Origin: a virus
Lineage: Duplodnaviria > Caudoviricetes
Strand: one strand, 5' to 3'
Length of the DNA: 64,000 bases
Virus record (IMG/VR): IMGVR_UViG_3300031673_000001
Below are positions 1 to 64,000 of the stretch, piece after piece. Both the position numbers and the translations under genes were made by a program. The notes beneath the pieces are model-generated. The model did not search any database and was not told the DNA's origin. It worked only from the letters and a program-made list of their open reading frames with translations. Within the stretch, counting starts at the first letter, position 1. Each line of letters opens with the position of its first letter.

Positions 1-1
1 T

Positions 2-271
2 TAAGAGAGAAACGGTTTCATTAAAATGTCTTTCTACTGTTGGTTCCCCTCCTGTTACTAAAATTCCAGCATTTCTTTCAAATATTGTATTTTGAATATC
101 TTTTAATTTATGTGGAGCTTCAGCAGAAATTCTCATTTTGACAGATGTATCACACCAGGGACATTTAAGATTACACGTTTTAAATCTAAGTATAATCATT
201 GTTTTCCCTGAATCTGGTCCTTCACCTTGCCAACTTACAAAATTTTCAATTAATCTAACTTCACCTTCCAT
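2..271 (-). CDS. queE: 7-carboxy-7-deazaguanine synthase, radical SAM (5' part only; runs off the window edge)
   Basis: Not in the ORF track. Manual translation from ATG at 271: MEGEVRLIENFVSWQGEGPDSGKTMIILRFKTCNLKCPWCDT...LVTGGEPT. Shows the QueE SxQGEG, CxxxCxxC and TGGEP motifs; SD GAAGGAG upstream. Confidence 0.85.
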   Translation of the reverse strand, partial: MEGEVRLIENFVSWQGEGPDSGKTMIILRFKTCNLKCPWCDTSVKMRISAEAPHKLKDIQNTIFERNAGILVTGGEPTVERHFNETVSLL

Positions 272-305
272 ATTATATTCTCCTTCATGTTTATTTGTTC
301 TAAAT

Positions 306-3300
306 TTAAAATAAAATAACCTCATTTTTCTTTTCTTCTATTGCTTTGAATAATGGTTTTAAGAATAATGCATGTCTATCTTCAAATGTAAATTTTAATG
401 TTGACTGAACATCTGGAATAAAATAATGTGGTAATTTTTCTTCTTCATCTGGAATTGCTATTACTTCCAATTTTTTACCTCCAGATATAAATTTATGATA
501 CTTTTCTAAAACATCTTTTGGCGCTTTATCAATATCTATTCCTTTCACCCAGTATAAATAACCCTTTGCACCTGTGCGATGAATATCATACATTATACTA
601 TTCCATGCCTGCATACTTCTTACTCCCTGTGGAACCATTTTATAATCCTCTAATTTTTTACCCCATGATACAGGTCTACCAATTTTCTTATCCCCATTTC
701 TTATCATTTCTACAAAATCTCTTTTGCTTCTATTAATAAAATCCATAATTTTAGGAGGTGACATCTTTTCAGATTTTGACTTTAATAAAAGTTCAGATAA
801 CTCTATTAAAAATTCTTTTGATTTACTTGGATAATCAGATCTTTTAATTTCAACTCCCATAAAATTAGTTTTATCAACTTCCTTCCCTTCATTATTTACA
901 ACATGAATTGCATATCGTTTTTTAGCAAGAAATAATCCTCTTGAAATAATTAACTCATTTTTTAATTTCAATCTGTTATACTCTAAATTAACATTATATC
1001 TCTTTACAACTTCAGCAATTTTATCATTATTTAAAAAATCTTCTATTTTATCACACCATTTACGAATATTATCAATCGTTTTCTCTTCCACAAAATTTTC
1101 AAACTTACAAAAAATTGAATCTGTATCTCCAGTTATAATGAAATCGTTTGATCTGTCAGGTAATGTATATAACTCTGGTTCTGCCTTTGGATCTGCAAAC
1201 ATTTCTTCTTTTGTTAAAGTCTTTGGTTTTATATACTCTATTCCTGTTGCCATACTTCTCATTAAAGCATCGCCTTCAATAATTGAAGTTTTCAATGCTT
1301 CTTGACCAGTCAATGTGATTGCTGATGCTAGTGATAGATCATAAAATCTAAATGACTTGTTTGCAACAACCCCATATAAAGTATTTGCTAAAACCTTATA
1401 AACAAGTTGTCTTGTATAAAAGAATTTTTCTGCATTCTTATCTTTCTTTTCAATAGCATCAAACATCTGACTTTTATATGTATCACGAGATGACATTAAC
1501 ATCTCGACTACTTCTCCAAACACAGAAAACTTTTTCTTATGCGAGTTAAAAAAGCATCCATTAACTGTATAAACTAACTCTTTTTCTTTTATCAATTTCA
1601 ATAACCCATTTTTATCAATTTCTACAAGTTCTTTCTTATATAGAGGATCAACAACTACACTTATTTTATCTGGCAACTTTTCTGGATTATATGCAATATC
1701 ATATCCAAGATGCGGATTGGTTGTTTTCATTACAAAACTATTAATACCAATATTATAAGTAATCATTAAACTTGGATACAGAGACTTAAAATCAAAATCT
1801 GTTATCCAACTATAAAGTCCAGGTATTGGTTCATAGACATAAGCTCCAGGATAACTTTCTTTTGAAATGTGTGGATCAGAATTTTTAGAAGCTATTCCCT
1901 TACTTCTTAAATATGAAACCATCAATGAATCAATCTGCCCCATAGATGTGACAGAATCAAAACTTGTATTACAAATAATTCTCAATTCATTTAACAAATT
2001 AATATGACCTAATTTATCATCTAATTCTTTTAACAATTCTGTATCTCGAATATTATACTTAATCGTCATATTTAACTTCTGCCAATACATCTCATTGAAG
2101 GACAACGGCAATTGAATTTTTGTACGCCCCAGCTCACTCTCTGCAATAAATCCAAGTTTATAATTTTCCATTTTTGTAAATGTAAATGTTCTATATAAAA
2201 AATCTTGATCAATAGCAACACATCCAGGAATTAAACAAATCCATCTTGCACCATCAACAAAAAATTCCCCAAATTTTGTCATTAAAGTATCAGGTATTTT
2301 TAAATTTCTAATTCTATTAAAAATGTATTGCATATCAAAACTAATTAAATTCCATCCAGAAATAAAATCAGGATCAGTATCTCTAAAATCTTTCATAAAT
2401 GTACGCAACATCTTATTTTCATCTTTTATATCAAAAATCTTATAAACAACACCATCAACTTTTTCTATTGGTTCAGTTTTATTATCAAGAACATAAGTGG
2501 TTGTAACACCATTATAAATTGATGTAAACATATTTATTGAAAACTCTGCTTCTATTGGACTTGGAAAGATCTTTTCTTTTCCAGTATCAATTTCAATATC
2601 AAAAAACATAACATTAGATTCTACCTTTGGAGCATCCCCTTTGTTAAAATGATAATAATCCATAGCATGTTTAGTTGTTATTCTAATATCCCCTTCATAC
2701 GTTATATCTGGATCTAATTGATTTCTATCTCTATATGATAAAGAAATTTGTTTAAGATCTTCATAAGGAATAATCTTTCTTGCTTCAACTCCATCTTTTA
2801 TCTGATAACAAATATATTCATCACTTTCTGTATGATAAATTTTTTTATTATTTCTATCTCTAAAAATATAAAGAACCTCTTGCTTTTTACTAATAAATTG
2901 AACATCAATGAGTCTGTAATCGTCTGTATAAAACTTCTCTGGAATCTTATATCTGTATATGCCTTCTCCAATTTTCTTCTCATTAACTTTAAATGATACG
3001 TCTGAAACAACGCCATTTAACAAATCTGAAATTTTTAACATATCTTCTTCAAATTTTGGTTCCCATACCTTTAAATTTCTATTAGCAAAAGAAGGATGGA
3101 TTGTTAAAAAAACTTTAAATCCTTCCCATTCAAACGTTTTACCATGAAGATTAGTTATACCCGATTTAGCAATGCCAAATGCACTCATAGGAGTTGCACC
3201 CATCAAAACAATCAACTTTGGTTTACATTGTCTAATAATTTCCATACAATTCATTTTACATCTTTCAATAACATCTGGTTCTGGATTGCCAGTTGTTTTA

Positions 3301-3581
3301 TCTGGATTTATTGTCTGACATAAAACTGTATTTGTTAGAAGATATTTTACTTTATTTAATTCATATTTTGCAAAATATTTTCTAAACATTCTGCCTGACT
3401 TACCAACCAACGGTGCTGGTTCTGGTTTTTTGGCAACCTCATTCTTACCAGGATTCTCTGCTACAAATACAATTTCAACCTGTGTAAGATCAACTTTTGA
3501 ATTTGTTTCTAGAATACAAGAAGGAGCATCTAATAATTGACAAGTTGAGCAATCAGCAAAAGAATCTTTAATTGAAATCAT
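306..3581 (-). CDS. Family B DNA polymerase with N-terminal family-4 uracil-DNA glycosylase domain
   Basis: UDG4: CxxC, FVAENPG, LVGKSG, LTNTVLC, LMGA, TIHPS. PolB: ExoI FDIEID, ExoII GWNLISFD, ExoIII YNIRD, motif A DFDFKSLYPS, motif B KVLANTLYG, motif C GDTDS, and AKKRYA. Confidence 0.95.
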   Translation of the reverse strand: MISIKDSFADCSTCQLLDAPSCILETNSKVDLTQVEIVFVAENPGKNEVAKKPEPAPLVGKSGRMFRKYFAKYELNKVKYLLTNTVLCQTINPDKTTGNPEPDVIERCKMNCMEIIRQCKPKLIVLMGATPMSAFGIAKSGITNLHGKTFEWEGFKVFLTIHPSFANRNLKVWEPKFEEDMLKISDLLNGVVSDVSFKVNEKKIGEGIYRYKIPEKFYTDDYRLIDVQFISKKQEVLYIFRDRNNKKIYHTESDEYICYQIKDGVEARKIIPYEDLKQISLSYRDRNQLDPDITYEGDIRITTKHAMDYYHFNKGDAPKVESNVMFFDIEIDTGKEKIFPSPIEAEFSINMFTSIYNGVTTTYVLDNKTEPIEKVDGVVYKIFDIKDENKMLRTFMKDFRDTDPDFISGWNLISFDMQYIFNRIRNLKIPDTLMTKFGEFFVDGARWICLIPGCVAIDQDFLYRTFTFTKMENYKLGFIAESELGRTKIQLPLSFNEMYWQKLNMTIKYNIRDTELLKELDDKLGHINLLNELRIICNTSFDSVTSMGQIDSLMVSYLRSKGIASKNSDPHISKESYPGAYVYEPIPGLYSWITDFDFKSLYPSLMITYNIGINSFVMKTTNPHLGYDIAYNPEKLPDKISVVVDPLYKKELVEIDKNGLLKLIKEKELVYTVNGCFFNSHKKKFSVFGEVVEMLMSSRDTYKSQMFDAIEKKDKNAEKFFYTRQLVYKVLANTLYGVVANKSFRFYDLSLASAITLTGQEALKTSIIEGDALMRSMATGIEYIKPKTLTKEEMFADPKAEPELYTLPDRSNDFIITGDTDSIFCKFENFVEEKTIDNIRKWCDKIEDFLNNDKIAEVVKRYNVNLEYNRLKLKNELIISRGLFLAKKRYAIHVVNNEGKEVDKTNFMGVEIKRSDYPSKSKEFLIELSELLLKSKSEKMSPPKIMDFINRSKRDFVEMIRNGDKKIGRPVSWGKKLEDYKMVPQGVRSMQAWNSIMYDIHRTGAKGYLYWVKGIDIDKAPKDVLEKYHKFISGGKKLEVIAIPDEEEKLPHYFIPDVQSTLKFTFEDRHALFLKPLFKAIEEKKNEVILF

Positions 3582-3600
3582 TTAAATCCTCCATTTCATC

Positions 3601-3616
3601 ATTTTATTTTTGTTAC
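3601..3616 (-). promoter_or_regulatory. GTAACAAA-W-ATAAAAT motif upstream of the PolB SD (motif B)
   Basis: Minus strand reads GTAACAAAAATAAAATGATGAAATGGAGG-ATG; near-identical copies at 7459 and 36287. Confidence 0.5.
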
Positions 3617-3653
3617 GCAAACAAAAATTATTTTCCCATTTAAACAAAAGTAT

Positions 3654-3674
3654 CTATATATATTAATAAGTGAA
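3654..3674 (+). promoter_or_regulatory. Conserved 21-bp motif A, putative phage promoter
   Basis: CTATATATATTAATAAGTGAA; one of five copies, each at a divergent junction. Confidence 0.65.
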
Positions 3675-3799
3675 TATTGAATTTGGTTTATTTTTTTTTA
3701 AATTAACTTTCAACAAAAGGAGGTCAATGTGGATAAAAAACTAAATAACTGACTATGGCGGAAACAAAAATTAACAAGAGTATCGAAATGATATAGGAG

Positions 3800-4702
3800 A
3801 TGTGGATGACCAAAATAGTACAGCAAGTTAGCTCCGGGAACAATTCTGAAATTGACCCAAATTCTATAAAATATTATAAGCAGTTAGATCGAATTAAAAA
3901 ATTGGCTCTTGATACCAATGTACCAGAAGATTTTCATATTAAATGGTTGCAAGCTAAAACAATAATTGGAGTTCAAGATAACCTCATTGAAGATACTGTA
4001 CATATTTTAAAATCCTTTCTAGTAAAATATGTTGATGAGGAGGAACAACAAAAATTAATTGATTTAAAAAATGCAAGAAATTTATTAATTGAAACAAACC
4101 TTCTAACCCAAATTCATACCACAGGACAATTTGAAAAATGGAAAAAACCATTTTCAAATACTTGTCAAAAATGTAAAGGTGCAGGTGAACTTCTACTTTT
4201 CAATCGTATTACAAAAGATGTAACTTGTAATAAATGTAAACATGGAATAGTCTGGTTACCTTGCCCAAAATGTGATGGAACTGGTAGAGTTATCGTTAGA
4301 TATAAAAAAGGTGGAGGAACAGATTCAATATGTGATAAATGTTTAGAATCAACTAAAGAGTATATAAAAACTGAAGAATATGGGACTCTTCTCAAACTAA
4401 ATGAAAAAAATCCAGAATCTCATCCCCTTAATATTAATAAAATAAAAGTATCTTGTAGAACATGCAAGGGAACAACAATTGCAAAAATTTTAGTTTTAGA
4501 TTATTCTTTAAAATCTACTACTCCTTGTGATTCATGTGATTCATTAGGTTATATAATTAAAACCCAAACCCCCAAGAAAAAACAAAAAGAACCAATTCCA
4601 GATAATCCAGTCTTAAATCAAGAGCTAGCACTAAAAATTAACCTCCTATTAGACAGTCAAAAAGATCTCAATTCCACAGACGAAACCAACCCTACAACAT
4701 AA
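3800..4702 (+). CDS. DnaJ-type CxxCxGxG zinc-finger protein without a J domain
   Basis: CQKCKGAG, CNKCKHG, CPKCDGTG, CDKC, CRTCKGT, CDSCDSLG; no HPD motif seen. Confidence 0.7.
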   Translation: MWMTKIVQQVSSGNNSEIDPNSIKYYKQLDRIKKLALDTNVPEDFHIKWLQAKTIIGVQDNLIEDTVHILKSFLVKYVDEEEQQKLIDLKNARNLLIETNLLTQIHTTGQFEKWKKPFSNTCQKCKGAGELLLFNRITKDVTCNKCKHGIVWLPCPKCDGTGRVIVRYKKGGGTDSICDKCLESTKEYIKTEEYGTLLKLNEKNPESHPLNINKIKVSCRTCKGTTIAKILVLDYSLKSTTPCDSCDSLGYIIKTQTPKKKQKEPIPDNPVLNQELALKINLLLDSQKDLNSTDETNPTT

Positions 4703-4711
4703 CATTTCCAA

Positions 4712-4760
4712 ATAGCTGAAAACTTTTCTACACTTCCATGATAGAGAAGTTTTCAGCTAT
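4712..4760. terminator. 19-bp inverted repeat at a convergent junction
   Basis: ATAGCTGAAAACTTTTCTA (4712-4730) / TAGAGAAGTTTTCAGCTAT (4742-4760), with one G-U pair. Confidence 0.6.
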
Positions 4761-5264
4761 AAAATCTTTCAATGATTTTTTAACTACTATTTTTTTTGTA
4801 GATTTTATTTTTTGCTTTTTAATATTCTCAAGTCCTAAAGAATTATAAAAAGTATCTCTTTTATCAGACTTATTTATTATATCACACAGAAAGTCCACTT
4901 CAAAAGATTTTAACTGTGGATATCTTTTTTCAATAACATTATAAAGTTTATCATTATACTTTCTTTTATAATAAGTTGTATCATATTTACCAACTCTAAA
5001 CTCCAATACACATTTCTTAATAAAATATAAAAGCTCTTCCCTTGGAATTGAATAAATATTTATATTATTAAAGTATTGATCTAAATATTTATTTAATGAA
5101 AGATTTCTTAAAAATACACTGATAACATATCTATTTGTTATTGGACTATTATACTTTAATATATTTGGAACAATAACTTTTCCATCTTCAGTCGTTCTTG
5201 GTGCTGGAATTTTACTATTTATATTTCCATCAAATAACCAATTGAAATACGTTTTAAATGGCAT
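4728..5264 (-). CDS. Hypothetical protein (size and context loosely fit a clamp-loader small subunit)
   Basis: 178-aa ORF in the replication block; the functional guess is weak. Confidence 0.55.
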   Translation of the reverse strand: MPFKTYFNWLFDGNINSKIPAPRTTEDGKVIVPNILKYNSPITNRYVISVFLRNLSLNKYLDQYFNNINIYSIPREELLYFIKKCVLEFRVGKYDTTYYKRKYNDKLYNVIEKRYPQLKSFEVDFLCDIINKSDKRDTFYNSLGLENIKKQKIKSTKKIVVKKSLKDFIAENFSIMEV

Positions 5265-5275
5265 TATTTCTCCTT

Positions 5276-5797
5276 TTAGAAAAGAATAATATGTTCCGCT
5301 CTATTCTTGTAAGTTCTCTCTTTAGCTTCAAAGTAATTATGTTCTGTATTAAGACATAATAACAAATTCCATTCATTATCATCCCAATAATTTCCATTCC
5401 AATGATGTATATGCCAAATAAACTCTTTTCCATACAATAACTTGCCACTTGGACCATAAACTGCCTTAACATTTCCGAATAGATCTTTATTCGGTATAAC
5501 AGGAAATTTATAATTTAATTCTGGACGAGCTTGAAAATAATACAGTGTATGCTTTCCCATTGATGGTAAATTGATCAATCCATATTTACTAAACACCTTT
5601 GAACTAGGATAAACCCTTATCCTTCTTTCATTTATTTTACTATCATAAATACTGCTAAAACAAAAAGGACAATCTATACAAACAGTATTTTTAAGATTTC
5701 TATCAACAACATTACACATCTGACAATCACCTTTTAATTCTGAATCAATGCCTGAATAATCAACTGGTATATTATTAGAAAAATCAATATTTGCCAT
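5276..5797 (-). CDS. Zn-ribbon plus HNH-like endonuclease
   Basis: CQMC/CIDCPFC, plus C-terminal HIHHWNGNYWDDNEWNLLLCLNTEH resembling the HNH signature. Confidence 0.55.
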   Translation of the reverse strand: MANIDFSNNIPVDYSGIDSELKGDCQMCNVVDRNLKNTVCIDCPFCFSSIYDSKINERRIRVYPSSKVFSKYGLINLPSMGKHTLYYFQARPELNYKFPVIPNKDLFGNVKAVYGPSGKLLYGKEFIWHIHHWNGNYWDDNEWNLLLCLNTEHNYFEAKERTYKNRAEHIILF

Positions 5798-5812
5798 TTG
5801 AACCTCCTTTCT

Positions 5813-6751
5813 CTACATCATTCTATGTATTATATTCTCGTAAAACATCTTCATTTCCCCTTCACATATAAGAGATGGAACTCTTAATCTACCTCTATCA
5901 ACTGCTTCAATTTTATCAATAAGGTCTTCTTTATCATTATAAATGTATTGTCTTGGAAGAATCTCTGGATAAGCACATCTATTAGGAGCTAGTGGAATAC
6001 AATTGTTCATAACAGCATCCACGATTTGATAACCAAATGTATCCTCATGCGCTGATATTAAAAGAATCTTACTCATACTCAAAAATTTATAATAATTTTC
6101 CCAAGTATTTTTTTCTTTATCTCGAGTTCTTCTAACAATGTCAATACCCTTCTCCAATTCTGCATCAACTTTCTGTCTTGTTGGTCTTGATGCTGAAGCA
6201 ATACCAATCGTTTTTTCAGAAACTAAATTTGATATATCTTTGAAAGGAGGAAAAGGTAATCTAACAACCACTGTATTTGCCCATTTTAACTTTTTCTGAT
6301 GATAATTTGAACCAATGAAAATTTCATCAAACATTCTTGAATGCGCTGTCTCAACTAAAAATTTACTATCACTCACACTTTCAAAATAATCAAATTTATT
6401 AATACTTGTTGCATGACAATAAGCAAACGATTTCTTTGGTTTCTTATGATATAGAACATTACAGAAGAAACCTGGAAAACTTATATCTGCGACAAATAAA
6501 ATATCATCAACTTTTAAATCCATTGCCATATATTCTTTTATCTGTTCAGATTCAAATCTAATAGCTGCCTCGATTGGAGAAAACATTCCTTTTGTCTCAA
6601 CACCTTTAATGTTATATTTAGCTGCTTTTTCTCCCAGAATATAAACTTCAAATCCTGCGTTTCTAAATTCTAGAGGAAACTTTGAGTACCACCATTCCTG
6701 ATATCTCATAGGAGTTGGATATTGAGGCACAAAAATAATTCTCTTATTCAT
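5813..6751 (-). CDS. GT-B (GT4-like) glycosyltransferase
   Basis: EDTFGYQIVDAVMNNCIPLAPNRCAYPEIL matches the ExFG...EA...P nucleotide-sugar-binding motif. Confidence 0.75.
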   Translation of the reverse strand: MNKRIIFVPQYPTPMRYQEWWYSKFPLEFRNAGFEVYILGEKAAKYNIKGVETKGMFSPIEAAIRFESEQIKEYMAMDLKVDDILFVADISFPGFFCNVLYHKKPKKSFAYCHATSINKFDYFESVSDSKFLVETAHSRMFDEIFIGSNYHQKKLKWANTVVVRLPFPPFKDISNLVSEKTIGIASASRPTRQKVDAELEKGIDIVRRTRDKEKNTWENYYKFLSMSKILLISAHEDTFGYQIVDAVMNNCIPLAPNRCAYPEILPRQYIYNDKEDLIDKIEAVDRGRLRVPSLICEGEMKMFYENIIHRMM

Positions 6752-6960
6752 TATTCTTTCTCCTTTCTGCTCCTTTTTAAAAGTTTAGGAATATCTAATG
6801 GTCTTCTATATTTACACGCCCAGCAATAATTTTCTCCAATATTATTATACATTTCACAAACAACATCATATATACACCAATCTTTCATACCTAATTTCAA
6901 ATTATAATATTTCCTATATTTTATATCTTCATCTTTTATTCCTGATGGTCCTTTACTCAT
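6751..6960 (-). CDS. Small Cys-containing hypothetical protein
   Basis: 69 aa, translationally coupled, SD GGAGG. Confidence 0.6.
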   Translation of the reverse strand: MSKGPSGIKDEDIKYRKYYNLKLGMKDWCIYDVVCEMYNNIGENYCWACKYRRPLDIPKLLKRSRKEKE

Positions 6961-6969
6961 ATTGCCTCC

Positions 6970-7440
6970 TTAAAACACCCATTTGCAATAACCTTCAAAG
7001 AGAACATACTTCTTCTCATATTTCCACATATCACGTTGACTTGCATAAACTTCATTTAATATATATTCCTTTCTAGTTGGTTCCAATGACTCGTGAATAT
7101 ATGGAGCATTCATTATAGTGCTATAAAAAGTTACATCAATTCCTGATCTAGCATATAATTCTCCAGTCATACCCAATTCTCTATGTTTTGGATGAGTCTC
7201 ATAGATTGGATCAGGAAAATAAAACTTATGATTTTTATTAATCATTGCCATAGGAATACTACTTTGAAACATTTGAACCTTAATTCCATCTATATATTCT
7301 TTTAACCTCATTGCTTCCTTTCTACGATTTGCATTTACATCTGGAGAATAAATAATTATAATAGTTTCCTCTCTTTTCAATACCTCATAACATCCAATAA
7401 TTTCATCATCAGGATGTGGTGCCACAATTACATGATTCAT
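6970..7440 (-). CDS. PIG-L/LmbE-family N-acetyl-sugar deacetylase
   Basis: IVAPHPDDEIIGC and ETHPKH motifs. Confidence 0.8.
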   Translation of the reverse strand: MNHVIVAPHPDDEIIGCYEVLKREETIIIIYSPDVNANRRKEAMRLKEYIDGIKVQMFQSSIPMAMINKNHKFYFPDPIYETHPKHRELGMTGELYARSGIDVTFYSTIMNAPYIHESLEPTRKEYILNEVYASQRDMWKYEKKYVLFEGYCKWVF

Positions 7441-7458
7441 AAATGTCTCCTTTCAATC

Positions 7459-7475
7459 ATTTTATTATTTGTTAC
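7459..7475 (-). promoter_or_regulatory. Motif B copy
   Basis: GTAACAAATAATAAAAT followed by GATTGAAAGGAGA-ATG; identical 17-mer at 36287-36303. Confidence 0.55.
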
Positions 7476-7527
7476 CATATCAAATAAAATTATCTTAATT
7501 ATTTTTTCTCAAATTTAAAAATCTGAT

Positions 7528-7548
7528 CTATATATATTAATAATTGAG
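7528..7548 (+). promoter_or_regulatory. Motif A copy at the head of the tRNA-array transcript
   Basis: CTATATATATTAATAATTGAG. Confidence 0.65.
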
Positions 7549-7608
7549 AAGGAGGTTTTTATTCATTTTTTTAAGAATAAATAATAAGAATTTAAGGAGA
7601 AACACGCC

Positions 7609-7878
7609 ATGTTAAAAACTCTTCAAAAGTGTATAGATGGAGCTCGAATAACAGCAGTTAAAGATTCCATCAAGATAGGAAAATCGTTAGACATCATTAA
7701 ATCAACTGTAGAGCATGGAGAGTGGTTACCGTTTATAAAGAAAAATTTCTCTATTAGTATTCGAAGCTGTCAAAACTTTATGTATCTTGCTAAACAACCA
7801 ATTGCTAAAAAGTATTATAAACTTGGCACTGAGGAGTTAATAATACGTCTTCGCAACGGAGAGGATTTATCTATTTAA
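7609..7878 (+). CDS. DUF3102-like protein
   Basis: IGKSLDIIKSTVEHGEWLPFIKKNFSISIRSCQNFM matches the DUF3102 pattern (HGEW..W....F..S.R.A...M). Confidence 0.65.
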   Translation: MLKTLQKCIDGARITAVKDSIKIGKSLDIIKSTVEHGEWLPFIKKNFSISIRSCQNFMYLAKQPIAKKYYKLGTEELIIRLRNGEDLSI

Positions 7879-7899
7879 AGAACAAAATATAAATTCAGT

Positions 7900-7991
7900 T
7901 TGCATGGGGCACTGGGCAGGGCGCTATTTAGGATGGTCCTGAGCAAACCACCAAAGATGGCATCTCCTCCTGATCCTGGTGTTCCATGCAA
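7900..7991 (+). ncRNA. Unassigned structured RNA candidate A
   Basis: GC-rich island; about 21-bp closing stem TTGCATGGGGCACTGGGCAGG / CCTGATCCTGGTGTTCCATGCAA with G-U pairs. Confidence 0.45.
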
Positions 7992-7999
7992 TTAAAGCT

Positions 8000-8077
8000 T
8001 GCGCACGATGTTGACATAGAACGATTAAAGGTTGCGCTCCTCGTCGTTCTAGCAATAATCCGTCTTCATCGTGCGCA
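8000..8077 (+). ncRNA. Unassigned structured RNA candidate B
   Basis: Perfect TGCGCACGATG/CATCGTGCGCA outer stem; inner TAGAACGA/TCGTTCTA stem separated by an internal loop. Confidence 0.45.
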
Positions 8078-8141
8078 TTTTAATTTAGTTCGTTTCTTAA
8101 TATTATTTTAATTTTTTTAAGAACATATTATAAATATATAT

Positions 8142-8221
8142 CGGAACGTAGCTCAGTCTGGTATTAGAGCGCGTGGTTTGGGTCCACGAAGTCGGAGGTT
8201 CGAATCCTCTCGTTCCGACCA
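8142..8221 (+). tRNA. tRNA-Pro(UGG)
   Basis: CGGAACG/CGTTCCG acceptor; CGTGG-TT TGG GT-CCACG; TTCGAAT; CCA. Confidence 0.95.
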
Positions 8222-8226
8222 TCTTT

Positions 8227-8312
8227 GCCCGAGTAGACGAATTGGCATAGTCAACAGGTTTAGGCCCTGTGCATTAAATTGCGTGGGAGTTCGACTCTCC
8301 CCTTGGGCACCA
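8227..8312 (+). tRNA. tRNA-Leu(UAG)
   Basis: ACAGG-TT TAG GC-CCTGT; long V arm; CCA. Confidence 0.93.
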
Positions 8313-8386
8313 TTCTCATATAAAAATGGTTATGTATATCTTTTGTCTCAAATTTAAATATTACAACGAAAGGTAAAAAAATTACT

Positions 8387-8734
8387 ATGCGAAAAGATGA
8401 CAAGATGAAAGCATATATCAGTAAACATGTCTATCTATCCAACGCTCGTAAAAAATTAGATAGCAGCGGAAGATATTTAGTTCCTCCTGAAGAAGGAAGA
8501 ATATTAAGATGTGGTAATTTTATCAACCAGGGAATATTTAGAACCTTTACAAACAATAATATTGAATTATGGCAAGAGATTGAGATAGAAGCTCCATATG
8601 ATGAAGAAGAATCAATAAAGAAACTTGATGAAATAACAACTTGGAATCCAGGAAGAAAATTTGCAATTTGTAAAGTATTAATACATCAAATCAAAAAAGA
8701 TATAAAAAACAAAAAATTTGATAACCAATTTTAG
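8387..8734 (+). CDS. Hypothetical protein
   Basis: 115-aa ORF between tRNAs. Confidence 0.6.
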   Translation: MRKDDKMKAYISKHVYLSNARKKLDSSGRYLVPPEEGRILRCGNFINQGIFRTFTNNNIELWQEIEIEAPYDEEESIKKLDEITTWNPGRKFAICKVLIHQIKKDIKNKKFDNQF

Positions 8735-8736
8735 AT

Positions 8737-8823
8737 GCCACCGTCGCTTAGTGGACGATAGCGCTGGATTTGTAATCCAGAGATCCTTGATCCTCGTAGG
8801 TTCGAATCCTACCGGTGGCTCCA
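8737..8823 (+). tRNA. tRNA-Thr(UGU) with atypical long variable arm
   Basis: GCCACCG/CGGTGGC acceptor; CTGGA-TT TGT AA-TCCAG; 15-nt V region AGATCCTTGATCCTC; CCA. Confidence 0.88.
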
Positions 8824-8853
8824 TTGTTAAAAGGTTACAGAGGTAACTATAAT

Positions 8854-9312
8854 ATGATATCTAATTATCTTAAATTTTTACAATCTGAAAAATACAATTA
8901 CAATGAAGAAGACTTATCCAGTCATCATGGAGTTTCTGCAATTATTTATGATAAGAATAAAAGAATTCTTATGCAGGAACATGTTAAGTTAAAATTTTGG
9001 ACAATACCAGTAGGCAAAGTCAAATCAGATGAAACTGTAATTCAAGGTTTGAAAAAAGAGATTTTGGAAGAGTGTGGAATCAAATTAATAAAATTTAAAG
9101 AAGTAGTAAAATTTAATAAAAAATATACCAGGCATGGAAAGAATGTAACAGTATTTGGTCATATTTTTGAAGTAGAAAAATATTCAGGTACTCCACGTAA
9201 TCTTGAACCCCAAAAACATAAGCAGCAAATTTTTATGAGTATTGAAGAGATTAAAAAGAAAGCAAAATTATCAGATTCGACTATTCAAGCATTAAAATAT
9301 TTAGAAAAATAA
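8854..9312 (+). CDS. NUDIX hydrolase
   Basis: Nudix box GKVKSDETVIQGLKKEILEECGI; start moved to ATG 8854 (SD GAGGT) because the track start lies inside tRNA-Thr. Confidence 0.85.
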   Translation: MISNYLKFLQSEKYNYNEEDLSSHHGVSAIIYDKNKRILMQEHVKLKFWTIPVGKVKSDETVIQGLKKEILEECGIKLIKFKEVVKFNKKYTRHGKNVTVFGHIFEVEKYSGTPRNLEPQKHKQQIFMSIEEIKKKAKLSDSTIQALKYLEK

Positions 9313-9392
9313 GACCCTGTAGCTCAGTCCGGATTTAGAGCATCTGATTACGAATCAGAAAGTCGGAGGTTCAAATCCTCTCAGGGTCTCCA
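9313..9392 (+). tRNA. tRNA-Arg(ACG)
   Basis: TCTGA-TT ACG AA-TCAGA; CCA. Confidence 0.93.
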
Positions 9393-9398
9393 ATCATT

Positions 9399-9473
9399 GC
9401 CCCCATAGCTCAACGGATAGAGTAAGGTGCTTCTACCGCCTCGACGTGCGTTCAACTCGTACTGGGGGTACCA
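9399..9473 (+). tRNA. tRNA-Arg(UCU)
   Basis: AGGTG-CT TCT AC-CGCCT; CCA. Confidence 0.9.
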
Positions 9474-9488
9474 AATGAAAGAAACACC

Positions 9489-9734
9489 ATGTACACAAAA
9501 AAAGATTATAGAGGTGCAATCAATTTTGGTCTAAATTTTCCTCCAGATTTTGATCTTGTTAAACATGATATAGAAAAGGATCTATATAGGGTTTATGTAT
9601 TTGATGGAGGTTGGTATGATATAAATCTACATGGATATTACGTTAGATCTTGTTTAAAATGGAAAGGAATTAAGAAATGGGATCATCATGGTCAGATGGA
9701 AAATGCCAAAGATGCCAAAAGGAAACAACCATAA
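9489..9734 (+). CDS. Hypothetical protein
   Basis: 81-aa ORF. Confidence 0.5.
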   Translation: MYTKKDYRGAINFGLNFPPDFDLVKHDIEKDLYRVYVFDGGWYDINLHGYYVRSCLKWKGIKKWDHHGQMENAKDAKRKQP

Positions 9735-9892
9735 CCACTATGAGTATGTTTAATACTGATCATTGCTGTCTTGAATGTATAGATAAAGAGAAGAAACATC
9801 CAGATTATAAATATGCTAAACAAATGGAATTATTAGCAATTGAAACTGGTAATTATAACTTTCCAGGAATTGGATTACCAGATGATTTATAA
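9677..9892 (+). CDS. Small Zn-finger-like hypothetical protein
   Basis: CQRC...CLEC; start uncertain. Confidence 0.55.
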   Translation: MGSSWSDGKCQRCQKETTITTMSMFNTDHCCLECIDKEKKHPDYKYAKQMELLAIETGNYNFPGIGLPDDL

Positions 9893-9896
9893 ATTT

Positions 9897-9973
9897 AGAG
9901 GCGTTGTCTAGCGGTCCAAGACACAAGACTTTGACTCTTGTATTCGTAGGTTCAAATCCTACCGCCTCTTCCA
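9897..9973 (+). tRNA. tRNA-Gln(UUG)
   Basis: CAAGA-CT TTG AC-TCTTG; CCA. Confidence 0.92.
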
Positions 9974-10030
9974 AACAAATGAAAGGAGAATTTATAAAGT
10001 GTGAAAACCTGTAAAGATGAATAATATTAA

Positions 10031-10114
10031 GGGGGAATAGACGAACTGGTCCAGTCAAGGGATTTAAAATCCCTGCTTAAGTGCGTCCGGGTTCAACTCC
10101 CGGTTCCCCTACCA
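10031..10114 (+). tRNA. tRNA-Leu(UAA)
   Basis: AGGGA-TT TAA AA-TCCCT; long V arm; CCA. Confidence 0.92.
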
Positions 10115-10135
10115 AAAGTGAAAGGACTATATTAA

Positions 10136-10483
10136 ATGAAAGTTTATACAGAAATTCATACACCATTCAGTTTTGGCGCAAAATATGCATATATCAAAAC
10201 TGAAATTGAAGAATATCAAAGAATTGATATTGGAAAAGGATATTTTGGAATCCTCTTTAAAAATCCTTCCAGAAAACTATGGCATATAGTGCAAGAGGAC
10301 TGTGGAGCTCTTATTGGAACTAATAAATCAAAATCTAAACTTATTAAATCTGTATTAAATGATGTTGCAAGTGGGGATACTAAATTAATGCAAGAACAAA
10401 TTGAAATCGGAAAAAAGCAAATGTCCCAAGCTCATTCTCTTGAAAGAGATGAATGGTTCAAACGTTTTCCAAAATCTAAGTAA
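10136..10483 (+). CDS. Hypothetical protein
   Basis: 115 aa, SD AAAGGA. Confidence 0.65.
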   Translation: MKVYTEIHTPFSFGAKYAYIKTEIEEYQRIDIGKGYFGILFKNPSRKLWHIVQEDCGALIGTNKSKSKLIKSVLNDVASGDTKLMQEQIEIGKKQMSQAHSLERDEWFKRFPKSK

Positions 10484-10494
10484 TACAGGAGCTT

Positions 10495-10941
10495 ATGAAT
10501 ATGATAAAAAAATTCTTTATAACAATTTCAATCATATCAGTATTAATATTGTCAATGATACCATCTGTATTCGCACAAGATCAAGAAATAACACTAGCTT
10601 GGGATGCTAATGTAGAACCTGATCTAAAACTTTATACCATCTACTACGGAACAGCTAGTGGAGACTATAGTCATGTTATTAATACAGAAACAGATACTTC
10701 TGGAAGACCTCCAGCATGCACCACTTATGATCCATTTGATGCCAACTGCTGCGAATACACAGTAAAAGGATTGAGTATAGGAACATATTATTTTGCAGCT
10801 ACAGCATCTGATCAAGATGGAAATCAAAGTGAATTTTCAATAGAATTGACTCACACATTTATAGATGATAGCACTACTGAAAAGTTACCTAAACAACTAG
10901 AACAACCATCTAAAATTCAAAGCATTCCACCAATAGAATAA
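10495..10941 (+). CDS. Secreted fibronectin type III domain protein
   Basis: Signal peptide ending VFA-Q; ITLAWDANVEPDL..YTIYYG...YYFAATASD..GNQSEFS. Confidence 0.75.
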   Translation: MNMIKKFFITISIISVLILSMIPSVFAQDQEITLAWDANVEPDLKLYTIYYGTASGDYSHVINTETDTSGRPPACTTYDPFDANCCEYTVKGLSIGTYYFAATASDQDGNQSEFSIELTHTFIDDSTTEKLPKQLEQPSKIQSIPPIE

Positions 10942-10995
10942 AACGAAAATCAGAAAAAGATTTCTATCAACCACTAACTGCAAAGGAGACAATAT

Positions 10996-11526
10996 GTGGA
11001 ACGAAACCCGAACCATACCGAAACTACAATTGGATTGTTTGGAACATGTGATAACAGTCAATGGAGACTCCCATTTATTAAAAAGTATGACGAGTTGGGA
11101 ATAGCTTGGTTCAACCCTGATGCTGGAGATAACTGGCATCCTGGATTAATTGAGCTTGAGAATTATTATCTCAATTATGCAGAGATTATATTATTTCCAA
11201 TTTTGAAAGAGTCTCTTGGTTCAGGAAGTTTAGGAGAAATTGGATTCAGTGTTCAAAATGTTATTAGAAATATTCAAAATGGAAGGCAACAAACCCTGAT
11301 TGCTCTCATCGACAATGATTGTACAGATGAAAGAAAATCAGAAGAAGAAAGAAAACGTTCTATTAAAGACAGAAAACTTGTAAAAACAAAATTCTTAAAA
11401 AACGTTTCCTGTCCTGTGATTACATTAGTCAATACATTAGATGAAATGCTGATAATGAGTCTTGAATTATATGACTTCTTTACTAAAGGTTGTCCAGTAG
11501 AAGAAACAGCACCAAGATCAGCATAA
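10996..11526 (+). CDS. Nucleoside 2-deoxyribosyltransferase-like protein
   Basis: IGLFGTC...WR..FI.......WFNP....W......E...L..A.IILF...ESLGSGSLGEIG. Confidence 0.65.
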   Translation: MERNPNHTETTIGLFGTCDNSQWRLPFIKKYDELGIAWFNPDAGDNWHPGLIELENYYLNYAEIILFPILKESLGSGSLGEIGFSVQNVIRNIQNGRQQTLIALIDNDCTDERKSEEERKRSIKDRKLVKTKFLKNVSCPVITLVNTLDEMLIMSLELYDFFTKGCPVEETAPRSA

Positions 11527-11533
11527 CATCAAT

Positions 11534-11611
11534 AGCTCTGTGGTGGAACGGTATACACGATTGATTCAAAATCAATTAGGATTAAGGGTTCAAATCCCTT
11601 CAGAGCTACCA
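11534..11611 (+). tRNA. tRNA-Leu(CAA) with shortened variable region
   Basis: ATTGA-TT CAA AA-TCAAT; V region only 7 nt (TAGGATT); CCA. Confidence 0.82.
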
Positions 11612-11620
11612 ACAGAACAA

Positions 11621-11709
11621 TGCGGGGTAGAGTAGTCCGGTCCAACTCGCTGGTCTCATAAGCCAGATCTCGAAAGAGAACGTGGGTTCAAATCCCACCC
11701 CCGCTACCA
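11621..11709 (+). tRNA. Initiator-type tRNA-Met(CAU) with long GAAA-capped variable arm
   Basis: U1-U72 mismatch, C3-G70, A11-U24; CTGGT-CT CAT AA-GCCAG; V arm TCTC-GAAA-GAGA; CCA. Confidence 0.88.
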
Positions 11710-11750
11710 TTCATATAGAGAGATCATATTAAAATGAAAGGATATTAAAA

Positions 11751-12029
11751 ATGGAAGATGTAGATGATTTAGAAGAAACTGGATATATAAAACTAAAAAA
11801 ATCAAAGAATATAATATACGCCCATTGTAGAAACTGTATTCACGACATGGAACCAGGTTATAATCCAGCAAAATGGGCTGATCTCGAAGCAATCATTGAT
11901 CTTAAAACTGGGATATTAACTCTTGGTTGTAGAAGATGTAACCTTCCTATTTTATGCGCCATGGTCCCAAGTGACATGGTAAAGCATGTAGACCATTGTG
12001 GATGCGAAATGTGTAAAACTGAACAATAG
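11751..12029 (+). CDS. Cys-rich hypothetical protein
   Basis: Three CxxC pairs. Confidence 0.65.
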   Translation: MEDVDDLEETGYIKLKKSKNIIYAHCRNCIHDMEPGYNPAKWADLEAIIDLKTGILTLGCRRCNLPILCAMVPSDMVKHVDHCGCEMCKTEQ

Positions 12030-12053
12030 ACCAAACTCATCTGGGAGCGAATC

Positions 12054-12866
12054 ATGACCAAAACATTCAAAGGTGGTGAGATACCTAAATCTCCAAGTGC
12101 TAGTGGAATTTTAATTGGAGGTAAAGTAACACTCGAAGAACATGTTTTTCTTGAAGAAGCAAAAGAACTTGGTGAAGAACTGACTCCTGATAATGTAAAA
12201 CCATATCACAAAACAAAAATAAAATATAAAGATCATAAGGAGTCAAATAAACCTGGAAGAATACTCACCAGACGTGAAATTAACAAAGAACAATGGGAGA
12301 AAATTATTATGGCACAAACAACAATTGATAGCGTAATTATTGGTGCACTATTATCAGGAAGAGAAATAGCTGGAACCGAATTAATGAATATCGTATTAGA
12401 AAAAGTTCCTGAAAAATTAAAAACAGACTATTCCTGCAGAAGCTCATACATGTTCCATAAAACCGATTTTGGCAAATTTGTTACAGATAGACAAGTAGGA
12501 AATGGAAAGATGTTTAAACTTGTAACTGCTGCACTTGATTGTACAGTAGATGAACTGCTTCCTTTCCTTTATAAAGAAAAGGTAGATGAAAGGTTAGCAA
12601 CTTTGGATAAGCATATAGCTCTCCGTCCTTTTCTGGAACAAACCAAACCAGAAAAACAGATTGAAGTTGAATCCGTAGAATTTAAACCAGATGAACCAAA
12701 AGTTGAACCAGAAATTGTCAATCTGAAAGATTTCGAAAATATCAAAAAGACAAACGAAAAGGTAAATACCGCCATTGAATCTGCCATATCAAAAGTAATA
12801 AATGAACTTGGAATCAATGTCACCGTGAATGGTAAAGTAGAGTTCGTATTCAAATGGGGAAATTAA
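12054..12866 (+). CDS. Hypothetical protein
   Basis: 270-aa ORF. Confidence 0.75.
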   Translation: MTKTFKGGEIPKSPSASGILIGGKVTLEEHVFLEEAKELGEELTPDNVKPYHKTKIKYKDHKESNKPGRILTRREINKEQWEKIIMAQTTIDSVIIGALLSGREIAGTELMNIVLEKVPEKLKTDYSCRSSYMFHKTDFGKFVTDRQVGNGKMFKLVTAALDCTVDELLPFLYKEKVDERLATLDKHIALRPFLEQTKPEKQIEVESVEFKPDEPKVEPEIVNLKDFENIKKTNEKVNTAIESAISKVINELGINVTVNGKVEFVFKWGN

Positions 12867-12869
12867 TAA

Positions 12870-12930
12870 AAAACGAAGAGATTCTCTTTCTGTAATATTA
12901 AAAAATCAGACAAGAGAATCTCTTCGTTTT
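12870..12930. terminator. Long inverted repeat, terminator-like
   Basis: AAAACGAAGAGATTCTCTT / AAGAGAATCTCTTCGTTTT, 19 bp perfect. Confidence 0.6.
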
Positions 12931-12951
12931 AAATGTGAATAAGGAATTGAA

Positions 12952-13491
12952 ATGATAATACACTCAATTAGCACACATAATATGATTACCGTTGCAACAG
13001 ATAAACGTTCAATTGCAGAATTGTCAGCGATCATTCCAATTAAAGATATACCAGGAAAAGTTTTTTATTTTCATAGAATTAAAGTTCTTCCCAAATATGA
13101 AGGAACAGGAGAAGGAAGAGAACTGATAATTGAAGTATGCAAACTTATAGATAAACAAAATGCAACAATTTATAATGAACTAAATCCTTATGGTAAAAGA
13201 GATTTGAAAGGTTTAATAAGTTTCTTTAAAGCTTCTAGATTTGAGATGTACAAAGAACCAAATATTATGATACGAAAACCAAAAGATACAACACGGGAAT
13301 ACCCATATATAATTAAAGAGAAAATAATTAAAGAAAGAAATTATAACATAAATTATGGGGATGATAGAATATGTGAATGTGGACATCCTTATCATAGACA
13401 CTTTGACCCATATGAAAATATGAATCCTTGTGGTTGTAAATATTGCAACTGTTATATATTCATAGAGAAAAAAGAGAAAGGAAAAAAATGA
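12952..13491 (+). CDS. GNAT acetyltransferase with C-terminal Cys/His-rich tail
   Basis: HRIKVLPKYEGTGEGRELI (GNAT motif A); tail CECGHPYHRH...CGCKYCNC. Confidence 0.7.
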   Translation: MIIHSISTHNMITVATDKRSIAELSAIIPIKDIPGKVFYFHRIKVLPKYEGTGEGRELIIEVCKLIDKQNATIYNELNPYGKRDLKGLISFFKASRFEMYKEPNIMIRKPKDTTREYPYIIKEKIIKERNYNINYGDDRICECGHPYHRHFDPYENMNPCGCKYCNCYIFIEKKEKGKK

Positions 13492-13838
13492 GAATAAAAC
13501 TTCCAACAAATATAACACTAACAAACTTTATATCTATACAATGGTTAAAAAATTTGAAAGATTCATCGTTTATCAAATCTATCAAAAGATTTGGTAGAAG
13601 CAATAAAGTTTCTAACTTTATTATAACAACCATTGCATCTATTATCATTCTACTATTTGCTCTTATTCCCACTTGGTTTTATTTTGGAATAAGATTTCTT
13701 ATTGAACCAGAAGGATTTTGGCAAGAATTTGCTCTTGTCACCATATGTATGATTGTAATAGGATGGTTACAAGCAATTATGCTCATTATTGCAGTAGGTT
13801 TAATTTTTCACATCATCTTAGATGATTCCCCATACTAA
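13488..13838 (+). CDS. Two-TM membrane protein
   Basis: Two hydrophobic segments; start adjusted to the ATG with SD. Confidence 0.65.
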   Translation: MRIKLPTNITLTNFISIQWLKNLKDSSFIKSIKRFGRSNKVSNFIITTIASIIILLFALIPTWFYFGIRFLIEPEGFWQEFALVTICMIVIGWLQAIMLIIAVGLIFHIILDDSPY

Positions 13839-13848
13839 AGGAGAAACA

Positions 13849-14304
13849 ATGAATACGCCCGAAACTGAAAATACAATATCATATAAAACAATGAAATTAG
13901 ACGAAATTGGCAACTCAATTTATTATAGAGTAGCTTGCCAATGTGGAAGTCAAGATTGTGATTTAGTTTTAGAATTAGAATATGATAAAGATTTTGATTC
14001 CATCAACATTAGAATGTATAAAAAATTACACGCTTCTGCACACTGGGGTGAATCCTGGGATCATTTTGACTTTATCAGAGTTCTGTGGAACAAAATCAAA
14101 ATGTGCAGTATAGTTATGACAAAAGGTTATGTTGAAATTACCGAAGAAACAATGATTCAGGGGGAAGAACATATTGACAGTTTTATTTCAGCTTTACAAC
14201 AAGGCAAGAGATTTATTGTTGGAAAGGAGAAGGAATGGCAGAAATTCCTAGAATTACAAAAACAAGAACCAAAAAACTTGTCCAATGCAGAGAAGGACAA
14301 ATAG
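13849..14304 (+). CDS. Hypothetical protein
   Basis: SD AAGGAG; CQC...C motif. Confidence 0.7.
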   Translation: MNTPETENTISYKTMKLDEIGNSIYYRVACQCGSQDCDLVLELEYDKDFDSINIRMYKKLHASAHWGESWDHFDFIRVLWNKIKMCSIVMTKGYVEITEETMIQGEEHIDSFISALQQGKRFIVGKEKEWQKFLELQKQEPKNLSNAEKDK

Positions 14305-14441
14305 TAAAATTTCCAACCGCTATGGCACAAATGGATGTTGAAGAAATTGCAACTGAATATGGATTTAGAGTTTGGTTCTTTGAACCAGGCGATATGGAAT
14401 ATAACAAACATGGACGGAATGTTGTTAAACTTATAAAATAA
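14235..14441 (+). CDS. Hypothetical protein (start uncertain)
   Basis: The stop codon abuts tRNA-Ser. Confidence 0.4.
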   Translation: MAEIPRITKTRTKKLVQCREGQIVKFPTAMAQMDVEEIATEYGFRVWFFEPGDMEYNKHGRNVVKLIK

Positions 14442-14531
14442 GGCGAGTTACCCAAGTCAGGTTTAAGGGAGCTGTTTGCTAAACAGTCGGGGATAAAACC
14501 TCCACAGGTTCGAATCCTGTACTCGCCGCCA
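14442..14531 (+). tRNA. tRNA-Ser(GCU)
   Basis: GCTGT-TT GCT AA-ACAGT; long V arm; G73; CCA. Confidence 0.92.
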
Positions 14532-14637
14532 GTCAGGGATACGTGGGAGGTCCAGTAGGACGGCACAATCAGGGGTGGGCACTTGTGCAACAGAAAGAGA
14601 AAATGAATCTATTACTAAAACATAGAGGAGAGATACA

Positions 14638-15723
14638 ATGAAAAAAAGTCTTTTACTAATTACAATTTTATTATTAACGCTGTATGGAGTTGCTCAAGCT
14701 GCCAGAGTAACTAATAATTTAGTTTTATTATATGATTTTACTGAAACAACCGGTGAAGTTATAACAGACAAAGCAACCGGAACACCAATGCTCAATTTAG
14801 ATATTACTGAACCCGCAGATGTAACATTTTTAAATCCAGGATTGAGGGTGACAGCAGCAACTATTATTAAGACAAGTGCTGCACGTACCAAATTAGGTGC
14901 TAGCGTCTTTTTCACCAATGGTATCACAATAGAGGCATGGTTAAAACCTCTTAACAATACTCAAGGTGGACCTGCACGCATCATTTCTTTTTCTTCAGAT
15001 AGTGGAAATCGTAATTTCACTCTTGGACAAGTAAATGATAAATGGGACGTAAGATTCAGAACTAGTGTCAATCCTGGTAATGGAACTGCTCCAAGCACCA
15101 CAACTCTCGCTGGTAGTATTGCTGCAACTCCTGCACTTCAGCATGTTGTCTACACTAGAGATTCAGCAGGTAATGCAAAAATTTATATTGATAAAGTTGA
15201 AGTAGCAACACAGTCTATTCCAGGAGATGGAAGCAATTGGGATATCTCGTATGGATTTGGATTGTTCAATGAGTTATCTTATCCTGCTATCCCTGATGAT
15301 GAAAGAACATGGTTGGGAGATATATTCATAGCTGCAATTTATGGTAAGAATTTGACTATAGCTGAAATAACCCAGAATTTTGATGCCGGTCCTAATGCAA
15401 CACCAGCTCCACCTGTATTACCAGTAACAAGATCTTATAAAATTACTACAACTTTATGTGATTCAACAACAAAGGTTACTAACTCAAAATTTGATCCCGG
15501 CATGACTTGGGCAACATTCATGGCACAAAATAAAGGTACAGATAACTTTGTTGATGCCCCAAATACAAATCCTGCTACTAAAGGAGAAGTAGCTGGAATG
15601 TATATGCCTGCTGATCCAACAGAAGTTGTTGCTGCAAATCTTAGATCAACAATAGTATCAGCAGATGAAACAAGAACAATTAGAATATATAAAGCTATAT
15701 GTTCTTCTGTCTTTTTAGAATGA
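14638..15723 (+). CDS. Secreted LamG/concanavalin A-like domain protein
   Basis: Signal peptide; LVLLYDF, ITIEAWLKP, HVVYTRD..G....YID, FIAAIY.K.LT..EI.QNF. Confidence 0.8.
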   Translation: MKKSLLLITILLLTLYGVAQAARVTNNLVLLYDFTETTGEVITDKATGTPMLNLDITEPADVTFLNPGLRVTAATIIKTSAARTKLGASVFFTNGITIEAWLKPLNNTQGGPARIISFSSDSGNRNFTLGQVNDKWDVRFRTSVNPGNGTAPSTTTLAGSIAATPALQHVVYTRDSAGNAKIYIDKVEVATQSIPGDGSNWDISYGFGLFNELSYPAIPDDERTWLGDIFIAAIYGKNLTIAEITQNFDAGPNATPAPPVLPVTRSYKITTTLCDSTTKVTNSKFDPGMTWATFMAQNKGTDNFVDAPNTNPATKGEVAGMYMPADPTEVVAANLRSTIVSADETRTIRIYKAICSSVFLE

Positions 15724-15730
15724 GGTATAA

Positions 15731-15982
15731 ATGGAAGAACCAACAGTCGCAAAAGCAATAATGGGAAGGAGATTCCTAGTTACAGATTCACAACTAAGTA
15801 CTCTTTTTGAATATATTAGAAGAAATGATACAAAAAGAGCATCCATATTAATTAAATCCATAAGAAAATTACAATATGTTTTTGAGTCTCAAAATATTAT
15901 TTCTGAGGATGTTGATAGAGTACAAGGAAGAGCTGGTAGTATTCTAACTGATATATTGGAGGGGTGGTCAAGTATGGTGTGA
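15731..15982 (+). CDS. Hypothetical protein; stop codon lies inside tRNA-Ser(UGA)
   Basis: 83 aa, SD GAGGT. Confidence 0.55.
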   Translation: MEEPTVAKAIMGRRFLVTDSQLSTLFEYIRRNDTKRASILIKSIRKLQYVFESQNIISEDVDRVQGRAGSILTDILEGWSSMV

Positions 15983-16046
15983 CAGCAGTCTTGAAAACTG
16001 TCGGGTGTAAAAAGCTTTGCAGGTTCGAATCCTGTCCCCTCCGCCA
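15958..16046 (+). tRNA. tRNA-Ser(UGA)
   Basis: GGAGGGG/CCCCTCC acceptor; GCAGT-CT TGA AA-ACTGT; long V arm; CCA. Confidence 0.93.
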
Positions 16047-16062
16047 ACAAAAAGGGTTTCTA

Positions 16063-16338
16063 ATGGTAAAATACAATACATCGAAATATAACATTGGTGA
16101 TCTTGTTACTATTGTAAGCACCAAAAACTCTAGTCCTAATCATTTAATGATAAATATGATTGGACATGTATATCCAATACAAGGAATTCCAGATCATACT
16201 TCTTGTATTATTAATAACTTTTACTGGTCCTCTAAGGATATTAAAAAATTTCATCCAGACAAAGAAAACAAAGAAAATATGAAACCAAAAAAATTTAATG
16301 TGAATAACTTGCTTATTGAGGAACAATATGAAAAATAA
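16063..16338 (+). CDS. Hypothetical protein (SH3-like start KYNIGDLV)
   Basis: Start moved outside the tRNA. Confidence 0.55.
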   Translation: MVKYNTSKYNIGDLVTIVSTKNSSPNHLMINMIGHVYPIQGIPDHTSCIINNFYWSSKDIKKFHPDKENKENMKPKKFNVNNLLIEEQYEK

Positions 16339-16654
16339 TTGGGATCTAGAACAAATCAGAATTCATATTCACTGGACTGATAAGTTATTAGCTTTAGGAG
16401 CTTGTGGTGGCAATTTAAGAGTTGAAATGATAAATCCTTTAAAAGGACATACAAGACAAAAATTACTCACCGCAAGAGTCAAAGTGGAAAGATTTAACAG
16501 TGGTTATAATAACATTGAATGGTACAACAATTTAACACAAAAAGAGTTTGAAGAACATCTTAAAGATACCATAGATGTAATGATAAAATCATATCATAGA
16601 GGAATGCTTTTACTAGATGAAGATTATAACTGGATTGAAAACTGGCAATTATGA
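16328..16654 (+). CDS. Hypothetical protein
   Basis: Coupled ORF; SD GAGGA. Confidence 0.6.
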   Translation: MKNNWDLEQIRIHIHWTDKLLALGACGGNLRVEMINPLKGHTRQKLLTARVKVERFNSGYNNIEWYNNLTQKEFEEHLKDTIDVMIKSYHRGMLLLDEDYNWIENWQL

Positions 16655-16938
16655 CAATCTCTGATATGGTATCAAAAGTATTTGAGAAACAATTATTACC
16701 TTGTAAAAACTGTTTCGTTCAACCAATATGTCAAACTAAAACTCCATGGAATCATAGATTTAGAATCTGTAGCAGATATATAAAATATAGACAAAATATT
16801 AATACATACAAAAATATATTAGAAACTCTTCGCACGTGTATAACACTTTTTATAATCTTCTTAATTTTTCTTTATATAATAGTAACATTTTTTATGGGTC
16901 TAATTCATCAATATCTTTTAATTTTTGAGGGCGTATAG
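16651..16938 (+). CDS. PCxxC-family small protein with C-terminal TM helix
   Basis: PCKNCFVQPIC; the TAG stop lies inside the downstream tRNA-like RNA. Confidence 0.6.
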   Translation: MTISDMVSKVFEKQLLPCKNCFVQPICQTKTPWNHRFRICSRYIKYRQNINTYKNILETLRTCITLFIIFLIFLYIIVTFFMGLIHQYLLIFEGV

Positions 16939-17011
16939 CTCAGTGGTAGAGCACCTTGGTCAATTGCTATCACCTTGGAGGTCGATGGTTCGAATCCATC
17001 TACGCCTAACA
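16929..17011 (+). tRNA. tRNA-like RNA with expanded anticodon arm and no CCA (pseudo-tRNA; Val-like body)
   Basis: Canonical acceptor GGGCGTA/TACGCCT, D arm GCTC-AGTGGTA-GAGC, AGGTC and T arm; anticodon arm about 8 nt too long; ends AACA. Confidence 0.6.
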
Positions 17012-17032
17012 TTTATAAGGAGGTACCAAATT

Positions 17033-17199
17033 ATGGGGAAGCAAAGAGAAAGTATCACATAGTAGAATTTAATGATCATTGGAAGGTTGAAAAAAGAATT
17101 ATATTTGATCTTTGGTTCTACGTTAGAGACAAAAAATTAAAAAAGATAAAGTTTAATAATTTTCAAGAAGTTGTGAAATATGTCAACAAAAGAAAATAA
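17033..17199 (+). pseudogene. Small gene with apparent frameshift at codon 2
   Basis: SD AAGGAGGT and ATG 17033 are in a frame that stops after 9 codons; the protein-like frame (EAKRKYHIVEF...) is -1 across a GGGG run. Confidence 0.4.
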
Positions 17200-17207
17200 T
17201 CTAAGAT

Positions 17208-17296
17208 GGGGGGTGTTCCTGTTGCTGGGCTGTAAACTCAGTGTCATAAAACATATAGGAGGGTGACGAGAGGTTCAATTCCTTCGCCCCCCACCA
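17208..17296 (+). tRNA. Atypical tRNA-Tyr(GUA)-like RNA lacking a conventional D arm
   Basis: GGGGGGT/GCCCCCC acceptor; CTGGG-CT GTA AA-CTCAG; T arm TTCAATT; A73-CCA; only 10 nt between acceptor and anticodon stems. Confidence 0.75.
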
Positions 17297-17317
17297 TTTG
17301 AGAAGGAATTCTAATGT

Positions 17318-17560
17318 ATGAAAAACCCATGTGACATATGCATTTGTAAGGTAATATGTACTGAAATATGTCCAGAAAAAGAAAACTATCTAACATTAAT
17401 TAAAAATGCTATTATCCAAAATTCTTATTCAAAAAGAGGAATTCGAATACCAAAAAATGATAATTTTAGAAAATATCTTGAAATGCAACAACAACATTTC
17501 AAAGATACAGCGAAAATCAATGTGAGAAATTATAAGAAGAGGGGAGGAATGATTTCATGA
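17318..17560 (+). CDS. PCxxC-family small protein
   Basis: NPCDICICKVICTEICP. Confidence 0.65.
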   Translation: MKNPCDICICKVICTEICPEKENYLTLIKNAIIQNSYSKRGIRIPKNDNFRKYLEMQQQHFKDTAKINVRNYKKRGGMIS

Positions 17561-18756
17561 TCCCGTATCAAGGAAAATATGGAAAAGCTTCTGTAATGCT
17601 TAACGAACTAAACGATCAGAATACTATTAGTCAGATATATGAATTTTTAAATCATCCAGCATTTACAAATCCAATTGCTATCATGCCAGATTGTCATTAT
17701 GGAAAGGGTGCTGTAATTGGATTTACAATGGAAATGACTGATATGATTATTCCAAATATAGTCGGGGTCGATATTAATTGTGGTATGCTTTCTCTATTTC
17801 TTGGACCCAATGCTTTAGAAAAATTAACTATCGAACAAATTGATCAGAAAATAAGACAAAAGATTCCCTTATCAAAACATGTCCATCAAGAAGTAACATT
17901 ATCTCATCATATGCTAGACAATTATTTTTGGAAACATGCAAGCTATAATCACAAACATTTTACCTTACAATATAATAAACGATATGGAACCAAATATGAT
18001 CCATTTAAATTTGATATTGATTGGTTTGAAGATAAATGCAAACAAATCAAAATGGATTTTACAAGAGCTTTATCATCTATTGGAACCTTGGGAGGCGGAA
18101 ACCATTTTTTAGAACTGGGTAAATTAGTCAATCGAAAAGAATACCTTTTCACAATCCATTCAGGATCAAGACAATTTGGATTGAAAGTTTGTGATTACTG
18201 GCAACGAAAAGCTGGAAAAGGTCATTTAGCATATTTGACCGGAGATGATATGTTTGGTTATCTTACAGATATGGTATTTACCCAAATATATGCACAAACA
18301 AATAGAGAAGCAATGGCAACGATCATTGAACGTATTTTTGATATTCAATCTTATAAGACGATTGAAACATGCCATAACTTTATAAGTATTCAAGATTTTA
18401 TTATTCGCAAAGGTGCAATAGCTTCTTATAAGGAACATCAGATGATCATTCCATTAAACATGGAAGATGGTTTATTAATATGTGAAGGAAAATCAAATCC
18501 AGAATGGAATTATTCAGCTCCCCACGGAGCAGGAAGAATTAGTTCAAGATCTAGTATTAAAAGAAAAATGAAAGAAAAATCATCCGCTGAAATTGTTCAA
18601 GAACGAATGAAAGAGAAAGGAATATACATATCAGTAGTTCCATTGGATGAAACAAAAGAAGCATATAAAGATCCAAAACTAATTGAAGATACTATTGACC
18701 CAACTGCATCAATTATTGATCGTGTAATGCCTGTGCTCAATATTAAAGCAATTTAA
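17557..18756 (+). CDS. rtcB: RNA 2',3'-cyclic-phosphate/3'-phosphate ligase RtcB
   Basis: MPDCHYGKG, GVDINCG, GTLGGGNHF, HSGSR, HN, RKGA, SAPHGAGR, EAYKD. Confidence 0.95.
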   Translation: MIPYQGKYGKASVMLNELNDQNTISQIYEFLNHPAFTNPIAIMPDCHYGKGAVIGFTMEMTDMIIPNIVGVDINCGMLSLFLGPNALEKLTIEQIDQKIRQKIPLSKHVHQEVTLSHHMLDNYFWKHASYNHKHFTLQYNKRYGTKYDPFKFDIDWFEDKCKQIKMDFTRALSSIGTLGGGNHFLELGKLVNRKEYLFTIHSGSRQFGLKVCDYWQRKAGKGHLAYLTGDDMFGYLTDMVFTQIYAQTNREAMATIIERIFDIQSYKTIETCHNFISIQDFIIRKGAIASYKEHQMIIPLNMEDGLLICEGKSNPEWNYSAPHGAGRISSRSSIKRKMKEKSSAEIVQERMKEKGIYISVVPLDETKEAYKDPKLIEDTIDPTASIIDRVMPVLNIKAI

Positions 18757-19203
18757 TTGAATGTTAAATCGAAAGGAGATAACCATTCATTGGATATAGA
18801 TGGTTTTAAAAAATATATTCATACGGGAAGATCGTATATACCCAAAGTAACTATTAGAAAAAATGGAGTACTCGCTTTCAATAGTGGTGCTGTTCAAAAG
18901 TATGATCTATATGCATATAAATATGCTATACTTTATATCTCGGATGATAGGAATAGAATAGCAGTCAGATTTACAAATAGTGAAAAGGAATCTGGTATTC
19001 TTCAAATACAAAGTAGACCAGGAAATTTTCAAATATCTGCTAGAACCTTTTTTGGTCTATATGATATTGATTGGTCTGAAAATCGTAACTATGATTTCCT
19101 ATGGAATGAAAGAGATAAAACAGCAATTTTAAAAGTAAAGGACTCAAAACCAGAAATTATTAAACAACAAAGAGAGACTCTTCTTGCTATTAAGAACAAA
19201 TAA
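18757..19203 (+). CDS. Hypothetical protein
   Basis: 148 aa, directly after rtcB; start uncertain. Confidence 0.65.
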   Translation: MNVKSKGDNHSLDIDGFKKYIHTGRSYIPKVTIRKNGVLAFNSGAVQKYDLYAYKYAILYISDDRNRIAVRFTNSEKESGILQIQSRPGNFQISARTFFGLYDIDWSENRNYDFLWNERDKTAILKVKDSKPEIIKQQRETLLAIKNK

Positions 19204-19232
19204 CAAATTTGCTTATACAAAGGAGAATAGCT

Positions 19233-19370
19233 ATGAATGATAAAGCTGTAAATCTAATTCATTAGGTTTACACCAATCCACCGTAGAGTTGTAGAGGTCC
19301 CCCCAGTTGTTTTCATTCAAATAATAACTTTAACTTTGAACTGAAAACAAAAAGGGGAATAAAACAATGA
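19233..19370 (+). promoter_or_regulatory. Leader ORF with two in-frame UAG codons and an SD-sequestering hairpin
   Basis: SD AGGAG, ATG 19233; MNDKAVNLIH*(TAG 19263)VYTNPP*(TAG 19284)SCRGPPSCFHSNNNFNFELKTKRGIKQ-TGA 19368-70 overlapping ATG 19367. Confidence 0.65.
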
Positions 19371-19738
19371 CACGAAAAGAATTGAAGAATAAAATAAAAG
19401 AAGAACAAAAATTATTAGCAATCAAAATTAAAAGAGGAAAGTTTCTTAATAAACCTAGTCATAGAGAAAATATGACTGAGGAAGAAAAAGAATTCTATAT
19501 CTCAATTTATGATGGAATATCACATTTCAAAGATTGGAAAGTTGGACAATTAAGTCATGAGTATCGTCATAAACATATCATCTATTGTCAAATGTTTAAC
19601 AATACTCCTTATGAAAAAATTGAACACCCAAGAGTCAGTAATAAACCCACTCCCCAACATCTAAAACTTTATAAAGAACGATGGGAAGTGATACTTTGGG
19701 AAGCACAACGTGATGAAGCTTTACATAATAATACGTAA
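19367..19738 (+). CDS. Conserved phage hypothetical protein upstream of Pth2
   Basis: 123 aa; ..EYRHKHIIYCQM...PYEKIE..; overlaps the Pth2 start. Confidence 0.7.
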   Translation: MTRKELKNKIKEEQKLLAIKIKRGKFLNKPSHRENMTEEEKEFYISIYDGISHFKDWKVGQLSHEYRHKHIIYCQMFNNTPYEKIEHPRVSNKPTPQHLKLYKERWEVILWEAQRDEALHNNT

Positions 19739-20003
19739 AGATTTATCAATTTCACAAAGGGCAGTGCAGGCAGGACATGCTGTAGCGGAGTTTTGTCTGC
19801 GCGGTCCTATCTCGAGTTGGTCTAATGGAACTCTAATCTACTTGGGGGTTAGAAACTTAAATCAACTTGAAAAATTAATGTATCAACTTAATAATGAAAA
19901 TATTAGATATATCGAATTTCGTGAACCTGACTTATATAATCAAGTAACAGCAATAGCAACTGATCAACACTGTGAAATTTTTGAAAGGATAAGATTATTA
20001 TGA
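19710..20003 (+). CDS. Peptidyl-tRNA hydrolase type 2 (Pth2)-like
   Basis: KLYIIIRKDL....RAVQAGHA..EF.......W....LI.L..........F.EPDL..QVTAIA. Confidence 0.8.
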   Translation: MMKLYIIIRKDLSISQRAVQAGHAVAEFCLRGPISSWSNGTLIYLGVRNLNQLEKLMYQLNNENIRYIEFREPDLYNQVTAIATDQHCEIFERIRLL

Positions 20004-20278
20004 TTAAACTTGGAGAAAAAAGAATCAATCCTAACAATATAATTAAATATTATCCAGAACTAGAAAACTCTATTAAATTTGAATTAGTTAATGGCAAATC
20101 TGAAAGTATCTTTTTTAGACATCAGCAAGAACGAGATGAAATGTTAAAAATGCTAGATGATTATCTGGTATTTTTTGACAACGGAATACTGAAGGGAATA
20201 CGAGATCAAAATTTGCCATCATTTATTATTAATGATACAGACAAAGGATACGGTCCAGGCGGAATACCAATGCAATAA
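20000..20278 (+). CDS. Hypothetical protein
   Basis: Coupled by an ATGA overlap to Pth2; ends 8 nt before tRNA(CUA). Confidence 0.65.
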   Translation: MIKLGEKRINPNNIIKYYPELENSIKFELVNGKSESIFFRHQQERDEMLKMLDDYLVFFDNGILKGIRDQNLPSFIINDTDKGYGPGGIPMQ

Positions 20279-20286
20279 AATTTAGT

Positions 20287-20364
20287 GGTCCAGTAGCTCC
20301 AGTGGTTAGAGCAGGAAACTCTAAATTTCCGTTTGCGAGGGTTCGAATCCCTCCTGGACCACCA
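20287..20364 (+). tRNA. Amber suppressor tRNA (anticodon CUA)
   Basis: GGTCCAG/CTGGACC acceptor; GCTC/GAGC D stem; GGAAA-CT CTA AA-TTTCC; GAGGG-TTCGAAT-CCCTC; A73-CCA. Fully canonical fold. Confidence 0.92.
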
Positions 20365-20385
20365 AAGTAAAAGAAAGGATATAGA

Positions 20386-20592
20386 ATGCAAACAATAAAG
20401 TGTATTAGCGATTATTCTATAGAAGCAGAGGGGACAATAAAATTTGGAACAATTTTAACTGAAATGCCTGAATCTGACACGGGATTTGCTCAATATAGAA
20501 ATGAGAAAGGAGAAATATTCTATTTCGATGCTGAAGAAATTATGTTTTCTGATGAATTCTCGCAATCATTTAGATTAATTTCAAATGAATAA
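20386..20592 (+). CDS. Hypothetical protein
   Basis: SD AAGGA. Confidence 0.6.
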   Translation: MQTIKCISDYSIEAEGTIKFGTILTEMPESDTGFAQYRNEKGEIFYFDAEEIMFSDEFSQSFRLISNE

Positions 20593-20619
20593 TCATGTGT
20601 CAGTATCGAAAGGATAACA

Positions 20620-20865
20620 ATGATAACTCAAGTGATTGGAAAAGGAACAACAATATTAGATCAACAAGAATTTGATGAAATTCCAACATTAATTGCTAAT
20701 GAACTTCCAAATGCTGATATGTATCCTACTATATTACAATTTAAAATGATTGGCATGGATGGAAATTGGCTCTTATTTGATATTATTCATGTAAACGGAA
20801 AGGATGAAATTCAACAAGGTATTAATATATTTGCTACCAAAATTCAAGTTGAAACAGATGATTAG
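20620..20865 (+). CDS. Hypothetical protein
   Basis: SD AAGGA. Confidence 0.6.
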   Translation: MITQVIGKGTTILDQQEFDEIPTLIANELPNADMYPTILQFKMIGMDGNWLLFDIIHVNGKDEIQQGINIFATKIQVETDD

Positions 20866-20882
20866 AAAGGATAAAAAAAATA

Positions 20883-21074
20883 ATGTCAGCAACTGTTAAA
20901 CAGGATGAATCTAAATTAGTTTTCTGTTCATTCTGTTCTAAAAGCAATCAAATGATATATATTTATTGTGGTGAAACCGCTTCAATTTGTGACGAATGTT
21001 TGAATATAGTAAATCAGATAAAGATTATGCGTGACAAGAATGTTATCAAATTTATTGGAAAAATCCCAGAATGA
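20883..21074 (+). CDS. Stand-alone ClpX C4-type zinc-finger protein
   Basis: CSFCSKS...IYCGETASICDECL. Confidence 0.75.
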   Translation: MSATVKQDESKLVFCSFCSKSNQMIYIYCGETASICDECLNIVNQIKIMRDKNVIKFIGKIPE

Positions 21075-21151
21075 TCCTGTAGTCCAAATAGGCATAAGGA
21101 TATGAGACTTTCAATCTCAACACGAGGGTTCGAGTCCCTCCAGGATCACCA
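21073..21151 (+). tRNA. tRNA-Glu(UUC)
   Basis: TGAGA-CT TTC AA-TCTCA; CCA. Confidence 0.92.
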
Positions 21152-21172
21152 ACTTTAAGAAAGGATAAAATC

Positions 21173-21439
21173 ATGCCATTTTTTGTTTTAAGACTTATTC
21201 TTGTTCTTGGATCTATAGTTGGAGGAGTTTTTGGATTTAAAAAATTAACTGAAATTGCTGAAAAAAAATACTTCAATAATGGAAGCTGTAAGAAATGCGG
21301 TGGGCACTTTAAAATAATTGAAGGGGATGTTGGTAATGATCCAAAAGGATACAAATGCGATGTCTGTGATAATTGTGTTTGGATTTCTTATGGTTCAGAT
21401 ATAGGATATAAATACACACCAAGCAAACATTCTCAATAA
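21173..21439 (+). CDS. N-terminal TM plus Zn-ribbon hypothetical protein
   Basis: CKKCGGHF...GYKCDVCD. Confidence 0.65.
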   Translation: MPFFVLRLILVLGSIVGGVFGFKKLTEIAEKKYFNNGSCKKCGGHFKIIEGDVGNDPKGYKCDVCDNCVWISYGSDIGYKYTPSKHSQ

Positions 21440-21461
21440 CAATTTGGTTTGTAGTCCAGAT

Positions 21462-21536
21462 CCTGACCAGTGAAGGACGACGTTTCCAAGGGTGAAATTA
21501 ATCGAAACAGGTCGGGTTGGTCCCCTTCAATGTCGT
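21462..21536 (+). ncRNA. Unassigned structured RNA candidate C (possible pseudoknots)
   Basis: CCTGACC/GGTCGGG and GTTTC/GAAAC stems, with loop pairings TGAAGG/CCTTCA and ACGAC/GTCGT. Confidence 0.45.
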
Positions 21537-21620
21537 GATAAAGTAACCCAAAAACATACTATACGTATAAGGAAAAATTATATAATGATTAAAATAAAAA
21601 ATCGACAATAGGAGAAAATT

Positions 21621-22994
21621 ATGTTCATCCCCAACAACATAAATCTTCTATATATAGAAGATGATGAGGAAAATGCAAATCTTATTCTGTCATTTTTAAA
21701 ATTATCTGAATATACAAAATTTAATACAACTCATAAAAGTACATTAGAACAAGGTTTAGACTATATTACAGATAACTGTATTTCTACTTGTAATAACACT
21801 TGTAAAACTCAAAATATTGAAAACTGTGGAACAGATGTTATTTTATTAGATCTAGTTTTACAAAATAGTCGAGGAGTTGATACATATAAATCAGTTTTAG
21901 AAAAATGCCCCTGTATTCCAATTGTTATCATATCTGGATATGAACAAATGGCATATGAATGTGTTAAACTAGGAGCTCAAGACTATTTAGTAAAACCCCA
22001 TATTAATCCAGGTTTAATTATCAGATCATTGGTATATGCAATTGAAAGAAATAATCTAGAAAACTCAAAAATACAAGCTGAAAAGAAATTTAGAGAAGTT
22101 ATTTATGCAACTCCAATTGGTTTTCATAATTATGAACTAAAAGAAGAAGATCTAATATTTATAGGTTATAATCCAGCAGCAGATCGAATACTAAAAATTG
22201 ATCATAAACAATTATTAGGAAAAACAATTGATCAAGCATTTCCCTCTCTAACTAAAATGAAAATTCCTGAAAAATATAAAATAGTTGCAAAAACAGGCAA
22301 ACCATGGGAATCACAAATTTTAGAATACGAAGACCATAATATTAAAAAAGCTTATTTTAAAATACATGCATTTAGAACATACCCTGGTTCTATAACCTCT
22401 TCATTTGAGGATATTACAGAGCAAATAATAGCAACAGAAAAACTAGAATATAGTGAAAAAAGATTTAGAAACCTAGTTGAAATAACAGGTGCAGGAATAT
22501 ATGAAATAGATCTCACTAATGGAAAATTTACTTATGTAAATCATGTTATGTGTAAACAAACTGGATATACTAAAGAAGAACTTTTTGAAATTGGACCTTC
22601 TGGACTTTTAACTCAAAAAAGCTATCTTGACTGGGTTGATAGATGGGAAAGATTTACTGATCCAGAATATATTAATGGAGGAGCTTATGATGGTCCATTT
22701 CAATATGAAGCTATTGCAAAAGATGGTTCTCATCTTTGGTCATTAGTTATAGCAGAATTTGTAATGGATAAAAATAAAAATATAACCAAAGCAAATGTTG
22801 TTGCTATTGATATAACGAAACAAAAATTAATAGAATCTCAATTAAAGAAAAAAGAAGATATTATATTCAATCAATTAGAAGATAAAATACATCAATGGAG
22901 GGATGAAATAACCGAAAGATCTTCAGTTGAATTTCAAAAATTAAAAGACATGGACAATAAAATAATATCCATTAGTAATCAAATTGTGGAGTAA
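21621..22994 (+). CDS. Receiver (REC)-PAS-PAS protein with no kinase or output domain
   Basis: YIEDD, LLDL (phosphoacceptor Asp), IISG, AQDYLVKP; two PAS repeats (IGYNPAADRIL; TYVNHVMCKQTGYTKEEL). Confidence 0.85.
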   Translation: MFIPNNINLLYIEDDEENANLILSFLKLSEYTKFNTTHKSTLEQGLDYITDNCISTCNNTCKTQNIENCGTDVILLDLVLQNSRGVDTYKSVLEKCPCIPIVIISGYEQMAYECVKLGAQDYLVKPHINPGLIIRSLVYAIERNNLENSKIQAEKKFREVIYATPIGFHNYELKEEDLIFIGYNPAADRILKIDHKQLLGKTIDQAFPSLTKMKIPEKYKIVAKTGKPWESQILEYEDHNIKKAYFKIHAFRTYPGSITSSFEDITEQIIATEKLEYSEKRFRNLVEITGAGIYEIDLTNGKFTYVNHVMCKQTGYTKEELFEIGPSGLLTQKSYLDWVDRWERFTDPEYINGGAYDGPFQYEAIAKDGSHLWSLVIAEFVMDKNKNITKANVVAIDITKQKLIESQLKKKEDIIFNQLEDKIHQWRDEITERSSVEFQKLKDMDNKIISISNQIVE

Positions 22995-22997
22995 CTT

Positions 22998-23525
22998 ATG
23001 CCAGAAAATATAGATCTGATGGTTAAATTATTTGATACTTTAAAGCAATCATCAGATAAAAATGAAGCAACTCTTCAAAAATTAATAGAGCAGCAACGAT
23101 CTCTAATTGGTCATATAGAGTATCTACCGATTAAAGATTTACAGCAAGCTCTAAAAGAACACAATGCTCATTCATCCTCCGAAATTAACTCATGTACAGA
23201 AACTGTTAATACAACAACTAATAACATATTGGATAAAGTAAAGAATATCGAATCTAAAATAGCAAGGATGATTGTAGTTGTCCTTGTTGCATCTAGTGTT
23301 TTAGGACTTGCTTTTCTTGTAGGACGACTATCTCTTGATACAGGATCATTAGAAAAAAAAATTGAAGATAGACAACAGGCAGAACACAAAGAAATAATTG
23401 ATTCTGTTAGAAAATTAGTGCGTCAGGAATTTCAAACTATAGAAGAAAAAATAAATAAATTCCACAATTATGAAAAAAAAGAAAAAATTGAAGATACACA
23501 CAATACAGAAAAAAAATTTAAATAA
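22998..23525 (+). CDS. Coiled-coil protein with one TM helix
   Basis: MIVVVLVASSVLGLAFLVG segment. Confidence 0.7.
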   Translation: MPENIDLMVKLFDTLKQSSDKNEATLQKLIEQQRSLIGHIEYLPIKDLQQALKEHNAHSSSEINSCTETVNTTTNNILDKVKNIESKIARMIVVVLVASSVLGLAFLVGRLSLDTGSLEKKIEDRQQAEHKEIIDSVRKLVRQEFQTIEEKINKFHNYEKKEKIEDTHNTEKKFK

Positions 23526-23581
23526 AAAAAGAATTTAAATTAATATATGAATAATAATCTAACTAAAAGAAGGAGAGAAAA

Positions 23582-23860
23582 ATGAAAAATCTAATGCTAT
23601 ATTTTGAAAATCCATTAACCGTTCTCTATATTTTACTAATTTTTAATTTAGTGGTTGCTGCGATAGTTATACTAGCTTCTAACTTTATAAGAAAAGCAAT
23701 GAAAAATATTATTAAAGTTACCGAAGTACAATTTGATGCAAGCAAGCAGATGGAAAAATCATTTACAACAATGATGGAAGCAATGGTTAAAATGACAGAA
23801 TTAAGAAAACAAATAATTCTTTCTACTGATGATGAAAAAACAAAAAAGATTTCTCAATAA
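23582..23860 (+). CDS. Small membrane protein
   Basis: N-terminal TM; SD AGGAG. Confidence 0.65.
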   Translation: MKNLMLYFENPLTVLYILLIFNLVVAAIVILASNFIRKAMKNIIKVTEVQFDASKQMEKSFTTMMEAMVKMTELRKQIILSTDDEKTKKISQ

Positions 23861-23871
23861 AACCAAAATTT

Positions 23872-23945
23872 GGGGTGGGATCTGGTTATGATCAAAGAGG
23901 ACTCCAAACCCTCTTATCAGAGTTCGATTCTCTGTCACCCTGCCA
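23872..23945 (+). tRNA. tRNA-Trp(CCA), degenerate D arm
   Basis: Loop CT CCA AA; G73-CCA; no U8; short D stem. Confidence 0.78.
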
Positions 23946-23976
23946 TTTTATAAAATTTCATAAATAGAACAAATAT

Positions 23977-24480
23977 TTGAAATATATAATCGAGGAGATG
24001 ACTAGAATGAAATCTAAAAGTTTTCTTAAACTAATTTTAATTTTGACATTTTTATTTTTTTCATTAAGCGCATATGCATGGGAGGAAATAGATTACCATT
24101 TGTACTATGGAGATACTTCAAAATTTATAACTGTTGCGTGGGGAGATCCAAGAGTTACAACACCAGAGAATACAATGGATGATTATAATCCTGCAACTGA
24201 TAGCTTTGAAATTTCAATTTTTAACAAAGAAAGAAATATAGAGCAAGTTGTAGCAACTAATATCCCTGGTAATGTATTTGAATATAGTTTCCGTGCACCT
24301 AAAACAGGACATTGGATTCCTAAAATAAGAGTAGTTAGATATGAAATTGTAGATGGGGTAGAAGAAAATACAGTTACAGATTGGTCTGAATCAATTAACC
24401 CAGAAGTAGCAGAGGTCAATGGTCTTCCAAAAGCATGGTGGATATTTGCATGGATAGCACCAGTAGGACCAATTGAATAG
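23977..24480 (+). CDS. Secreted FN3/Ig-like protein (start probably the internal ATG of MKSKSF)
   Basis: Signal peptide ending AYA-W; beta-rich with TVAW..., F.AP.TGHW..KIR. Confidence 0.65.
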   Translation: MKYIIEEMTRMKSKSFLKLILILTFLFFSLSAYAWEEIDYHLYYGDTSKFITVAWGDPRVTTPENTMDDYNPATDSFEISIFNKERNIEQVVATNIPGNVFEYSFRAPKTGHWIPKIRVVRYEIVDGVEENTVTDWSESINPEVAEVNGLPKAWWIFAWIAPVGPIE

Positions 24481-24610
24481 TGTTTAGTAGTACAGAAAAT
24501 CGTGTAATAGAATATCAACAATAAATTTAAAAAATTGAATTCTCTATAAAGAGAATCTCTTATAAAATTCTCTTTATAATATAAAGAGAGTTCGGTAGGA
24601 GGAATTTAAC

Positions 24611-24928
24611 ATGGCAAAATTAGTAGGATTAAAAATTAAATTTCAAGCTTCAGCTTCACCAGATGTTGTAACAAATAAACTGTATTATGTTGAAAGTCCA
24701 GCAGTTGTAGATTATGATTCACCATTTGTAGATGTAGGAAATGTCAAAGATGAGAGCGGTTTTGTAATTGTAGATCTTGCTCAATATCTTTCAGGTTTAG
24801 AAGGTCGATATAATATAGGTGTTGCTGCAGTTGATGATGCTGGTAATGAAGCTGATATGTCTAAGGCAAATGACCTCCCTTTAAATTTCCTGGCGCCAGA
24901 AAGTGTTGGAGCTATCATCGTCCTGTAG
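24611..24928 (+). CDS. FN3-like single-domain protein
   Basis: ASASPDVV..KLYY...GRYNIGVAAVDDAGNEAD; SD AGGAGG. Confidence 0.7.
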   Translation: MAKLVGLKIKFQASASPDVVTNKLYYVESPAVVDYDSPFVDVGNVKDESGFVIVDLAQYLSGLEGRYNIGVAAVDDAGNEADMSKANDLPLNFLAPESVGAIIVL

Positions 24929-25045
24929 ACATTTTTTGGTGCCTCATAAGAGAGGCATTAGATGCTCTTGAACTTATGCAACAAGAAGCTGGTAAAAAAG
25001 CAAAAGATCTTGAAGAATAAGTTCTAGCATGTTTTATTCAATGAC

Positions 25046-25124
25046 GCCTGTGTGGTAGTAGGTGGTGAGCTACGCGAGACTGTCGATCTTGAGATAGCGG
25101 GTTCGATTCCCGTCATGGGCGCCA
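25046..25124 (+). tRNA. tRNA-Asp(GUC)
   Basis: CGAGA-CT GTC GA-TCTTG; G73-CCA. Confidence 0.88.
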
Positions 25125-25163
25125 AACAAAATTTTTAGAACAAAAAATTCTATAAAATTAAAT

Positions 25164-25239
25164 GGGGGTGTAGCTCAGTTGGGAGAGCGCTGCTTTTGCA
25201 CGGCAGAGGTCGCAGGTTCGATTCCTGTCACTTCCACCA
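25164..25239 (+). tRNA. tRNA-Ala(UGC)
   Basis: G3-U70; CTGCT-TT TGC AC-GGCAG; CCA. Confidence 0.95.
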
Positions 25240-25243
25240 ATAT

Positions 25244-25318
25244 GGGAGTGTAGCTCAATGGTAGAGCAATCAACTTATAATTGATAGAAGTGAGGTTCGA
25301 TTCCTCTCGCTCCTACCA
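25244..25318 (+). tRNA. tRNA-Ile(UAU)
   Basis: ATCAA-CT TAT AA-TTGAT; A73-CCA. Confidence 0.88.
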
Positions 25319-25352
25319 ATTTAAACTGTGAAAATGTGAAGGAAGAAAAATT

Positions 25353-25517
25353 ATGATTTTTGGAATTGTAGGTGCAATAGTTATTCTTTATTTGTTATTT
25401 GGTTGTATAATGGCGTGGTATGAAAGTTCTCAAACAGATGACCAATTTAAGTGGCAGTCAGTAATTTTATGGTTACCTAAAATGCTGGGAGTGAAAATTG
25501 GTGACGCAAGAAAATGA
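25353..25517 (+). CDS. Small membrane protein (54 aa, below the track cutoff)
   Basis: MIFGIVGAIVILYLLFGCIMAWY...; SD AAGGA. Confidence 0.55.
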   Translation: MIFGIVGAIVILYLLFGCIMAWYESSQTDDQFKWQSVILWLPKMLGVKIGDARK

Positions 25518-25531
25518 ATAGGTGAAACTCA

Positions 25532-25924
25532 ATGAGAAATCTTATGCAAGAAAGTCAAACAATTGAAAACCTAAAAATTATGCTAAAAGAACAAGATCTT
25601 GGAATGATCATTAAAAATGATTTCTTTAAAAATACTCTCGAATATCCAAATAAGAAAAATTTCAAGGTCAATAAAGTTTGTGAGCACTGTGGTTCATCAT
25701 ATACAGATAAAGAAGCATTTATTAAATATAAACAATCTAGAGATGAATACCAGGCAGAAGAAAATAGACTATATTATTTATTTAGAGATTCTCTGTTTTT
25801 GAATCACAATATAGAAATAACAGACAAAGGAAAAGTAATGTTTGAGATAGCATGGTCAAGGGGACATTCATCCGGACTATATGATGTATTTTTATGTTTT
25901 GAGGAAATGGTTGAAATATTATAA
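25532..25924 (+). CDS. Hypothetical protein
   Basis: CEHCG; AWSRGHSSG pattern. Confidence 0.65.
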   Translation: MRNLMQESQTIENLKIMLKEQDLGMIIKNDFFKNTLEYPNKKNFKVNKVCEHCGSSYTDKEAFIKYKQSRDEYQAEENRLYYLFRDSLFLNHNIEITDKGKVMFEIAWSRGHSSGLYDVFLCFEEMVEIL

Positions 25925-26121
25925 TGGAAATATTAGATTTTGAAGTTGGTTATTATTATTTACATATAAATAGTCAAATAATATGGAAACCTAGAATTGT
26001 AGTTGAATCCGATTTAGACTATTTTAATAGTCCTTTCGTTGTAAAACATTGGAAAGTCGAAAATAATTTTGAGTTTCAAAAAATGAAATCTGAAGCAAAA
26101 GCAATTGATTCAGGAGCGTAA
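25924..26121 (+). CDS. Hypothetical protein
   Basis: Coupled ORF, YYYLHIN...WK. Confidence 0.6.
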   Translation: MEILDFEVGYYYLHINSQIIWKPRIVVESDLDYFNSPFVVKHWKVENNFEFQKMKSEAKAIDSGA

Positions 26122-26122
26122 G

Positions 26123-26314
26123 ATGGGTAAGTCCAAAAATGAGCATAATAAAGGTTGGAATCCACCAAATCGTTTTCTAAAAGAAAGTTTGAAAGGAAAA
26201 AGAAGATTAGCAGAAAGAATGTATCTACATAAGTTGAAGGAAGATCCATATTACTATGAAGAAAAAGACATAGAAAAAGATGATGAGTTAGATGATATTG
26301 ATAATTGGGAATAG
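26123..26314 (+). CDS. Hypothetical protein
   Basis: SD AGGAG; acidic tail. Confidence 0.55.
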   Translation: MGKSKNEHNKGWNPPNRFLKESLKGKRRLAERMYLHKLKEDPYYYEEKDIEKDDELDDIDNWE

Positions 26315-26318
26315 TTAT

Positions 26319-26395
26319 TCCAGGGTGGCTCAATGGTGAAGCGGGTGACTGTTAATCACTGTCTTATGTGGGTTCGATTCCCACCCCTGGAGCCA
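26319..26395 (+). tRNA. tRNA-Asn(GUU)
   Basis: TCCAGGG/CCCTGGA acceptor; CT GTT AA; G73-CCA. Confidence 0.95.
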
Positions 26396-26399
26396 AAAC

Positions 26400-26948
26400 T
26401 TGTTAAGAGATTGGAGAAGAATGAAAATAATTGAAAAAATTGAAAGTTTATACTATAGAATAGATCGTATGTCTCCATTTCGGAATATTAAATATGGAGT
26501 TCGAAATCTTATCAAATGGTTTCCAGTGATATGGAATGATAGAGATTGGGACTTCTTCTTCATCTGGACTATATTACATAAAAAATTAGAACTAATGGAA
26601 AAAGAAATTAGAGTCAATGGTCATCATAAAAATAATATTAGAGACGCAAATCAAATTAAGTTATGTGTCAATCTTCTCAAAAGATTAATAGATGATCAAT
26701 ACCATGAAAATGTTTTTATACATCACGAAAAGAAATGGGGTAAATCCCATATGAAATGGGAACCAACTGAAGATCCAGAATTACAGTCTCTACATATAAT
26801 AAGAGACAATGTAAATACAGATGAAGAAAAAGAACAAGAAACAAAAGAATTTCAAAGATTAAGTCCAAAAGTTGAGGAGTTAAGACAACAAGACATCAAT
26901 CATTTATTTGACTATATGAAAAAACATATACTTGGTTGGTGGGATTAA
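26400..26948 (+). CDS. Hypothetical protein
   Basis: NLIKWFPVIWNDRDWD...GWWD, a pattern typical of phage ORFs; start probably MKII. Confidence 0.7.
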   Translation: MLRDWRRMKIIEKIESLYYRIDRMSPFRNIKYGVRNLIKWFPVIWNDRDWDFFFIWTILHKKLELMEKEIRVNGHHKNNIRDANQIKLCVNLLKRLIDDQYHENVFIHHEKKWGKSHMKWEPTEDPELQSLHIIRDNVNTDEEKEQETKEFQRLSPKVEELRQQDINHLFDYMKKHILGWWD

Positions 26949-27022
26949 AGCACCGTAGCTCAAGGGAAGAGCAAGCGACCGATAATCGCTCGACATCAGT
27001 TCAACTCTGTTCGGTGCTACCA
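26949..27022 (+). tRNA. tRNA-Ile(GAU)
   Basis: AGCGA-CC GAT AA-TCGCT; CCA. Confidence 0.88.
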
Positions 27023-27028
27023 TTTAAA

Positions 27029-27111
27029 GCGGACGTCGTCCAAGTGGTAGGACACTAGATTTCCAATCTGGCGCTTCGGCATTGCAGGTTCAAATCCTGT
27101 CGTCCGCTCCA
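27029..27111 (+). tRNA. tRNA-Gly(UCC) with extra UUCG variable arm
   Basis: GCGGACG/CGTCCGC acceptor, U73; CTAGA-TT TCC AA-TCTGG; 12-nt V region CGCTTCGGCATT. Confidence 0.9.
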
Positions 27112-27245
27112 TTCTAAAGAGGACTACAAATGAAAAAAGATCCTTTAAAAACTTCAAAGATTAAACCAGTAGGTTTAATAAAAATTGGTAAAGATTTAAA
27201 AATACCATTAAAACTAATAAAGAAATCTGATCAAAAAAGGAAAAA

Positions 27246-27458
27246 ATGAAGATTGAAATTGAAATAGGAGATAATCTTAAAGATTTTCTTATATCACAAA
27301 ATTATGATACAAAAGAAGAATTAGAAATTATAATGAAATCATTAGAAAGAATGTTTGAAAATCAAAAAGTTTACACCTGTCAATTATGTGGTGGTGCTCA
27401 TTATGTAGGAGATATATGTCCTTATCAACAAACAGAAAAATTAAATATGCGGGCGTAG
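27246..27458 (+). CDS. Hypothetical protein; TAG stop inside tRNA-Gly(CCC)
   Basis: CQLCGGAHYVGDICP. Confidence 0.55.
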   Translation: MKIEIEIGDNLKDFLISQNYDTKEELEIIMKSLERMFENQKVYTCQLCGGAHYVGDICPYQQTEKLNMRA

Positions 27459-27524
27459 CTCAGTGGTAGAGCGTCATTCTCCCCGAATGAAGATCGCAGT
27501 GTTCAAATCCTGTCGTCCGCTCCA
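27449..27524 (+). tRNA. tRNA-Gly(CCC)
   Basis: TCATT-CT CCC CG-AATGA; 1-nt insertion in the T stem; U73-CCA; 3' end identical to Gly(UCC). Confidence 0.82.
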
Positions 27525-27708
27525 TTTTTGAAAGGATGGATATATTGATACTTATAAAAAGACCAATGTTTTTTGCTAAAAAAGGTTGGTGGGGTGAACA
27601 TGGTTATATTAGAATATCTTTTTTAAAATACTTATATATAAGAAGAGAATATGTAACAAAAGTAAAATGGTTTAAATGTGGAAAGTAATTGATACAGGAT
27701 TAGACTAA

Positions 27709-28065
27709 ATGCAAATAAAAGTTAAGGATATAATATGGGAAACTTGGGGAGCTATAAGTTACACTATCATTTTTGGAGATAATGAAATTCCATGCTTTGT
27801 TATGCTGCAAGAGATACAAATTGGCGAAAGAAATAATATAGATAAAATCCCTAAAGAAGTTTATAAAATTGCAGAAGATTTTGGTTTTATGATTCAAAAT
27901 AAAATAACAAAAATTATCAAAAAGCAACTTTCTAGATATGAAGATGTTATTATTTCTCCTATTAATGATCAAAAAAAATGTCCTAAAACAATGAATTACA
28001 TTTCTTTTGTTTCCGATGAAGTTAACTGGTTAGTTAATGCTGACTCTCTAAGGTTAGTAGTTTAA
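27709..28065 (+). CDS. Hypothetical protein
   Basis: 118 aa. Confidence 0.6.
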   Translation: MQIKVKDIIWETWGAISYTIIFGDNEIPCFVMLQEIQIGERNNIDKIPKEVYKIAEDFGFMIQNKITKIIKKQLSRYEDVIISPINDQKKCPKTMNYISFVSDEVNWLVNADSLRLVV

Positions 28066-28096
28066 TATTAGAACAAATAAATACTAGAAAATATAT

Positions 28097-28173
28097 GCCA
28101 CGTGTAGCTCACCGGTAGAGCTCTAGCTTGAAGCGCTGGGTAGCAGGGAGTTCAATTCTCCTCCGTGGCACCA
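28097..28173 (+). tRNA. tRNA-Phe(GAA)
   Basis: CTAGC-TT GAA GC-GCTGG; bulged U in the acceptor stem; CCA. Confidence 0.82.
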
Positions 28174-28181
28174 AAGCTTAT

Positions 28182-28260
28182 GGTGGTCATACTCGAGTAA
28201 GGTCTCAGAGGCAAGGTTGTGGCCCTTGTTACGTGGGTTCAAATCCCACTGATCACCCCA
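28182..28260 (+). tRNA. tRNA-His(GUG)
   Basis: Encoded G-1:C73; CAAGG-TT GTG GC-CCTTG; CCA. Confidence 0.93.
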
Positions 28261-28279
28261 TTCTGAAAGGAATTGTGAA

Positions 28280-28483
28280 ATGACTAAACCATATCATTGT
28301 TTATTTTGTGGAAGAGAAAATAAAAAAGTTAAAAAAATGTTCTGTTCAGAAGAAACCAAATGTATTTGTAATGAATGTTTAGATCTTTGTAAAGAGATCG
28401 ATGAAAATGGTGAAAAGAAAATAGTTATTAATCTAAATATACCAACGTTGAAAAGAATTGATCATCCAGACATTGTAGCATGA
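28280..28483 (+). CDS. Second stand-alone ClpX C4-type zinc-finger protein
   Basis: CLFCGRENKKVKKMF....KCICNECLDLCKEI. Confidence 0.8.
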   Translation: MTKPYHCLFCGRENKKVKKMFCSEETKCICNECLDLCKEIDENGEKKIVINLNIPTLKRIDHPDIVA

Positions 28484-28863
28484 ATGAATCATGCTGGCAT
28501 TATGTAATCAAATTTATTAATGAACATGAAGATGGCGAAATATTAAATGCAACATCAATGCTTCATTACGTTAGAAAGCATAAACCAGAATATAAAAGAA
28601 AATATTATTACACGGGTATATATGACCATGTTGGAGTAGATGCTTTACCAGATCTAGTATACTCATATAGAGTTATATTAGAAAGACTAGGTTTTCTCAA
28701 ACACATAAAAAAAGGTTCGTGGATAAAAGTTAGAAGTTTTCCAGAACATATTAGTAGCTATAAAGCTAAAAAGATTGCATTTTCAAAGTTACCTTGGCAA
28801 GCATGGTTCATCCCTCCAGGATGGATAGTAGAAGGAAAAACTCAAAAATCAAAGGGGGGTTAA
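28480..28863 (+). CDS. Hypothetical protein (possibly winged-helix-like)
   Basis: Coupled ORF. Confidence 0.6.
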   Translation: MNESCWHYVIKFINEHEDGEILNATSMLHYVRKHKPEYKRKYYYTGIYDHVGVDALPDLVYSYRVILERLGFLKHIKKGSWIKVRSFPEHISSYKAKKIAFSKLPWQAWFIPPGWIVEGKTQKSKGG

Positions 28864-29615
28864 TGGAAGATGTAGCAGTAAATTTGCCCAATGGTGATAT
28901 TACAACAGATAAAGATAAATTAAATCAATTATTAGATTCAAGTTATCCTTTACTACAAAAATTTAGAGAGTTATGCCCTGGTTCTTATAAACACTCTCAA
29001 TCAGTATCTTCCATGGTGGAAGGAATATCACTATCACTAGGTTTAAACGTTACTTTTATGAAAGTAGCATCTCTTTATCATGATATTGGAAAAATGTTTA
29101 ATCCAAAATATTTCACTGAGAATCAGTTAGAAGATGAGAATATCCATGATAAACTAGATGCAAAAATTAGTTATCAATATATTTCAAGACATATTTCAGA
29201 TACTGCATTGATATTATTAAATGATGAAAACTTTCCAAGAGATTTGATTGAAATAATTACACAGCATCATGGTACAACTGTTATTAAATACTTCTTTGAT
29301 AAATCAGGAAGTGATATAGAAGACAACTTTAGATACAAGTCAAAGAGACCAAAAAAAATTGAATCCATGTTATTAATGATATGCGATTCTATAGAAGCTA
29401 AGTCAAGATCTCTTGTTCAAAGTGGTAACTTTGATCCAACTGAAACCATAGAAGAAACTATTAATAATCTTCTAAGTGATGGACAATTGGATGATGTTGT
29501 AATGAGACTTGGAGATTTACAAAAATTAAAAGACGGACTAGCAAAAGAACTAGAAGGAACCTACCAAAAAAGGGTTAATTATTCTAAAGCAAAAGATGAA
29601 GTAAAATCTGAATAA
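28863..29615 (+). CDS. Soluble HD-domain phosphodiesterase, 7TM-HD/PgpH-type
   Basis: PGSYKHS, YHDIGKM..PKYF.ENQ, HISD, QHHGTT, FRY...P, LMICDSIEA.SRSL; no TM region; start ATG 28863. Confidence 0.85.
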   Translation: MEDVAVNLPNGDITTDKDKLNQLLDSSYPLLQKFRELCPGSYKHSQSVSSMVEGISLSLGLNVTFMKVASLYHDIGKMFNPKYFTENQLEDENIHDKLDAKISYQYISRHISDTALILLNDENFPRDLIEIITQHHGTTVIKYFFDKSGSDIEDNFRYKSKRPKKIESMLLMICDSIEAKSRSLVQSGNFDPTETIEETINNLLSDGQLDDVVMRLGDLQKLKDGLAKELEGTYQKRVNYSKAKDEVKSE

Positions 29616-29741
29616 TAACTCATACCATCTTGTGCCAGAAGATCCAAAATCCTGGGACTCCCATTTTTGAATGGATTAAGAGTCACCAGAAAGGATTCTT
29701 CTGGCACAACTTTATTGAAAGATATTATGGAGTGGATAGAT

Positions 29742-29954
29742 ATGCAACAGAAAAGAATATTAGTCATATTAGTATTTCTTTTTTTATTTATATCTTGTGC
29801 TAAAAAATATACAATTAATCACGATCATCCATATCATCCTTCTCCTGCTATAAAATATAACTGTCCATATGATAGCTGTCCCTATCCACCATTTTTTCAT
29901 GAACACAAAGGATATGGCAGACATCAACATGAATATAAAGGCGAATATGAATAA
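29742..29954 (+). CDS. Small His-rich lipoprotein
   Basis: Lipobox FISC after a hydrophobic stretch. Confidence 0.55.
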   Translation: MQQKRILVILVFLFLFISCAKKYTINHDHPYHPSPAIKYNCPYDSCPYPPFFHEHKGYGRHQHEYKGEYE

Positions 29955-29958
29955 TAGT

Positions 29959-30033
29959 GGCGGTGTATCCAAGTGGGAAGGAAGCTGACTGCAAATCAGT
30001 TATACGGGAGTTCGATTCTCTCCACCGCCTCCA
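29959..30033 (+). tRNA. tRNA-Cys(GCA)
   Basis: GGCGGTG/CACCGCC acceptor, U73; CT GCA AA. Confidence 0.95.
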
Positions 30034-30046
30034 TTTAATTTTTAAT

Positions 30047-30125
30047 GGGATAGTAACTCAGCTAGGATTAGAGTAACTGACTTTTAATCAGTAAGTCGTG
30101 GGTTCGATTCCCACCTGTCCCACCA
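30047..30125 (+). tRNA. tRNA-Lys(UUU)
   Basis: ACTGA-CT TTT AA-TCAGT; CCA. Confidence 0.94.
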
Positions 30126-30463
30126 TTAAAACGACCCAGACACTCAGGACATCTTTCTAATAAATCCCTGAGTGCCTTATTTTTATCAACTTCCCAATAC
30201 TGTTTTTCTTGAGATAAATCTAAAATACAAGCACATTCTTCTTCACACATATCACTCTTATGATTATATCCTCTATTAATCATTTCTTCTTTCAAATCTT
30301 CATGTCTTTGATATAATACACGTGGTTCAAATAAATTATTCTTAAAATATCCATCTAATTTTTTTTGCTTCTTTAATGATCCGAGAAACATATGCATCTC
30401 TAAATGTTCCCCACATAAATGCTTCTGACACATAATCTTTGGATCACATAACCACATTCTCAT
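30068..30463 (-). CDS. Pyrimidine-dimer DNA glycosylase (T4 endonuclease V-like)
   Basis: MRMW..DP...C..HL.GEH.E.H....RH..L..EM..RGY.H.S; the 3' end runs antisense into tRNA-Lys. Confidence 0.75.
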   Translation of the reverse strand: MRMWLCDPKIMCQKHLCGEHLEMHMFLGSLKKQKKLDGYFKNNLFEPRVLYQRHEDLKEEMINRGYNHKSDMCEEECACILDLSQEKQYWEVDKNKALRDLLERCPECLGRFNGGTGGNRTHDLLIKSQLL

Positions 30464-30464
30464 C

Positions 30465-30752
30465 TTACCAAGTTCCTTTCGCCTGTCTCTTCTTCCTTTC
30501 CATAGATAATTCAAGTCTTAATTTTGTAATACAAGTGTGCTTGATCTTGCCAGTTCTAAATCCAGTTCCTGTTAGATAGTTCATTACCACTCTTATCTTA
30601 TCATTAGATGTGCTAGATATGGGACCCAAATACTTTCTCAATCGAGCACAACACCATTCAGGATCCTCTTTCCATTTTCCTAAAAGACTCTTACGAACAG
30701 CTTGCCACTCTGGACTTTTAACCAATACATTTTTTGGATTTTCATCACTCAT
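30465..30752 (-). CDS. Hypothetical protein
   Basis: 95 aa, SD AGGAG. Confidence 0.7.
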   Translation of the reverse strand: MSDENPKNVLVKSPEWQAVRKSLLGKWKEDPEWCCARLRKYLGPISSTSNDKIRVVMNYLTGTGFRTGKIKHTCITKLRLELSMERKKRQAKGTW

Positions 30753-30761
30753 TATTATCTC

Positions 30762-31352
30762 CTATACAGTTACTCTCTTAAACCATCCCCTTGCATATTT
30801 TTTTTGCTTTGAATTACCATCCATATAATCCATATAATGTTGTCCTTGAAGTGTATTAAGCATTTTAACTAATACTTTTTCATCCCCACCTTTTTCACTA
30901 AGAGAATTAAGTGCGCTCAATGTTTTTTTACCAATTTTTCCATCCACCTCAAGTTCATCAAATAACTCACCATTTCTGTTCAGATAATTTAATGACCTTT
31001 GTAAGAATTTAGCAGCTCTAAGAACACCCAAATTTACACCAGTATCAAACATTTCTTCTGCTACTTCTTGTGAAAATTCATCAAGACAATTTATGTTCCA
31101 ATATTTATCTTTAAAAAAACTTGCAACTTCATTTTTAAGTCTAAGTGAATCATCTAAACTCTTTGGAAAATAAGGATCATATCTATGAAAATCAATAATT
31201 TCCCATCCATACCAATCAGGATTAAATTTTCTTGAAATTCCTTTATATGTTTCTCCTCCTGCATCATCCATATCATTTACATAACCACCTTCATTAATCA
31301 TTGTTTTTTCAAAAGCATCAATAAAACTCGACTTACAAATAGCGCTTTCCAT
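30762..31352 (-). CDS. GH108 lysozyme with peptidoglycan-binding domain (endolysin)
   Basis: NEGGYVNDMDDAGGETYKGIS; FDTGVNLG; LQRSLN; VDGKIGKKTL; GWFKR. Confidence 0.92.
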   Translation of the reverse strand: MESAICKSSFIDAFEKTMINEGGYVNDMDDAGGETYKGISRKFNPDWYGWEIIDFHRYDPYFPKSLDDSLRLKNEVASFFKDKYWNINCLDEFSQEVAEEMFDTGVNLGVLRAAKFLQRSLNYLNRNGELFDELEVDGKIGKKTLSALNSLSEKGGDEKVLVKMLNTLQGQHYMDYMDGNSKQKKYARGWFKRVTV

Positions 31353-31618
31353 TACATAATTCCCCCAGACGGTTTAAAACTAACACCTATTCTGACCATT
31401 GAAATAATTTTTCTTGATCTCTTTAACTGATCAAACTTTTTCCAAAATTTCTGATTACCAAAAACCTTACGATAAATTGGGCAAGTTTCAGAATAATCAA
31501 TATAACCATTATCATTCACACAAACAGAACCACAAGCAAATGTACTATCTAACCAATAGTGTATCTTATTATATGTCAACCCACTTACCCTCTTCCAATT
31601 TACATCTATATGAATCAT
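31352..31618 (-). CDS. Hypothetical protein
   Basis: Coupled ORF. Confidence 0.45.
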   Translation of the reverse strand: MIHIDVNWKRVSGLTYNKIHYWLDSTFACGSVCVNDNGYIDYSETCPIYRKVFGNQKFWKKFDQLKRSRKIISMVRIGVSFKPSGGIM

Positions 31619-31952
31619 CGTCAGAATGAGTCGTTGATACTTCTATAAATACACAACCATATTCTGTTTCTGATGTAAATCTATGTCTAATATAAGGTTT
31701 TATCCTGAATAATTCTCCGGGTCCTAAGATTTCAAATGTATGCTCCTCACCTTTAACATAATCAAGATGTAGAAATCCATCTAATACATAAAATGTCTCA
31801 TCTTTAATTTTGTGATAATGAAACTCACCCTTTGAAGACCATTTTTCAAAAGCAACATATATCTTCTTTCCACAATATCCAACATTCTCTTCATTGACAT
31901 TAGCAAACCAAATCTCATGTCCCCATGTTTTCTTCACAAATTCTCCTGTCAT
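31569..31952 (-). CDS. Cupin (sugar isomerase-like)
   Basis: KTWGHEIW...YCGK...HYHKIKDETFYVLDG...HRF...EVST.HSDDD. Confidence 0.8.
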   Translation of the reverse strand: MTGEFVKKTWGHEIWFANVNEENVGYCGKKIYVAFEKWSSKGEFHYHKIKDETFYVLDGFLHLDYVKGEEHTFEILGPGELFRIKPYIRHRFTSETEYGCVFIEVSTTHSDDDSYRCKLEEGKWVDI

Positions 31953-31971
31953 ATATCCTCCTTTGGTTTAT

Positions 31972-32391
31972 TTAGAATCTTTTTTCCCCAAAACCCATAA
32001 AAGAGAAATCTTTTACATCTTTCCACCATTCGTTTATATCTTCCATTATAAGTTCGCCATCATCTTCATTTCTATCTGTTCGATCTATATTCCTATAAAA
32101 TTTTGGAGACCATTTTTTTATAAAACTTTTTGCATCTTCTAATGTTTCGCCTTTCCATGTTACTACTAAATTTTTCTCAATTGCTTTTATAAATTTTTTT
32201 TGTTTATTTGTTGGAGGAAATGGTTTATTATTTTTAATATAGTACAGTCTTTGTTCGTTTTTATGTTTCGATATAAATGCTTCTACTTCTTCTCTATCCA
32301 TCAATTTTCCAGAGTATTTAATATTAAGATCTCTACATATAGATTTTAAATATTCTCTTTGTGCTTTGGTGCTTTTTATTATATTTTTCAT
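31972..32391 (-). CDS. Hypothetical protein with a duplicated T..Q..(Y/F)I..I helical repeat
   Basis: STKAQREYLKSIC / PTNKQKKFIKAIE. Confidence 0.65.
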   Translation of the reverse strand: MKNIIKSTKAQREYLKSICRDLNIKYSGKLMDREEVEAFISKHKNEQRLYYIKNNKPFPPTNKQKKFIKAIEKNLVVTWKGETLEDAKSFIKKWSPKFYRNIDRTDRNEDDGELIMEDINEWWKDVKDFSFMGFGEKRF

Positions 32392-32588
32392 TTGTTATAC
32401 TCCTCTAAATATAAATCAGATATTTTCTTTATTGTTTCTATAATGTTTGTCTTTGATAACCATGCATCATTTGAAATATCAGTTATTAGAGAAGAAAATT
32501 TTTGTCCAAACGATTCAATGAGATCTTCAAATTCCGAAAATCTAATGTCTTCGGAGAGAGTTTTATATACAGCTTCTTCTATTTCCAT
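32388..32588 (-). CDS. Hypothetical protein
   Basis: Coupled ORF. Confidence 0.55.
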   Translation of the reverse strand: MEIEEAVYKTLSEDIRFSEFEDLIESFGQKFSSLITDISNDAWLSKTNIIETIKKISDLYLEEYNK

Positions 32589-32603
32589 TAGATTTTATCC
32601 TCC

Positions 32604-33080
32604 CTATATATGTGGCAAAGTATTTACAATCTGATAAAACTCCATAGCACATTTTTCATGAGTCATAAAATCACCATAGGCAGATGAACAGAACAACTTA
32701 TCAACATACCAACAGACAATCACACCTTCTGCAACTCCACGTTTCACTTTATTATAATGCTTTACAATTTCATCACTCAACATACCACATGTATTTCTCA
32801 CACCTTGAATTGTTCCATTTACAAAATCAAGTTCTCTTGCTCCATCCATAATATCATTTACAACGTCATCTAAATCATTGAGATTTGCGTCACATATAAT
32901 ACCAATATACATTGGCCATCCTTCCATTTGATATTTCCTGACAATTAAAGGACTCCAATTTTTATCTAATAATCTTGTAGAAGTTGAACTATCATCTCTT
33001 GTCATTCCAGCATTTGCTTCACTTCCCATATTCTTATTTCTCTCTACATGATCGGTCATTTGCTTTTCATCTCCTTCCAT
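32604..33080 (-). CDS. Hypothetical protein
   Basis: 158 aa; start probably MTDH. Confidence 0.65.
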   Translation of the reverse strand: MEGDEKQMTDHVERNKNMGSEANAGMTRDDSSTSTRLLDKNWSPLIVRKYQMEGWPMYIGIICDANLNDLDDVVNDIMDGARELDFVNGTIQGVRNTCGMLSDEIVKHYNKVKRGVAEGVIVCWYVDKLFCSSAYGDFMTHEKCAMEFYQIVNTLPHI

Positions 33081-33250
33081 TTTGTTATTACTTCTTGAAC
33101 TATTTCTTCACTTGATGCAGGTAAATAAAATACAGTATTCCCACCTTTTGAATTGCCACTATACCACCAAGCATCTGGAAATTTCATTAATATATATTGC
33201 TCTTCTTCATAGGATTCTGTAATTATTTCTATTACCAATTTATGTTTCAT
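33056..33250 (-). CDS. Hypothetical protein
   Basis: Coupled ORF. Confidence 0.55.
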   Translation of the reverse strand: MKHKLVIEIITESYEEEQYILMKFPDAWWYSGNSKGGNTVFYLPASSEEIVQEVITKWKEMKSK

Positions 33251-33737
33251 TATTATGTTCCTTTAATAGTCCATTGTATTCTTTATCTTTACCTTCCCTA
33301 ACCAACCTTCTCCACATTTCTATTCTACGATTTCTCTCCTCTTCATCCATCAAATCTAAAGTATATGGAATTCTTTCATCTTGTCCAATACCATTTCTTT
33401 CATACTCCATAAGAGCAAAACATCCCCACACAACCATCGCTAAGTGATGGCAATTACTTTCTTCGTCTAATTTCTCACCACGAATCCATTTCCATAGATG
33501 TCTCAAAAGTGGACCAATAACATCCTTTCTCCATTTTAATCCCTTCCACCAATTATAATTTTCATCATCGTATTTGGTTGTAGCATATGTATAGACCTTC
33601 GCTAATTCATGCAATGGCGAAGCAGGGATCAAATCATGGCGAGTTTTACCTTCACTGAACCTTGCACCTGTATCACATAATAACTCTTGCTCTTCCTCGA
33701 CATTTTTAATATACTCTTTAATTTTATTATCTTTCAC
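33240..33737 (-). CDS. dATP/dGTP diphosphohydrolase domain protein (DUF5664)
   Basis: GARFSEGKTRHDLIP...KY...NW.KG....RHL..W..GE..D.ES..HHLA. Confidence 0.85.
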   Translation of the reverse strand: MKDNKIKEYIKNVEEEQELLCDTGARFSEGKTRHDLIPASPLHELAKVYTYATTKYDDENYNWWKGLKWRKDVIGPLLRHLWKWIRGEKLDEESNCHHLAMVVWGCFALMEYERNGIGQDERIPYTLDLMDEEERNRRIEMWRRLVREGKDKEYNGLLKEHNNET

Positions 33738-33755
33738 TATTCTAATTCCTTTTTT

Positions 33756-34025
33756 TTACATACCAACTCTTTTATATGTCCATCCTTTTTCCAAATAAAT
33801 TAGATTAGGAACACTTATACTTTCACAAAGCATATCTTTAACAACCATATATTTACTTTCACAAAGTGCTTCTTTAATATCAGAATAAGCTTTTCTCGTA
33901 AACTCCATAGTCGTCCCATATACTACCCTATTGTGAATATCAATAATTTCTTTCTTATCACATATAGTGGAACAAGCTGGCATAACAAAACAATTTTTAC
34001 AGGGATCATCTCTAACCTTTTTCAT
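33756..34025 (-). CDS. PCxxC-family small protein
   Basis: DPCKNCFVMPACSTICDK. Confidence 0.6.
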   Translation of the reverse strand: MKKVRDDPCKNCFVMPACSTICDKKEIIDIHNRVVYGTTMEFTRKAYSDIKEALCESKYMVVKDMLCESISVPNLIYLEKGWTYKRVGM

Positions 34026-34423
34026 ACTATTTCAATTCTCCAATCATCTATATGTGATTTGACATATTTTCTCAATGTATCTTCTGTTCCGCCTGTCTTT
34101 CTTTTTAGAACTTTTTCTACTCCCTCTTGATGTCTCATAACACAAGCAATTATTAAATCTGAATTTTTAGCTATATCACTATTTCTTACAAATCCAGCAC
34201 CTTTTCCAAATTTTTTCCAATTAGCATAAAATATAATAATTGGAATGCCATGATCTTTAGCGATCATTTCAGCAAATCTATCTCCACCTTTTGAACATCC
34301 ACCAGAACAAATAAAATCTCCTTCTTCATAAATACTTAAAAACTTTTGTTCAACAAGCTTATAAGAAAATTGATCATCCCTTCCTCTAGTCCCAACTATT
34401 CCTATTACTCTTTTTATTTTCAT
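34022..34423 (-). CDS. SLOG-superfamily (YspA/DUF2493-like) protein
   Basis: IGIVGTRG; SGGCSKGGDRFAE; GKGAGFVRNSDI; GGTEDT. Confidence 0.8.
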   Translation of the reverse strand: MKIKRVIGIVGTRGRDDQFSYKLVEQKFLSIYEEGDFICSGGCSKGGDRFAEMIAKDHGIPIIIFYANWKKFGKGAGFVRNSDIAKNSDLIIACVMRHQEGVEKVLKRKTGGTEDTLRKYVKSHIDDWRIEIV

Positions 34424-34425
34424 TT

Positions 34426-34791
34426 CTATTCCTTAAACTTACCTTCAACTCCTCTTCTTTGTCTATCTTGTGTTCTAGAATCTAACCAGTGTAAAGCTTC
34501 TTCTAATTTTGTCAAAGCTAAAGCATTTTCACGACAAGGAAAATTACCACTCTGAAATCCACGTAATCTATCAATAACAACTGCAATTAAATCTTCATTG
34601 AAGCAACCATTGGCCACTGTCTCTTCAACTGGTCCTTTTTGAAATTTAATCCTTGTGACCATTTGCCTACCTTCTTTTCTAATAATGTCATACTCATGAC
34701 AAGCTCCTCCCATACCAGGTTCATCAAAAGCATAAATAGTGGTAAATCTTTCTGATCCAATTTCTACTTTTCTCATTTTATTTCTCCTCAA
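34426..34791 (-). CDS. tad1: Thoeris anti-defence 1 (Tad1/Acb2-family) nucleotide-signal sponge
   Basis: GGACHEY, IKFQKGP, EDLIAVVIDRL..FQSG.F.CRENALALTKLEEALHWL..RT.DR..RGVEG; closely follows the Tad1 sequence as recalled. Confidence 0.88.
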   Translation of the reverse strand: MRRNKMRKVEIGSERFTTIYAFDEPGMGGACHEYDIIRKEGRQMVTRIKFQKGPVEETVANGCFNEDLIAVVIDRLRGFQSGNFPCRENALALTKLEEALHWLDSRTQDRQRRGVEGKFKE

Positions 34792-35357
34792 TATTCTTCA
34801 TTTTCATTAATATTTAAATGATTATAAACCCTATATTTTATTCCTGATTCTTTAAGCAAATATTGAGATGAGTAATCATAGTAACTTATCTTCGTAACTA
34901 TGATCTCATCTATTCCAGCATTTATAATTTCCACCATACATTGAGAACAAGGAATGCCACAATTCATATACAACTTTGCACCATTGGTAGCAATTCCATG
35001 TCTTGCAGCATTAATCAATACATTTCGTTCCGCGTGTCCTGCTAAACACCATTCAAGACCTTCACCTGATTTAAATCCCATCTCGGGAATATGTCTTGGA
35101 CATTTTCCTTCTAGATTTTCTTCATAAAATTCTTTAGTAACAAACTTAAAATTTGCCGCCTCTTGCATCTTCACATCATAATTCCATCTTTCATCACAAG
35201 TTCTTATTCCCCTTGGAGGTCCATTATATCCCTGACATATAATTGTTTTATCTCTAACTAATATAGCTCCAATTTGTCTAGATAGACATTGACTCTTTTT
35301 TGCCACAGTTCTACACATCTCATGATACCAAGGATCCCATTCCATCCCTTTTCTCAT
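34788..35357 (-). CDS. dCMP deaminase
   Basis: CLSRQIGA, GYNGPPRG, HAERN, PCSQC. Confidence 0.92.
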   Translation of the reverse strand: MRKGMEWDPWYHEMCRTVAKKSQCLSRQIGAILVRDKTIICQGYNGPPRGIRTCDERWNYDVKMQEAANFKFVTKEFYEENLEGKCPRHIPEMGFKSGEGLEWCLAGHAERNVLINAARHGIATNGAKLYMNCGIPCSQCMVEIINAGIDEIIVTKISYYDYSSQYLLKESGIKYRVYNHLNINENEEY

Positions 35358-35695
35358 CTATCATCTCCTTCTCCCTTTATTTTATTTCTTTCTTTCCTAT
35401 CTAATAATTTTTTCAAATTCTCTTCTGCAACTTCATCAAAATCTATTCCAAGAGTATCCATAAGTCTAGCAAGATACCACATAATATCTCCAGCTTCTTT
35501 GATAATCTCATCCATCCTTTTAGGAGTCATTTGACCATAATCATCTCTAAAATGTTTCTTTACCTTTTCAATAAGTTCTCCAGTTTCACCTCCAATTCCC
35601 AAAACATAATACAACCATGCTGGACTAATTCCATGCTCAGGTCCAGTTCCTCTATCCGTAATTCTAGTACTCATCTGATATTCTCTTAATTCCAT
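35354..35695 (-). CDS. MazG-like NTP pyrophosphohydrolase
   Basis: LGIGGETGELIEKVKK..RD; EAGDIMWY; N..KL.DR..R..IKG.GD.R. Confidence 0.9.
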   Translation of the reverse strand: MELREYQMSTRITDRGTGPEHGISPAWLYYVLGIGGETGELIEKVKKHFRDDYGQMTPKRMDEIIKEAGDIMWYLARLMDTLGIDFDEVAEENLKKLLDRKERNKIKGEGDDR

Positions 35696-36265
35696 TTATA
35701 AATCTCCATATCCACTAAAGATTTCACTTTTATCAATCTTCTTTTTTCTTAAAATTAAATTTACAATCCTCTTTGACATTCCGCTCAATGGAGCTTCTAA
35801 CCTTATTCGTTTTGATCCATTAACTTTGAGGACCTTATTTACACGACCCAACCATTCTTGTTTACAATCTGCAAATTGATTTAAATAATCATCCCAATCT
35901 GCTCCTAACCAAATAGTCTCTATTCCCTTACTTTCTGCTATAGATGCTGCAATTGATACAAACATCAAGTTACGACTAGGAACATGCATCTCATTGACTC
36001 CTTCATATGTTCCCTTAACACCATCCCCTGTTAAACCGCTATTGATATTAAGTCCATTAATCTTTACTGTATCCCAAGGAATTTGCTTCTTTGCTAAATA
36101 CTCACATGCTTTATCAAGTTCCTCAATATGAAGTTGTCCATATTCAATCAAAACACAATGCGGTTTCATATCTAAACCAAGTGCCAACTCCAACATCAAT
36201 ACGCTATCCGCACCACCACTAAATAAAATTACTACATCATCATCTCTCTTATTCCTCTTTCCCAT
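35696..36265 (-). CDS. queC: QueC-like PP-loop ATPase lacking the C-terminal Zn-binding segment
   Basis: LFSGGADS, YGQ.H..EL, VPSRN..F.SIAA..AE, D(C)..EW, APL; no CxxCxxC; start at MGKR (SD AAAGGAG). Confidence 0.8.
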   Translation of the reverse strand: MGKRNKRDDDVVILFSGGADSVLMLELALGLDMKPHCVLIEYGQLHIEELDKACEYLAKKQIPWDTVKINGLNINSGLTGDGVKGTYEGVNEMHVPSRNLMFVSIAASIAESKGIETIWLGADWDDYLNQFADCKQEWLGRVNKVLKVNGSKRIRLEAPLSGMSKRIVNLILRKKKIDKSEIFSGYGDL

Positions 36266-36286
36266 TTTTAAATCTCCTTTCAATCA

Positions 36287-36303
36287 ATTTTATTATTTGT
36301 TAC
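36287..36303 (-). promoter_or_regulatory. Motif B copy
   Basis: GTAACAAATAATAAAAT upstream of the queC SD. Confidence 0.55.
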
Positions 36304-36352
36304 CTTTAATAATTAAAACATCTCATAAATAAATTAGATATTAATCTCATTA

Positions 36353-36373
36353 CTATATATATAAATAATTGAA
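36353..36373 (+). promoter_or_regulatory. Motif A copy
   Basis: CTATATATATAAATAATTGAA. Confidence 0.65.
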
Positions 36374-36409
36374 TATAAACTGTCACCCCTCTAAAAAGGA
36401 GATTAATAT

Positions 36410-36577
36410 ATGGAAAAATTAACAAAATCCATATTAATTATTCTGCAACTTGGAGTAATTGTCATGACCATATTTATGAAAATATTTTCAAACCTAGTTG
36501 GAAAATTTTCTGGAGCAATAGAAACATCAGACCCAAATGGGAATGGAAATGAGAATAATGGAAAGGATACAGTATGA
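36410..36577 (+). CDS. Small membrane protein (55 aa, below the track cutoff)
   Basis: SD AAGGAG; MEKLTKSILIILQLGVIVMTIF...; TGA overlaps the next ATG. Confidence 0.5.
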   Translation: MEKLTKSILIILQLGVIVMTIFMKIFSNLVGKFSGAIETSDPNGNGNENNGKDTV

Positions 36578-36783
36578 AAAACAAATTTGTAGGTTTAGAC
36601 ATAGCATACTCTTCATTTGCATCGTTTCTGCATATGTTATTTCTAATATTAAATGGAATATCATATGTAGGTTTGTTGATGTTAAAATCTAACATCAACA
36701 AATTAAAACCAAAATCAGACGATACAAAGAAAAAAAAGAAACAATCAATCAGAGAAGAAATTAAAAAATTTCTAACAGTCTAA
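36574..36783 (+). CDS. Small membrane protein
   Basis: One hydrophobic segment and a basic tail. Confidence 0.55.
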   Translation: MKNKFVGLDIAYSSFASFLHMLFLILNGISYVGLLMLKSNINKLKPKSDDTKKKKKQSIREEIKKFLTV

Positions 36784-36801
36784 AGAAAAGGAGAAATTAT
36801 C

Positions 36802-37569
36802 ATGGAAAAAGAAAAAGCAGAAAAAATCTTGAAAATTGCTAAAACCGCAGGTAAGATTGTAACAACTCTTTCAAAAATCCTGTTGGTATTATTGGTAATA
36901 GCTGGCAGCGGATTCATTGGTGCTGGAGCTCACATGATCTTCAGAGTTCCGGAACCTCTTCCTATTATTCCCCCATGTCCAACGTGTGAAACCTGTCCCG
37001 AGGTTGCGGAAGTTGCGGAATGTCCCGAAGTTGCAGAAACTCCAAAGTCTGAATCTGCCTGGTATGCCCAGTTATGGGATGCAGTAACTCCAGGTAACGC
37101 AACAGCTGAAATTCCTCCTGCTGTTGTTACGAAATATCAAAAACTTACTCCTACCATTGTTCCTGCTACCAAAATTACTATTACTCCTCCTGTTGCTGCT
37201 CCTCCCCCGGAACCAAGATCACTATTTAAAATCTGGTGGGAAGATACCTTTCAAACCTGGTTGAGTAAGACGTTTGGTTGGAAAGAACAAATAACTACAA
37301 TTACCAAAGAAACAACAGTGGTTGTTCAAACAACATTGTCCAATGATACAAAAGAATTATTGAACAAAAACATGGCAAGAATAGTTGAACTGACAGCTAA
37401 GATGACCGATAAAAAGATGAACGTTAAAAATAGAAAGGGAATTCAGAAAAGAATAAACTTTCATATTGAGACTATTGTTGCCCTAATCGAAAAAGATGAT
37501 GGGAAAAAAGTTGCTCCTATTATCGACTTAGATTCAAAACCTAAAAAACCAGTCGCTCCCAAAGGATAA
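36802..37569 (+). CDS. Membrane-anchored Pro/Thr-rich protein
   Basis: TM at residues ~20-45; short CPEVAE repeats; higher GC than the surroundings. Confidence 0.75.
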   Translation: MEKEKAEKILKIAKTAGKIVTTLSKILLVLLVIAGSGFIGAGAHMIFRVPEPLPIIPPCPTCETCPEVAEVAECPEVAETPKSESAWYAQLWDAVTPGNATAEIPPAVVTKYQKLTPTIVPATKITITPPVAAPPPEPRSLFKIWWEDTFQTWLSKTFGWKEQITTITKETTVVVQTTLSNDTKELLNKNMARIVELTAKMTDKKMNVKNRKGIQKRINFHIETIVALIEKDDGKKVAPIIDLDSKPKKPVAPKG

Positions 37570-37587
37570 TGGTTCAGCATACGATTC

Positions 37588-37632
37588 AAAAAAAATATAA
37601 GTGGATTTCTATAACCCACTTATATTTTTTTC
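37588..37632. terminator. Bidirectional intrinsic terminator
   Basis: A-run ATATAAGTGG / CCACTTATAT T-run between convergent genes. Confidence 0.75.
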
Positions 37633-38639
37633 CAAATATCATAATTTTTTTTGTTGACATTTTCAAAAGAATAAATTTTCTCTCTTCCATCCAATGCATT
37701 TTTCTTAAATCTATCTCTGGATTTTATCCCATCCCTTAATCTTCTCATAGCTGTATTTGCATTACATTCTATCACCCCTTGTTGTTTAAAAAATGGCAAT
37801 AATCTAACTGTATCTCTAACAATCAATGGAGTTCCAGACATTAATATTTCTGTTGATACTCTCGGGCAACCATCATTTTGATTACTCATATTTATTCCAA
37901 AGAAACTTCTATTTAAAATTTCATTCAACTTTTCTCTAACAACTGATCCCATAAAATGGATATTCTTTAATCCCCTATCTTTTGCCATTTGATGTCCAAC
38001 TTCTGGTTTATTACCGCAATGAACAATTTTCATTTTTCTTAAACTACTACAACTACCAATTACATCCATAAAAAATGCTTGACCTTTATATGATGACTGA
38101 CTAAAATTGGATGGCCAGCAGAAGTGCCAGTCTTTTGTAACATTCTCTAATGGTTTAAATATTTCTGGAGAAGCTGTTTTGTAGAAAGGCATTGAATTCT
38201 TTGCTTTTTCAATATCTCTCTCATCTTCTATCAAATAGATATCATATTTACCACCCCATTGAGATGTTATTCTACGACCAGCACCTAAATACAATTTAAG
38301 ACCAAATTGTTTTGGTTTTTCTTTTGTGATCTTATCGTATTCCAGAAACCCGCCTCTAAAAAATGATATTTCTGGTTTTTCATAATCATATGTTTCATTA
38401 AAATTACGAACCCATCTCTGTATAAACTGTTTTCCATTAACGTCAAATATAATATCTGGTCTATCTCTTTTAGTCAATCTCCAGATAATTACTTCATCAA
38501 AAAAATTATTTTTCAGCAACCATAGAGGTAGGAGTAAATAATAATCGTGACACTTCTTTTCAAATGTTTCAAGATCTTTAAATTTATGATAATATTCTAA
38601 ACTCTTTATATCTGATCTAAACAACCAAAAGCTTCTCAT
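37620..38639 (-). CDS. GT-B glycosyltransferase-like protein
   Basis: GSVVREKLNEILN..FFGINMS..DGCPRVSTEILMSGTPLIV. Confidence 0.7.
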   Translation of the reverse strand: MRSFWLFRSDIKSLEYYHKFKDLETFEKKCHDYYLLLPLWLLKNNFFDEVIIWRLTKRDRPDIIFDVNGKQFIQRWVRNFNETYDYEKPEISFFRGGFLEYDKITKEKPKQFGLKLYLGAGRRITSQWGGKYDIYLIEDERDIEKAKNSMPFYKTASPEIFKPLENVTKDWHFCWPSNFSQSSYKGQAFFMDVIGSCSSLRKMKIVHCGNKPEVGHQMAKDRGLKNIHFMGSVVREKLNEILNRSFFGINMSNQNDGCPRVSTEILMSGTPLIVRDTVRLLPFFKQQGVIECNANTAMRRLRDGIKSRDRFKKNALDGREKIYSFENVNKKNYDIWKKI

Positions 38640-39292
38640 AATCTATATTCCAATCTTTCAGTAAATTGATCGTAGTCTATTTCTAGATTAGAATTACTTC
38701 TAACTCTATATGCATATGCTCTTTCAGGATTTATTTTTCCAAACTTTAATGTAGTGTTCATAACACTCTTAACTATCTTTTTATCATCTTTTAAATTTAA
38801 AAATTTAAAAATTTTAGATAAATATAATTCAGGTTCTAAAACTAAATCTTCATAAACAATAGTAGCGCATCTTCTATCTGTATTAATAAAATCAATATAC
38901 TTGGGGAGAGAATTAAAAATTAAATCTAATGCATTTTTACCAGGAGAACCATTCAAACTTCCTGATGATGCTACATCAATAGGGTGTCGTAATATATGAA
39001 TTATTCTAGCTTTCTTTCCAAAAAACTTCAACCACTTTTTTGAAAATCCTATTACTCTCTCCCCATGTTTATCACTTGGTCTATTACCCCAAGGGATCTT
39101 TTCTCCCCAAGCATATTTCTTTAAATTAGGGACTCTCTTTTTCGCCATCATCACAATCCAGTCTTTCGGTTTATCAAATTCGATATATCCCTCTTCGGAC
39201 TCAATCCAACCAACTTCAGGATGACAATTAATTAATTGTTGTAGCAACGTTGTACCACTATGTTGAAATCCTGTTATCAATATTTTATTCAT
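38636..39292 (-). CDS. Sulfotransferase family protein
   Basis: PAPS loop ITGFQHSGTTLL..LIN.HP; WGEK.P; IHILRHPIDVASS; IVYEDLV..PE. Confidence 0.88.
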   Translation of the reverse strand: MNKILITGFQHSGTTLLQQLINCHPEVGWIESEEGYIEFDKPKDWIVMMAKKRVPNLKKYAWGEKIPWGNRPSDKHGERVIGFSKKWLKFFGKKARIIHILRHPIDVASSGSLNGSPGKNALDLIFNSLPKYIDFINTDRRCATIVYEDLVLEPELYLSKIFKFLNLKDDKKIVKSVMNTTLKFGKINPERAYAYRVRSNSNLEIDYDQFTERLEYRL

Positions 39293-39630
39293 TTTGCAGT
39301 AGTATCTTCTGATGGATCTTGTTCAGAAGCTTGATATGGTTCATAAGAAGGTTCTGGATTCCTATAATACATATAATCTATCATACTTTCCGAATACCAT
39401 TTTTCAACACTACCATTATCAAGCAAACAAATATTTCCTCCTGTCTGATTAACACCCAACGCTGTAATATTTCCTACAAAACCAATATTTCTAACCTGAA
39501 CATAATCTCCAATATAATGTTCGAAAACAACAATATTCTCTATTGGAGGTGGTGGTGGCATTGGTCCAGGCATAATATTAGGATCTGGAATCATTCTTGC
39601 CTCTTTACTTTCACCAGTTTTCTTACTCAT
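39289..39630 (-). CDS. Hypothetical protein with a polyproline tract
   Basis: MPGPMPPPPP; SD AAGGAGG. Confidence 0.6.
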   Translation of the reverse strand: MSKKTGESKEARMIPDPNIMPGPMPPPPPIENIVVFEHYIGDYVQVRNIGFVGNITALGVNQTGGNICLLDNGSVEKWYSESMIDYMYYRNPEPSYEPYQASEQDPSEDTTAK

Positions 39631-39697
39631 TTTGTATTCCTCCTTGCTAGTTTATTAGTTTGTACAACACTTATAAATAACTTTATATTATTTACAA

Positions 39698-39718
39698 CTA
39701 TATATATAAATAAATGAA
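39698..39718 (+). promoter_or_regulatory. Motif A copy
   Basis: CTATATATATAAATAAATGAA. Confidence 0.65.
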
Positions 39719-39759
39719 TAGGGAACTTTTATACTAAAAATTTAATAAGGGGGTTTTAC

Positions 39760-39999
39760 ATGGATCGACGTAGTTATGAAGACACTAATTATCCAGAGAC
39801 ACCAGAAATAGTTGGCAGAGGAAGTGATATATCATTTACCTCATCAACACAAGGTGGCATGTGGTGTCCTCTTTGCTTCTTCTTAGAGAGAAAATATCAC
39901 TGGATAGAAAATGTATCAGAAAATAAATTTGCACTATGTAACAAACAAAACAAAAAATTTCAAGTGACTAGAGAACATATTAATAGAAAGCATTTATAA
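39760..39999 (+). CDS. Hypothetical protein
   Basis: CPLC motif; single gene downstream of motif A. Confidence 0.6.
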   Translation: MDRRSYEDTNYPETPEIVGRGSDISFTSSTQGGMWCPLCFFLERKYHWIENVSENKFALCNKQNKKFQVTREHINRKHL

Positions 40000-40872
40000 T
40001 AAACTCCGTGCTCCTGCCAACATATCTCTCGTAACACTCAAATCTCTACATGTCCAGGCATCCCATGCAAAATTACGAACATAGTAATAACTTACATAAC
40101 CATATCCTTTTTGTCCCCACTTATCTGACCAACTATTTTTAAATTTGATGAGTTTTTTATTATCATCATAACCTACAGCACAGACAGCATGACCGCCATA
40201 ACAAAATTGTGGATACTTCGGATCTTCAACTATACCATCATCTCCAACAGACAACATCTCTTCATACACTCCCATTCCAAGAACAACGGGACCATCTTTT
40301 AAAGCATCCCTTAGTTCTTCTAATGATGTAACCCTCCAGTATGAATCAATCAATGCCCACCTGGCAACAAGATGCGCCCACTTCTCTGGAGAACCCTTGA
40401 CTACATCATCATATGGCCAAGCTTTCTCAGTTGGAGATCCAATTCTATGTAAAACTTTCATAGCACATCTAATTGATGTTCCTTCGATGCCTGGCCACGG
40501 ATCAATCTTTTTACTCATCCAATAAATCCAAGCTTCTGAAAGATCATAATACTTATCACTTCTATGATCAAATTTTCCAGATTCAACCTCTGCTCGATGT
40601 TCCTTTTGCTCTTGCCATTCTTTTAAAGCAGCAACTGAAAAACCAACGCAACTCCCCAATCTCATTTGATCTTTAACAGGAGACATAGAATCTGTCCAAT
40701 CAACTGAATTTGGAGATAATAATCTAGCATCAGCTATACTAGCATATGGAGCTCTTGGTTCATATAGATAATCTCTTTCATCATAACTATCTTTTCTATA
40801 AGTAAAACTGTATTGTTTTTCTGTTGGTCTTTTCATTCCTGGCATTTTTATATCCTCGCTTAATATCTCCAA
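39994..40872 (-). CDS. Papain-like C1A cysteine protease
   Basis: VDWT..MSPVKDQ..LGSCVGF; GHAV.AVGYD; KNSW...WG..GYG. Confidence 0.93.
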   Translation of the reverse strand: MEILSEDIKMPGMKRPTEKQYSFTYRKDSYDERDYLYEPRAPYASIADARLLSPNSVDWTDSMSPVKDQMRLGSCVGFSVAALKEWQEQKEHRAEVESGKFDHRSDKYYDLSEAWIYWMSKKIDPWPGIEGTSIRCAMKVLHRIGSPTEKAWPYDDVVKGSPEKWAHLVARWALIDSYWRVTSLEELRDALKDGPVVLGMGVYEEMLSVGDDGIVEDPKYPQFCYGGHAVCAVGYDDNKKLIKFKNSWSDKWGQKGYGYVSYYYVRNFAWDAWTCRDLSVTRDMLAGARSLL

Positions 40873-41873
40873 TCTGGAATCTGTTCTAATCTAGTATCAA
40901 ATATATTTGCTTTTTTATCAGATCTGATTCTCTTAAAAGATGGATGTGAAAAGGTAATGGATTGTTTATATCCAATTTTTTCATATTTTTTATTTTTAAA
41001 TCTATATGTTGGAGTATCAGTAAATCTAAATCTAAAAAATTTCATCTCAATAACCAATAACGGTTTGATAAAAACTTCTCCACCTTCTCTATATAATTCA
41101 TTATCAATTATAAATTTATACATTGAAGATCTACTCTGATCTGTAAAACCGGTTCCTACCTTTGAACTCGATCTAATCAAATCATTCTTATCAATAAAAC
41201 CTGTTAATAAATATGAAACTTGACTCTTTTCCCAAGCAGGTAATTTTTCTCTACCTGCACCTATGACTAATAAATCAACAGTATTGGAAAATTTAATCTT
41301 ATAATTTTTACCTTTTAGATCTCGAGCTACTATGCCATCAAATCCCTCTTTTGAACTTGCTTCGCTGTATAATTCCCTAAATTTTTCTATTCCTCCAATA
41401 GCTATTTTTGGATTTGAAATATGTTTAGATTTAAATCTATTTTTAATCAATGGAAGTATCTGTCTGAAATTCAAACTTTTATTATCTATAGAATAAACAT
41501 CCAATGGATAATGATAAATTAAATCTTTATTCTCCGGTTTGTGATATGTTTTAACAATACTCATGGTTTCATTGAATGGAAGAATTTCTTTATTTTTCTT
41601 TGCAACCAGTTCCCCTGGAATTTTAGCTTCCTTAATCCCAAGATCTTGTAGAATTTTCATATACTCATCAACCAAAGGAATCTCATTAATTATTCCACCC
41701 CAAGATGTTTGAAAGAATCCACTATTACCATCATAGATAAACATCCCCAACATTCCATCAACCTTTTCCATATATATTACATTCGATTCTGAAGGGAAGT
41801 CAGTAACAAAATCATCATATGAATATTGTATCAACTTCGTTTTCTTTTTCCATTCATACGCATAATTTATCAT
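40860..41873 (-). CDS. ATP-dependent DNA ligase (LigD/LigC-like ligase domain)
   Basis: EKVDG (motif I), GELVA, DGIVAR, YKIK, DLLVIG, VGTGF, HPSFKRIRSDK. Confidence 0.88.
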   Translation of the reverse strand: MINYAYEWKKKTKLIQYSYDDFVTDFPSESNVIYMEKVDGMLGMFIYDGNSGFFQTSWGGIINEIPLVDEYMKILQDLGIKEAKIPGELVAKKNKEILPFNETMSIVKTYHKPENKDLIYHYPLDVYSIDNKSLNFRQILPLIKNRFKSKHISNPKIAIGGIEKFRELYSEASSKEGFDGIVARDLKGKNYKIKFSNTVDLLVIGAGREKLPAWEKSQVSYLLTGFIDKNDLIRSSSKVGTGFTDQSRSSMYKFIIDNELYREGGEVFIKPLLVIEMKFFRFRFTDTPTYRFKNKKYEKIGYKQSITFSHPSFKRIRSDKKANIFDTRLEQIPDWRY

Positions 41874-42571
41874 TATGATATCCTTGCTTTATTTTGATTA
41901 AATTTAAACAGGTCATTATAAGATACCTCCATGCATTTCAATCCAACAAGAGATAATGAATGTAATGTTATATAATTACCTCGAAATTTGTTAGGAGCTA
42001 AATCTATATTTGGAACACCTGCTTTTCGTTTTCCAGATATAGTATATATTTTAGCTAATTCAGATTGTTGTAAAAATTTTTGAAGTAGAAAACGAATTGA
42101 ATCAATTTTCATCTTTCTATTAAAATAGCATATTATATGAAATGAGGTCTTCCCTGTAAATCTTATTTGAGCTTTTCTGACAATTGGCATCTTATCCATT
42201 GCAAATTCATATACATCATTAGTAGCTTTCTGCGCCCATTTGAATCCATCATAATCGGTAACATCAATATCAATAATACCAAAATCTTCATAATTTCCCA
42301 TTGATGAATATATAGTTACTGTTCTACCAGTAATAACTTCATCATAATTTTGTGGAGTTAATCTTATCCAATCTTGACCTTTAGCATGTCTTCGCAATAC
42401 TGTCTTATTCAAATCTACCATAAGTCCAAACATAAGATCCCTAGATTTTGTTTCATTTAAAATTTCACGTTTGACTTTTTGATAATACGTCCAGATATCT
42501 ATCTCTCTCAGACCTTTAGGATAATATGAATTTTTTAAAACTATAGTTTCTGGATTTTTTGGATATGCCAT
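41873..42571 (-). CDS. LigD-type primase-polymerase (AEP) domain protein
   Basis: YP.G...DIW.YY; IIDID (DxD); FTGKTSFHI; IDL..N; LHSL. Confidence 0.75.
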   Translation of the reverse strand: MAYPKNPETIVLKNSYYPKGLREIDIWTYYQKVKREILNETKSRDLMFGLMVDLNKTVLRRHAKGQDWIRLTPQNYDEVITGRTVTIYSSMGNYEDFGIIDIDVTDYDGFKWAQKATNDVYEFAMDKMPIVRKAQIRFTGKTSFHIICYFNRKMKIDSIRFLLQKFLQQSELAKIYTISGKRKAGVPNIDLAPNKFRGNYITLHSLSLVGLKCMEVSYNDLFKFNQNKARIS

Positions 42572-42610
42572 TTATTACTCCTTTTTATCTCCTATATATA
42601 TATGTTCTAA

Positions 42611-42631
42611 CTATATATATAAATAACTGAA
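42611..42631 (+). promoter_or_regulatory. Motif A copy
   Basis: CTATATATATAAATAACTGAA. Confidence 0.65.
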
Positions 42632-42668
42632 CAGAGAACGCTTACACTAAATTTTAAGGAGATGCAAA

Positions 42669-42890
42669 ATGAATACATTAGAACAACAAGAACTTCTAAA
42701 AGAACTTCTAAAAGATCTGAAAAAAGAACAAATGTTTCTAGAAGCTAAAAGAAGAAATCCGGGAAAACAAATTACACCCTGCGGAAACCGAAAAACAATA
42801 CTTCAAAGCTTTGATGAGTTTGGAGGACAACTTGGCTTATGGTATAATGTAGGCAAAGACACTAAATTAGTGCCAGAGAACGATGTATGA
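42669..42890 (+). CDS. Hypothetical protein
   Basis: SD AAGGAG. Confidence 0.65.
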   Translation: MNTLEQQELLKELLKDLKKEQMFLEAKRRNPGKQITPCGNRKTILQSFDEFGGQLGLWYNVGKDTKLVPENDV

Positions 42891-42916
42891 TTTTATATCG
42901 TCTTCTGATTTAACTC

Positions 42917-42951
42917 AAAAAAGGGGTCAATAAAGTTTCAACCCCTTTTTT
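42917..42951. terminator. Bidirectional intrinsic terminator
   Basis: AAAAAAGGGGT ... ACCCCTTTTTT between convergent genes. Confidence 0.7.
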
Positions 42952-42952
42952 T

Positions 42953-43261
42953 CTAAAAATTTAAACAAAAAGCATCAACATTATAAACATGAACTATCTC
43001 AATACGAACTCTATCACCCTTTGAAAAAGGATGGAGCAATTTTAAATTACTTAAAATTTCAACTATATAACCACAACTACAAACTTCAATAACTCGACCC
43101 CAAATTCTCTCATAACCTTGATTAAATTCAATACAGTAACCAACTTCAACATCTGATAATTTTTGTATAGGATTAGGTGACTCATTACAACTATATTCTC
43201 TTGATAATGCCCAAGCATCAACACAGTCATTACATTTATAATCATATACACTACAACCCAT
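42953..43261 (-). CDS. Cys-rich hypothetical protein
   Basis: 102 aa; ERIWGRV SH3-like segment. Confidence 0.6.
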   Translation of the reverse strand: MGCSVYDYKCNDCVDAWALSREYSCNESPNPIQKLSDVEVGYCIEFNQGYERIWGRVIEVCSCGYIVEILSNLKLLHPFSKGDRVRIEIVHVYNVDAFCLNF

Positions 43262-43291
43262 AATCTATTTCCCCCAAAGATTATTATTTTT

Positions 43292-44365
43292 TTAAAATCT
43301 ATATTTCTTAATTATCTCTGCCATTCTTTCTGATGCTTTGCCATCATTTAACCTTTTTAATTCTTCAGGAAAATCTGTATGTTTACGTTCATCATTATTC
43401 ATAGGATATATTGCTGCTTTATATATCTTATCTCTATCTGGTTCAACCAACTTATTAGTTCCATACTTAATCGTATATTCAATATTAGTTGTATCTCTAA
43501 TTGAAATACATGGTATATCTAAAACTGAAGTTTCTTGCTGTATGCCATCTGAATCTGTAATTACAACACAAGAATGAATCATATATTTCAAGAAATCAAA
43601 GTATCCCATACCATCACTACAATCAACCATATTTAAATATTTCCACAATTTAAATTCATCAATCATTTTTTTGGTTCGAGGATGGATTGAAAATACAACA
43701 TGATATGATACTGATAACTGATATAATGCAATAATAATTTCTTTTAAATTATTCTCATTATCAACATTAGCTGGTCTATGAACTTCAACCAAAATGTGTT
43801 TTTCATTAGTTGGTGGTTCTTTTAACATCCTTGAGTAATGTAATAGATTATCAATCATTACATCGCCCACTAAATGTATTTTAGATATATCAATACCCTC
43901 ACTAAAAAGATTCAATTTATCTTTAGGAGATATAGGAAATAAATAATCAGATATATGATCGGTGACAATTCGATTTATTTCCTCTGGCATTTTCATATCA
44001 CCTGATCTCATACCAGCTTCTTGATGAGCAACAGGTATATGCATTTTAGAAGCTACAAGTGCAGCTGCCATAGTAGAATTAACATCTCCAACGACACAGA
44101 CTAAACTGGGCACAGAATCAAAACAAAATCTTTCAAATCGTTCCATTATTTTTCCAGTTTGTTCTCCATGAGGACCTGAACCAACTTCTAAATGAACTAA
44201 AGGATCTTTTAAATCAAACTCTTCAAAAAATACTTTACTCATATTATATTCATAATGCTGCCCTGTATGGATAATTTCATATAAAAGATCATACTTTTCA
44301 AATGCTCTTGAGATTGCTGCAATCTTAATAAAATTTGGTCGTGTTCCACCAACTAAATAAATCAT
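43292..44365 (-). CDS. UDP-N-acetyl-hexosamine 2-epimerase, non-hydrolysing (WecB/WbpI-like)
   Basis: GTRPNFIK, HTGQHY, VGDVNST, AHQEAGMRS, PEEINR, DSDGIQQE, RDTT, DGKASER. Confidence 0.93.
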   Translation of the reverse strand: MIYLVGGTRPNFIKIAAISRAFEKYDLLYEIIHTGQHYEYNMSKVFFEEFDLKDPLVHLEVGSGPHGEQTGKIMERFERFCFDSVPSLVCVVGDVNSTMAAALVASKMHIPVAHQEAGMRSGDMKMPEEINRIVTDHISDYLFPISPKDKLNLFSEGIDISKIHLVGDVMIDNLLHYSRMLKEPPTNEKHILVEVHRPANVDNENNLKEIIIALYQLSVSYHVVFSIHPRTKKMIDEFKLWKYLNMVDCSDGMGYFDFLKYMIHSCVVITDSDGIQQETSVLDIPCISIRDTTNIEYTIKYGTNKLVEPDRDKIYKAAIYPMNNDERKHTDFPEELKRLNDGKASERMAEIIKKYRF

Positions 44366-45222
44366 GATCTCTCCCTTATTTCTTGAACTAATCTTATAGA
44401 TTTTCTTGAATCTTCAATACCAAATCCGTAACCTTTTAAGATATTTATATATGATTCTATATGAAGTTCAGAAAATACATTATCAAATTCTATCTTCTCA
44501 CGATCAACAATCATTCTTCGATAAAATTTTTGAGTTTTAATTGGAAGATCATTTCTATCAATAGATAAATACCAAATAACATTTGCTCTTTCTAATTGTA
44601 AACATCCAACAGATTTCTTTTCATCCCGACTTGTAATTTCAAATTTTTCAGCATCTCCAAATAACCATATCAATATATCGAAAAAATGAATCCCAATGTT
44701 TGTTTCAATCCCTCCAGATTCTCTTTCCCTTCCTTTCCAACTTTGAAAATACCATTGTCCTCTTGGTGTAATATATTTTAAATCAACAAGATATTTTTTA
44801 TTTGAATCAATCTTACTTTTAAGTTCCTTAACATTTGGATGTAGTCTTAACTGTAAAATTGAATATACTTTTTTATTAGTTTGTTTTTCAACTATTTCGA
44901 GTTGGTCAAGATTATCAACTGTCGTTGCTAAAGGTTTTTCACATATAACATTTGCTCCCAATCTCATTCCTAATTTACAATGGGATTCGTGTAAATAATT
45001 AGGAGAACATACAACCATATAATCCAATTGTTCATTCTTTGTGATATGTCTATCAAATGGTTCTTGTTGTGTAAAAAATTTACAGTCTGGAAAATACTTA
45101 TCAAGAATACCAACTGAATCATTTGGGTCAAGAGCAACAACCAATTCATTACCTGTATTTTTAATCGCTTCCATATGTCTTGGAGCAATATATCCACCTG
45201 CTCCGATTAATCCAAATTTCAT
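44362..45222 (-). CDS. WbpB/WlbA-type UDP-GlcNAcA 3-dehydrogenase (Gfo/Idh/MocA)
   Basis: LIGAGGYIAPRH, CSPNYLH, CEKPL, QLRLHP, YITPRG.WY..SWKG, TNIGIHFFD. Confidence 0.92.
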   Translation of the reverse strand: MKFGLIGAGGYIAPRHMEAIKNTGNELVVALDPNDSVGILDKYFPDCKFFTQQEPFDRHITKNEQLDYMVVCSPNYLHESHCKLGMRLGANVICEKPLATTVDNLDQLEIVEKQTNKKVYSILQLRLHPNVKELKSKIDSNKKYLVDLKYITPRGQWYFQSWKGRERESGGIETNIGIHFFDILIWLFGDAEKFEITSRDEKKSVGCLQLERANVIWYLSIDRNDLPIKTQKFYRRMIVDREKIEFDNVFSELHIESYINILKGYGFGIEDSRKSIRLVQEIRERS

Positions 45223-45701
45223 AGTATTTCATCCTTTTCAACTTCCTTTATATACCTAGCGGGAACACCAATATATACTCCTTTTGGATTAGTGTTTTTT
45301 GTAACAACTGATCCTGCTCCAATCAAACAATTTTCTCCAATTATAACACCAGGTAACAATGTTACACCAACCCCAATTCTTGCTGCATAACAAATTCTAG
45401 GTGGAGTATTTATATCCTTGTATGGTCTCAAATAAGCAATCTTTCTTGTATTTGAGGTCATACACCCCATTCCAATAAATACTTTATCTTCTATGACAGT
45501 GCTTTTACATATATCAGAAAATGGTCTAATTAAAACATAATTTCCTATTCTTACATCTTCACCTATGTAACAATGAGATCTTATCTGTGTATTATCTCCT
45601 ATTGTAGCTCCTTTTCTTATAAGAGTAAAGTGACCAACATAACAATTTTTTCCCATAATCACATCAGATTCAACAACTGCAGTTGATTCAATTTTATTCA
45701 T
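45219..45701 (-). CDS. Hexapeptide-repeat N-acetyltransferase (WbpD-like)
   Basis: LbH repeats; IGAGSVVTK; YIGVPAR. Confidence 0.88.
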   Translation of the reverse strand: MNKIESTAVVESDVIMGKNCYVGHFTLIRKGATIGDNTQIRSHCYIGEDVRIGNYVLIRPFSDICKSTVIEDKVFIGMGCMTSNTRKIAYLRPYKDINTPPRICYAARIGVGVTLLPGVIIGENCLIGAGSVVTKNTNPKGVYIGVPARYIKEVEKDEIL

Positions 45702-45702
45702 A

Positions 45703-46935
45703 CTATTTCCTTTTATAACTCTTAAAAAAAGATTTTTTATTCCTATGCATTTTAAGAATAGATTGTTTATGATAAGATAAAACTGATTTGCTTTTATCTA
45801 TCAAATCATTCTCAACACAATAGTTATATAACTTCGTGCCAGGAAATGGATAGAACCATGTTACTTGAACAAAATCCGGTTCAATTTCTTTATTAAAATC
45901 AGAAGTTATTTTTGTTAATTGATCATCATTATCAAATGGCCACCCTATCATATTGAATGAGATAGTATCTATATTAGCTTTTTTCAACAATTTAAAAGAT
46001 TTTCTTATTTGATCATTAGACATAAATCTATTAAGATATTTTCGTCTAAATTTCTCATCACCACATTCTATTCCCATTGCTACGACTTTACAACCAGTTC
46101 TTTTAAGAAGATCTACCATTTCTTCATTGATACATTCAACTCTACTCATGCATCCATATGGAATATTTAATTCTCTTTTCAATGATGTAAACAAATCTCT
46201 AACATAATTCATATTAGACAACACCGTATCATCACCAAAATGAAATCTTTTGAACTTATAATCATTTCTTAAATCTCCAAGTTCATCAATAACATCTTTT
46301 ACAGGTCGATATCTAACATAATCTTTACCATACATCTTTAAAAAAGTTGAGTTACAGCAGTAAGTGCATGAATATGGACATCCCCTTGTAGCTGTTACAT
46401 TCAAACTACCATTTGGATTAACAACTCTTTTGAATAATTTCCATGGAAATCTCGGAATCTTTGATAAATCCTCTGGTGGTCGTATAGGATTAGAATAAAC
46501 TTTTCCATCCTTCATATAAGCTAAATTCTCTATTTCAAATAGACTATCTTTACCATAATTATCTAAAAAATCTTTAATAAAACTTTCGCCCTCTCCTATA
46601 CACAAATAATCAATGTTTCTATTATCTTTTAAAAGTTCAGGACCAGCTACAGTAGGATGAACCCCACCCATCAAAACAGGAATATTTTTAGCATCTTTGA
46701 TATTTTTTATTAAAATACAAGCATCCAAGTATAATGTAGTAGTAGTAGATATCATAACAATGTCAACATTTTCTTTAACTAATATTTCAGGAAGTTTAGT
46801 GTATTTAGAATCCGTAGAGGGATTCATCATACAATAAAACAATAACTCATGTTCTCGTGGTATAGATGCAGCTACATAACCTGCTCCTCTGACTGGGGCA
46901 CCTTTTGGATCCATTGATACAAAAGCTATTTTCAT
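45703..46935 (-). CDS. B12-binding radical SAM enzyme (class B methyltransferase-like)
   Basis: GGVHPT, GEGE, RGCPYSCTYC, DD, GIECG, MIGWP. Confidence 0.9.
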   Translation of the reverse strand: MKIAFVSMDPKGAPVRGAGYVAASIPREHELLFYCMMNPSTDSKYTKLPEILVKENVDIVMISTTTTLYLDACILIKNIKDAKNIPVLMGGVHPTVAGPELLKDNRNIDYLCIGEGESFIKDFLDNYGKDSLFEIENLAYMKDGKVYSNPIRPPEDLSKIPRFPWKLFKRVVNPNGSLNVTATRGCPYSCTYCCNSTFLKMYGKDYVRYRPVKDVIDELGDLRNDYKFKRFHFGDDTVLSNMNYVRDLFTSLKRELNIPYGCMSRVECINEEMVDLLKRTGCKVVAMGIECGDEKFRRKYLNRFMSNDQIRKSFKLLKKANIDTISFNMIGWPFDNDDQLTKITSDFNKEIEPDFVQVTWFYPFPGTKLYNYCVENDLIDKSKSVLSYHKQSILKMHRNKKSFFKSYKRK

Positions 46936-46938
46936 ATT

Positions 46939-47496
46939 TTAAACTCCTTTCATTTCTACTACAAACACTCTTTCCTCTTTTTTTCCTTGTTTATTAAAAT
47001 CCTCAAGTTTTAAAACATTACCAAATTTACAAAGTTCTTCTTCTATCCAAATAGATCTGTGTGGACCAAATTTATTTTTGTATTTTCCATATTTTTGTTG
47101 ACTTGGATACATTGGTAAAGAAATAATAGCTTGTTTACAATGCTCTTTTATATCTTGTAATAACGTCATTCCTTGTTTCTTTTCTAAATGTTCTAACATA
47201 TCTACAGATAAAATTAAATCATATAGATCCAACGTTTTAATAATTTTTGTGGCATCTCCTATATAAATATTATCATAGATAATTTTTTGCAACTTGGTTA
47301 TATATTTTTCAAATGCTTCTATACCATCTATTTTAGTCTTCCATTCAAAATGATTTCCATAATGAATATCAGTATATTCACGAGATAGAAAACCATACTT
47401 ACCAAAACCTATTCCTATATCTAATACAGATTTAGGTTTAAATTCTATTATTTTACTACAAATATATGTAAGAGCAGCTGGAGTAGAAGTGCCCAT
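46939..47496 (-). CDS. Class I SAM-dependent methyltransferase
   Basis: VLDIGIGFGKYG; DGIEAF; DMLEH. Confidence 0.85.
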   Translation of the reverse strand: MGTSTPAALTYICSKIIEFKPKSVLDIGIGFGKYGFLSREYTDIHYGNHFEWKTKIDGIEAFEKYITKLQKIIYDNIYIGDATKIIKTLDLYDLILSVDMLEHLEKKQGMTLLQDIKEHCKQAIISLPMYPSQQKYGKYKNKFGPHRSIWIEEELCKFGNVLKLEDFNKQGKKEERVFVVEMKGV

Positions 47497-48431
47497 TATA
47501 TTATTTCCTCATATGTTTTTTTAAGTCGCAAACCAATACTTTCCAAACTATGATAATTCTCAACCCACTTTCGAGTTTTATATTTTAGTTTAAGTAATTC
47601 ATCTTTTGATTTTGATAATAATTTTATAAGAATACTTTCCATATCCTTTTCTGAATTAGCTATTTGAAGATAACATTTTCCATATTGTTTCTTATATTCA
47701 GATTCTCCTAAAAAATTAGTTAAAACAACTTTGCCCAATGCAGCAGCTTCAAGAGCAGTCATTCCCCAAACTCCAGTTTTGGACCATTTTTTATTTCTTT
47801 TACCTTTAGTTTTTAAACTCATTCTCTCAACATATATATCAACTGCAGACATCCGCTCAATCTGTTCTCTCCAACAAACTTTTTTATAACTATATCTATA
47901 CTCAAAATCAGAAACTTTATTTCTAATATTTTCTATTATTTTTATAATGTTATCTGATCCCTTTGTTATTCTACTTGATGGAAAGTGGGCCACTATTATC
48001 TTTTTACCTTTTGTTTCATAAATAGGTTTTATTGATTTTGTATCTATTGGAGGTAAAATCCATTTTTCATTTTTAGCGCCAAGTCCAAATAGATCATATG
48101 TTTGTATTAATGAACAATCAACTATAGGATTAAATATTTTACATATCCTTTCATGACCTTCTCTGAATTTTCCACCCCCATGAAAAACTACTATTTTCTT
48201 TCCTACCAAATTGATACCAAATTCTAATTTCTCACTATGCATAAATTGTATAATATCACATTCGATAGAAAACCTTTTAGCTTCATTAACACCTATTGAA
48301 GTGCATGGATGTTTATAATTGCCCAATTTAGAAACGTAAAATTTAGCATCAACTCCAACAGACAAAAGACTTTGTGTTAAAAGATTACCAACTCCTGACC
48401 AATCATTTTTAGCAAGTAATAAAATCTTCAT
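47496..48431 (-). CDS. GT-B glycosyltransferase
   Basis: HFPS...KG; GMTALEAAALGK. Confidence 0.8.
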   Translation of the reverse strand: MKILLLAKNDWSGVGNLLTQSLLSVGVDAKFYVSKLGNYKHPCTSIGVNEAKRFSIECDIIQFMHSEKLEFGINLVGKKIVVFHGGGKFREGHERICKIFNPIVDCSLIQTYDLFGLGAKNEKWILPPIDTKSIKPIYETKGKKIIVAHFPSSRITKGSDNIIKIIENIRNKVSDFEYRYSYKKVCWREQIERMSAVDIYVERMSLKTKGKRNKKWSKTGVWGMTALEAAALGKVVLTNFLGESEYKKQYGKCYLQIANSEKDMESILIKLLSKSKDELLKLKYKTRKWVENYHSLESIGLRLKKTYEEII

Positions 48432-49342
48432 TATATACTCAATTTTTCAGTAAACTGTTTAACTCTTATAATATTATTATGATTATTTCTCACAAACTCC
48501 ATTCCTTGTATAGCAATTTTTTCACGTTCCTTTTTATTATTTAAATAATATTTTATTTTATCTTTTAAGGCATTTAAATCTTTATAAATAACTAAATGCT
48601 TTCCATCTTCAAATCCTAATCTATCCATATCAGCAGGTTTATCACATAATACAAATGAACCACAACTTGTAAACTCTGTAAATTTCATATTAGGAGAGTT
48701 AAAAACATTATTACTAATTATACAAATTTTACTTTGATTGATACAAGTTATATACTGTTGGTGAACAACCTTTTTCATAACAGCTTTTAGTTTTAATTTA
48801 CCAACTAACTTATTTACTTTTACTCTATTTGGATAAACATCATTCCTTTTAGTTGAAGATGTTAAAACATCATATATTTTTTTAATATTTAATTTCTTAT
48901 AAATATTAGTATCAACTGAAAATGGAAACCAAAAAGTTGGACCAGTAAATCCAATCTCTTTTAAATACTCTGCCTGGCATCCTTGTCGATAAAATAAAAT
49001 ATCATAGTTATTTCTTTCTAAAAATTGTTTATATCTAGTATGCATTCCTCCTCTATATCCTCCAGAGTGGGGAGGAAAAAGATCAACAACAATATGAACT
49101 TTTTTAATTTTTATATCACCAACATTCTTAAATGGCAAAGTATATCTCAAACCATAAGTTAATAAAAGATCAAATGGACCATACTTATCTACTATTTGTG
49201 GTGCTGTCAATTTATTATTAAAATTTGAATAACCATTACCATAATACATAACCTCATGATGTTTACCAATCTCATTTCTAAATAACTGATGCCCCCAATT
49301 ATATCTACCAATTTGATTAGGACTTAATAAGAGTATTTTCAT
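48431..49342 (-). CDS. CgeB-like glycosyltransferase
   Basis: PFSVD..IY; NMKFTEFTSCGSF; F.DGKHLV.Y; I...G..FV..NH. Confidence 0.8.
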   Translation of the reverse strand: MKILLLSPNQIGRYNWGHQLFRNEIGKHHEVMYYGNGYSNFNNKLTAPQIVDKYGPFDLLLTYGLRYTLPFKNVGDIKIKKVHIVVDLFPPHSGGYRGGMHTRYKQFLERNNYDILFYRQGCQAEYLKEIGFTGPTFWFPFSVDTNIYKKLNIKKIYDVLTSSTKRNDVYPNRVKVNKLVGKLKLKAVMKKVVHQQYITCINQSKICIISNNVFNSPNMKFTEFTSCGSFVLCDKPADMDRLGFEDGKHLVIYKDLNALKDKIKYYLNNKKEREKIAIQGMEFVRNNHNNIIRVKQFTEKLSI

Positions 49343-49887
49343 TTCTTAATACAACATAACCATAAAAAATTTTCTAGTATATTTTCATACACGACTCTTA
49401 ATTTATATTCTTCAATATATTCACTTACTTCATAAAAAGTTATTCTTCCACTTGATTTTTCATCTTTGTGTTTATAATAATCATGACTCATCAGACAATC
49501 ATCTTTCTTTAACAATGGGGCAAATCTTTTAAATTGCGGCAATTTTAAAGCACCATCATTTAATATTAAAACTCTACTAAATGATTCTAATAACCTTTCA
49601 ATCATATTATTTTCATTAATATCTTCACAATAAAAACAACCATCTAATTTATTTAATCTACTTTTAACTTTTTCACTAATATCTTTTATATCAAATGTTA
49701 TAAATGTTGCAGACATTTCTTTAGATTTTTTAGCTAAATAAATAGAAAAATTTCCAGAACCAGTGCCAATTTCAATAATAGTTTTAAATTTTTCTTTGGC
49801 AAAAAATGAATCAAAAACATCCAAAACTCCCTTCTTTTGTTTCATTCCTTTTTCACGTTCTCTTAAATTTCCAACTTTAGATTTCAT
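49339..49887 (-). CDS. SAM-dependent methyltransferase
   Basis: IIEIGTGSG; HDY. Confidence 0.7.
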   Translation of the reverse strand: MKSKVGNLREREKGMKQKKGVLDVFDSFFAKEKFKTIIEIGTGSGNFSIYLAKKSKEMSATFITFDIKDISEKVKSRLNKLDGCFYCEDINENNMIERLLESFSRVLILNDGALKLPQFKRFAPLLKKDDCLMSHDYYKHKDEKSSGRITFYEVSEYIEEYKLRVVYENILENFLWLCCIKK

Positions 49888-50506
49888 ATATCATTCTCCT
49901 AATTATTAATCCTTCTGCGTGTGCATCTATATCATCTGAAACTAAAGTTGCCCAATATGCTTCCATCTTTTGTCTACGATCTAATTTGAGTGCGCCACAT
50001 TTAATCTGTGATTCAAAACAATTAATCATTTCCATTTTCTTTTCATAATCAATAAAACTAAATAAATTAGGATAAAATTCAATAGAAGAACCACAATAAT
50101 AAAAGATTGTAGTTATATTTCTTTTTCGCCCAACTGATTGAGCTATCTTTGAACAACGTATATGATCTTGGTGTGTATCATTATGATACGGAGTATATAT
50201 AATATCCGGTTTCATTTGATCCAACTCTGAAATAATAAAAGCAGAATCATCATTTGTTGAAAACATACAAAGATCATCTTTCATCAAACCATAAACTTCC
50301 ATTGCTTTTAGTTGTTCATTGATTCTTATTTTTGGGTCTCCTGTTCGAAACTCATCTGTACTCATGATAATAACTTTTATTCTATCTCCATTTTCGTGGT
50401 GTCTTAATAATGTGCCTCCAATACCTGTCTCAACATCATCAAAATGAGCTCCAGTTGCTAATATTAGCTTAGGGTTTCTTGTGCCACAATTCATCTTCTC
50501 TAACAT
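49877..50506 (-). CDS. PIG-L/LmbE deacetylase
   Basis: GAHFDDVETGIGG; DTHQDH. Confidence 0.88.
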   Translation of the reverse strand: MLEKMNCGTRNPKLILATGAHFDDVETGIGGTLLRHHENGDRIKVIIMSTDEFRTGDPKIRINEQLKAMEVYGLMKDDLCMFSTNDDSAFIISELDQMKPDIIYTPYHNDTHQDHIRCSKIAQSVGRKRNITTIFYYCGSSIEFYPNLFSFIDYEKKMEMINCFESQIKCGALKLDRRQKMEAYWATLVSDDIDAHAEGLIIRRMIYEI

Positions 50507-51047
50507 CTCTCAATCTCCTCGCTGGTATCCCTGCATATACTCCATTTGGTTCGGTATCCTTATTAACAAAAGCACATGCACCAATTATACAATTTTCAGC
50601 TATTGTAATTCCGCCCATAATAATTGAATTATCTCCAAAAAACGATCCTTCTTTTATATGTAATGCCTTTTGTGTTGCTTGTGCAGAATGATCCAGAAAA
50701 ATAGTTTTCACACCCGCTGTAAAGAAATTATTATCTTCAATAATAACATTTCTTGCAATAACTGTTCTGTATCTTAAAGTAACGTTATTTCCTATACTAC
50801 AAGCTCCAGAAGATAAAACATAACTATCAATATAGCAATCGTTTCCAATTTTTGTACCCGGTTTTAATAAAACATAATTTTGAATATCAACATTATCTCC
50901 CACCACAACATCTCTCATAATTGTATTAAAGCTTCCAACTTTAATATTTCTACCAAATATGAAATCTTGAGAAATATCATTATATTTTCCAAACATCTTT
51001 TGTTTTAGTATATTTTCCATTTCTTCATATCCTGATATACTTTTCAT
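50469..51047 (-). CDS. Hexapeptide-repeat acetyltransferase
   Basis: LbH repeats; IGACAFV.KD; YAGIPAR. Confidence 0.85.
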   Translation of the reverse strand: MKSISGYEEMENILKQKMFGKYNDISQDFIFGRNIKVGSFNTIMRDVVVGDNVDIQNYVLLKPGTKIGNDCYIDSYVLSSGACSIGNNVTLRYRTVIARNVIIEDNNFFTAGVKTIFLDHSAQATQKALHIKEGSFFGDNSIIMGGITIAENCIIGACAFVNKDTEPNGVYAGIPARRLRDVREDELWHKKP

Positions 51048-51059
51048 TTTTCATCTCCT

Positions 51060-51833
51060 TTATCTCAATGAACTATCATAAGGTTTCACATATTTTGCAG
51101 GACTGCCTATATAAGTTCCCGATTCTCTTATATCTTTTAATACAACAGATCCAGCTCCAATAATAACTTTATCACAAATTGAAATGTTACTTCTTGTTAT
51201 AACCCCCTGCCATATATAACAATAATCCCCTACTGTACATCCTCCTCCCAATAAAACTCCTGGTGCAATAAAAGATCTTTTTCCAATAATACAATTATGT
51301 CCTATATTACACTTAACACAAACTTTAGTTCCCTCACCAATAATTGTAGAAGTCATTCCTGCTCGATGTACAATTGATAGTGCCTCAATGTCTACATTGT
51401 CTTCGATAATAATATTACCCATATGTTTTAAATTTATCATACTTCCATCTGGGCATCGGCAATAAGTATTACCATGAACCCCAAATACAACACTTTCATG
51501 AATATTAACATTCTTTCCGATTATGTTTTCTTTTGGTTCTTTATTTTCATTTATTAGATTGTGGGCATAAGTAAAAACATATTCTATACTATCGGATTCA
51601 TCTATAACGTGAACATTAATATTTTCAGGAAGATTCTTAATAACTTCTTCATCCATATGATATGGAACTACAACATCTAAATTTAAACCTATTTTATTAA
51701 GTCTTCTAAGATAATCAGAACTTCTGGCAAATGTTAAACTATCATCAACAGGTTCTAATATTGAGCATGTTTTATCAAATTTTAATAATTTCGCATATTT
51801 TTTTTCTACTAATCCCATCATTTTTTCTCCCAT
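51060..51833 (-). CDS. LpxD-like hexapeptide-repeat acyltransferase
   Basis: GNIIIEDNVDI, T.IG.GTK, NIGHNC.IG, IGAGSVV, GSPAK. Confidence 0.8.
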   Translation of the reverse strand: MGEKMMGLVEKKYAKLLKFDKTCSILEPVDDSLTFARSSDYLRRLNKIGLNLDVVVPYHMDEEVIKNLPENINVHVIDESDSIEYVFTYAHNLINENKEPKENIIGKNVNIHESVVFGVHGNTYCRCPDGSMINLKHMGNIIIEDNVDIEALSIVHRAGMTSTIIGEGTKVCVKCNIGHNCIIGKRSFIAPGVLLGGGCTVGDYCYIWQGVITRSNISICDKVIIGAGSVVLKDIRESGTYIGSPAKYVKPYDSSLR

Positions 51834-52555
51834 TTCACAAATGTTTCTCCCTTTGGTTTTCCAAGTTTTAGTTTATTCTTCCACTCCTGTCCTTTCCTAC
51901 CATCTATCATTCTCAAATCACCTTGCTTTGTATATAAACCATATTGCCAATTCTTAATATGTTCTCTCATATAATTTTGTGAAAATCTAAATTGTTTTTC
52001 AGGATTTATATTATCAACCATACATTTAAGAGCACCATCAATAAATGCTTTTTTTATTAAAATCGGGTTCAATCCAAATTGTTTCTTCCAATCCTTAGCT
52101 AAATAAAAACCTTCCGGTTGATAAATCCATTTACAAGAAAATGTGTGTATCACTTTTACTCTTGGGGTTGAGTGTTTATACAATCTCAAGCTTGATAATT
52201 TTGGATACTTTTCATGTATAGAAATCATATCATCAATATCAATTGGTCTTAATATATTAATATCATCTTCCCAATGAAAAGCATATGGTGCCTCAACTTG
52301 TGACCAAACCCATTTAACAGCTTTAGGAAATGATGGTTCTTTAGCAATATTATATTTAACTTCATCAAAGAATTTTTTAGCTGTTTTAACCACCTTCATT
52401 GGATCTATGTCTTCCCCTATTGGATCAACATTAATAATTAAACGAAAACCTTTTTGTTTTTTGATAACATTCTTATGTATTGTTCTAAGGGTGCTGGCAA
52501 GCATTTTTGGTCTAATAACTGCAGTCATTGTAATGTCAACTTTATGATCAATCAT
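51818..52555 (-). CDS. GT-A fold glycosyltransferase-like protein
   Basis: TAVIRP..L; NVD; HWEDD. Confidence 0.6.
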   Translation of the reverse strand: MIDHKVDITMTAVIRPKMLASTLRTIHKNVIKKQKGFRLIINVDPIGEDIDPMKVVKTAKKFFDEVKYNIAKEPSFPKAVKWVWSQVEAPYAFHWEDDINILRPIDIDDMISIHEKYPKLSSLRLYKHSTPRVKVIHTFSCKWIYQPEGFYLAKDWKKQFGLNPILIKKAFIDGALKCMVDNINPEKQFRFSQNYMREHIKNWQYGLYTKQGDLRMIDGRKGQEWKNKLKLGKPKGETFVKWEKK

Positions 52556-53382
52556 ATATACCTTCCAAATAATTTACCTTTATCATACAATTTGATCTCT
52601 AAATCATTTTTTGGATTTCTTATAAGAAAAGGTTGTAATCTGGGATGTAATTCATGACCAATCCAAAACTCAACAATAAAACCAATATCAATAGTTCTGC
52701 CACCATTCTCTTTTATTAAACCAGAGTATATTCTTCCTAATTCTCCAGCTGCTACCAACCAGAAATCATATTTATTAGCAAATTCAAAAATTTTATTAGA
52801 AACATTTTTAAATGAATTTTTATATTGATTTTCATATTGACCTACAATTTCAACAATATCAACATCATAACCATAACTTTCTAATGTCTCTTTAATTTTA
52901 GGAACTGCTGTTATAATACAAACTTTCCTATCTTTCATTAAATCTAAAATATTTCTTGTATTTTTATTAAATCTAATTGTCATTAAATAATTAGATTCTG
53001 GATTACAGTAATTTTCATTATCAATCTCAAATCTACTATATAAATCTTTCCAAATAGTTAATTTTTTAGCAGTAGAATCACTAATATTTCTAATATCAGA
53101 TTTTACTCTTGGCCAAAAATATCCATCAAAATACACTTGTGCAGAATCAATAAAATCAGCTTGTCTAGCATAATACCCCCATAGATCGAGTATCTCCAAT
53201 ATTCGGTTATGTGGCATTCCTTCTTTTTTCATAATTTTAGCTAAATGACTGGCATCACCTTTTAACACAGCAGACATATATTTCAAACCGCCATCTCCAA
53301 ATCTAATATGTGAAAATGGTATATCATTTTCAATACAATTTTCTAGCTTTGAAAGAATCTCTCTAACTCTATATATTTTCAT
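52552..53382 (-). CDS. GT-D fold (DUF1792-like) protein
   Basis: PFSHIRFGDG; LVAAG..G; IDIG. Confidence 0.7.
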   Translation of the reverse strand: MKIYRVREILSKLENCIENDIPFSHIRFGDGGLKYMSAVLKGDASHLAKIMKKEGMPHNRILEILDLWGYYARQADFIDSAQVYFDGYFWPRVKSDIRNISDSTAKKLTIWKDLYSRFEIDNENYCNPESNYLMTIRFNKNTRNILDLMKDRKVCIITAVPKIKETLESYGYDVDIVEIVGQYENQYKNSFKNVSNKIFEFANKYDFWLVAAGELGRIYSGLIKENGGRTIDIGFIVEFWIGHELHPRLQPFLIRNPKNDLEIKLYDKGKLFGRYI

Positions 53383-54397
53383 CTTTTAACCTTTTCAAAA
53401 GATTAACAAATTCAATCATATTTTCTTCTCTACTACCTAGTTCAATAATTTTCTTTCTTCCTCTCTTTCCAAGTTCCTCTTGGAGCTTCAAATCATTCAT
53501 AAGATTTCTAGTTGCTTTGACAAATGATGTTAAATTATTTAAACAAATCAATCCCGTTTTCATATGAGTTAAATAATCCTTCATTCCGTTCATTTCACTG
53601 TCTGTTCCAATGACAGCACACTCTGTTAAAAGAGCTTCAGCAGGAGGCATATGTAAACCCTCAAGAGAACTAGGAGCTAACCAAATATTAACACGATTAT
53701 AAAATTCATTTTTTTCTTTTAATGATGGTTTCTGAATATAATGTTCCATTAAAAAACCTTTTGGTCTTGAATGAGTTCCAAACATCCAAAATTCAACATC
53801 ATTTCTTTTAGTTTTTATTTCAAAAGCTGTTTGATATAACCATGATGTTCTCTTCTCTTGATTTTTTCTATCTTCATTATACAAACCACCAATAATTATT
53901 TTTTGATTATTTTCTCGAATTCCTAAGGGTTTAAAACTATCAATATCATATCCAGGTCTAACAATGTGGCATTTACAATTATAAAATTCAAGTTTCTTTT
54001 GAAGTCCAATACCATTAACTAATTTAATTGTTGGAGCTCCCAAAATTTTTTTGACAATATCACGTTCAGGCATCTGCCATGTCTCCCATGCTCTCAACCA
54101 ATGCAGTTTAATACCACAACTGGAAGGAGCACTAACAGTTGGACCAACTGATTTATAACCTGTCGCAATAATAAAATCTGCATCGGGAATTCTATTACAT
54201 CTCAAATGTTCAGCTTTTAAAGGAGTCCATGTATGACAATTCTTTCCACTATCAACAATATAAACCTCATGACCCAAATCAACTAATGTATTTGCTGAAT
54301 TAATTATTGTGCTACTTCCACCATTATCCCCAAGTCCAACTCTTCTAAGATCGAAAGTAATCCTCATACTGATCAATTCCCTCATCAACTGTATCAC
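53369..54397 (-). CDS. GT4 glycosyltransferase
   Basis: GGSSTI; DFIIAT; EGLHMPPAEALL. Confidence 0.85.
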   Translation of the reverse strand: MIQLMRELISMRITFDLRRVGLGDNGGSSTIINSANTLVDLGHEVYIVDSGKNCHTWTPLKAEHLRCNRIPDADFIIATGYKSVGPTVSAPSSCGIKLHWLRAWETWQMPERDIVKKILGAPTIKLVNGIGLQKKLEFYNCKCHIVRPGYDIDSFKPLGIRENNQKIIIGGLYNEDRKNQEKRTSWLYQTAFEIKTKRNDVEFWMFGTHSRPKGFLMEHYIQKPSLKEKNEFYNRVNIWLAPSSLEGLHMPPAEALLTECAVIGTDSEMNGMKDYLTHMKTGLICLNNLTSFVKATRNLMNDLKLQEELGKRGRKKIIELGSREENMIEFVNLLKRLKDENI

Positions 54398-55154
54398 ATT
54401 TAATTACTACACTCTTCAATGGATTCATCAAATTTATAGCATCATTAGTAAATTTCTCTTTAACTGTTATTACACTAGTTCCACATAAAACTGCAAATTT
54501 TGCTAAATCATCATCAAAATTTGAAATAACAAATTTACACTTCTTTAAAAGTTCAATCAAACATCCTAATGTAGAAGAACTTTCAGTGCACATATATTTT
54601 ATCTTCTCATAAAAACTCTCACTTGTAATCACATTATAATTTTCTAATTCTATACTTTCATCATTTGTAACTACAATATTCGTTAAATCTTCATAAACTT
54701 TATTGATTATGTAAGAGTTTTCAGATCTTGGTTTATAATCATAATCCATATGTGCTCGTGGAAATTGCCATTTCACTTTATACATAAAACCTTCAATTCT
54801 AGGTGCATAATGATCTACTATCTTATATGTCTTCATATACTTTTTTTCTATAAAATTATAAATATGCACATATTCATCAACATAATATCCTTTAATCTTA
54901 AATCCATCCTCCTTATATATATTGTCATCTATTTTAAGAGGGACCAATATACTTGCGTACTGCCCATATAAATCGAAACTTCTTGATCTCGTAAAAACTA
55001 TTAGATGATAATTAGGAAATCTCTTTTTTAATGAGATAGCATATGGAGCAAATCTATACATCTCCCAATACAACTCACCAATAAAAGGACCAAATATAAA
55101 TGCTTTTTTACTTCCCTTTACCTTTCTCTGGTTTCGGATCATTAGTTTTCTCAT
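54345..55154 (-). CDS. Glycosyltransferase-like protein, paralog 1
   Basis: GPFIGELYWE.YRFAP...FDLYG..ASILVPL shared with 55337-56263. Confidence 0.6.
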   Translation of the reverse strand: MRKLMIRNQRKVKGSKKAFIFGPFIGELYWEMYRFAPYAISLKKRFPNYHLIVFTRSRSFDLYGQYASILVPLKIDDNIYKEDGFKIKGYYVDEYVHIYNFIEKKYMKTYKIVDHYAPRIEGFMYKVKWQFPRAHMDYDYKPRSENSYIINKVYEDLTNIVVTNDESIELENYNVITSESFYEKIKYMCTESSSTLGCLIELLKKCKFVISNFDDDLAKFAVLCGTSVITVKEKFTNDAINLMNPLKSVVIKCDTVDEGIDQYEDYFRS

Positions 55155-55344
55155 TCACTAATATAGTTAGTCTTTTAACCTCACCTTGTAATTTTGCAAT
55201 CTCATATTTCATACCACTTAGCATTCCTCTAATTTCTCTAATCGGAAATTCTTCATAACTTCCGCCCATCATTTCTAATTCAATAAGATGTTTATCAATC
55301 TTCTCAATCTTTCTTAAATTCGCTTCCAAAAATGCATTATCCAT
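55108..55344 (-). CDS. Small coiled-coil protein
   Basis: Coupled ORF. Confidence 0.6.
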   Translation of the reverse strand: MDNAFLEANLRKIEKIDKHLIELEMMGGSYEEFPIREIRGMLSGMKYEIAKLQGEVKRLTILVNEKTNDPKPEKGKGK

Positions 55345-56263
55345 TTTTTATTTCTCCTTTTTTTCTATTTAAAATTTTCTTAAAATTTTCATATATTTTC
55401 TTTGGTTCAATATCGTATTTACAATCATCAATAAATACGATTGAAGTATTATGAACATTATACGTTTTCGTATGCAACGATTTCTGACATCCAAATTCTA
55501 ACACTGGAACTTTATACAGCAAAGAAATATTTGGAATGGCACTTTGAGAACCAAATGTGAAAAATGCCTTTTCCATTATTACTAATAAAATACCAACCAA
55601 GGAAGAGCTTCCATTTAGTTTTATTTTATTCATATCCAAAAATCTATCATACTTATCCGGTACATATTCATTAACCTTTCCACAGATTATAAAATTATAA
55701 AATTCATTTAAATCTTTATCCTCATAAAGCATATCATAAAAACTTTGCCAGTGTATCCAATTTCTTCTAAATCCAATTCTAAATCTCGGGGAAATAACCA
55801 CAATAGGTTTGTCTTTTGGTAAATATGCGTCAACCAAATTATAATTATTTTCTCTTGGAGCAAATTTGAAAACCATACGTTGTCTATCATACTGATGTTT
55901 TCTATCAAAGAATCCCTTCTTGACATTGGGATAGATATGTTCCATTATATTATACTTAACTTCATATTTTTTTCTAAATTTTTTACTAATTTCTTCATAT
56001 TCTTCAGGATTCAAACCATTTAATCTAAAACAATTTGGTTGTTTTTTACCTACATAATCTCCATCAATTCTTAAAGGAACTAAAATACTAGCAAACTTTC
56101 CATATAAATCAAACCTTTCTTCTCTAGTATAAATAATATATTTAACATTTCTTTTTTTATATTTTTTAGATCTCATAAAAGGAAGCATTGGTGCAAATCT
56201 ACCACATTCCCAATAAAGCTCTCCAACGAAAGGTCCCATAAGAACAGCATCTTCTTTCTTCAT
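55337..56263 (-). CDS. Glycosyltransferase-like protein (GT9-like C-terminus), paralog 2
   Basis: GPFVGELYWE.GRFAP; GSQSAIPNIS..YKVP. Confidence 0.65.
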   Translation of the reverse strand: MKKEDAVLMGPFVGELYWECGRFAPMLPFMRSKKYKKRNVKYIIYTREERFDLYGKFASILVPLRIDGDYVGKKQPNCFRLNGLNPEEYEEISKKFRKKYEVKYNIMEHIYPNVKKGFFDRKHQYDRQRMVFKFAPRENNYNLVDAYLPKDKPIVVISPRFRIGFRRNWIHWQSFYDMLYEDKDLNEFYNFIICGKVNEYVPDKYDRFLDMNKIKLNGSSSLVGILLVIMEKAFFTFGSQSAIPNISLLYKVPVLEFGCQKSLHTKTYNVHNTSIVFIDDCKYDIEPKKIYENFKKILNRKKGEIKNG

Positions 56264-56264
56264 A

Positions 56265-57098
56265 TTACCAATCCTTGTTCATAGATTGATCATTAGAAAC
56301 CTTTTCATAGAAATCTTTAAATGTAAAGCTTTCAATATTCTTTTCAGCTTCTACAAATTGAATTAATTTTTCCCTTTTTGGATCATTTTTATGACTCGTT
56401 AATTTATTACAAACAGACCCCGCCATCTTTCCACAATGAACTCCTAATTTAACACCTATGCCCATTATGTAAGGTTTGTTTTCATTTTTTTGTTGCATAA
56501 GTTTCCAATAGTGTTGATCGTGCTTTTTATCTTGCTTCACTAATGGTCCCAATGCAAGAGTTCCAACATCTGAAAAAAAATTATTTCTCATACTCCAAAG
56601 ACCCGAACCTCCCAAGTGACCAACTTTTGCATCAACTCCATTAATTTTAATATTATCAGAAATTTGTTTAATTCCTCCAGGTAGCTGTCCAATAACTTTA
56701 ATATGTTTCATTTTATTTTCTTTAACATAATTCCATGCCAACTTAAGATTTTTATCCCATTCTGGAGCAACAATAATATCATTATCTAAACATACTAAAA
56801 AATCATACTTGTGTTTTATAGGATCCTCTTCATGCTGTCTACCAAAGAAATTAAATGCTGACGCTTTACTAAAAGCATTGAATGTTGAATCTTTTGTTGT
56901 AAATGTAATCTGCGCAATTTTACCTGCAATATACTGCTCACAAAAATAAGCAAAGTGTTTAGCTACCATATAATTAGTGCTATTATCATAAACATATATT
57001 TGGTGTGGTATTGTTGAATGCCTTCTTAATCCTTCAAGACACTTCTTTGTTATCTCTAATCTATTTCTTACCGAAATAAATATCTTAATCATTAGCAA
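56265..57098 (-). CDS. GT2 glycosyltransferase
   Basis: RNRLEITKKCL; VYDNST; CLDND. Confidence 0.85.
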   Translation of the reverse strand: MLMIKIFISVRNRLEITKKCLEGLRRHSTIPHQIYVYDNSTNYMVAKHFAYFCEQYIAGKIAQITFTTKDSTFNAFSKASAFNFFGRQHEEDPIKHKYDFLVCLDNDIIVAPEWDKNLKLAWNYVKENKMKHIKVIGQLPGGIKQISDNIKINGVDAKVGHLGGSGLWSMRNNFFSDVGTLALGPLVKQDKKHDQHYWKLMQQKNENKPYIMGIGVKLGVHCGKMAGSVCNKLTSHKNDPKREKLIQFVEAEKNIESFTFKDFYEKVSNDQSMNKDW

Positions 57099-58389
57099 TT
57101 AACTCCTCAATTTTTTCAACTGCTAGATCCTTATCTATTTGATCGTAACAGGGACTTGCACCATCTGATCCTGCTTTTGGACAAGGATTATGACCATGAA
57201 GAAAACAAGGAGAACAAGGCAAAACACCATCAACCCAACCTGCTTTAGGATATGTTTTTAATCTAATAAAACCTGGGAATGGACCATATATACCATAACA
57301 AGGAATATTCATTGATGCTGCAATGTGATTTAATGCTGAATCGGTTGCTACAGCACATTTTGATAAATAAGTTAGAGCAATTGTATAATCTAGAGTTTTT
57401 GAAAATTTTGAAAAGTTATAAACCTTACTTCTATCACAACTTAAATAATCCTGTATGAAATTATCCATCTGTTCTTCTTGTCTCTTCGTATCAGTTAAAA
57501 CAACATTATGCCCTTTATCTACTAATTTATTAATTAATTCTCCAAAAAACTCTGGTCGAGGTGTACGTATTGGAGAACTAGCTCGAACTTGCATAATAAT
57601 AAAATTCTTTTCTTCCAATTCCCAACCACCAAGAACATCTTTAACCTCATCAACAATATGCCATTTTGGTTCTTGCTCAGGAATTAATAATTTATCATCC
57701 AAGTCCAAACCAATCCATCTAGAAAAAAGATTATATGCATTTTGGTGTTGAGCTAACTTACATCTTTCAATAACACCTTCAAATAAAACATGATAATCAG
57801 AATCTAATAATAATCTTAATTGATAAGGTAGCTCAAGTAACTCATCAATACAATCCCAATTTTCAACCATCGCTTTATATTGCGGACCACAGGCAAATCT
57901 AATATAACAATTTGGATATTTTTCTTTTAGATATTTAAGATTTGGTTGAATAAATAAAAGATCTCCAATGCCACCTGTCCTAGAAACTAAAATTGACTTT
58001 CCATCCAATTCCTCTCCAGCATATGGACGATACACTCTTGAAAATTCAGGTTTGGTAGGTTTTAGAAGTGCTTTGCCACCTTTTTCTGGTTTGTGTAATT
58101 GCTGATAAACCCCTAATCCCATAACATACTTATTACCTTTTTTAAGAACCTGCTCCTTAAAAAAGTTTTGAACAAATGAAACTCTAGTTCTAGCTTCTGC
58201 AACAATAATATTTGGAGGACTCTTTCTCAATTCATCAAAATCAGCAACCATTTTAATATCTGCTGATTTCAAACCAAGTTCACGCATTTTTGATTTTGAT
58301 ACCTTTCGAAACTTTTTCATTTTTGGAAGATCGCTATACCAATACCCAAGATTACTTTCTGAATTCTCACCATTCAATTCAATAGACAT
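57085..58389 (-). CDS. GT9 (ADP-heptose heptosyltransferase-like) protein
   Basis: RTGGIGDLL; ASSPIRT; ATDSAL.HIAA....P..GIYGP; PCSPC..H..C..C. Confidence 0.85.
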   Translation of the reverse strand: MSIELNGENSESNLGYWYSDLPKMKKFRKVSKSKMRELGLKSADIKMVADFDELRKSPPNIIVAEARTRVSFVQNFFKEQVLKKGNKYVMGLGVYQQLHKPEKGGKALLKPTKPEFSRVYRPYAGEELDGKSILVSRTGGIGDLLFIQPNLKYLKEKYPNCYIRFACGPQYKAMVENWDCIDELLELPYQLRLLLDSDYHVLFEGVIERCKLAQHQNAYNLFSRWIGLDLDDKLLIPEQEPKWHIVDEVKDVLGGWELEEKNFIIMQVRASSPIRTPRPEFFGELINKLVDKGHNVVLTDTKRQEEQMDNFIQDYLSCDRSKVYNFSKFSKTLDYTIALTYLSKCAVATDSALNHIAASMNIPCYGIYGPFPGFIRLKTYPKAGWVDGVLPCSPCFLHGHNPCPKAGSDGASPCYDQIDKDLAVEKIEELIAND

Positions 58390-58410
58390 TATTCACTTCC
58401 TTTCTTGTAT

Positions 58411-59001
58411 TTATTTTTTCAACTCATTATCTAATTCTACACTTGCAATTGCTTTATAAATTAAAGCTTTTTCTGAAATAACTTCATCATATGCATTCTC
58501 AATAAGATACTTTACACTAAATTCTCTACCTTCAAGTTGATTTCTATCTTCTTCTTCACATCCTAATTCATCTTCAATATTACTCAAAAGCTCATCAGCA
58601 TCTTCATCTGGAACATGATCTATAGCATTAAAGACTTCAGCTACTCCTTTTTTACCTTTCCAACCTTTACTAACTGCAGCAAAAAATTGTTTTTTCTTTT
58701 CTCCTTCTAACTCATTTGGAGAATTAACACCAAATTTTTGTAGCATTCCTTTAAAATATTCTTGATATCCACTTTCTTCTCTTATATTATATTTTTCACT
58801 CATATCTAAAATAATATCAACCATGTCCATAGCTGATTCAATAAGTTTAACTTTACCATATCTTCCATCTAAAATATCGTCAACTAATGTATCTGAATCG
58901 CTCATAATTTTTTGCTCCTTAGTTGGAACTCCCATAGGACCCTGACCTTTTCCTCTGCCTTGACTTTTTTGTTCTCCCTCCGGGATACATTTTTTTCTCA
59001 T
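58411..59001 (-). CDS. Acidic hypothetical protein, putative virion/head component
   Basis: YQEYFK.ML.KFGV.SP.EL...KK.FF..V..GW; EE-rich. Confidence 0.65.
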   Translation of the reverse strand: MRKKCIPEGEQKSQGRGKGQGPMGVPTKEQKIMSDSDTLVDDILDGRYGKVKLIESAMDMVDIILDMSEKYNIREESGYQEYFKGMLQKFGVNSPNELEGEKKKQFFAAVSKGWKGKKGVAEVFNAIDHVPDEDADELLSNIEDELGCEEEDRNQLEGREFSVKYLIENAYDEVISEKALIYKAIASVELDNELKK

Positions 59002-59044
59002 TGGTCAATAAACCATCCCTTCTGGACATTTTGGATCTGCCATT

Positions 59045-59443
59045 TTATTCTCCTCCAGTGCCAGTACGCCTACGATAAGCGGCAACTTTTCTTGTTATTT
59101 GTGATATTCTATTACGTATTTCTAATCGTTTTTTTCTATATGAGTCAACAGCTGCATTGATTCCCTTTGAACATAATTTTGGATTACTTGCTTCCACACA
59201 TTGACTTCTTAATGTAATAATTCTTGCCAGAGCTTTATCAATAGCACCCATATGACAAGTTTCTTTACATAAATCTCTTACATATTTATTTTCTTCTCTC
59301 ACACATCTAGAATCATAACAATCAGTCCAATCCAAATTTTTTTGTCCTTTAATTCTAGCAATAGCTAATGTGGAACTGAATTCCTCTGATAAAAGCTCCA
59401 GCTTTTCATCTACAAGAACTTCAGCGTCATATAATTTAGACAT
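59045..59443 (-). CDS. Cys-helix family protein 1
   Basis: RSQCVEASNPKLCSKGI resembles 59454 and 62542. Confidence 0.65.
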   Translation of the reverse strand: MSKLYDAEVLVDEKLELLSEEFSSTLAIARIKGQKNLDWTDCYDSRCVREENKYVRDLCKETCHMGAIDKALARIITLRSQCVEASNPKLCSKGINAAVDSYRKKRLEIRNRISQITRKVAAYRRRTGTGGE

Positions 59444-59453
59444 TATATTTTCC

Positions 59454-60128
59454 TCAATCTTGTATATAATTTAAATATTTTAAAATCTCTTCTTCTTTTA
59501 ACTTACTTTTATATTTTTTTATCTTCGCTTTAAGTTTATTTATTTTAGAATCCATTTTCTGAATACATTGTTTAGGATTTTTTGTTTCTTTACAATCTTT
59601 TTTCTTATTTTGAATTGCAGAAATATAATGTTCAGCAGCTTTTGATTTAAAACTATTTATACAATTTTCTTTATCATTGCCACTTCTTCCTTTACACGCT
59701 TTAGCTGCTTGAGAAAAGAATTTTTTATAAGCAACAATTCCTACTGCAACAGCAGAACCAACAAGCAAAGCGACTCCAATTCCGATAGCAATATTTTGAT
59801 CTAACCCCAAAATTTTATCAGCAGATGTTGTTTTTGAATGTGACCCTAATGGTATTTTATCTGCATCTTGCCATTTTTCATATGCTCCTCTTGACTTAAA
59901 ATATTTGCTTTGAGCTGTTCGTCTGGCGTCCTTAATTTTTTCATAGTTATCTTTCACAAATTTTATTACATTCTCATCACCAGTTTTTCTAGCATCTTGT
60001 AATACATGAGCTGTATTTCTTTCCTCTCTTTTTAAACTAATAAAATATCTAAAAAGACCATTTAATTTCTTTTCAGCTTCTGGATCATAACGACTCTCTA
60101 ATATATATTCAGTGATTGGATCTATCAT
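59454..60128 (-). CDS. Cys-helix family protein 2 with TM helix
   Basis: TM, then AAKACKGRSGNDKENC...KDCKETKNPKQC..K.D.KI.KLK. Confidence 0.7.
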   Translation of the reverse strand: MIDPITEYILESRYDPEAEKKLNGLFRYFISLKREERNTAHVLQDARKTGDENVIKFVKDNYEKIKDARRTAQSKYFKSRGAYEKWQDADKIPLGSHSKTTSADKILGLDQNIAIGIGVALLVGSAVAVGIVAYKKFFSQAAKACKGRSGNDKENCINSFKSKAAEHYISAIQNKKKDCKETKNPKQCIQKMDSKINKLKAKIKKYKSKLKEEEILKYLNYIQD

Positions 60129-60141
60129 TATTTAGTTCTCC

Positions 60142-61158
60142 CTATTTTCCCATTCCTTTAACATCTGCAATAGTTCTAATAAGTAAACCATTGGCAACAG
60201 CAGTCAAAGGGTTTTTAGCTCGTCGAATCTCTGATACTTCAAATGGTAATTCTTTCTGCATAATTATTTGTCTAAATAAAGTTACAAATCCCTCTGGTAA
60301 AGAAGTTCCACCTGAAATTACAATTGGAATAGCATCATCCAATTCAATATCAGCTTTATCATTAAATTCTTTTATTATTTTTTTAATTGTATATTCAATC
60401 AATGCTTTATGATAATAAAATAAAGCTTCTAACATTCTTTTATCTTTTTTATTTTTAATGTTGACTTCGCCCTTTAACTTCATATACTTTTCTTTTTTAT
60501 TAGTAACTCTATTTACAACTACACCCATATCAGCAGCTACTTGTTCATCAATCCAATCTCCAGCTCTAGCTGTTGAAAATTTCAATACTTCAATACCTTT
60601 ATAAGCTATTGCAGCATTTGCCATACCAGCACCAAAACTAATACCAATTCCACTAAATTTTTCCTTTGCACACTCTGAAAATATAATTGCCATAGCTTCA
60701 TTTACAGATGTATGGTTAACACCCAAACTATTTAAAATTCTTGCAAATACACCTTCGTGATAAGTTATAGAACGTTCATTGTCAATGGACTCTGCTGGAA
60801 TTGAATATGAACAATACATATCTTTATCTTTTGTTTCACCAATCAAATCTTTAATAATCAATGTTAAAACATCAATAGCATTAATTTCCTTGGATGAAAT
60901 AAGACCCTTTTCCATAGGTCTTGAAACTTTTTGACCTAACATATTTGCTAACTCAAAAGCATGAGATCCAATCACATAAGTTTCACCTTCACTACTTTCA
61001 ACATAACTTATATCAGCAATATCTGGAATATCATCTTTATCTACTTCTAAAAATACATTTCTTGTCATTCTTATATCATCTGAATCAGATCTAGCACAAA
61101 CAATATTCATCGTACCAACATCGAGACCTATACAAGAAACCTTTGATTTCTCGCTCAT
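60142..61158 (-). CDS. Actin-like ATPase (MreB/ParM/FtsA superfamily)
   Basis: Phosphate-1 IGLDVGTMN; phosphate-2 ISFGAGMAN; adenosine VISGGTS; AVANGL. Confidence 0.85.
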   Translation of the reverse strand: MSEKSKVSCIGLDVGTMNIVCARSDSDDIRMTRNVFLEVDKDDIPDIADISYVESSEGETYVIGSHAFELANMLGQKVSRPMEKGLISSKEINAIDVLTLIIKDLIGETKDKDMYCSYSIPAESIDNERSITYHEGVFARILNSLGVNHTSVNEAMAIIFSECAKEKFSGIGISFGAGMANAAIAYKGIEVLKFSTARAGDWIDEQVAADMGVVVNRVTNKKEKYMKLKGEVNIKNKKDKRMLEALFYYHKALIEYTIKKIIKEFNDKADIELDDAIPIVISGGTSLPEGFVTLFRQIIMQKELPFEVSEIRRAKNPLTAVANGLLIRTIADVKGMGK

Positions 61159-61745
61159 TTACGTCCTCCCAATAATTTTGATAATGATTTTGCAGCATTA
61201 TCAATTTCTTCTTTTTGATCTTGTTTTAAAGATCTAACAGAAGATGATTTCAATTTTAAACTATCAATATCAACTTCTGGAATAAAGGCAATATCATCTT
61301 CATCATCTCTTTCTTTAATTTTTTGATAAATTAATCCATTACCTTTTTGTTTCTTTAAGATTTCTTGTGACATTCGTTCGAGTTGATTTAGCTTTTCAGT
61401 AATTTGTTCTTTATTTGAATTTTCATTTCCTTTTACTTCTCGATGAAATAGCATCGAGATCATCTTTTCTAATTTATCAAATCGACTTTCAATCTGCTTT
61501 CTATATGGATCAATCTTTTTTTTCTTCTTTTTCTCTGGTGCAAAATCTTTTTCTCTATAAACTTCTCTATGACCTTTTTCATTTACAGCAACTATTTCAT
61601 ATTGACTTATTCCACACACTTGCAAATGACCAATAACTGTTCTTATTTCAATTCTCGAAACATCAATATCAGCGGGTGTTCTAAAAGGAGCTACACCTGG
61701 AATTTCAATCAAGTGACCCTTTTCCATAACTCTTAAAGTTATCAC
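61155..61745 (-). CDS. Hypothetical protein
   Basis: Coupled to the actin-like gene. Confidence 0.7.
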   Translation of the reverse strand: MITLRVMEKGHLIEIPGVAPFRTPADIDVSRIEIRTVIGHLQVCGISQYEIVAVNEKGHREVYREKDFAPEKKKKKKIDPYRKQIESRFDKLEKMISMLFHREVKGNENSNKEQITEKLNQLERMSQEILKKQKGNGLIYQKIKERDDEDDIAFIPEVDIDSLKLKSSSVRSLKQDQKEEIDNAAKSLSKLLGGRK

Positions 61746-62533
61746 CTTAATTTTACCTTTGGAATTTTTCTCTTAAAATCGTTAATCATTCCTTTATATT
61801 TTATATCATCTTTTCTATACTTATGGTATGCTGTATATACAATCGCCAATGTTAAATTATATGCTGACTTTCCTAACCATGGAATAGATAAACCAAAAGC
61901 AGCTCCAGTTCCAAATAAAGTTATTAGCATCAATCCCTCAGGACTAGCAAACAATGTAACAAGAGAGTAACTTCCAACTAATGCTAATCCAATATCTGTA
62001 AAATTAAAATCATAATCTAAGTCACCAATAAAAGTCATATTCAACCAAAGATATAAAAGAAGACCAGCAATAACAACACCAGTAATTTTTTTAAGTATAG
62101 GATATTTATTTAAAACTTCATCAACCTTCATTACACCAGCTTCTAATTTTTGAAATACTCTAGTTTTATGAATTTCCTTAAAAACTTGTAACAAACCACC
62201 TCTTATTAATTTTGTAACCTCTCCAATACTTTTAAATATTAACTTAATATTGAATTTAAAAGCTTTAAACATACTATAAATATCTTTTTGTTTAAATGCG
62301 GAAACTAGTTCTGGAACTCCTATTTTAAAATCTTTTGCAATCTTACCAAGATTATATTTTAAATCACCAAATAGTCTCACAAGTTCCCTTGATAAACTCA
62401 TCTGTTTTATTCTATCAAAGAAACCTTCTGTTAACTGATTTGACATTACGAGATCGAACGCTTCACAATAAATCTCATAAGTTATAAAATCAAAATCTGT
62501 TTGAAGATATTCTAGATATGCTTCTGTTTCCAT
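61742..62533 (-). CDS. Multi-TM hypothetical protein
   Basis: Hydrophobic C-terminal half; N-terminus METEAYLEYLQ. Confidence 0.7.
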   Translation of the reverse strand: METEAYLEYLQTDFDFITYEIYCEAFDLVMSNQLTEGFFDRIKQMSLSRELVRLFGDLKYNLGKIAKDFKIGVPELVSAFKQKDIYSMFKAFKFNIKLIFKSIGEVTKLIRGGLLQVFKEIHKTRVFQKLEAGVMKVDEVLNKYPILKKITGVVIAGLLLYLWLNMTFIGDLDYDFNFTDIGLALVGSYSLVTLFASPEGLMLITLFGTGAAFGLSIPWLGKSAYNLTLAIVYTAYHKYRKDDIKYKGMINDFKRKIPKVKLR

Positions 62534-62541
62534 GTTGATCC

Positions 62542-63399
62542 TTATTTCATCTTTGACTTAACTTTTGAAATTTTTTCATCTAATTTGTCACTACACTTTT
62601 GTGGATTTGGTGTTTTAACACAATAACTTTTAGCTTTTTGTAACATCTCAATCTGTTTTTTTCTACCAGCATTTTTAAATTTTTCAATGCATTTTGTTTT
62701 AGCTTCTCCTTTACTACTCTTACAAGCATCAACTGCACCACTTGCTTTACTTCTATATGCTGAAAATGCTCCAGCTACTGCCCAAGCTAATAGAACTCCT
62801 AATGCTATAGCAGTACGATTACTTATCTGATAATCTGTAGTTGCACTACTATATACTGTAACCCATTCTTTTAGATTTTCTAAATGTTCATCTACAACAT
62901 CATTATCTGAAAAATTATTATCTGGATCCATTGTAATTGACCTCCCTATATTTAAAGCTTTCTCAATTATTTTTCTTTGATCAGGCATGACCAACATACC
63001 AGCTTGTCCCACTTCCAAAATAAATTTATAATCACTATGCTCTTTTGATAGTCTAATTTTTTGATCTGGATTCAACATTCGACATAAAAAATTATAGCAG
63101 GTAGTTTGTCTTTCCCCTCTATCAGCTAAATAAGTAAATTTATCAATGTATTTAATAGGAGTTACATCTAAACCAGTTTCTTCCTTAACTTCTCTTTTTA
63201 AACATTTGATTATATCTTCACCAACAGGTTTATCACATTTTCCGCGAGGAAATTCCCAATGAAGTGGCCAATGATCATCTGCAGATCTCTGTATCAATAA
63301 TATCATTGTCTCACCATTTTCGCCTTCCTTCATTACAATTCCAGCAGCTGCTTTCATAAATACTTTTGGTTTATCACTTATCATCTTCCTTTTCCTCAT
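62542..63399 (-). CDS. NUDIX hydrolase fused to a TM plus Cys-helix domain
   Basis: WEFPRGK.D..GE....CLKREVKEETGL; C-terminal AVDACKSSKGEAKTKC...YCVKTPNPQKC..K.D.KI.K.K. Confidence 0.85.
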   Translation of the reverse strand: MRKRKMISDKPKVFMKAAAGIVMKEGENGETMILLIQRSADDHWPLHWEFPRGKCDKPVGEDIIKCLKREVKEETGLDVTPIKYIDKFTYLADRGERQTTCYNFLCRMLNPDQKIRLSKEHSDYKFILEVGQAGMLVMPDQRKIIEKALNIGRSITMDPDNNFSDNDVVDEHLENLKEWVTVYSSATTDYQISNRTAIALGVLLAWAVAGAFSAYRSKASGAVDACKSSKGEAKTKCIEKFKNAGRKKQIEMLQKAKSYCVKTPNPQKCSDKLDEKISKVKSKMK

Positions 63400-63883
63400 C
63401 TAACATAAGACTTAAAACTTCCATCTGTCTCGGTGTTATTTTATTTGGATAACAACTCAAAGGAACTTTAACAAATTCAATTTTAGCTGTTTTCTCTAAT
63501 AATGCATCTAATTCTTTTTGTTTATTCTTAACTCCCTCAATATATTTAGAATGTTTTTCATCAACTATTTTCATCTCACCTATAAACAAGTTTTTATTAT
63601 TTCCAGTAAATACAAAATGACCCCGACCATCAATTGGTGACTTTTCACTTTTGAAATTTTTTTGTTCATCTCTTTCAGCATATTTTTCAATTACTGCCAT
63701 TCGATCATTTCTATATTCCTCCCCACCTTCTATGGCAGTTAAAGAAAGCTTTTTAACCTCATCAAGCTCATATAATCCAAGAGCAATATTTTTCATAACA
63801 GCAAAAGAAAACTCAGGAGTTGCTTCAACATTTTCAATCTTTTTCAACTCGTTAACAAATTCTAATATACTTTCTAACTTCAT
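63374..63883 (-). CDS. Hypothetical protein
   Basis: 169 aa, SD AAAGGA. Confidence 0.7.
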   Translation of the reverse strand: MKLESILEFVNELKKIENVEATPEFSFAVMKNIALGLYELDEVKKLSLTAIEGGEEYRNDRMAVIEKYAERDEQKNFKSEKSPIDGRGHFVFTGNNKNLFIGEMKIVDEKHSKYIEGVKNKQKELDALLEKTAKIEFVKVPLSCYPNKITPRQMEVLSLMLDEEKEDDK

Positions 63884-63899
63884 TTTTATTCCTTTCTTT

Positions 63900-64000
63900 A
63901 AAAAATCCTATAGTAGCAGGAACTCGAACAATTCAAGACCGATCAGGTGTGCATGATTCACCTGTCCTACTACCATAGGAAGATTAAATCCTATGGTAGT
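63900..64000 (-). promoter_or_regulatory. Mutually exclusive hairpins, attenuator-like (truncated by the window edge)
   Basis: Perfect 12-bp IR at 63969-63980/63989-64000; alternative partner at 63906-63920 followed by U6 on the minus strand. Confidence 0.4.

What the first reader, a model, noticed from the sequence alone, without database searches (positions are those of the whole stretch)
20287..20364. Intact amber suppressor tRNA in a standard-code phage genome
Seen: perfect stems, loop CUCUAAA, A73 and encoded CCA, so it does not look decayed. Long ORFs here, including the endolysin and virion-side genes, have no internal TAG, and several genes end in TAG (e.g. 8734, 20865, 24480, 24928, 45703). 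Established: suppressor tRNAs in large phages usually accompany UAG recoding; amber suppressors with U35/A73 are often charged by LysRS or GlnRS. Inference: it may act in regulation, in regulated C-terminal extension, or in sabotage of host UAG-terminated genes.
Basis: partly seen in the sequence, partly recalled or inferred. Interest (0 to 1): 0.7.

Follow-up and report, generated by a model that had tools for sequence, protein, structure and literature searches.

The report
Amber tRNA inside self-gated Pth2 cassette
The stop-codon-reading tRNA is real, and it is the working part of a small conserved phage cassette whose own leader (and, in relatives, whose own tRNA-hydrolase-like gene) contains the UAG stops that this tRNA reads, which gives these puzzling "orphan" phage suppressor tRNAs a concrete target.

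Summary
The tRNA(CUA) at 20287-20364 is genuine. ARAGORN and Rfam (57 bits) call it, it folds as a clean cloverleaf with loop CUCUAAA, and it is identical in three independent assemblies.

The phage is an uncultured T4-like jumbo phage that uses the standard code. The window is 92% coding under code 11, and 19 of about 105 genes end in TAG. Two 223-245 kb relatives behave the same way.

The tRNA is not a stray. It closes a conserved operon: leader ORF, gene A, Pth2-fold gene, small ORF, tRNA. In 72 dereplicated IMG/VR loci with this Pth2-like gene, 55 have a tRNA(CUA) within 2.5 kb and 60 have some suppressor tRNA. In 21 of them the Pth2-like ORF holds an in-frame stop, and it is always TAG. 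Three such phages are otherwise standard-code over their whole contigs.

In this phage the two UAGs sit in the leader (19263, 19284). The peptide behind them (..PP-UAG-..RGPP) is kept in at least 9 diverged relatives through synonymous codon changes, so the UAGs are read through.

Best reading: a self-gated translational switch. What the enzyme does and which amino acid is inserted remain unknown. This scan found the same cassette before on other DNA. I found no paper describing it.

The parts
19220..19225 (+). Shine-Dalgarno AAGGAG of the leader ORF, 7 nt before ATG 19233
   Evidence: Read from the sequence.
19233..19370 (+). Leader ORF of 45 codons. It has in-frame UAGs at 19263-19265 and 19284-19286. 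The second follows Pro-Pro and is followed by S-C-R-G-P-P. The leader's UGA stop (19368-19370) overlaps the ATG of gene A (ATGA).
   Evidence: Sequence read. The same two-UAG leader and peptide motif occur in L177, L178, L179, L180, L056, L104, L105, L107 and L112. Arg, Gly and Pro codons vary synonymously. The motif is about 27-fold enriched upstream of the cassette.
19367..19738 (+). Gene A, 123 aa. It has a basic N-terminal helix and a conserved (F/Y)RHxH(I/V)AYC motif, and it is the partner of the Pth2-like protein.
   Evidence: 30% identical to the G001 neighbour. Found directly upstream of the Pth2-like gene in about 45 loci and fused to it in about 14. It is helical in the AF2 model of the fused form. 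It has no Pfam or PHROG family.
19710..20003 (+). Pth2-fold (peptidyl-tRNA-hydrolase-2-like) gene, 96-97 aa. It has no in-frame TAG in this phage.
   Evidence: Pfam PF01981 at 23.1 bits (cut-off 23.0). A family profile matches solved Pth2 structures at E 4e-5. The AF2 model has pLDDT 93, and the top 13 Foldseek PDB hits are all Pth2. There are 278 homologues, some carrying PF01981.
20000..20278 (+). Small ORF of 92 aa between the Pth2-like gene and the tRNA. Function unknown. It is present in the closest relatives and absent in G001.
20287..20364 (+). tRNA(CUA), an amber suppressor, with anticodon at 20321-20323.
   Evidence: The family alignment has compensatory changes in 18 of 20 pairs.
17557..18756 (+). 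RtcB RNA ligase, upstream neighbour (context only; membership in the cassette is not shown).
   Evidence: PHROG 1075 at E 4e-100. Pfam RtcB appears in the gene tables.

Best explanation
The tRNA(CUA) is a working amber suppressor. It belongs to a self-contained cassette: leader ORF, gene A, Pth2-fold gene, small ORF, tRNA.

The phage otherwise uses UAG as a normal stop. The cassette places UAG codons only in itself. In this clade there are two UAGs in a short leader peptide (..UAG-x4-6-PP-UAG-x2-4-RGPP..). In other clades there is a UAG at codon 3-4 of the Pth2-like ORF or in a loop of it.

Ribosomes reach the part of the leader behind the UAGs only when the co-encoded tRNA is made, charged and able to outcompete RF1. 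Here that part is a proline-rich, arrest-like stretch ending in a stop that overlaps the start of gene A. Production of the A/Pth2-like pair would therefore track suppressor activity, roughly with its square because two UAGs must be passed.

The Pth2-like enzyme, helped by the basic helical protein A, most likely cuts the ester bond on an acylated tRNA.

Shown: the tRNA, the linkage, the cassette-specific UAGs, and peptide-level selection behind them.

Inferred: gating of A/Pth2 synthesis, the enzyme's substrate, and whether the loop is negative feedback that caps suppression or feed-forward clean-up.
For: (1) The tRNA is real and under selection.
- Detection and fold.
- In 39 cassette tRNAs, 18 of 20 stem pairs keep pairing through double changes while CUA and the loop CUCUAAA stay fixed.

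(2) Linkage to the Pth2-like gene.
- The Pth2-like gene lies 9 nt upstream of the tRNA(CUA) of the 244-kb relative G001. That phage's DNA polymerase is only 53% identical, and the order of its tRNA array differs.
- Of 81 IMG/VR loci with this gene, 61 hold a tRNA(CUA) within 2.5 kb and 66 hold some suppressor tRNA. 70 of the 136 tRNA and tmRNA genes in these loci are CUA. 52 lie downstream on the same strand, with a median gap of 226 nt.
- Dereplicated at about 90% identity: 55 and 60 of 72 clusters.

(3) Cassette-specific UAG.
- 14 of 81 Pth2-like ORFs have one internal stop. All are TAG, none TGA or TAA.
- A further set starts M-x-TAG.
- One gene A has an in-frame TAG.
- Three such phages are standard-code over the whole stretch read (234, 100 and 129 kb): code-11 density is 0.96, 0.94 and 0.91, and 60/324, 22/142 and 34/176 genes end in TAG.
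- In an all-against-all read-through screen over about 1 Mb, this is the only gene with a homology-supported in-frame TAG.

(4) The leader here.
- The two UAGs and the peptide motif are conserved in at least 9 relatives.
- Arg is coded AGA, AGG, CGT or CGG, Gly is GGT or GGA, and Pro is CCN. Selection therefore acts on the peptide behind the UAGs.
- No conserved RNA structure was found.
- The motif occurs once in the 64-kb window and once in the 223-kb G002, both times in this leader. Overall it occurs 12 times per 51 kb upstream of the cassette against 7 per 803 kb elsewhere.

(5) Fold and partner.
- Pth2 fold.
- A and Pth2-like are fused in about 14 loci.
Against: - Nothing is experimental. 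Expression, charging and the inserted residue are unknown.
- In this phage the Pth2-like ORF itself has no TAG, so gating rests on the leader alone.
- How leader read-through would raise translation of gene A is not shown. The stop/start overlap (ATGA) is kept only in the closest relative, while in others the leader ends 30-80 nt before gene A. No SD-masking structure is conserved.
- 18-21% of the phage's own genes end in TAG, with no enrichment of back-up stops. A strong suppressor should therefore be costly.
- The canonical Pth2 lysine aligns with Q/R in this family, so the chemistry may differ.
- About a quarter of the loci show no tRNA(CUA) within 2.5 kb. Cultured XacN1 and Xoo-sp13 carry ungated, fused forms far from their suppressor tRNAs.
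- The read-through screen sees only genes that the fetched genomes share.
- The rest of this phage's 234.6-kb genome could not be read.
Confidence: 0.55

Rival explanations
1. General suppressor for host takeover. The tRNA's main job is to read through UAG stops of host (or rival phage) genes, loading the host with extended proteins and stalled ribosomes. The A/Pth2 cassette is only the accompanying control or clean-up. This can coexist with the best explanation.
For: The anticodon loop CUCUAAA is conserved in 46 of 65 unique tRNAs. From my own knowledge, this is the context of efficient amber suppressors. tmRNA genes sit beside the cassette in L056, L103 and L119, and RtcB is nearby. Pth2-type enzymes recycle dropped-off peptidyl-tRNA (general knowledge).
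Against: The phage's own genes use TAG stops at 18-21% with no back-up stop signature. No host is known, so host UAG usage cannot be examined. The idea does not explain why UAG is kept inside the cassette.
Confidence: 0.2
2. First step towards TAG recoding (the model of the Borges/Peters preprint). The lineage has acquired a suppressor, and TAG codons are beginning to drift into genes neutrally. The neighbouring Pth2-like gene is simply the first to carry them.
For: The preprint 10.1101/2021.08.26.457843 reports suppressor tRNAs in standard-code relatives of recoded phages and proposes this path. The genomes are low in GC (0.30). The Pth2-like family also occurs in TAG-recoded Lak phages.
Against: - TAG is not depleted as a stop (18-21%).
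- Over about 1 Mb no other gene has a supported in-frame TAG.
- The TAGs recur at a few fixed places (codon 3-4, one loop, the leader) in distant lineages.
- The leader peptide is under purifying selection.
Confidence: 0.1
3. The tRNA is not a decoder in vivo. It would instead be a decoy or substrate (for a host anticodon nuclease or for the A/Pth2 enzyme), or a relic, and the leader 'UAGs' are ordinary stops of small ORFs.
For: RtcB and many odd tRNAs in the array suggest a tRNA damage-and-repair arms race. Charging is unproven.
Against: Conserved, translatable sequence lies behind the UAGs both in relatives' Pth2-like ORFs (motifs EPD and TAxA kept) and in the leader (synonymous codon turnover). 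The anticodon and loop are near-invariant while the stems co-vary.
Confidence: 0.1

Closest known systems
Suppressor tRNAs annotated in cultured standard-code jumbo phages (Xanthomonas XacN1, Pectobacterium CBB, Yersinia fHe-Yen9-04, Acinetobacter ME3, Agrobacterium Atu_ph07)
   Same: A tRNA(CUA) (UCA in Atu_ph07) sits in a large phage that uses the stop as a stop. The window's tRNA is 74-76% identical to the XacN1, CBB and Yen9-04 suppressors, closer than to any tRNA of its own array.
   Different: The literature found no target. [quoted passage not shown] Here a target is visible in the tRNA's own operon. ME3 shows tRNA(CUA) followed by ATG-ACT-TAG and then the Pth2-like frame, which its annotation starts at a later GTG.
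Stop-codon-recoded phages with suppressor tRNAs (code 15; crAss-like, Lak; preprint 10.1101/2021.08.26.457843)
   Same: A phage-borne tRNA(CUA) reads UAG, and the idea is that read-through times gene expression. Lak phages carry the same Pth2-like family.
   Different: Here UAG remains the stop of about a fifth of genes. In-frame UAG is confined to one cassette rather than spread over the late genes.
prfB (RF2) autoregulation through an in-frame UGA
   Same: A gene of the decoding and termination machinery carries the very stop codon whose decoding is at issue, so its synthesis reports on that activity.
   Different: prfB uses a +1 frameshift and no tRNA of its own. Here the read-out is suppression by a co-encoded tRNA, and whether the product feeds back on suppression is unknown.
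Regulatory leader and arrest peptides (SecM, TnaC, ErmCL)
   Same: A short upstream ORF with its own SD and a conserved, proline-rich peptide (PP-stop, RGPP). By my own knowledge this resembles termination-slowing and arrest contexts.
   Different: The signal would be passage of two UAG codons rather than a small molecule or secretion. No conserved SD-masking structure was found, and arrest is untested.
Archaeal/eukaryotic peptidyl-tRNA hydrolase 2 (Pfam PF01981; PDB 2zv3, 1q7s, 1xty, 3erj, 1wn2)
   Same: The fold and the helix-1 motif (AVQAxHA against AAQxxHA) match, as does the acidic/Thr motif near the C-terminus.
   Different: About 20 residues shorter. The conserved Lys position holds Q/R. 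It has a dedicated helical partner A (often fused), or in some phages an HD-type domain.

Membership tests
tRNA (Rfam RF00005) | Score above the gathering cut-off and a cloverleaf with a T-loop | tested here: met
   57.3 bits against 29. ARAGORN calls it. The minimum-energy fold is a cloverleaf with z = -2.5.
Functional amber suppressor tRNA | Anticodon CUA in a 7-nt loop with U33 and purine 37 | tested here: met
   Loop CUCUAAA. The same loop occurs in 46 of 65 unique family members.
Functional amber suppressor tRNA | Purifying selection on the structure across relatives | tested here: met
   18 of 20 pairs show compensatory changes in 39 sequences.
Functional amber suppressor tRNA | UAG codons that must be read through (conserved coding sequence behind them) | tested here: met
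   Relatives' Pth2-like ORFs and the leader in this clade, which shows synonymous turnover.
Functional amber suppressor tRNA | Aminoacylation, and the identity of the inserted residue | not testable with these tools
   N73 varies (A, G, U, C). The residue aligned to the UAG is variable. No phage Gln/Glu-type aaRS in G001, G002, G005 or G008.
Stop-codon-recoded phage (code 15) | Many genes with in-frame TAG, higher coding density with TAG read as sense, and TAG rare as a stop | tested here: not met
   Window: 0.917 against 0.944, similar to the gain seen with the TGA control in the relatives, and 19 TAG stops. G001, G002, G005, G006 and G008 behave likewise. The rest of this phage's own genome is known only from gene calls.
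Pth2 (PF01981) | Sequence match at the curated threshold | tested here: met
   23.1 bits against 23.0, which is marginal. The family profile matches PDB Pth2 at E 4e-5. PF01981 is precomputed on many homologues.
Pth2 (PF01981) | Pth2 alpha/beta fold | tested here: met
   AF2 pLDDT 93. The top 13 Foldseek hits are Pth2, with probability 0.99-1.0 and TM about 0.6 by target. The model is of a fused relative (L060), not of the window's own protein.
Pth2 (PF01981) | Catalytic residues and hydrolase activity on peptidyl-tRNA | tested here: inconclusive
   The Asp (EPD) and Thr (TAxA) equivalents are invariant. The Lys position aligns with Q/R. Activity is not testable here.
Suppressor-tRNA-gated Pth2 cassette (seen earlier by this scan, unpublished as far as I could find) | Pth2-like gene with a suppressor tRNA within a few kb on the same strand | tested here: met
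   There are 283 nt between the end of the Pth2-like gene and the tRNA. The pairing is seen in 55 of 72 clusters.
Suppressor-tRNA-gated Pth2 cassette (seen earlier by this scan, unpublished as far as I could find) | Matching stop codon inside the Pth2-like ORF | tested here: not met
   The window's ORF has no TAG, and the nearest upstream in-frame stop is TGA. 21 of 72 clusters do have one.
Suppressor-tRNA-gated Pth2 cassette (seen earlier by this scan, unpublished as far as I could find) | Matching stop codon(s) in a conserved leader of the operon | tested here: met
   UAG at 19263 and 19284, conserved in at least 9 relatives.
Suppressor-tRNA-gated Pth2 cassette (seen earlier by this scan, unpublished as far as I could find) | Stop codon in the gene co-varies with the anticodon (UGA with UCA, UAA with UUA) | tested here: inconclusive
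   Five loci with UCA or UUA tRNAs were examined. L064 and L161 have an in-frame TGA 5-7 codons upstream, but an ATG follows it. L133, L151 and Lak-A1 show none.
Arrest/leader-peptide regulation | Downstream SD masked by a conserved structure that a stalled ribosome opens | tested here: not met
   RNAalifold on 7 leaders gives -0.17 kcal/mol and no covarying pair. The sample is small.

The most novel reading that the evidence does not exclude
The cassette is a natural, portable translational sensor and homeostat. A phage-made tRNA(CUA) competes with host RF1. A leader with two UAGs followed by an arrest-like RGPP peptide converts read-through frequency into synthesis of a two-part tRNA-ester hydrolase (A + Pth2-like). 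That enzyme then acts on the acylated suppressor or on dropped-off peptidyl-tRNA and so resets the system. This would be a tRNA-based counterpart of RF2 autoregulation, spread across many lineages of giant phages, and the long-sought purpose of 'orphan' suppressor tRNAs in standard-code phages.
Probability: 0.25. Interest if true: 0.85.

Novelty: new variant of a known kind. Interest (0 to 1): 0.72.

Why it matters
Suppressor tRNAs in phages that use the standard code have been recorded for years without any known target. The XacN1 authors searched for one and found none.

Here the target is the tRNA's own operon. This turns a curiosity into a testable circuit: a gene set that is made only while a stop codon is being overridden.

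If confirmed, it would:
- add a tRNA-gated switch to the short list of natural stop-codon-based control loops, alongside RF2;
- explain a recurrent feature of jumbo-phage tRNA arrays;
- correct many annotations, because Pth2-like genes are cut at TAG or started at a later codon, as in phage ME3;
- offer a compact natural part for amber-suppression-dependent gene control.

It also bears on how full TAG recoding could begin.

Tried and rejected
- **Ordinary recoding.** Rejected for the window and for five relatives' contigs.
- **Conserved C-terminal extensions or fusions through TAG.**
  - 5813/5797: the G001 homologue simply runs about 20 aa longer and ends in TAA.
  - QueE/S21: this phage has TAA-TGA there.
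  - G002 90824: two genes that lie in different frames in G001.
  - Endolysin plus next ORF: the G002 homologue ends differently.
- **Back-up stops after TAG.** Not enriched. TAG genes have somewhat longer in-frame extensions instead (p = 0.015), which I attribute to chance in-frame neighbours.
- **The tRNA replaces the Tyr or Trp tRNA missing from the window.** G001 has Tyr, Trp and Val tRNAs as well as CUA. The tRNA is class I, and its nearest in-array relatives are Lys and Glu at 71%. Its identity is left open.
- **SD-masking hairpins in the leader** (proposed in another first-reader note). No covariation support.
- **The Pth2-like gene sits next to the suppressor tRNAs of XacN1, CBB and Yen9-04.** It does not, within 1.5 kb. 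XacN1 and Xoo-sp13 carry a fused, ungated form about 200 kb away.
- **Phage release factor.** None in five relatives.
- **Exact-match search for the tRNA in IMG/VR.** Nothing found. RtcB as a bait also found nothing.
- **No whole genome is held for this window**.
- **The first, unfiltered read-through screen** was swamped by off-frame alignments of conserved genes and had to be filtered.

Full report
**1. The observation.**
ARAGORN finds 25 tRNA genes at 8142-30125, all on the + strand. One of them, at 20287-20364, has anticodon CTA. Rfam's tRNA model scores it 57.3 bits against a cut-off of 29.

It folds into a clean cloverleaf with loop CUCUAAA, A73 and an encoded CCA. The same 78 bases stand in two further independent assemblies from other samples, so the anticodon is not an assembly slip.

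The endolysin is real: GH108 plus a peptidoglycan-binding domain at 30762-31352(-).

**2. Which phage, which code.**
The window carries a family-B DNA polymerase, RtcB, deazaguanine genes and a glycan cluster. The same phage occurs on a 234.6-kb contig whose gene calls continue into T4-type portal, prohead protease and Gp23 genes just upstream of the window. It is therefore an uncultured T4-like jumbo phage.

No whole genome is held for the window. Under code 11 the window is about 92% coding and 19 of about 105 genes end in TAG.

Two relatives, G001 (244.5 kb, DNA polymerase 53% identical) and G002 (223 kb), are likewise standard-code along their whole length. They have 69/329 and 26/275 TAG stops, and each has its own tRNA(CUA). 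None of the five relatives' contigs examined carries a release factor.

Ordinary recoding is therefore not the explanation, as far as the data reach.

**3. No sign of regulated C-terminal extension.**
- Extensions behind TAG stops are not shortened by back-up stops.
- The few in-frame TAG junctions are separate genes that are not conserved as junctions.

**4. What travels with the tRNA.**
Just upstream lie gene A (19367-19738), a 97-aa gene that reaches Pfam's PTH2 threshold (19710-20003), and a 92-aa ORF.

In G001 the homologue of the PTH2-like gene (56% identical) ends 9 nt before that phage's tRNA(CUA). It is preceded by a homologue of gene A, although the two tRNA arrays are ordered differently.

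Searching IMG/VR with an alignment of this protein gave 81 loci:
- 61 have a tRNA(CUA) within 2.5 kb.
- 66 have some suppressor tRNA (2 UCA, 2 UUA, and one with anticodon read as 'ctaa').
- 70 of the 136 tRNA and tmRNA genes in these loci are CUA.
- In 52 loci the tRNA lies downstream on the same strand, with a median gap of 226 nt.
- After dereplication: 55 and 60 of 72 clusters.

The tRNAs differ completely in their stems but keep the cloverleaf through compensatory changes in 18 of 20 pairs. They keep CUA and the loop CUCUAAA.

Gene A is fused to the PTH2-like domain in about 14 loci. An AlphaFold model of such a fusion has pLDDT 93. It shows a helical N-terminal half and a C-terminal half whose 13 best PDB matches are all Pth2 enzymes. 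A family profile also finds solved Pth2 structures by sequence.

**5. The cassette keeps UAG inside itself.**
- In 14 of the 81 loci the PTH2-like frame holds one internal stop, always TAG and never TGA or TAA. It is mostly in one loop before a conserved Trp, and the conserved motifs continue behind it.
- A further set opens M-x-TAG. This includes the cultured Acinetobacter phage ME3, where the reading is ATG-ACT-TAG and a tRNA(CUA) sits about 410 nt upstream.
- One gene A also has an in-frame TAG.
- I fetched all or nearly all of three contigs whose PTH2-like gene has a TAG (234 kb, 100 of 100.3 kb, and 129 kb). All are standard-code, with many TAG-terminated genes.
- I ran an all-against-all read-through screen over about 1 Mb and filtered it for the true frame. 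It leaves the PTH2-like gene as the only gene with a homology-supported in-frame TAG. The TGA and TAA controls give 3 and 6 junction artefacts.

**6. This phage: the gate is in the leader.**
The window's PTH2-like ORF has no TAG. However, 134 nt upstream of gene A a 45-codon ORF starts with a good SD (AAGGAG, then ATG 19233). It reads M-N-D-K-A-V-N-L-I-H-UAG-V-Y-T-N-P-P-UAG-S-C-R-G-P-P-..., and it ends with a UGA that overlaps gene A's ATG.

The closest relative (PTH2-like 88% identical) has the same ORF. Both UAGs are at the same codons and the overlap is the same, despite many substitutions.

More distant relatives keep the core (..UAG, 4-6 residues, P-P-UAG, 2-4 residues, R-G-P-P): L178, L179, L180, L056, L104, L105, L107 and L112.

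Arg is written AGA, AGG, CGT or CGG, Gly is GGT or GGA, and Pro is CCN. That pattern marks selection on the peptide, not on an RNA or DNA motif. RNAalifold finds no conserved structure.

The motif occurs once in the window and once in G002, both times in this leader. It is about 27-fold enriched in the 600 nt upstream of the cassette.

Sequence behind two UAGs is therefore translated in this clade. That is the best available evidence that the window's tRNA(CUA) works as a suppressor.

**7. Mechanism.**
- Shown: tRNA, linkage, cassette-specific UAGs, and peptide-level conservation behind them.
- Inferred: A and PTH2-like synthesis depends on read-through. Here this would work through the leader, either by coupling at the ATGA overlap or by arrival of ribosomes at an arrest-like proline motif.
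- Also inferred: the enzyme acts on an acylated tRNA.

I cannot tell whether the loop caps suppression (negative feedback, like RF2) or supplies clean-up in proportion to read-through.

The cost problem is unsolved: a fifth of the phage's own genes end in TAG.

The residue inserted is also unknown, and N73 is not conserved.

**8. Known or new.**
Suppressor tRNAs in standard-code jumbo phages are on record, so the bare observation is known. Their purpose is an acknowledged gap (PMC5852040).

Four full-text searches found no paper linking a Pth2-like gene, an in-frame stop and a suppressor tRNA.

This scan has met the same cassette before on other DNA. There are 113 notes in at least 83 genomes, including one that reports UAGs in a leader. 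I reached the linkage independently before reading those notes. Afterwards I used them to look for very early TAGs.

What this window adds:
- the leader-gated form in a T4-like jumbo clade, with its conserved two-UAG proline-rich peptide;
- the A/Pth2 fusion evidence;
- whole-contig proof that the TAG-carrying phages are standard-code.

Noticed in passing
L063:2038-2121, L065:1776-1852, L066:2324-2399, L128:3270-: ARAGORN reports tRNAs with 8-nt anticodon loops (anticodons read as taaa, gaaa, gcaa, ctaa) right beside the Pth2-like gene in four relatives. They could be frameshift-suppressor-type tRNAs or misfolded predictions.
   Followed up: no
L175:2015-2800 (Stenotrophomonas phage RAS14), L174:2501-3400 (Tenacibaculum phage pT24), L172:1952-2797, L182/L183 (XacN1 ORF364, Xoo-sp13_327): In these phages the Pth2-like domain is fused to a domain with an HDxGKP...HFPNHA motif instead of protein A. 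This looks like the HD domain of CCA-adding enzymes (from memory) and points to work at the tRNA 3' end. No suppressor tRNA lies within 2.5 kb in RAS14 or pT24 (XacN1 and Xoo-sp13 were fetched with only 600-nt flanks), and there is no in-frame TAG.
   Followed up: partly
L056:3783-4168, L103:4554-, L119:856-; also one in G001: A phage tmRNA gene lies within 2 kb of the Pth2/tRNA(CUA) cassette in several relatives (tag ADDYYTDFAKAA in G002).
   Followed up: no
L176:1733-1805 (Prevotella phage Lak-A1): In TAG-recoded Lak-A1 the Pth2-like gene has a tRNA with anticodon UUA (ochre type) about 700 nt upstream.
   Followed up: no
window 21621-22994 (+): A response-regulator receiver plus PAS-domain protein (457 aa) is encoded inside the phage tRNA array, 1.3 kb downstream of the tRNA(CUA). 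It is conserved in close relatives.
   Followed up: no
window 8142-8221, 8737-8823, 9313-9392, 11621-11709, 27029-27111; G001 Lys and Cys: Many tRNAs of the array are 80-90 nt long although they are not Leu, Ser or Tyr (Thr 87, Met 89, Gly 83; Lys 88 and Cys 86 in G001). The extra length comes from extra arms or insertions. RtcB (17557-18756) sits in the same array.
   Followed up: no
window 30465-31352 (-): The GH108 endolysin ends in TAG and is in frame with the next 95-aa ORF, three codons later. The G002 homologue ends differently, so I treat this as chance.
   Followed up: yes
L032:13989-14658 (about 0.4-1.1 kb before the window's start): Gene calls show a ribosomal protein S21 homologue and a Cpn10 (GroES) homologue next to the radical-SAM QueE-like gene.
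   Followed up: no
G006:C1:35912-36766: A 307-aa GluRS/GlnRS-class synthetase fragment is encoded by a phage whose Pth2-like gene has two in-frame TAGs.
   Followed up: no
L042:18152-18208 (G001): G001's leader is different. After an SD comes ATG-ACA-TAG, then 7 codons, a second TAG, and a stop 30 nt before gene A. It has two UAGs but no PP/RGPP peptide.
   Followed up: partly
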